From: Saccostrea cucullata
Taxonomy: Eukaryota
Length of the DNA stretch: 64,000 nucleotides
Assembly (NCBI RefSeq): GCF_032062105.1
Contig: NW_026939884.1
Location: 744,001 to 808,000, forward strand
Direction of reading: 5' to 3'
The translations under genes and the position numbers were made by a program. The notes beneath the pieces were generated by a model that was given only the letters and a program-made list of their open reading frames with translations, was not told where the DNA came from and ran no database searches. Below, one piece after another: positions 1 to 64,000 of the stretch. Numbering within the stretch: the first letter of the stretch is position 1; every line of letters starts with the position of its first letter.

Positions 1-14029: not shown

Positions 14030-17000
14030 ATGGATCAAACGAGATGTAAGTATTAACCCCTGTATTAAAATAACTATTTTTTTAATTTTCTATCAATTCA
14101 AAGTTCTGATAACATTAAACAAATTAAGTAATAAAGGAGAGAAAACTATTGTCTATTGTGATACATGATTATGACAATATGCTGAGGACACAAGCTAATC
14201 GTTAGATGAAATGTATGGAGCTAATGAACAGTATTTAAGCTCAAAATACATAACACAATACAAAATAGGAGGAGAGCAAACACCGACCTCCAGAAGTGGG
14301 ATCAAGTGCCATGGAGAAGTGAGCATCCACCTACCGGTCACACCCGCTTTGTGCTCCTTGTCATGATCTGGAAATAACGGAAAATCCGTTGTCAATTCAA
14401 TGTGTAAATAATGGACAATTACTTTGAAAAATGTCAGTCAGCATTTGACTCAATGAAACATTGTATTTTCTGACAAGGTCATTTTATCGACCATAGTGCT
14501 TACTTGTTTTTCAATAATTTACCTCGTTTTAGAAATTGAACACACATATAGCTTGCTCTTGCGTTTCGAATCAACTGAGAGATATAAACTCCGGATGAAG
14601 GTATATTGCTGCATAAGTAAGGGAAGTTGACGATTGAAAAGTTAAAGTCATCACGTTTATCATAGAGCTTGGTTGTTATATAATCATTAACGTCCTTTTC
14701 AAGTAAAATATCAAAATATATATTAAAAAAAAATGTCAGACTCTGTGGTATCTTATTATTATATTATTCATCACTTTGATTTCACATTGAACTCTATAAA
14801 TTTATATACACGTAACAATGAGATAAATATTGGCATTTAGAAATATACTTTCCAAATTGCTGCCATACATTTTATCTCTCCCTAATACTGTCAGACTCTG
14901 TGGTATCTTATTATTATATTATTCATCACTTTGATTTCACATTGAACTCTATAAATTTATATACAACAGTAACAACAGTAGTGATTTTTCTTCAACGTGA
15001 TAGAGAAAAATTTACAACAATTCGATTGTTTGCTGTGATAATCATTTCGTTGGTGTCTGTGATCCTTTTTGAAGAAAAAATACGTACACATTTTGGAGAA
15101 TTAAAAAATAAGGATGCATATTTTGAACCAAAAGAGGCAACATAAAAATCCTTTATAAATCTCATTTTCATTTATCATTAAAATAATCACTTTAAAATAA
15201 AAAAAAAATATTGTAGGAATCAAACACATATTAAACCAATTGAAATAATAGGGCAAAACATTGCGTAAAAATAATTTGCCTTCAATTTCAAAACTCAGAT
15301 TAAATAAAAAAAAATTAAACAATATTTAATTTGCGTTAGAAATGTTCAGTATGTAATTTCAAATAAATTGGAGTTCAATTTAAAAAAAAACCCCTCTGTA
15401 TCTACATTAAAAATTATTAATTTCATAACGTTAAATTCATAAATAATATTAAACTAAATTTCACATTCTCTTAACCCCCTTCCCCGCAGTAACGCATTTT
15501 AACGCATATACCGTTTCCTATTTCTAACGCAAAATCACGCATTTACCGTTTCCCCGCAATCATGCATTTTCACGCACTATAAAAAGTTCATTTAATCTTC
15601 AATTTATTGCCAAATCCCAACTAATTTATACTTGCTTAAATCTCATAAAATAAGAAAATTTATTTTCTAATTAAAATATTACGTCATAATATTATTTACG
15701 CTAAGACATTAGAGAAACTTGTACCCCGCTGTAAAGTGCTTGCGGGGAAATTGTAACGTAATATATCTATGACGCGAGGATTCGGTGTATGTTGCAAATC
15801 AATTCAATAAGTTGTAAAGAGTTAATATACACATATCGACATCCGACACGGAATAATCATTCGTATTAGAGACATCAGTAAAAGTCTACTTCACTAATTA
15901 CAGATATATCTTAATTTATACTCCAGAAGTTCAAAATATAAGGATAGATCGAATTTCACACAAATTATATTTAACCAAAAATAATAATAATGTAACTGAA
16001 TTTTTACAGATTTCTCCGTTTTCTCAATCAGAACGATGGGACAATTGGGTGGGGGTGGGGTGACCTGTCGAGATGCTTACTTCTCATAGCCTCTGATTCC
16101 ATTGCTTATATTTCTGTAGGGATGCGTTTCTCTTTCTTTCGCATCGTATTGTTTCAGTGGGCTTTTGAGTAATATAACTGTTCATTATCATTACATTTCA
16201 CGCAGAAATATAAGAATGATCAATCAAAGAAAGAAACATTAATCTCAGAATATAGTTTACTGAGTCCCTTTCTTTCCCCATAATAACTAATATTTATTTT
16301 TTACCTAGTTATTATTCCAGTAAATGTACTGCAACTTATCATTGTTCAATCATGATTGTCTGAACATTGTGTAAGAGAATGGCAGTTTTCTTCTTTGGGC
16401 TTTGATGGGAACTGGAGTGTCATGCATGAGAGCAAAATGTTTTTAAAATGTCAAAATCGGAAACTTAAATTAACAAACGCATCTCCTAATATTGAGAATT
16501 TTAAAGGGCATTATTAAAAGATGACAAATTTTGTTTTATATTACTAAAAAGGTCTTTTCCCTATCAGCTATACAGGCAATCCGAAAATCAGATTGCTAAC
16601 TATGTATTTGTGTTTTATAAACCACTAAAATTAAATTGGTGAAATATATGGTTAACAAAGACCATTCAAACTCAAAAATCCATTTAACCATACAAATCAG
16701 GAGCAGAGGAACTTACAGAAAAATCCATGGACAATTCTAGATGGAAATAATGGCCTTGTTCATTGATTCATATAATATATGAAATAAAACTAGAGGTACT
16801 GTGAGCAATGAGCTTACTAAATGACACACCCGCCTCCCATATGAATATAAAGACAGTGTCCATGTTTTGCTATATGGAAAACCAAAAATATGTTTCGGAT
16901 CTAAAAGTAAAATAGACAGTACGCAATGGCAATATGTAATATTTAAAGATTCTATGAAAGTTTCATCAAAATTTCATTCAGTGTTAGAAGAAAAGTTGCG

Positions 17001-20000
17001 GATAAGTGATGGGTACCCCAAAGCGTAACGGACGGACGGACATACAGACGAACGGACGGGCATCCCGATTACTATATACCCTCCCGCTTTTCAAGGGGGG
17101 GGGTATAATAATTGATAATTTAAATTTTAAAAAAAGACAGTAATAATCAATGCTTAATAAGTAAACTATTTACTTTATCATTATTTTGGATATCACTTGC
17201 GCCCAGTTATCAGCAGACCTATTTTTGTATTCATATGAAGCAGAATTTGTCAAAAATCTTATGCGTGAAAAGAAGAAAACACTTGCTGTGGCCTTCAACT
17301 CAACATTTATGAATATATATCGACAACGTATTGTCAATTAACATATATCGACAACGTATTGTCAATTAACAATGCTATTTTCCATTGTTATTTCGATACG
17401 ATATATATCCTGGTAAGTTTCAGATAAAAGATATATCAGAGTTTGACACAATTATTTCATATTTGGATACTTTACTTGAAAAAGACGTTAATGATAATCT
17501 AACAACCATGCTCTATGATAAACTTGATGAAATGTCTTTTCAATCATCAACTTTCCTTTCTTATGCAGCAATATACCTTAATCACCTGCATACAGAGTTT
17601 ACACTTGTATGTTTCAGTTGATTCAATACGCAAAAGTATGCTCTACGTATGAACAATTTCTAAAACGAGGTTAATGATTGACAATCAAGTTGATAATACA
17701 AGAATATCAGCAGTCTCGTTAAAAGTCATCAATTCGTAAGTTCTACGGTCGTGTAGTCGATATAATGACCTTGTCAGCAATACAATTTATCATTGAGTCA
17801 AATGCTGATTGACATTTTTCATACCAATTGTTAGTCTATTATTTATACACTGAATTAACGTTGGATTTCCCCGTCATTTCTGAATCATGACAACGAGCAC
17901 ACGGCAGGTGTGACCGGTCGGCAGGGGGTGCTAATTTCTCCATGGCACCTGAGTCCACCTCTGATGTTTTGGAGGTCCGCGTTTGCTTTGCTCCCATTTT
18001 GTTTTTTCTTTTTAATGGATTTTTGATCTCGAATACTGTTCGTTATCTCCATATGTTTCATTTTAGTATTCCTACTTTTTATGGTCGTATCTTTCCTGAA
18101 TGTAATCAAATATATTTTTACTTTTTAAAAAATGTATTTCATTAAATACGTTTACAAGAAAAATCAAATGACCTCGAGCGTTAATTTGAAATTTGGTGAT
18201 TCAAATTGGTATCGACATTGAAACTGTTGTGTATGTGTACATACACTGTGTATAGATATTTATCGTAATGCCTTACTTTATGTACTTTTAATTAGAACTA
18301 GTATAGAAAAACACGTGACCATTGTGCACGAGATATGATAACTAACCACCACTATAAGCGTGATACTGAAGGCCATAGATGCAGACAACATGTCAATAAG
18401 AAAACAAAATTCGTGAACAGTCTGATATTGACATGTGGATGCAATTCTTCAATAATTAGAATAAAATCAAACTGATGTCCAAATAACGTTATGTTCAATT
18501 TCTACATTTAACACCTATCACTTAATTTTATTTCAGGGGGATGTCGATACCTGTTACTGGCGTGTGATTGTCTTATTGCCTTCGGATGTTTCTACTGTGT
18601 GGACATCCCCAGTGCTCTACAAACAGAACTACAAAGCTCTCATCATGTGAGATCTTAAAGCACTTAATTACATGTAACCATATACTAGTAACTTTTGATA
18701 GCATGCAATTTCTCTCTTCACAAAATCTATAAAGGTAAACTTATTTTCCAAGCACTTAAAGAGAATATGAGACTGTAACATGCATTCCTATTAAATAATT
18801 TTCCTTAGACAGTCTATATGACATTGATTATCTTGATTGATGTAATTCTAATTTTCTTTTAAAATATATTGATAATGCAACAACTGTTATTAGAACTTAT
18901 TGCAAAATCATATGATAGATATCATTCATGGATCTAAATCTAATTGCAGGAAAACTGTAGTGATGTTCCAAAGAATGTGACTTGTTGTGAGGAATGTCTG
19001 GGCATAGGACCGGATCATTACAATCAACTTTATGCTGTTTTCTCGTGGACGTAGGTTTTATCTTATGTGTACAAAATTCATAATAGAAACAGAATTACCT
19101 TGAGTACATATTCACTGAATAGATAAATGTTATAGTTTTATTTGCACAGAGATGCTGTTATTATAAAGTATGCACACATGAATTTTATCGTTGTAGAAAC
19201 GCCATCATCGTTTTACCTATAGGGGTAATACTGGATCGCATAGGAAACAGGAGTATGCAAAACACTTCATATGACACTATAAAATAATTATAAGAAATGA
19301 TTTTTTCTTCTTTAATTAAGTTTCAAAAACATAAAATTAAATCAAAGTCATTTCCTTTTTATTATTTAAAGTGACAGCGATTCTTTCCACATCAATGGCC
19401 GCCATTGGTTCGTCTTTATTTGCGCTGTCTGTTATGCCTGGGTTTAAGTTGACATCAGCCATGTTTCCAATGATGCTTGCAAGTAGAGCAATTCTAGGAG
19501 CTGCTAATGGTGGATGTCAACGTAGGTATTCAATAGCATATCAATGAAATCATTCTGCTAAAAAATACATATAATACATAGCTTTATATTAATTTAAAAG
19601 CAAATTACAAATGTAGTATTTTTGTTTTATTCCTTTTTACTTTTTTTTGTTATCATGTCATTAAAATGACATCTGTATAAACATTTACCATAAAATTGCA
19701 AACCTGAGAATTTCAAATGCTCTCTATACTTAAATAACAGTTGTTCAAGATCGAGTTATTGCCTATTGGTTTCCGGACAAACTTGGTTTAGCTTTTGGAG
19801 CTATTGTGAGCGTCATAAGATGTGGCAACGTGTTGAATTTCTTTATCACATCCAATATTGCAAAGGTCTACGGCGTTCCGATGGCGCTTTGGACAGGTAA
19901 ACAGAACTCAGTTTTTCAATTTCTTACATTTATTTGAGCTGTTACATATCAAGTACTTTAGTAAGTAATGGATTTGGTCAAATGTTTGCAGGTGCTCTTA

Positions 20001-23000
20001 TGTGCGGTGTTGGGTTTATGGCAGCAGTGGGATACTGTATTTTAGACGCCATTGGAAGTGGAAAACTGGACAAAACTCACGTGTTTAACATCAAATCTCA
20101 ACCAGTAGTGAGTTAATGAATCAATTTACATCCAAAACATACTGAAGTATAATAACTGCAGAAGACAAGTCGTCTACAATAAGTTCTGTGAAGTTAGATT
20201 TAAAAGAAAAACTGTATAGAGAATCTTAGCTGACTACTAATTTGATGACGGAAAACACTGAAAAATAGACACGAATCTTCATACTTTAATGCTTGAATAT
20301 TTAGCAAAATATTTTGAGTTATAAATATATCTTATCATCTAGATAAATCAAAATGTATTAAGTATTGTGTGAGGAGCTGTATAATATATTGTCTTTTTTC
20401 CCAAACAGAAATTCAGCGATATTAGAAACTTCCCTTTGTCTTATTGGCTTGTCGCAGTAATGATCTCTACATATTATAGCTGTTTTATTCCTTACGTGGC
20501 AAATGGGAGGTAAGCCCTAAGAAGCATTTCAAAGACTTTCCAAGACTTTTATCAGTATCGCTTTAACATCTTTCAATCAAATGTAGTTTGTCTCTTTTCT
20601 AATTTGTAGTTTGTTTATTTTCTATATTTGTAAATTTTTAAAACTTGATTTCGTTGCATTTATTGATAAATACTATCGTTTTCTCACACGTATAAGAATG
20701 TTGATTGTCATCTTACCTTTTTTTCAGTAAATTCATTCAGGACAAGTATGGTTATTCCCGTGTGGAGTCGTCCTATATCAATGGAGCTGTTTATGACGTA
20801 TCCATTATTGTCTGTCTAACCACGGGCTTAATTCTCGTAAGATTTTCACATCTCATTTGAATTCTTGATTGAGACATTTTTTTAATTAACGAGTGCTGTT
20901 TATTAATGAAGGATACATGACACATACAAAAATTGATCCGAGGATTTGATATCTTTTTTGACTGGTTTTTAATAGAAATGACAAAAATAAAACATACCTA
21001 TACTTAAGTATAAAAGAAATCGTAAGTTGTCTTGGGTGATTAATGAGCGACTTTTTTTCGTTTTGTAAGTAATTTTATGCAAAGTTTTCACCTATTTTTA
21101 ACACTGTGAAAAAATCTTGCCAGTTCTCCCATTTTATATGGCAAACACTATACTGATCAATATGTGGATTCCTACTCATTGAAATATATAAGACAAATTA
21201 AAGATTATCTATCCCTGGTTATATTTATAAATTTTGGCCAAAAGTAGAAAAAAAATTGTTTGTTGAAAGAGAAAGATTCATATAATTCATATACCTGACT
21301 TTACTAGCTCAGGTCTTCCTGTTGTTCAAATTTTAGTCAATCCTAGTCGTGTCTTGGTGCTGAAATAAAACAAATCAGTAGTAATGAAAAATGGGAGATA
21401 AAGAACAGTATCTAAGCTAAAATGTCCATTTAAAAAATACAAACCATGAGAGCAAACATGGACCTGGACCTCTAAAACATCAGAGGTGAGAGCAAATGTC
21501 AAAAAAGAGTGGAATCCCCTGACGACCTGTCACACCAGCCGTGTGCTCTTTGTCATGATCAAGAAAACTGAAAAAAAGTCCATATACAATACAGTGTAAA
21601 ATAATGGTTTAAGAAATAATATAAAATGTCCATCAGCATTCGATTTAATGACAGGTTGTATTTACTAAAAGGCCATATCTTACTTCGTTTAGAAATTGAT
21701 TGTAAGTATTGCATGCTTTTGCATATCGAGTCAACTTACAGATATAAACACCATTTCTCCGAGATAGAGATACTGTAGTATATTGCTACATAAGTAAGGG
21801 AACCAGACAAAAATCCCTTCTTCACGTCTTTTTTCTAATTTTGAAAATATCCAAATAAGAAACAGATGTGTCACTCTCAGTTGTATCTTTCATTTAGAGC
21901 TCACTGGGATACTGTGTCGACATACGAATGGAAGGAATTTATAAGGCGCCGTTTCGGTATTTACTGCCAAAATTTTTTTTTCAAATTAAAAAGGTGATAC
22001 CACCTATTCGAATATCTGATATCACCATATCATTTTGAATAGGTGATTTCACTTATTCGAATAGGTGATATCACCTATTCAAATTATTTATGAAATAACA
22101 ACGACAATAACCAAGGCTATAGGTCCCGAAATCTTATTTACTTTCACTCTCGTTTTATAACTCATGATCGTTCTAGGAGACAAAAGATAACAGTTTTGAA
22201 TTTAGTTTTAAGCAACCCCAATACATGCAATAGAACTTGTAGTTTGTTTTGCTCACAAATTAATTTATGTCACTTATCTATTACGTATATTATAAGAAAA
22301 ATCGTGAAAAACGCACGAAAACTGGGTAGTCCGGATTTTCTTGGTTCCAGTGGTAATCTATATATTATAGGGAGCATTAATTATTCATTATTGTAATAAA
22401 TTCCAATAGGTGATATCTAATATTCGAATTGGTGATATCAACAATTCAAATTGAATAGGTGATATCACTTATTCGAATAGGTAATATCACCTTTTCAGCA
22501 AGAATAGGAAATTTAACCTATTCGAATAGGTGATATCACCTATTCATTTCCAATAGGTAATGACATCAATTCGAATAGGTGTTATCACCTATTCAAATAA
22601 GTGATCACACCTATTCGAATAGGTGATATCACCTATTGGAAATGAATAGGTGATATCAACAATTCAAATATGTGATATCGCCTATTCGAATAAGTGATAT
22701 CACTTATTCAAATAGGTGATATCACTTTTTGCCAGTAAAAATCAAAACGGCGCCTTATAGGAATTATTATAAATTAATAATATGATCGATATATGGTCGA
22801 TATATCTACATTTTTGATGTCTAGTTCATGGTCACACATTTTACTTCTTATGTATAATATATTTTCAAAGTGGCTTCATAGATACAAAAATAGCTTTGCT
22901 AAAAACGGGCCACAGTTGGTACCAATGGTCAAGCCAAATGACAGTGAGATACAGATCTCTAAAAGAGATTCTTGTACGTAACTATAGAATTGTAAAATAA

Positions 23001-24645
23001 TGGGTAGGGTTTTGATAAAGATACAATAGGCAAGAAAAAAGGAAAAGCTTTGTAAACTCACAGTAGTCACACATAAACGTAAGACACATCAGTGCATGAA
23101 ACATATGGAGATAACGAACAGTATTCAAGATCAAAGGTCAATAAAACAATACAAAATAGGAGCGGACACGGACCTCCAAAACATCAGAGGTGGGATCAGG
23201 TGCCATGGAGGAGTGAGCATCCGCTGCCGACCTGACACACCCTCCGTGTTCTCCTTGTCTAAGGATTAACATATCATTAGCAGAATATACAATGGGTCCG
23301 TGTTTTTTCTCCGTCAAAGAATCGTCTTTTGAGCTTGAATACTGTTCGTTTTCTCCATATTTTTCTTTTCTTACTGCGAGAGAGTGATCCTCTTCGCTAT
23401 CCGAAAATTCTACATTTTCTTCTTTTTCCTGAACCACGTATTTTCTAAATTTACATTATACTGAACTGAATTTTAGCATTGATATCTAATTTTGATTGCA
23501 TACACTTTTATTTGCAAGAAAAGCTATCTACAACTGTTCAACTAAACAATTGGTTGAACTTTATGTTTAATTTTTGTTTTTCGATCAACATTGATTGTTT
23601 CCCTTTGTTTGTAGGACAGATTTGGAGGAAGAGCAATCTCATCAACTCTTGGGGCGGCACTCTGTGTTCCTGTTATAATTTTCCTTGCATTCTTTGATTT
23701 CCCTCCCCTAGTACTTACCATTTGTTTTGGAACTTTTTATTCCGTCACAGTTGTATGTATCACTATGATTTGTTTGTGCTGATAAAAAATCTCTCCATTT
23801 TTACGAAAAAAAACAAAGTGCATTTTTAATCTGTTTAGTTTTAATTGCCATAATAATGACTGCATGAAACAAATTTATTTAGTAATTAGAGTAAAGATAT
23901 AAGACATGATAATGACAAAGAGAAATCTTTTCTTTTCTTAAAGAAAAATAAATCTCTCTAATCTTCAATGTTTATTCTTCTTAAGGTGAGTCTGTGGCCA
24001 TCTATTGCTAAAGTTGTCCCGCTTGCAACTGTTGGAACTGCAAATGGCATTGCCGCCTTTCTGCAGGGGTTAAATATTGGCATGACTAACCTAGGAGTCG
24101 GTAAAATTCTGGGTTCTGTTGAGAAGTAAGTGTTCGTTCTTAAGGCAATACAAATCTATATGTAATTATTTTCATGTAAAAAAAAACACATACAAATTAT
24201 GAAAATCTTTTTGAGCATTTAAACTTCTTAAATTCTTTTTTCTATTTGAAATAAACTGGTATATATAAAGAAATAGTTTGAAAATAATATCAAATCATCT
24301 GTTTAAAAGATCTGATGTGAACAAAAGACTCACCGATTGGAAAATTGCACTCACAATTCTATTATGTCAAGCCTCTATTTGCACTGTACTAGGAATTTGG
24401 CTCAACGTCAATGAAAAATTAAAGGTATGTTTTGATTTCTTGTAATGCAACGCCCTTTTAATACAGATTCTTTTTAATGCTACGATTTAACGTTGTGTTT
24501 TAAATATTTTTATCAGAAGGGATCCTTGAATGGGCGATACAAGAAGATGTCGGCCTTCACGTCTCCCTCAGAGAAGTCTAAACTGATAGTGGACAAGGAG
24601 GACTTCTATGATTCCATTGACTCTGGTTATTCAATACAGGCCTAA
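14030..24645 (+). CDS. MFSD1: MFSD1-like lysosomal major facilitator superfamily transporter (~478 aa, 13 coding exons)
   Basis: Exons 14030-14045, 18537-18646, 18950-19050, 19197-19252, 19372-19521, 19741-19896, 19992-20107, 20409-20509, 20728-20836, 23615-23752, 23986-24125, 24310-24424, 24517-24645. All introns are GT-AG and the total is 1437 nt in frame. The protein shows MFS motif A (GVILDRIGNR; GLILDRFGGR) and MFSD1-like blocks (FGCFYCVDIPSALQ, YNQLYAVFSWTN, IAYWF..LGLAFG, KFSDIRNFPLSYW, KFIQDKYG, SLWPSIAKVVP..TVGTANG). The 16-nt first exon (MDQTR) is the least certain part. Confidence 0.85.
14205..14752 (-). mobile_element. Degenerate Naiad-type PLE copy in MFSD1 intron 1
   Basis: Minus-strand 3' block (accggtcacacccgc..gtgctccttgtcatgatc) and RT C-terminal sequence (gtaagggaagttgacgat). 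Confidence 0.8.
14734..14965. repeat. 77-bp perfect direct duplication (14734-14810 and 14889-14965)
   Basis: tgtcagactctgtggtatcttattattatattattcatcactttgatttcacattgaactctataaatttatataca occurs twice, separated by 78 bp. Confidence 0.9.
16788..17110. mobile_element. Helentron/HINE (pearl/CvA-like) non-autonomous element
   Basis: Starts aactagagg and ends with a (gacg/gaca)n microsatellite, a GC-rich palindrome (ataccctccc..gggggggtat) and aa. Confidence 0.55.
17190..18062 (+). mobile_element. Naiad-type PLE copy (RT motifs B-C to 3' UTR)
   Basis: Contains CAQLSADLFLYSYEAEF, a YID-coding stretch (locally duplicated, 17316-17370), the RT C-terminus and the full 3' block ending atctccatatgtttcat. 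Confidence 0.85.
21400..22990 (-). mobile_element. Degenerate Naiad-type PLE copy interrupted by an IS3EU-like MITE
   Basis: 3' block at ~21440-21560. The RT reading continues across the MITE: minus-strand GLTIGTNCGPFLAKLFLY (motif B, ~22880-22935) and RYID (~22797-22808). Confidence 0.7.
21940..22759. mobile_element. IS3EU-like non-autonomous DNA transposon (MITE) with palindromic subterminal arrays
   Basis: Termini TATAAGGCGCCGTTT...AAACGGCGCCTTATA (TAY..RTA). A 6-bp TSD GGAATT sits at 21934-21939 and 22760-22765. Internal ~22-bp repeats read tattcgaataggtgatatcacc. Confidence 0.7.
23095..23365. mobile_element. Naiad 3'-end copy (minus, 23095-23265) plus a short inverted tail (plus, ~23325-23365)
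   Basis: catatggagataacgaacagtattcaagatcaaa at ~23102 has a near reverse complement, ttttgagcttgaatactgttcgttttctccatat, at ~23327. Confidence 0.7.
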
Positions 24646-26699
24646 TCATTGAGCCTTAATTACATTTTTTTTAAAAAGTGCATGTGTTGTTCCTTCTTGT
24701 TGTTTCATTTAAAAGACAGATCATGTACATATATTATGATTTTTTAACATGATACTACATCTTGATGTATACCCAGTGTTTCAAGAAATGCTTTTTAATG
24801 CTTTTGTTTAAAATGATATTAATTGCTTCCAGAAACGTTTTATAATGCCTTATAACATATCAATCAATGTAACATTTCTGTAATATACATATTATCTTAC
24901 GATACACAACTTGCATCTGTTTGACTTATTATACATGCACTTCCTGTTATCTCCTTATTTTGTGCTCTGCAAGACAGGAAGCCTTTTTAAACATAATAAT
25001 TATCAAGGATTTGTAAAACTAAAAATATTTCTGATACACGGAGAATGTTTCTATCCTTTTCATATTAATGGTGATAAAGTATTTTTTCCGGAAAAAAGGA
25101 ATTCAGGGAAGGAAAAAACTATTAGTAGGAAGGCCTACTAAACAAAGAGATCAAATATAGGATTTTTGCTTATAGCAACGTTGTTGTAAAAAGCATACTT
25201 ACCTAATCTTTATAACTCTTTTCCTTTGCTGAATTCTTGTCTTATTTCAATATTTTGTCAATGTGTAACAAAAGTAGACAGTGGAATAGTCAGTGTTTCC
25301 CGAGCATCACTGGGTCCCTGAATCTTTGATAACACACAAATGTAAAAGATTAGGCTTTCTGTTTTCAAATGTACTCATTTTGTATATTCGTGATTGACCA
25401 GAAGTATACCAAGTACACGGTATGTAATTCTTGAAAAATGCACAAATTATAAGAGACCTACAATTGTCTTTTGACTTAAAAATTTTCATTAATTTCTGGG
25501 AACACTATATCCTGATATATTTGTTTCTTATAGAAATTGTATAGCTCTTACAAAGTAAGTGTTTAATATTTAACTGTGGTTAATTTAATTTGAAACAATT
25601 AAGTGTACATATAGTTTCATTAAAGACATATTGTGTGAAGTTTTCGTGCTATATTTCCATTTGCTTATGATTTTTGAAAGTTACATTCCGTTACGCGATC
25701 TCAGTTTATATAAAATTCATTGCACTACATATTGTAGATGCGATTTACAGGTGTTTCAGTCTGGCTATATAGGTGCATAAAACGTGTTAATCTTACTACC
25801 ATTACTTTTTGTTGAATAAAATAAATAGAAGAAATATTGTTAGATTATTTTTAAAAGAGCTTATCTGACATAATCTAAGCTAAAATGTATTTATACAAGA
25901 ATGCATTCATGACGCCCACTACCCCCACACAAGAGGGGGGAACATTTATTTACCACTTTTGAAAAACTTTATTGGCGGTAAAAAGGGTTAATTATAACAG
26001 ATCTTTCGCCTGCAGTTTTAAGCCATGATACATGTACATTATTATGGTAGTTTGTTTGCATTCTTCTACCAATTAAAAGGAAGGACGCATGTGAAAATCT
26101 AGTGAATATTTCCTGTTAAATAAATTGATTTCCCGTTCAATAGTTTTTTTTGGCTGATTGCAGGATAATCTCAAAACAAAATTAATAACAACAGAAGATC
26201 TGGAAGTTAGCACCAAAAACTGCAAAACAAGGAAAATAAAAAAAAATGTAATTTGAAACACTAGCATTATTTAAATATGATTTTTTTTCCAGATAAATTC
26301 CAGATCATGTAACAAATACATGTATAATGAATATTTTTTATTACGACATTAATTGTTTTACTTTTCATATATAGCATACTCAAAAAATGTATACATACAT
26401 TTGTATACATATTTATCTATTTACTGATGACATTAATGTCAGTAATATAAGTGCAATAAAAGAAATTCACTATATTTGGGGGTATCTAATCCCTCGGATT
26501 TTGCAAATGCCCAGAAGTCTTCAAATCAATCAATTTTTTGTCGTGAATACTTTAAACTTTAAATCTATATCTTTCGTATGAGTGGATGGTTATGCGCCAT
26601 TTAAATAATTGGCAACAGAGTCATATAAAGAAAAACATCTTTAAAAAATAATATATCAATACCAATTGTTCTATCTTGATACTTATTCTGAATTTGACT

Positions 26700-26885
26700 A
26701 CATATTACCAAATCAATACACTGGACTCTTGCGCTTTTGACTGATCAAAAGGGGATGTTTTCTCCTCCTTGTCACCCAATCCCATTTCTGGAACTTCCAG
26801 GGTTTCGTGTTGTATGTCCTCTTTTCATCTTTGTATTGATTATAGATTTTTCAGACTGATCACTGTTCGTTATCTTAATCTTTAC
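26700..26885 (+). mobile_element. Diverged Naiad-type 3' UTR fragment
   Basis: ggggatg..ctcctcct..cacccaatccc..ccagggtttcgtgttg..gatcactgttcgttatct. Confidence 0.6.
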
Positions 26886-28111
26886 ATTTTACGTGTAAGT
26901 AGGCGCTAGAACAGCATATCATAGTTCTAGTTTTCGACTCACTCCTCATCAATTGTATTACATTCACTTTTTAAAAATGTATTAGCTTTCTTCCTGGATG
27001 ATCTTTCGTAATTATGGCATACATATTCTGAGAGGACTTGCTTAAGTCGGTATCTTTAAAAAGCGTAATTAAAGTTCAACTAGCTCCTTTTAATACTTTT
27101 GTTTTGATTATCATTGTAGTTAAATGTTTACATTGTTGGTGTAAATCGTAGTTATTCAACCAAAATCTATTTTTTAAGACATTGGTACATTTATACGGAA
27201 GGGGACACAAAGCTGTGCATTTTTAAAACATGCAATGTATCCTCACAACTTTCTAAAGGTTGCATATTGAAAGGATACACATCTTTTAAAACTAGCAATG
27301 CCATCATACATGCATGAATTTTTCGCATACTTGATGCAATCTGTTACCATCACAACACAAAGAATGGTGAAGTGTTGCTATAAAAATTCAAGTGTACCTA
27401 TATGTAGCTCTAATTAATTAAAAATGGAATGTTTCGCTTGTCAGAAATATATATAAATGAAAACATAAAGTAGAATTGTTTTGATGATTATAAAATACAG
27501 AGCATACTTGTATACATAGTGTCATCAAAGTGAGAAAAAATATTTTATGACCTGCATGGGGCTTGATGTTATTGGAGTCACATTTTCATTAGATTATGCC
27601 TAGGTATAATATATTTTGTGTCTACGGAATATATTTGTAATTTTTTTTTTTGGTGAAATTTAGCTGTTATTCTGCATAATCTAAAAATAATAAATAGCCA
27701 CTTCATGTTTAAGCATTTTATTTTTCGATATGAACTTTGTGTGTAGCAAATGTTTCCTTATAGGAAGAACATATTTTATCATGAGTACTTCTAAGGAACT
27801 TAGGTACATCAAACACTTTTCCTCATCAATTTTATCAAATTATAATAAGATACTAGTATATCTTTTAACTCATCAGTTCCAATCTTCAACCATGCAATCA
27901 TGCAGCACAAAGGAAACACTATTTTTAAAGATTGGTCATTCAAAATCCATTGTTTAATAAAAAAAAAAGAATGTCTTCGTCATTTGTATGATATGAAATA
28001 TTGAAATACTTAGTATTTTAGGCCCACTTTACTTCCATCGTTTAACATGAACAAAAAGAATATTTCATATTCTTAAAATTTTACACTTAAAGAATGAATT
28101 GATATTTCAAA

Positions 28112-28295
28112 TACTGTATACAGGGAAATGTTCACCCCCGTTTAATTTTCGCCCCTTTCGCCCTCTTCTTGATTGGTCGAATTTAAAACGGGGCGAATTT
28201 AAATTAAAACAGTATAATTTCTTAAACAGAACTATTACTGGGCGAATTTAAAACGTGGCAAAATTGCAAATATGGCAAAAATAACCCCGTATATT
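28112..28295. mobile_element. Small TA-flanked MITE (ctgtatacagg termini)
   Basis: tactgtatacagggaaatgttcacccccg..ttttcgcccctttcgccc ... gggcgaatttaaaac..aaaaataaccccgtata. Related to the element at 30272-30470. Confidence 0.55.
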
Positions 28296-29419
28296 GGTAT
28301 ATAACGTTATATAACAAAACACATTTCTTTAAACATCTTCGTTTCAGCAAATGTTATTTGATGTTCCGCTTAAATCTAAAGAAAACAATTTAAATACATA
28401 TATATAACACATTTATTATAAATTGAGTTAGCAAGAAAAAATATTTTTGAAACACTTATTCACAGAGCATATGTCAGAAATGCCAATTACAAAGACACAG
28501 CTTAACAGTTGGAATTTTGAATTTTACTGTTTTAGAAATCATTTTAAATTTAAATCTTATATAAAGCCAGACAGATTTCAACGAACTCCCAAACCCCATT
28601 ACAAAGAGTGCAATAAGCAAAACCAGATCGAATACAAGCAGTCATATAAGAAGAAATCTGAATAAATCGGTCGCCAAGAAAAATGAAATTATTCCCATAT
28701 GTTTAATCAATTATGCCTTCCTTAATAAATCTCTTCTTTTTTTTTAAAAAGTATCCTAAATGACTTCAAGTCAACGAAAAGAATTTCTAGAAAAAATTAA
28801 AAATTGAAGAATTTAGCCACCATGTGCAAAAAAACCATTAGAGTTATTAAGGTATTTAATAATAATGAAGGGGTTTTCATCAATTTTAATTAAATCTAAA
28901 CTAGTTAAAATTGCATTGCTATATATCGATAAAAGTTAGATAAACCAAATTCATACGAATGATTACATGTAAAACGCTGGTCATTATGCACCCTGAAAAT
29001 TTTAAGAGTTATCTGACCTTAAAGAAAATAAGAAAATTGTTAATTTCCCAAATTTTTTGTGGTAAATGATTCATTTTATTTCACAATTTAATAAAGAAAA
29101 AGTTAATGCATATTTCACCAAGAGATTTGTTTGAAATTCAAATAACTTTTTACAATATCTTTAAAAATATGCGCGCTGGTCATTGACTTCAAGGTAAAAT
29201 TCAAGGTGCAATTAATTGGACAATAATCAGTATTTTGAAAATTCCTTTGGTGGAGCATTTTTATTTGGTAATACCTTAAAAGTGCTACCATGATTAAATC
29301 ATTCATTTATTAGTTACAAAAAATGGTCGTTATACATTGAATACCTTAAGTATTTATGAAATATAAAGGTGTTTCCCAACTTTCTTCATGTATATATAGA
29401 TGCTTTTAAGTTGTTTGAC

Positions 29420-32061
29420 CTACGCATTCGGAAATTCAGACCATGATAGATTACAGCGACCGTTTCGTCTCTCTTTGAAATACTGCTTTAAATCTATTTG
29501 GTTATGATCTATGGCTTCTAAGAACTTTCTAAAGCGTTCAAGACTTTCTTTACAGTGTGAGTCACTTCGTCGTAGAGGTACCCTAGCTCCCTTTTCCATC
29601 TCACCAGTAGTGCAATGGTAAACATGGCAAAGGTATTCCAAACACACTTCGTCATTCGATGTCTCTTTTTCTAAGGAGCTTACCTCAGCTGATTCTTTGT
29701 CAATCAATTCTTCATTTTGTAAAAGCTGGAATGGAATGTATGGAGTTAACGAACAGTATTAAAGCTCAAAAGCCCATTCAAATAATACAAATTACGAGCT
29801 GAGCAAATATGGACCTCTACAACATTGGAGGTTTGATCAGGTGCATTGAAGGAGGAGGCTTCTCTTTCCTACCGGACACACCCGACTTGTGTTCCTTTTC
29901 ATGATCGGGATATTTTTTTTTGTTTATTTTTTAAGTAACTTCTATTTGTTTAAACAAATATACGAAAATAGTTTATAAAAATTGACAATACAAAATAATA
30001 CCGGTATATACTTACCGGTGAATCTTTATTGAATATTTTCTTGTCTTGCCAAGGATCGTGCATATTATGATGCTGTTCCAACTGGTACGTGTTTTTAATT
30101 ACTCCTTCCTTAATTAATCTTTCACAAAATCTGCACGAATACTGATTCCTCTTTGCTGTACACATCATAAGATCATGTGTCAGCTGCGAATCCCTAGTAA
30201 ATAGTTTTCCAAAAATTAAAATAAAAAACCACTGAAAAGTAATTTTAAAGAATATTAAATATCGAAGCGTAAACTGTATACAGGATTATTTACGCCAATT
30301 CTTATTTTCGCCATTTCACACTTGTGAACACGTTTGTCCCATTTTAAATTCTCGCAATCACACTGAAATTTATGTTTTCTTTGTATTTGCCATGTTTAAA
30401 ATTCCCTAACTGTGATTAGGACGAAAGGAACGAAAATAAAACGGCGGCGTAAATTATCCTGTATACACAGAAATCTCATGGCTATTTTTACCTGTGAATT
30501 TTGATTCCGCATTCCTTGCATTCAATAATTTTCTCACATTCTGTTTGGTGCATTTTAAACGATTTCCACGGAAAGAATTTCTTACAACGATTACATTCAA
30601 CCGGCTTATACTGACAATTTAGCATGTGAATTTCAACCCTTAACCGTGTATCTTTATAGTCACAATACTGATATCGGCATTTGATTATGGGACATAAATG
30701 ATACCTTAACTTTGATTTCGTGAAACATTCGTTGCAACTTTTGCACTCAGAAAAACATAGCTGAAGATGTTTGAACAAATCCTTCCTTGCAAATAATTTT
30801 TCACAGTGTGGACATTCTTTGATGGCAAATGGACAGTCGTGCCTCTGTTGGTCTTTTTGTAAGTACATTCCACCACAATTTTCACAATGTTGAGGTGCCC
30901 AGGGACAGACTGAAAGATGTTTCTTATGGTCTCTGAAATGTAGAACAGCCGTACATCCATAGGATTCGTTTTCACAAGAAACCAGTCTGTTTGGACACAA
31001 ACGTATATGTGAAGCCATTTTATGTCGCTGCATCTTGATTGTACAATTTTCAACAGGACATTTTTGGATAGAAAATTCACATTCCTCTAAATGCTTCTTC
31101 ATGACATTTCTTCTGGATGTAAAGGGACACTTTCTGTTTGGACACTGGATTGGTAAATACCAACACTCTTGAAGATGCTTTTCAAGTTTTCTGAAGTTTT
31201 CTCCGCTGCAGGAAAATGAACAGTCTCCATATTTGCAAGTCAGTATACAATGTTTGATAACATTTACAAGTCTCAGAAAACCAAGAAGTGGGCTGGAATC
31301 CTTTTTCTCTCCAAGAATACGATCCCTTTTCATAATATTTCGAAGACGCCGGAGAATTTTTTTCCTATCATTATAAGGTTTAACACCTCTCAGTTGGATT
31401 CTACGGAATGTTAGACGAGGACCTTAAATACATGAATTGAAACATATAAACACTACACTATATTAGTTAAGCAATATACACTACATTCAACATTCTTTAA
31501 CATAACATCTAATATACAAAAAATGAGAACGTGTTCTCCCAAAAAGATCGTTTTATTAAAAACAATCTTAATTATGATTTAATGGATGTGTGCTTCCCAC
31601 ATACCTTTTAGTGCCTTCACAAATCTATTTTTCAGCTGTATCAGGCATTCGCATACCGATATGTCACCCTTCCGCATTTTCTGCTGATATTTCCAACAAT
31701 AAATACAATTCAAGACTCTCATACACCGAGGAATTTTACATTTGTCGAGAACGATTGGAATGACTCGATATTTTCCTTTTGTAATCATGTACATCCAGAG
31801 TGCATTATCTAAGATAAACTGACAAAGTCCACTTCTGAGAAAGTTCTTGCTGACAAACAGTACCGAGGCCTTTGTTTTGTCGAGTCCATTCTCAATGATA
31901 TTTCTGACAATTGGCTCTCCTGGTACCAGATCTACGTCCGGGTCAAACATCCTTAATCCCAAAGTGCTCTTCATCATTTCCATGATACGACGAACATAAC
32001 CTTTGTCGCGTAGGCTGTAGTTGACAAAAATAGGGAAGCCATTTATATTCGTTTGAGCCAT
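29420..32061 (-). CDS. TIR domain + tandem TRAF-type zinc-finger protein (~623 aa, 4 coding exons)
   Basis: Exons 32061-31605, 31422-30492, 30193-30016, 29725-29420. Introns are GT-AG with phases 1,2,0, totalling 1872 nt in frame. Exon 1 has TIR boxes (IFVNYSLRD; LRMFDPDVDLVPGEPIVRNI; SVLFVSKNFLRSGLCQF; RVIPIVLDKCKIP). Exons 2-3 encode ~10 C-x2-6-C-x11-14-H-x1-4-C units. Confidence 0.85.
29735..29910 (-). mobile_element. Naiad 3' UTR fragment abutting the last acceptor site of the TIR-zinc-finger gene
   Basis: tggagttaacgaacagtatt..ggacctc..gatcaggtgc..accggacacacccg..atgatcggga is the reverse complement of the family 3' block. Confidence 0.75.
30272..30470. mobile_element. Small MITE in an intron of the TIR-zinc-finger gene
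   Basis: Inverted repeats ctgtatacaggattatttacgcc ... ggcgtaaattatcctgtataca. Confidence 0.6.
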
Positions 32062-32540
32062 CCTACAATTAAAAAGAATAACCGTTTTTATTTTGAATTT
32101 TTTTGTTTCTTTTTTTGTTTCTTTTTTTTTTTTCCTTTTTCATTTTGAATTTTTAGTTTTTTCTTCCGATTTTTTAATTGGCTGTTATTTTTTACTTATC
32201 TTAAGAATAATATTGATCTAGAAAATCCTGAACATAGCATATTAGAATAAACAAACCTAAATTAATTAATATTCTTATATTCTTATAACTCATATTTTAT
32301 GTATCGAAACAATGTAAGGGAATAGTGCATTTTAAACATGTTCTGGAAAATGTGCCGTATATGTTGATCATTTCTTACTTTTTTCCTATTCTTGCTATAT
32401 TATCAAGTCGATATTTATGAGAACTGCCTTTCTTTGATCAAAAATAAGAAATGGCAATGAGGGATTTTGACTGGAATTAAGAAGTTAAAAGAATGATATG
32501 TATTTTCAATAATTTCAACTAATTTAAACAAGTTCAAAAT

Positions 32541-32737
32541 GGCCTGTGGTCCTTTTCATAAAAAATTCTTATGACACTCTTAAAATTTTTATTTCAAAAA
32601 AGATATTTTTGAAATAATTTTTATAATGTAATCATAAAACTATTAATATTATGTAACAGAAAAAAATGCAGATGTTTGAAGAATAGGCGAAATTTTAGTC
32701 TTAGTTATAAGAATTTTTGTAAAAAGGGCCACTGGTC
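32541..32737. repeat. ~35-bp imperfect inverted repeat pair, probable degenerate MITE
   Basis: ggcctgtggtccttttcataaaaaattcttatgac versus gttataagaatttttgtaaaaagggccactggtc. Confidence 0.45.
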
Positions 32738-33599
32738 TTTTAAAGAACACAATAATGTTTCTTTTCAATGCTGTATTCAGCGACGCGGACCAGGAAGTCT
32801 AATTATTGCAGGAAATAATCCCAAAAACATTTTTTGAAAGTTAATTCTCTATATCAAGGCAATAAGAAATCTTGCTTTTGTGTTCAAAATCATGGGATAT
32901 CTATGGCTTGATTAAAAAGGGAAAAAAGTACTGTTTTGTTGTTATCATTTCTTGCAATACATGGAATTATATGAGTGAAAACTAGATAAGCATCATATTA
33001 TTTAATCTAATAATAAAAAACAGGTTTGAGAAAGAAAACGATATATGTTATTTGGAACATATAAGGCAAAATAGACAAAATGTATATTGTAAAAGAAAAT
33101 AACAGAATTACATACATTACATATATCTTGAATGTTATATTTTTGCTAAGAAAACTTATTCTTGTTAAACTTTTATAAAGACAAATTATGTTATATAACT
33201 TTTCAAATCACAAAATCACATACACCAACATTAATCTAATTTTATATGTATAAATAATCATGAATACAATAAAACAACAGAACAGTTGTTTTATTTTAAA
33301 GAGAATTGGGTCCGAATGCTCAGTTTTATTGCACGTTGTACCCACAAAAGTTTAAATACTTGATTTTAAAGAAGGAGCAAACTTTCACATCTTGTAATCG
33401 GTCATCAGCAAATAAAAAGGAATTGCTCTGATTCTACATGTACTTATAAGTTCTATTATGCCTTCCATATGCTCAGAATGAGAATTTTCCATTATACTGT
33501 TTCCCGCAGCTTCGTTATTTTTCAGCAAGAATACAAAACTAAGAAGGAATCTTTTTATAAATATGTCAATTATTAATGATACAAAGGGACATGAAGATT

Positions 33600-34500
33600 G
33601 TAGAGATCCCATGTTTCTCTACCATTTCAATATACACCTGGATTGGATCTCCCTAAACCTAAAGGTGCAGCATGAGTCTGATTCTACAATAAAGTTCTTT
33701 GATGTTGCTTTAAAAAGATGCTGGAGTTTCTGACAATAGTTGTGTCATCTTCGGAGATCAGTTCTCAAATTAACATTAACAAACCGTTGAAATTCTGTTG
33801 TGCATTAATTCCCTTCAAATGTTATTAGCAGACCAGTTTTTATATTCCTTTGAAGCAAAATTTATTCAGAAACTGGTAAATGAGGAAAAAATGCTATGGG
33901 CTTTAACTCGACATTCATATATATTGACGACGCGTATTATCAATTAACATTGGTTTCTTCCAGTTATATGTCTAGTGAACTTGAAATAAAAATACCACAG
34001 ATCTAGAGTCATTCACTTCTCTTTAATATACTTAATGTTTTACTGACTAAAGACGATTACCCTCAATTTATAATAAGTAAGCAAGTCAGTTAAAGTTTAA
34101 TTCAAAATCTTCAAAAACCTATTCTATAAAAATTTTTGTAATATCTCTGGTATTGCCCTGATTATGAATTGTCTGCATTTCGATAATTTTGTTGTCGTTA
34201 TGAAGACCCTGTAAAATGAAACCATCTGGTCGTCGTCGTATATTTAAAAAAAAGTTTTTTTTTAATACTGAATTCATTTGAAGAGGTACATTTGATTTCC
34301 TGTACAAATACATAGGCCCCACGACTCCAGTACAATTATGTGACTGTACAAATATTTGAATATATGTTAATTTGGCGCACCCGATTCCTCCCCTGGATTA
34401 ACCAGGGGTCTGTGTCTATTATAGTGCACAGATCTATACAAAAGGCTTTATAAATTTGAGTAGATTAAGATTGATCTTTGTTCGTTATCTTCGCCTTTTT
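33600..34500 (+). mobile_element. Old, heavily degraded Naiad-type PLE remnants
   Basis: aagatgctggagtttctg, ttcatatatattgacgac (YIDD) at ~33915-33930, gaacttgaaataaaa, and a diverged 3' block (ccgattcctcccctgg..ccaggggtctgtgt; tgttcgttatcttc) at 34375-34495. Confidence 0.55.
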
Positions 34501-34577
34501 CAATGGAAAAGTCATAAAATGATGACACATTTTATAACAATTTGACCAAAATGAAAGAAATAACATTGTAAACTTAC

Positions 34578-34700
34578 CTGAATTGAACGTGCTTTCAGTA
34601 TTGTATGTTTACAAATATAGATATACAGTATTACAGGCAATTAGAAAATGGGAAAACCGAATGAGGAAAACATCCCCTTGATATTCAGGAAGTCAGTTAC
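34578..34700 (-). promoter_or_regulatory. Candidate non-coding first exon and promoter of the TIR-zinc-finger gene
   Basis: The TIR exon begins with an acceptor (ttgtag|GATG, 32062), so an upstream exon must exist. A consensus donor CAG|GTAAGT lies at 34578/34577 on the minus strand, next to GGGAAAACC (kB-like) and CAGGAAGT (ETS-like) motifs. Confidence 0.4.
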
Positions 34701-35264
34701 AAGCATTACTGGAATCTATTTTTAAAAAAAACATAGTAATTCAAGCATTAAATGTACTTAAAGATATGAACATTTCTCCTTATCACTCTCTCTACATTTC
34801 GCTAGATCTCATCTTGATTTGTTGACAAATCAAATGAAATTGTGTGGTCGACCTGATAAAGAGCTACACTGATATAGGCGTTGTGTAATCTTTGATATTT
34901 AATATCTTATTAATATAAAAATATTTAATTATCATTTTATCGATAAAAGTTCAAGTTAGAAAAAAATAAGATATGATAATGAATTTTAACTCAGTTAATG
35001 GCAAAATAGTCCATTTTTTAAATTTTTAAAGCACTCTTAATTAAAGAAAAGTATAATCCTTTACGATCAGGGACACATGTATTAATACTCTGCTCCTTTT
35101 TGGTTTATTAAGTAGAGATAATCTGTCGTTCTTTAAACCCCCACGTTTTACTGAAGAAAATGCAGCTAAAACAATCCGTCTTTCCCTTAAACTTCAATAT
35201 GCCAATCAAGGAATTGACACGGTACATCCTGTATTTCCTATAAATATACATCGACTATTGCTTC

Positions 35265-38200
35265 CATAATAGTAATTTCCATTCCTACGTCGATACGATA
35301 TATCGTGTTGAGCTTGAGATAAAAGATACCACAGAGTCCGACACTTCTGTTTCATACTTGGATATTTTACTTGAAAAAGACACTAATGGTAATCTAACAA
35401 CCAAGCTATATGATAAACGTGATGACTTTAACTTTTCTATCGTCAACTTCCCTTACATATGCATCAATATACCTTCATCACCTGCATACGGAGTATACAT
35501 GTATATATCTCAGTTGATTCGATATGCAAGAGCATGCTCTACGTATAAACAATTTCTAAAACGAGGTAAATTATTGACAAGCAAGTTGACGAAACAAGAA
35601 TATCAGCAGTCTAGTTTAAAGTTATCATTTCGAAAGTTCTATGGTCGATACTATGACCTTGTCAGCAAATATAGTTTATCATTGAGTCAAATGCTGACAC
35701 GATTTTCATACCAATTGTTAGTCCATTATTTATACACTGAATTGACGACGGATTTTTTCCCGTTCTTTCCTGATCATGACAAGGAGCACATGGCGGGTGT
35801 GACCGGTCGGCAGGGGATGCTCACTCCTCCATGACACCTGATCCCACCTCTGATGTTTCGGGGGTCCGTGTTTCCTCTGCTACTATTTTGTATTGTTTTA
35901 TGGACTTTGAGATTGTATACTGTTCGTTATCTCCATATCCTTCTTCCAAACTTATTAATTACAAGAAAACTTTACAGGGCCTGGATATCGACTATCTGAA
36001 ACATAATCCTCCATCGTGTTCATGTTTCTTTTTAAAGTTGTCATTAGATCTTCTAAAAGAAATACCGTCCTTAGCACTAGTTGTTCTTGATTTTTCAGTA
36101 AGTTCTTCCATTGCTTGTACAATTTTTGTGAAGTCATGATGAACTATAGTCCTGCTGGACACGTTATTACAGGTGGCGTAAATATAGTTAATAATGATGA
36201 CCTTAGATCAATAATTTTAAAAGGTCTTAAATATAGGTAACGCCGATCCTTCAGGCGTCGGGGTTTCGTAAATATTATGGATTCTGTAGAAGGTTTTGCA
36301 AGACCATTGGCCAAATATGAAAAAGAAGACGTTTACACTTTGTCAGAATGGATTAAATGTATCAGATCCATGCTACAATCTCGTATTAGAAAATTGAGGG
36401 GCAATATGAAAACCATCTATCCTTCTTTATTCAACAATCCAAAAGTGAAAAAAAAGAATTAGATAGATTACATGATAAGTACGTACTGGTCCCTGCTGAC
36501 AAACAGGTAAGAACAATGTCTCCGTTTGTAAGGCTAATTATATAAATTGGTTTTTATTAGAAGAACTTGGATTTAATTCTAGAAATGGTAATCCAACGAA
36601 TACTTATAGTTCCCTTTCTAAAGAAGAAATTCTTAAAAATCATATGTCAGTCTTGAATTATTTTAAGATCCCAAAGAACCAAAATTAATTTGAACTACCA
36701 TATCTACATTGGATTCCGAAACTTCATAAAAATCCATACAAACAAAGATACATAGCGGGTTCCAGTAAATGCTCAACCAAGCCTCTTTCTTTACTCCGCA
36801 GACGTGAAGGAGAAACTTCAAGAGTACTGTGCAACAATATATTCAAGTGGTGTTAATCAGATGTGGATACTGAAAAATTCCAAGGAACTTTTGGACAAAT
36901 TGAAATTTCAAGGTTTAGCCAAAATCGACAGCTTAAAAACTTGCGACTTTTACGCACAACCATTCCAATAATAAATGAAAGTCCAGGGTTTTTGATATCA
37001 TTGACAGGTGCTTTTCAATGGACATGGAACTCGTAAATTTATTTACCTTGTCATTGGTCATTTGCAAAACTATTTTGTTTAAACATGCTGATTGTACACA
37101 CAAGTACTCTGAAGTTGACATTAAAAAATGCTTGAGTTTCTGATTGCCAATATCTATGTGTTTTTGGAAACCAGGTCCTCCAACAATCAATTGGAATTCC
37201 TATGGGTAGCAATTGCGCCCGATATTAACAGACCTATTTCTGTATTCATATGAAGCAGAATTTGTCCAAACTCGTATATGTGAAAAGAAGAAAACACTTG
37301 CTGTGGCCTTCAACTCGGCATTTAGATATATCGACGATTGTCAATGAACAATCATTATGGTAATTTCCATTCTTATGTCGATACGATATATCCCGCTGAG
37401 CTTGAAATAAAAGATACTACAGAGTCTGACACATACCGGTATGTTTCACATTTGGATATTTTACTTGAAAAAGACATTGATGGTAATCTAGCAAACAACC
37501 TCTATGATAAACGTAATGACTTTAACTTTATCGTCCACTTCCCTTACTTATGCAGCAATATACCTTCATCACCTGAATACAAAGTTCACATATCTCAGTT
37601 GATTCGATAAGCAAGAGTATGCTCTACGTATGAACAATTTCTAAACCGACGTAAATTATTGACAAACAAGTTGAAGTAAGGATATGGAAATAACGAACAG
37701 TATTCAATCTCAACGTCCATTAAACAAATATACAAAACAAGAGCAGAGCAAACACGGACCTCCGAAACATCAGAGGTGGGATCAGGTGCCATTGAGCAAC
37801 CGGTCACACCCGCCGTGTGCTCATTGTCATAATCAGGAAATAACGGAAAAAATCCGTAGTCAATTCAGTGTATAAATAATGGACTAACAATTGGTATGAA
37901 AAACGTCAGTCAGCATTTCATTCAATGATAAATTGTATTTGCTGACAAGGTCATTGTATCGACCATAGAATTTACGAAATGATGACTGTTGATATTCTTG
38001 TTTCATCAACTTGCTTGCAATAATTTACCTCGTTTAAGAAAATACAATTTATAATTGAGTCGTATGCAGGTGATGAAGGTATATTGCTGCATAAGTAAGG
38101 GAAGTTGACGATAGAAAAGTTAAAGTCATGTTTATCATATAGCTTGGTTGTTAGATTACCATTTGTGTCTTTTTCAAGTAAAATATCCAAGTATGAAGCA

Positions 38201-38438
38201 GATGTGTTACTCTGTGGTATCTTTTACAAGCTCACCAGAAACAAAATTATCAGCAGTCAAGTTAAAAGCTTTTCGTTAAGTTCTATGGTCGATACAATGA
38301 CCTTGTCAGCAAATACAATTTATAATTGAGTCAAATACTGACTGATGTTTTTCATAATAAGTGTTGGTCCATTATTTATACACTGAATTGACGATAGCTT
38401 TTCCGTTATTTCCCGATCATGGCAAAGAGCACACGGTG
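35265..38438. mobile_element. Complex tandem/inverted Naiad-type Penelope-like insertion
   Basis: Order: + 3' copy (35265-35940); + long copy (35940-37670) with CxC linker PPSCSC (36008-36025), NYSPAGHVITG, WIPKLHKNPYKQRYIAGSSKCSTKP, GIPMGSNCAP and FRYIDD (37321-37338); inverted 3' copy (37670-38235); + 3' copy (38245-38438), whose end resumes at 41989-42125. Confidence 0.85.
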
Positions 38439-41400
38439 CCCAGATAGCAGGATGTAATTGGACCTTTGTTGGGCCAACAATGCTCCTTATGTTGCCACCA
38501 TTTGTATTCAACATTGGGCCATCGGTAATTTTTCGGCCCTTAATCAAACCAACTTGTTGGCTTATTGTTGGGCCACTGTAACAGTTAATACTTGCCACTG
38601 TTGGGCCAATGTATTATTTCAATATAGGGCAAACGTTATTTTTTTGGGCCATTGTATAATGTTGGGCCAACTTTTCATCGGCCCTTAATTAAACCAACTT
38701 GTTGGCTTATTGTTGGGCCAATGTAACAGCTAATATTGGGCCACTGTCGGGCCATTGTATTTTTTAATGTTATCATTTTTGTACATTTGGGCCATTGTAA
38801 GCAATTAATATTGGCCCAACGGTAATTTGCTCATCGGCCCTTAATCAAAACTTGTTGGCTTCTTGCTGGACCAACGAACGGATATTATTGATGTTGGGCC
38901 ACTTATCTTTCAATATCAGGCAAACATCAGTTTGGACCAACGTTGGTTTGTATCTTAATGGATCTCTATCATGACAACTCATTTGCTCTTTACTGGTTGG
39001 CCATTTGTCCTCAAAATTGACAAACAAATACATATATCAAGGTTATACTAGTTTAGTACAGTTTAATTAAAAGCCCTTTAATACTATCTAAATATGCTAG
39101 ATTAATAGTTTAATACATATTCTCAATACATATCTCATAGCATTAATTAAAAACTGAGGAAAAAGAAATCAAAATATAAATTTAAATTATAACATACTAG
39201 TATTTTATTGCTCAGTGCATGAAGAAAACATTACATTGTAATAAAGAAATAAAAGTTGATGCTCACTTCAAGCGATACATGTAGGGTTACATGTCATTGA
39301 ATGTATACTCCCTCTCTGATGTAAATTTATGCACAAGTTCAGAAAAAACCAGGTATCAATAAGCAGGTCAAACAAATAAACAAAGCCCCCCTGTTCTTTT
39401 TTCATTTTGTTTACTTACACAAAAAATGTTTATTCTGCATCGTGTTTGTAACCGACAAACAGACACAGAAAAGGATAGAATACAGGTTTGTCACAGTACA
39501 TAACAGAAAAAAGCTAGGCACTGACACTTTCCATCTGATCCCTCTCCTAAAGTCTCCTCCTCCCCCTTCTTTTCTTCTCTGTCTTCTCCTCCCCCATCCC
39601 TGTCCTTGGCATACCTTAGCTACTCTTTGATTGTGTTTGAATGTCTTTTTAAAATCTCCAGTAGCACTAAAATTGTAGTATTTGGTACTTAATACATTTG
39701 TTACTTTTCTCAGTAAAGAGTAAACGTACGATTAAATTTACAAGTATATCACTATATGTTTAAGCTGTCAATTAAGGAATAACCGTCTTTTTTGTTTCAT
39801 GGTGTATTTAAGTGATTAGCTTGCATGATGAAGGCATTTATGCATAACATTTTACGCTTGATCATCATTATCATCACAACAATTTTGATTCAATGTTGCC
39901 CCATATAAAATGCATGTATAGAAAAACACTGAACAAATTTTAATTGAAAGAACCCAATTTATGTTAAGTACTGAATAAATTTTTTTAACTTCAACATTTT
40001 TCAAAATGTTTCATATGCACGACGTTAAGTGTATATAAGTAAATTAAGTGGTATCGGAAATATATTTTACTAGTCACACATTTCAATCTAAATAAGGGGC
40101 AAATTATTTATTGTTTTAACTGTATCAAAACATATTTATTTTATATTTTATTTTTCTTGTATAAAAACAAAACATTTAATCATTGATAATTTATTTTGTT
40201 TTGATAAGTTATAAGAATTTTAACAAGCCTTGTAAATTCATTTTAGCTAGCTTGTATTTTCAAGTAGGATTGGTTTATAGATTTATTTTTGATTGTAGAT
40301 ACGATCAGATTTGTTTATATACAGATTTGTAACAATTAAATGTTTGTACACATTGGCCCAAAATATCGGGCCGACATTGGGCCAAGGAGCAAAATGACAC
40401 TGGACCAACGTCATTTGCCAACATCGACCCAATGTTCCTATTGACGTTGATCAAACAATGTCGCATTCATTGGGCCAATGTTGGCGCAACGTTGGACCAA
40501 TATCTGTAGAAATAACACTCTACACTCAACGTTGGCCCAAAATATCGGGCCAACATTGGGCCGATGAGCAAAAAAAATGTCATTTGCCAACATTGGCCTG
40601 ATGTATTACACAACATTGGCCCAATGTTAGCATGCCATCTGGGGTACATGACCCAACAGCACCTGGCCTCTGCACTTCCCCGTGTCTGCTTTGCATTGAT
40701 TTGTACATGATATCGTTTAAAAACTAAACGTTAATTCAGCTGTGCCGAGGCAAACATATATAAATACTTACAAAGTGGATGCAGATATGCCAGGTATCAT
40801 CTTTACGCTCGCTGTGTCAAATTAAAAATTATTTTTGTTTTACCCATGAATCAGATTCAGAATCCCCAAACAAATATTTTCTCTCATGATAATAATTTTA
40901 TGATATAATGCGAACAGTTAGCCCAACATTAGCGCACCATTATACATAACCAGCTATCGATAATCCAGCCAGAATAAAGGTAACCCAACAAGATAATACA
41001 ACCATAATGTAAGATTAGGCCAACGATATTCTGCTATCTGGTTTATTACAAATAAATATAAGCATAAACTCAATACAAAAAAAAAGAATAAAACACTCTT
41101 TGGTGCTGTGATCATTTAAGTGCAAAGTTAAAAATATCATATCTAAGCAAGAGCAGTCATCCAATGATAAGCATGGACATAGAAAGTCCTCTTTATTATT
41201 TCAGAATGTGCCAACGTTGTCCCAACGTAAAGCTCAAAGCTAATTATAAAATTGACACCATCAATTAATTGTCAGTATAATAATATTGGGCCTACGTTGG
41301 CCCTATATGAATATCCCATCTTTTAAACACCTAAACAAAATAACACTTGTGTGTATTACAAACATTGTGCCAATGTTATCTACCAACTTGATAGGACACG

Positions 41401-41986
41401 TTCTTTAAGGGTGTATAGAAACAATGGGCCAACGTTAGACCAACATAAGACAATCAACTTGATAAGACATTTTCTTTAAGGGTGTATTAGAAATATCGGG
41501 CCAACGTTGGGCCAACATACTACTTGAACTTGATAAGGCACTTTCTTAAAGGGTGTATTACAAACAATGGGCCAACGTTGGGCCAACATAATACTAACAA
41601 CTTGATAAGACATTTTCTTTAAGGGTGTATTACTAACAATGGGCCAACGTTGGGCCAACATATTACTATCAACTTGATAAGACACATTCTTTAAGGGTGT
41701 ATTACAAACATCGGGCCAACGTTGGGCCAACATACTACTACCAACTTGTAAATACACTTTTCTTTAAGGGTGTATTATAAACATTGGTCCAACGTTAAAC
41801 CAATACCAGGATCCTTCCTTCCTTGGGAACTAAAGTGAATGGAAGTTGAATGGACCAACGTATGGCCAACATAGGAATTCTTTCATGGTCTGACTTGGTA
41901 ACATTGGTTTGGCCCAACGTTGTTCCCCCAACGCCAACCAAACAACCTTTTACAAATGTTGGCCCAACATAGTCATGCTATCTGGG
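38439..41986. mobile_element. CMC/EnSpm-like non-autonomous DNA transposon nested in a Naiad 3' UTR
   Basis: TIRs CCCAGATAGCA...TGCTATCTGGG with a 2-bp TSD TG (38437-38438, 41987-41988). Many subterminal ttgggccaa(cgtt) repeats. The interrupted Naiad sequence rejoins (acacgg|tg|gttgtaaccggtcagcagggga). Confidence 0.75.
41350..41800. repeat. ~61-bp tandem repeat, about 7 copies, inside the EnSpm-like element
   Basis: Unit approximately aacttgataagacattttctttaagggtgtattacaaacaatgggccaacgttgggccaacatactact. Confidence 0.85.
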
Positions 41987-41988
41987 TG

Positions 41989-42125
41989 GTTGTAACCGGT
42001 CAGCAGGGGATACTCACTCCTCCATGGCATCTGATTTTTGGAGGTCCTTGTTTGCACTGCTCCTATTTTTTTTTGCTTTATATACTTTTCATCTTAAATA
42101 CTGTTCGTTATCTCCATATGTTTAA
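41989..42125 (+). mobile_element. Remainder of the Naiad 3' UTR displaced by the EnSpm-like insertion
   Basis: gttgtaaccggtcagcaggggatactcactcctccatggca..ctgttcgttatctccatatgttt. Confidence 0.8.
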
Positions 42126-45100
42126 TCTTATATAGGTTCTTTTAATTTCTTTTACAACATGGAAAAAAATGTATTTCACAATTTATGGGTTTAGGTAAAT
42201 ATAGGCATTGCATTCTTTATGTTCTTATTTTTCGAATTCATCGGTAGTGTAACAGCATCGGTCCTTCAAAAAATCATTATACCGCACTCAATCTGTTAGG
42301 AAAATCATTTTTAGTGCTGTTCTTTACAAAAGACTGGATATAGAAATAAGATACCTGTGCTTGTCAAATATTCTTAAGCAGATATTTTATAAAGTGTCTG
42401 AATGATGAATTTTATGGGGAAAAACAAAATGGTAAAAAATCGGAAAAATCACAAAGGCTGATTTTTTTTTTTTACCATTTTGCTTTTCATAAAATTTACC
42501 TGGTTTGCTATTTTTTTCCTTAAGTTCATATTACACTTTTAGCACAAAACTAATATAATCTGAAATTTGTTTTCATCTGTAAACCTTTACTGAGTGTGAT
42601 TTGTCCATATTTGTATTTTTTGAAGTATTAATCAATATTTTACAAGTCTATTTAATTTTTCAAGTCTAATGAGAAAAAAATTCAAAGAGTAAACTTCCCT
42701 AAACCATGACAGGTATCTGAGAAACTTAATTTGTGTTTTGAGGAAATCGAATTTGAAAACTTTCCCATATAAATCTTCATGAGTAATTTTTTGGTTTTTT
42801 TTTTTTAAATACAGAATTATTCTTTTTTATCTTACCCCAGCGCAAAGAGAATTAAGACGTTATGCGTTATATATTGCAGCAAACCAGTTTCCAATTCAGA
42901 GATCCTTTTGCAATACTGAATGAAAAAGGAAAATTTCACTCGGTGAAAATATTGATCTTTTTTTTCACAGATGTATATCTATTAGGATGAATGTATACTT
43001 ACCAAAATGAGAGAACGATTACGCAATATCTCTGACAAGCAGGAATCTCTGCTATTGATCTGATTCGTTGCATAATCATAGAGTTTCTTCTCTAAGTTTA
43101 TAGTTAGACTGATTGTTGCACCCATAGGATTTCCACTGAGAATCATTCGTGACTTTGCAATAAAAGAATCTGATATTCTATTCTGCAATGCATTTTTAAA
43201 AAATGCCTGTCTGTGATGAAAATGCCAGACTTGCTTACTTCATGTTGGTTACTACAATATGTACATCTTTTGGATTTAAAAAAGCGCTACTATATAATCA
43301 ATACAGATATATTATAATTTTAAACATTCAATAATGAGGTTATATAGTTTCAAATAAAAGCCATTCAAATTTGATCATTTTGAAACATATATCGACTAGT
43401 TTTATTTTCTTTCCGTCATAACTGCAATCATTTCTTCCAATATATATCTTGTAGCATTTAAGTCTACTTTAACAAAACATACGAGTTTTGATTCTTTTTT
43501 ATATATTAGAAATATATATATTATTAATTTATTATATATATTTATTCTATTCCATGTCAAGAGAGAAAAAATAAAAAAAAATGTTAAAGGTATAGAATAC
43601 GTCTAAATTGTCTGATATTCTCGGGTGAAGGCCATTAGTTGCACAAGTGATCCTCGAATGTTGGGTCGACGATGTAATGACGATAACGTGAGAATGATGA
43701 CGTGATGATACGAACGAAAACGATAACGCGATAACGACAATGCAATACTGAAAAGTTTGGAGAAAAATACAAAAAAAAAAGTTTTGTTCAAGAGTATTCT
43801 CCAAAAAAAAATTCCAGATATAGAAAAGAAATATCAAAAACTGATAACAAAACAGAACAAATATCATAGTAAATTTGAAAATACTAGTAATTGTATTATT
43901 TAAGAAATCCGAATTAGTCAATAAAGTTTACTTCGTGAGAAGTTTTAGCCGTAGAATGTTTGAACTCGCTCAGCACTACCCTCAGACAGGAATTTCTATA
44001 TATAATAAATATCAAAAATAGCTAAATTGGTGGAGACTTATCAGATACTGGTACAATACACGACGAAGAACATATCTCACGTGTCCCCTAGGAGAGAAAG
44101 AAGGCGTATATATAAATAAAAACATTAGGCTTTAAAGTTAAGTTCATGTTTCCATTTTGACCACATTTATTGTTTATTTATCACCATTATTAGACATATA
44201 TATATCTCCAAATTTGTAACTCTTTACAAATCGTTATTATTGTGCAGAATATTGTAAACTGAAAAAAAAACACTCGGTGATTCCTTTCCTTTGCTCGATC
44301 GATAAGAGAGCTGGTGCACAGGAATTTCATATTCCAACGTGTCGTTTCCAACAGTAATCAAGCTGATCTCAATACGGAGGGATTTGCTGCGTTGCAACTA
44401 ATGCCGGAATAAAATATGTCATTCGGAAAAATAAACTAACATGACAGCTGATTTAATCGGTGTGTTCGAACTTTAAGGTCAGGTTGTGTTGTTAGGAATG
44501 GTGTCTCTTACATATAGAGATTGTGATTCGCTGTACTTTAGCGATCGATTAGAGGTATTGATCTAAGAGCATCATATGCACGTTATGTAATCGAAATTCT
44601 TTGTTTTGCTTTTAGTGTAGCTTTTGACGGCTGGAGCGTCAGGGAAACAAATGTTAAATTGACAAAATGCCTCAAAATTAAGTGTCTAAAAGCCTCTAAA
44701 GCGTCATCACTCTAGAAAATTAATTTGTTTACCTTATCACACAGAGTGTAAGTTGAGATTGTCTCCCTTTTTAGAAATGGAAAAATTGCTTTGATTATTG
44801 TGTTTAATTCCTTGATTTTGGTGAAATGCAGGAGGGGGTGTATAAAAGACACTAGAGGAAACTAAATTCAATGAAATTAGAAAACCCTTTAAGTTGTTTT
44901 AAATAATAAAGCATTGGGTGCAAATAAAACAATATATTTTTTTTTACCAATTCTTCGTTTATTTGGTAGTTGAGCTACAGAGAACTTGAAATATTTTAAT
45001 CTTTGATCATTCTGTATACTAAGTTGAATTGATGCAGAAGGCAAATAAAACCGGGTCATATCACGGGACAGCGATTAAAATTACACACGGGTTTCTATTT

Positions 45101-45584
45101 ATAGTAAATGAATATCATAATTGTAAAGAATGCACATGAGGTTTGGTAAAAAAAAAAGTGATGATGAAACGTCAGTAATTATTAAAAAAATCTACAATAC
45201 AGAACACACTTTGTAAAACCAAGTTCACCAATTTTCCAGGGATGAGATCAGGTACTTACAATGTATTTTTTTGTTAACCGCTCACATCCGCCGAAAACCA
45301 TATATATTTTTTCAGGTAGACTGAACATACCGTAGTGTATAAGCCAAAATGATAGGATATATTAGCTTACAAGTTGTTAAGCGCCCATGCATTGAATTTA
45401 TAATTAAGAGATTATTGAAATCCCTGTAACATCAACTTAGCTGTTAGTAGTGTGCCTTGGTTTAAAACGGGATCATATGCAGATCATCCTTATGCTGGAT
45501 GATGTCAGCGGCATATGAAGGTGGTAGTGAAATTATACTGCATCCACAGGAAGAGTTGACGATAGAAAAATTTGAAGTTGCTTT

Positions 45585-46040
45585 TGTCCTTCATCACCAG
45601 CATACGGAGTTTATATATCTCAGTTGATTCGATACGCCAGGGCATGCTCTACATGTACCTACGAACAATTTTAAAACGAGATAAATTATTGACAAATAAG
45701 TGGATGAAACAAGAATATCAGCAGTCTCGTTTAAAGTCATCATTTCATATGTTCTATGGTTAATACAATGACCTTGTCAGTAAATACAATTTATCATTGC
45801 TGACTGACGCTTTTCATACTGATTGTTAGTCCATTATTTATACACTGAATTGACGACGGATGTTTCCGTTATTTTCGATCTGACAAGGAGAACACGGCGG
45901 GTGTGACCGGTCGGCAGGGGATGCTCACTCCTCCATGGCACCTGATCCCACCTCAGACGTTTTAGAGGTCCTTGTTTGCTCTGCTCCTATTTTGTATTGT
46001 TTTATGGACTTTTGATCTAGAATACTGTTATGTTTCATAC
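45585..46040 (+). mobile_element. Naiad-type PLE copy (RT C-terminus + 3' UTR), inside or beside an older minus-strand PLE remnant (~45200-45580 and ~46070-46150)
   Basis: PSSPAYGVYISQLIRYAR..LKSSFHMFYG followed by an intact 3' block. Confidence 0.8.
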
Positions 46041-49000
46041 ATTATAATTGTAGATGGCTGTTCCTTTCATGATCAGTAAAACATTCAAATATAAAACAGA
46101 TGTGACAGACACTGTGCTTCTATTATTTCACATTTACTGGGATGTTTCTAGTCTACATATGAACATGATGAATGTAGAAACTATTTAAACAGATCTGGCG
46201 GATCGAGAGAAATGTTTTATCATGTGTTGAAAAAACTTAAACTTTAATTGAAGGTATTGACTTTTTGAATTTTCTAAACGTTCTTTGGAGTTTTGAAAGA
46301 ATTCCCATCTGAATTACGTCACACATAGAATACCGGTATGCTGCAGAATAGCGTGTTTCAAGTTTTTATGCACAGCAGATTAGTAGTATATTTTTCTATT
46401 TTTGTAATGAGTAAAGACAAAGACTTGGTACAGAATCTGTTGGACCCGGCAATGCATCTTTGTTTGTAAGGATTTTTATGAAATTTAGGAGTTAAGTAAA
46501 GGAAGAATAGACCGAACTCACATTGATTGTCTGGAATGTTAAAATTTTTAATATTGAAAAATGATTCTGAAGAGTTTCATCCTCAGAAAGTAAACTATTT
46601 GTGTAAGCTGGATTTACCAGACCTAGAATGAAACCCAAAGTTCTTCTGCAATATGGATACAATAAGAAACCTTACAATCACAGACGATTTATTACCCTTT
46701 CTGCTGGAATCATAAAATGTACATGTAGTCTAACTTATTTGTTTCTCGCCTCCACTTTTGTGAAAACGAAAGAATAGATGGTTTGCATATTGCACAGTAT
46801 GGAAATGATATGTAATGACAAAAGCCTAGACAAACCATGTATTTTAAAGTGAGATGTATCAATATAATATAAATATATTAAATCACCATTACCGTTGTCC
46901 ACAAGCTAAATTATGTAAAAACTTTTGAAGGATTGATTATACTTCTCCACTTTAGAACTCTAAGTAAAATAATTTATTTCATAACAAATTATATTTATTA
47001 AATGGATCAACAGTTACAAAATGATGTATTTAGCAGCAACATGTAGTTGGTCTTCATTTAGTTGGCCTTACTTTTGACTTTGAATACTAAGAGGGAAAGA
47101 AATTCATAATAGTTTGTTGAAGCATTAGTTCAAGATTTAATCTGATTTCGATATGCTGTAAGTATTATACCCTATCATGTCTTAAGTAGTTGCCTATTCA
47201 AGCTGCTAACATAGATAGAACGCGGACAATCCAAAACATAGTTCTGTCCGTTTTCCAGGATCTCGACCGTAGCTTCGTTTATTAGCCATGTTTATTGGAC
47301 TAATATCATCAGCCCAATACATCCCCATCCACATGTTACAAGGATCTAACAGCTGCCGAGGTTTCTAATGTGAAGGGAAACGCAAGGATCCCGATAAATT
47401 TTTAATGATGCGATGAGCAATAAACGACGAACATCGAGTTGTCATGGAATATTATCCTAGCTCTGGTGGGGCTGTTGAGACACAAATGTTCAGAATTTGC
47501 TAATTAATGTAAGTTGCATTATAAGGAATTTACGACTCTAACAACTGTAATGTTGTGTGTAAATTCATTACAAGGTTCATGAGACAATCATGAGCAATGT
47601 GAATAAAAACACAAGCGCACTTGTTTACGAGGTAATATTGATCTTTTGGGGAAATGTTTTTCAAATAATGCTCCATAAAGCACATGCAAAAACATTTTTA
47701 ACTAGAAATTATTATTCAGAACGTACTTCCTATTATCAAATAAACATAAATATCCATTTAGCCTTATTTCTACATGCGATAACTTAATTTTGAAATTCAA
47801 TGCTGTTTTTTAAAAGAAATAATTATTTTGAGATAGAAAAAAATAGATTGATTTTTTCGTAACAGCTTTTCGCTGCATTATACTTTATCCATTTGTAATG
47901 AATAATAATAATAATATACATAAAAAAGGAGTGCAATAAGTGCGAAAATCTTGCCGGAAATGTAATAGACGATTTCCCAAAGGATATTGAAACAATATTT
48001 GTCTCTCTCCTTTCTGAAACTTTCACGAAGTAATGGTTATAAGAATACTGAAGTGTTGAAGGAGGCCAAAATGTTTCAAAGACGCAATCTTGTTCCATTT
48101 CAACCTCATCTGTTATTCTTTTGTTAGCTGCGCTCGCGGACTGTAGTTTTTCTTTCTCCTTTTATGAGACATTCTCGAGAGAAATCTTTTGTTCGTTTTT
48201 ACTTGTTGGAGACCTTTTTCCATGCTTACATTGGAGACACTGTTGTAAGGGGAATAGGACTTCTCATCACAGAAGGTAATATGATGGACCAGGAATAATA
48301 ATTGTCATAATTTCATTTAAAGCTATGTCATCAAATAAAAGCATTACACAGCACAATTCAAAATTTGATTTCAAATTAACCATTTTAAAAGTCTTTTGAA
48401 ACATCTTACAACCTTTGATTTCCAAAACTCTCAGATTTGAATTTCATTTCTCAGAAGGTAATTCGGTTTAGTGCTTTTTGTCTAATTGCGTGCCTTATCT
48501 TGAAGTTGACTTCTTTTGAGGAAAGGTTCGGGAGCGACAGACCCGCCATAAGACTGCTGCTAATCAAATACAACTGCAGATGATGTTTTACTCTCTTGAA
48601 AATCAATAGCGCGACATTGGCACTGTATCTGTTCCATAGGAATTACCTTCTTCTCGTGCAATGGGACAAATCTATAGAATCAACAAACTCCAAGGTAAAT
48701 ACACGTATGCTTTCACTGCTTTTCTCGATCATTTCAGTTTTTCTAAAACTTCTGAATTAGATGGATGTTATTTCTTAGAGAGCTTATAAAATCAGATTTA
48801 TGAGCATAATCCTGCTTTCACTGTTTCATTGATATTATAATTATTCTATTATTAATGAATTAGGATTATTGAACCTCTATGAGTTGTTTTGCTGCAAGTC
48901 GTAGAGAAATGTTTTATAAATGTGTCTTGGATTTTACTGTTCATACATATTTCATTACTTGAAGAGAATGGAAACACGTTTTCAATGAGGGAAACATCAA

Positions 49001-49465
49001 CATTTGATCTTTGAAGGATATAACATCTCTTACAGAATGGAAACCTAACTAGACCATAGTAACTCCATAGTTCGCTAGAGTTGTGTATTGAACTGTAGAG
49101 AGGATATGTAGTCAATAAGAATATATGTACTCTGTATGAAAGATGAGAATAATGAAACTCACGGAATATTCTACTCATAACAGACGCCAGATTCCACTGT
49201 GTTGAAGAGGCGCCATTTCCACTGGGAGAATTTCCAAAAACAACGGTCTGGCACGTGATACAGATCGCACTAATAAAAGAATGGGCCTCTTTTTCGCCAA
49301 ATAGAGTAGAAATGGCATCACGTCACAATATGGTCGTCTGCTGCCGGAGCCTTGTCCGTAGCTGCGGATCAAAGTTATTCCCGTCTTATTTTCTTTAGTA
49401 CACTTGGACCAGACTTACATTATCAATCGACCGTTTAGTCATTAAATTAATGTGAGACATCGGCT

Positions 49466-49739
49466 ATGCAGGATGAGACAACTCAGGCCAATATTTTGGA
49501 CGAACTTGGTGCCACCCCTGTCCGGAAAAATGGACATATTTCAGGGGATAATGAGCGGATTATTCTCAATGTGGGAGGTGTCCGGCATGAGACCCACGTC
49601 TCTACTCTCCGGACTATCGCCAACACTCGGCTAGCCAGACTGGCTGAGAGACACCTAATGTTAGAACATAAACGTGAGGAATACTTCTTTGACAGGCATC
49701 CCTCCGTCTTTAACTCTGTGATAGATTTCTATAGAACGG
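49466..49739 (+). CDS. Voltage-gated potassium channel, Shaw/Kv3-like; first coding exon (T1 tetramerisation domain)
   Basis: ERIILNVGGVRHETHVSTL..TRLARLAE..EEYFFDRHPSVFNSVIDFYRTG, followed by a donor G|GTAAGT at 49740. An in-frame stop lies upstream of the ATG. The next exon may start at the acceptor ttttatag|63998 at the window edge. Confidence 0.8.
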
Positions 49740-49782
49740 GTAAGTTAATGTTTCCTAATTCTGTGATTTCTAAAGAACGGAT

Positions 49783-49993
49783 TCTGTGAAATCACTTATT
49801 TTCGTAGGGGTTTGATTTTCGTTATTTTCAAGGTATGGAGAGACCCACAGATTTATGACCACTTGGAAATATAAAATTTCATATGCATTACTATTCAACA
49901 CTTCTCCAACAACAAAATCAAATTTCCACAAAGCAATAGTTTTCCTCAAACCTCGAAAACTACACACGACAAAAATATGTGATTTTACTGTAT
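49783..49993. mobile_element. Small MITE (ctgtgaaatcac...gtgattttactg termini)
   Basis: Imperfect inverted termini ctgtgaaatcacttattttcgt / acgacaaaaatatgtgattttactgta. Confidence 0.5.
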
Positions 49994-51080
49994 AAATTGA
50001 AATTTTCTTATCTTTGTCAAAATTGGCAAATTTCAAATGGATGAATGATTCTTGTTCCTTTTCTTAATCTTTCCTAATAGTTATTATCACCGTGTAAGTT
50101 TTTTCTTCTCTTTCTCAGATATGAATTAATCCTCTATTTACGTTTGTTTATAATTAGTAGGTACTGTGAACTTCTTGTTGTACATTCACTGAACGTTAAA
50201 TGGAAATTTTCGAAAAAAATATTACTGTTGTACTAATGGGCTTTTGAGCTTGAATACTGTTTGTTGTATCCATATATCTCATAGTACAGTTAAGGAATAT
50301 AGTAAGAGAGGTGTGGTGGATGCAACATTTGCAATTCAGCCTTAATTCTTGACGATCTATTCGGCTTGTATTGCGTGTTGATGGGTGGTAAGTTATATGC
50401 ACATAGGGGACGTTAATACTATTATACCATGGTAACGTGGGGGCTAGCTCTTCCATGGGACCCTTGTTTTATCAATATGAATGTCATTTGATAGCAGTAC
50501 AGTTCAAAGGCCTTTCATAAAATTGGCTTGATATGAACATTATGTCTTCATGTGGACAAATATATATATAAGAAAATTACTATTTTGCACAAAACGTCTT
50601 AGCTTCGTTTCACATTCGAAATTGATATGGCATTAACAAAATAATAATTTTGATTAAAAGTTGTCATTATTAGTATTGGTCGTACGTATAGCTTGTGTCA
50701 ACAGCGTTAATTAGTAGGTACACAGGACTATTGCATTAACACTTTCTAATTGTTGGGAACCTAAAACAATAATAATAATCATATTATATGTAGCATACAA
50801 TTTATTTTATATTTAAAAGTATTGTTGCAGGTAAACTCTAAAGGTGTACAGGATTTTAACTCAAGGTCATACGTTAAAAGTTAAAGTCATGAGGCAATGG
50901 AATCAAGTGTGCCATTAATTAAGACGTTAGATAACAGTGTATGAAGCATTTTTCCTAGCAGATTCCTAAAGTTTCTACGTCTCAATGTCATATCTCCAGT
51001 GTCAAGGCTAAACGTCGAATTCGTGCCTGATATTTACATTTTGGCAATTCTTCAGAATACATCTGTCGACAGTGTGTATA

Positions 51081-64000: not shown

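Follow-up and report, generated by a model that had tools for sequence, protein, structure and literature searches.

Our analysis showed that the minus strand of the window, a 64,000-nt stretch of Saccostrea cucullata DNA, encodes a protein in which an N-terminal TIR domain is followed by a long array of TRAF-type zinc fingers (TIR-zf-TRAF). This protein is real, spliced and cytosolic, and it is without RING, MATH, death or transmembrane (TM) domains. Together with its orthologs throughout the bivalves it would make up one family of TIR adaptors or regulators, cytosolic and non-enzymatic, a reading to which we give a probability of roughly 0.55. All parts of the protein are known domains, and the family is a promising lead rather than a system of a new kind.

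The gene has four minus-strand coding exons, which give a frame of 1872 nt (623 amino acids) without internal stops when spliced from the window, where no letter is N. Coding exon 1 (31605..32062) contains one UTR base, the ATG at 32061 and the entire TIR (aa 1–152), and a phase-1 intron follows it. Coding exon 2 (30492..31422) holds the basic linker, fingers 1–9 and the first half of finger 10 before a phase-2 intron; coding exon 3 (30016..30193) holds the end of finger 10 and finger 11 before a phase-0 intron; and coding exon 4 (29420..29725) holds a poorly conserved spacer, a terminal helix and the TAG stop. All introns are GT-AG. The first-pass annotation had proposed four exons spliced in frame to about 623 amino acids, and the exons, phases and 623 codons were all confirmed, the RefSeq S. 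cucullata protein XP_062592690.1 being letter-for-letter identical to the model. RefSeq names this protein 'zinc finger protein 345-like', which is wrong for a TIR-zf-TRAF protein.

Transcript contigs from four public runs, belonging to four studies, were aligned to positions 29200–35000 of the window (5,801 letters). One of the four runs is recorded as RNA and the other three were guessed to be RNA, with contigs skipping introns at GT-AG ends; such contigs indicate presence, not expression level or induction. They are about 94% identical to the window (57–60 differing letters in 934), and this difference of about 6% points to a close relative or a divergent population as their source, not to the sequenced individual. 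Single contigs cover all four coding exons in runs X3 (2189 nt) and X7 (1892 nt), and three exons in run X2. The joint between the TIR exon and the finger exon, for which a transcript check had been suggested, was present in all four runs. It is given there as 31424/31610 with three letters between, which is equal in length to the modelled 31605/31422 junction (with two substitutions), so that the reading frame is preserved. In addition, each of the four runs has a joint at 32061/34577 with CT..AC ends, which connects coding exon 1 to a non-coding 5′ exon on the minus strand (34578..34626, donor at 34577), and the contigs extend 34–49 nt upstream. This exon has an in-frame TGA, which indicates that it is untranslated, that the ATG at 32061 is the start and that the TIR is truly N-terminal. 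Further upstream coding exons (LRR, TM or RING) were ruled out, since the sole upstream exon seen is short and contains the in-frame stop. Two separate genes or a pseudogene were likewise ruled out by the spliced contigs, the intact frame and a dN/dS of 0.12. A kappaB-like site upstream of the gene was no commoner than the chance expectation in the window.

A Pfam profile search was made exon by exon on the S. cucullata gene and on the whole proteins of 10 full-length relatives. Exon 1 matched TIR_2 (E 1.6e-11, 45.2 bits, cut-off 28) and also TIR, and exon 2 matched zf-TRAF (PF02176, 2e-10) and zf-TRAF_2 (PF15965, 1.9e-8), all of them above the Pfam cut-offs; coding exons 3 and 4, and with them the C-terminal tail, gave no Pfam match. 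TIR_2 and zf-TRAF were matched in all 10 relatives, the top ones of full length, and both were above cut-off in nine. RING and MATH had no Pfam match in any exon nor in the 10 relatives, and the same was found for the death domain, LRR, Ig, ARM, SAM and zf-C2H2. Pfam thus agrees, exon by exon, with the content that had been predicted from the letters, namely TIR/TIR_2 and zf-TRAF without RING or MATH. The TIR begins at residue 7–11, and the ten C2HC units listed earlier (within residues 215–474) are all present in the spliced model together with the C2H2-like unit (483–508). The highest 19-residue hydropathy mean is 1.39 in the S. cucullata protein and 0.67–1.47 across 15 members, and such low values indicate that there is no TM segment, as had been claimed. 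No conserved copy of a TRAF6 motif (PxExxAr/Ac) or of a TRAF2-type motif was found among the 15 members, the oyster proteins having zero. PxExx[FYWDE] is absent from the S. cucullata, Ostrea and Magallana proteins and has scattered, unaligned matches in 5 of the 15.

The TIR and the fingers are separated by a basic linker (aa 154–214; 31238..31420, minus strand) with 18 K/R and 4 D/E, and the 60 residues preceding finger 1 carry a net charge of +6 to +14 in all 15 family members. The finger array (aa 215–508; 30058..31237, minus strand, spanning the intron 30491-30194) consists of 10 C2HC TRAF-type units and one C2H2-like unit. Fingers 1–4 were aligned across 13 members with no metal ligand lost, and the closest fingers by sequence are those of TRAF6 (E 3.5e-10), TRAF4, TRAF5, FBXO30 and FLN29. 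The short helical tail that had been noticed was found again, both in the family alignment and in the Solemya protein model (600–628), as a C-terminal amphipathic helix (aa about 580–605; 29477..29554, minus strand; hydrophobic moment 0.52). It is loosely conserved in the family, with the consensus RxxFRxLxExI. The full-length Solemya model has a confident TIR, a low-confidence linker, independent fingers in a string, a disordered spacer and the last helix, and its pTM of 0.33 means that the arrangement of these domains is not predicted.

When the TIR exon was used as a phmmer query against 1.84 billion representative sequences, a distinct group ranked first. Its named members are from Saccostrea echinata, Ostrea edulis, Magallana gigas, Magallana angulata, Pinctada imbricata, three Mytilus species, Solemya velum, Sinanodonta woodiana, Mactra antiquata and Dreissena polymorpha. 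None of the named members lies outside Bivalvia and several matches have no organism on record; the range is likely restricted to bivalves. Mytilus has two divergent copies, and the Pacific oyster (M. gigas) ortholog is XP_011422825.3. In a tree of 18 proteins, Solemya, Pteriomorphia (99/99) and Imparidentia-like rows (99/98) were separate, and Sinanodonta was placed beside the Imparidentia-like rows. This tree agrees with bivalve phylogeny and indicates vertical inheritance. Low-sensitivity word-index searches for similar proteins, queried with the family alignment and with the Solemya protein, returned the query alone, and the larger clusters of the ESM Atlas contained TRAFs and bacterial TIRs only, none with TIR and zf-TRAF together.

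Three introns, namely the phase-1 intron that follows the TIR, the phase-2 one within finger 10 and the next one, of phase 0, are common to Solemya, Sinanodonta and Mactra, and the first two are clear in an ENA assembly too. The phase-1 intron had been taken as consistent with exon shuffling. This intron is real, but it is ancient, being common to these three lineages, and the argument is not diagnostic because the intron upstream of the TIR is located in the UTR, and the TIR of Heteroconchia (Sinanodonta and Mactra), like that of the ENA assembly, contains an additional intron. Recent or oyster-specific exon shuffling was ruled out by the introns common to distant bivalves and by the family tree. 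In a tree with 61 other TIRs, the family TIRs formed one group (SH-aLRT 99) with one long-branched outside row inside it, and this tree picks out no donor of the TIR.

A profile of the family TIR found only this gene and contig C2002 in the S. cucullata genome (216 bits, versus 57 or less for other TIRs). All 16.3 kb of this contig are collinear with positions 29680–44901 of the window at an identity of 91–96%. A recent duplicate was ruled out by this collinearity along the whole contig, which is most likely an uncollapsed haplotig. Between the gene and this copy, dS is 0.14, dN is 0.017 and dN/dS is 0.12, in both the TIR and the finger exons; judged from these substitutions, the gene is under purifying selection. 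Two further loci (C10511 and C5186) have finger exons without a family TIR nearby. No TIR exon was found about 27 kb (C10511) or 39 kb (C5186) upstream of them, nor was an extra one for these paralogues present among the best 150 candidates of the genome search. Their dN/dS is 0.16–0.20, with dS near-saturated, and purifying selection on these TIR-less paralogues suggests that the finger array is useful without the TIR.

The AlphaFold model of the TIR (pLDDT 86) has a TIR fold. Its structural matches were Hydra TRR-2 (Z 16.9, rmsd 2.2, 125 aligned), MyD88 (16.4), IL-1RAcPb (16.1), IL-18R beta (15.6), TIRAP (15.3), SARM1 (14.3) and oyster TIR-STING (13.5), with bacterial and plant TIRs at 13 or less; the top values are near ties, and the common fold by itself says nothing on function. 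In the sequence ranking by the family TIR profile, TLR2/6/1, TRR-2 and TIRAP were at the top. The family alignment places the BB loop at Pro47-Gly48 (31918..31923, minus strand), and this Pro-Gly is both the family consensus and kept in the S. cucullata protein. By pairwise alignment to a TLR TIR and a column table, Ile83 (31813..31815, minus strand) stands at the catalytic-Glu position of NADase TIRs, aligned with Glu in the WCxxE motif of TLRs. Glu is present here in 3 of the 22 family rows, namely Solemya and two unassigned TIR exons, while the other 19 have I, L, V, M, A, Q or D instead (Asp in one). Since only these three keep it, NADase activity is unlikely in oysters. The net charge of the TIR has a family median of +6 versus −2 for the 61 other TIRs, the rows being related to one another, so that the p-value treats them as more independent than they are; both oyster TLR TIRs that were compared are slightly acidic.

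A TIR without the catalytic Glu and with the BB-loop proline suggests a docking module, the likely partners of which would be bivalve TLR/MyD88 TIRs. The TLR repertoires of bivalves are large, and many of their cytosolic TIR proteins, still uncharacterised, are thought to be partners (PMC10279657, PMC4346834). We propose that the N-terminal TIR may enter the TIR assemblies of Toll-like receptors/MyD88 via its BB loop, aided by its basic surface. TIRAP has a polybasic stretch beside its TIR, and by analogy with this TIRAP/MAL motif the basic linker would help to anchor the protein at acidic membranes. The finger rod, about 11 units long, and the helix at the C-terminus might then serve as protein-binding surfaces for a partner, and the assembly would be either capped or competed against, or redirected to another output. 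The protein has neither a death domain to engage IRAK nor a RING to ligate ubiquitin, and it lacks a TRAF-binding motif, and so cannot relay along MyD88-IRAK-TRAF6. A brake, by which the protein caps or competes in TIR assembly, is a tentative proposal, and routing of the assembly to another output is a little more doubtful still, the brake being slightly more likely of the two. Against the adaptor reading, the BB-loop proline is missing from several members (Solemya, Sinanodonta, Dreissena and one further member).

The layout of the protein also invites the idea of a stand-alone sensor, in which the finger array would bind a ligand (a pathogen protein, ubiquitin chains, or nucleic acid of viral or bacterial origin) and cluster the TIRs, which would then signal. 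The N-terminal TIR stands ahead of a long repeat array, much as the TIR of oyster TIR-STING, which was among the structural neighbours (Z 13.5), stands ahead of a sensor; every domain of the present protein is basic; the finger number varies mid-array with the first four fixed; and one TIR-less paralogue has its finger block triplicated internally. However, this family keeps one TIR-bearing gene in each genome and is under purifying selection, unlike the expanded, fast-evolving receptors of bivalves. TRAF-type fingers are known to bind proteins, and an oligomerisation domain was looked for and none was found. We therefore regard a sensor as improbable. We hold just as improbable an immune signalling component specific to bivalves and in no catalogue yet, whose finger array would itself detect a ligand or bring in a non-canonical effector and so give the TIR assemblies of bivalves an output independent of MyD88-IRAK-TRAF6.

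Similarly small is the chance of a role outside immunity or in the nucleus, in which the protein would act in gene regulation, gametogenesis or development and its TIR would do no more than self-associate. The whole protein is basic in all 15 members (pI 8.6–9.5), which nucleic-acid binding or nuclear import would fit equally well, and the polybasic linker resembles an NLS. The gene is strictly retained as one TIR-bearing gene, and TIR-less paralogues with the same finger exons persist in the genome under purifying selection. But the fingers are C2HC TRAF-type rather than classical DNA-binding C2H2, the Foldseek matches to CTCF/ZFP568 have a very poor rmsd (20–32 A), and the constraint on the TIR equals that on the fingers.

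The first-pass annotation had also suggested that the protein could short-circuit the TIR-to-TRAF step, and this found no support. Such a protein would stand in for MyD88-IRAK-TRAF6, for example by pairing its fingers with a RING-bearing TRAF. The fingers are indeed most similar to those of TRAF6 and the TIR fold is MyD88-like, but the parts that TRAFs use, that is the RING as ligase and the coiled coil and TRAF-C (MATH) for oligomerisation and substrate recognition (PMC6027159), are missing. So are the death domain and any conserved TRAF6 or TRAF2 motif, and the protein thus cannot replace TRAF6; moreover, oysters still retain expanded MyD88 and TRAF sets (PMC4346834). This makes the short circuit less probable than either of the two preceding alternatives. 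Least likely is a TIR enzyme (an NADase or small-messenger maker) switched on by the fingers, ancestrally and perhaps still in Solemya-like members, for although the short-branched rows near the family base (Solemya and the two unassigned TIR exons) keep WCxxE, the Glu is replaced in 19 of the 22 rows, S. cucullata included, and TLR TIRs, which are regarded as non-enzymatic, share the same Glu.

We found no description of the TIR and zf-TRAF architecture, or of the ortholog locus ids, in the searchable full-text literature, a scope outside which most subscription journals lie. Published surveys of the TIR proteins in oyster and in Aplysia list ARM-, IG-, EGF-, TPR- and orphan TIR proteins and no finger fusion (oyster: PMC4346834). 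The novelty that had been supposed for the architecture therefore holds for its description in that literature, but the architecture is widespread across Bivalvia and is present in RefSeq/UniProt under uninformative names. We put a little under even odds on its being listed, without a function, among the numbered ecTIR-DC families of Gerdol et al. 2017 (Dev Comp Immunol 70:145), the catalogue in which a TIR family common to bivalves would most probably appear.

No larger TLR repertoires are known than those of bivalves, and almost none of the cytosolic TIR proteins that partner them has been characterised (PMC10279657). Most bivalve cytosolic TIR genes are lineage-specific expansions, whereas the TIR-zf-TRAF gene is an ortholog that was retained along with its introns. 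Living bivalves share a common ancestor of roughly 500 million years ago, and an ortholog kept with its introns since then suggests a core component rather than turnover. Database names like 'zinc finger protein 345-like' mean that immune transcriptome studies would not flag the gene. The M. gigas ortholog makes the family testable with existing infection RNA-seq and with the reporter assays already used for oyster TLRs.

Comparison with known systems sets the protein apart from several TIR and zinc finger groups. Toll-like and IL-1 receptors have a signal peptide, an LRR or Ig ectodomain and a TM helix, a combination not found here. SARM1 and other NADase TIRs carry the catalytic Glu in helix alphaC, where the present protein has Ile83, and the ARM and tandem SAM of SARM1 were not matched in it. 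Classical C2H2 (Kruppel-type) proteins have tandem C2H2 units, whereas the units here are C2HC. An N-terminal TIR before another module is shared with oyster TIR-STING (6wt7, Z 13.5) and BCAP/BANK1 (5for, Z 9.6, which we take to be the BCAP TIR), but what follows the TIR there is a STING ligand-binding domain or DBB-ankyrin instead of fingers. As far as the ecTIR-DC families of Gerdol et al. 2017 are described, they resemble the present family in having a cytosolic TIR and in being conserved in bivalves, and the present family was not seen in vertebrates in our analysis. No zinc-finger family is given in the citing papers (PMC6321704, PMC6836662, PMC5549309); ecTIR-DC 6 (ARM-death-TIR-TIR) and 14 II (about 3000 aa with LRR) differ from TIR-zf-TRAF by their described domains, and 11 and 13 are named without domains.

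The closest likenesses are to adaptors, regulators and TRAFs. TRAFD1/FLN29 and XAF1 also have TRAF-type fingers without RING/MATH and a low-complexity tail, and there was a weak match to the FLN29 fingers. The analogy with TRAFD1 drawn earlier holds to this extent but is loose, because TRAFD1, which has no TIR, dampens signalling by binding TRAF6 through a mid-region motif and not through its finger (PMC4438057), and that motif is missing from the TIR-zf-TRAF family. Like MyD88 and TIRAP/MAL, the protein is cytosolic, without TM, with a TIR fold and the BB-loop proline, and catalysis is not expected. However, MyD88 has a death domain followed by a C-terminal TIR, whereas here the TIR is N-terminal, about 11 fingers follow it, and there is no death domain or TRAF6-binding motif. 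TRAF6 has fewer zinc fingers than the TIR-zf-TRAF protein. With TRAF2-6 the protein shares tandem TRAF-type C2HC fingers, the best PDB sequence matches being TRAF6, TRAF4 and TRAF5, but it lacks the RING, coiled coil and MATH, and its TIR occupies the position that the RING has in TRAFs.

Analysis of the Saccostrea cucullata assembly showed that the entire contig C2002 (16.3 kb) is collinear with window 29680-44901, at 91-96% identity. This contig is most likely an uncollapsed haplotig of the window locus. RefSeq annotates its copy of the TIR gene as a separate second gene (XP_062577603.1), and the synonymous divergence between C2002 and the window is 0.14, which is high for alleles.

Elsewhere in the same genome, we identified two paralogues of the finger exons. 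The first, which is TIR-less, lies on the plus strand of contig C10511 at 183670-184945 (L023:7670-8945) and has about 40% identity to the finger exons of the TIR gene, whose phase-2 intron and next exon it matches. It apparently has its own ATG within the finger exon, and no family TIR was found in the approximately 27 kb examined upstream. The second is a finger exon on the minus strand of contig C5186, at 143793-144926 (L025:5793-6926), in which a 70-residue finger block is internally triplicated as near-exact copies. This exon starts with a phase-1 acceptor, as the finger exon of the TIR gene does, and a search upstream of that acceptor found no partner exon. A LINE-type endonuclease/reverse-transcriptase fragment was also seen about 1 kb upstream, on the opposite strand.

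Upstream of the donor of the TIR gene's 5' exon, at a distance of about 70 nt, there is a Rel/Dorsal-type kappaB-like site, GGGAAAACC, at window 34650-34658 (plus strand), adjoined by a looser GGG...TTCC element (34666-34678); both are unchanged in the haplotig. Since the 64-kb window contains three kappaB-like sites and 3.3 are expected by chance, NF-kB feedback induction, as this putative site would suggest, is only a lead.

In the window, many decayed copies of a single retroelement's reverse-transcriptase end, with the motif LYDKRDDFNF, were found at about 4159, 14503, 17370, 35244-36139, 37326, 38000, 52181, and 62672; at least two of them directly precede the 5' exon of the TIR gene. Palindromic cores occur in every unit of three tandem arrays, 41380-41796 (period 72), 22400-22725 (periods 22/49), and 54091-54346 (periods 42/22). 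Related motifs are dispersed across 38450-41900, probably as a non-autonomous DNA transposon. The two downstream introns of the TIR gene each contain short high-copy repeats (30269-30467 and 29739-29995), to which numerous unrelated transcript contigs align; the repeat at 30269-30467 has MITE-like inverted ends.

The 3' neighbour of the TIR gene is the 3' part of a SYDE-type RhoGAP gene (window 1186-8406, plus strand; C2_SYDE, C2, and RhoGAP domains). A gene resembling those of voltage-gated potassium channels has its first exon at 49466-49789 (plus strand; BTB_2/T1 domain, E 9e-19). In Mactra, an anoctamin gene adjoins the ortholog, so no local synteny with the window was seen there. In Mytilus, the family seems to comprise two members separated by deep divergence, judging from P0007 (M. 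edulis) and P0019/P0162 (M. coruscus, M. californianus): one form is 527 aa long with fewer fingers, and the other, of about 720 aa, has additional fingers and a BB loop that is degenerate.
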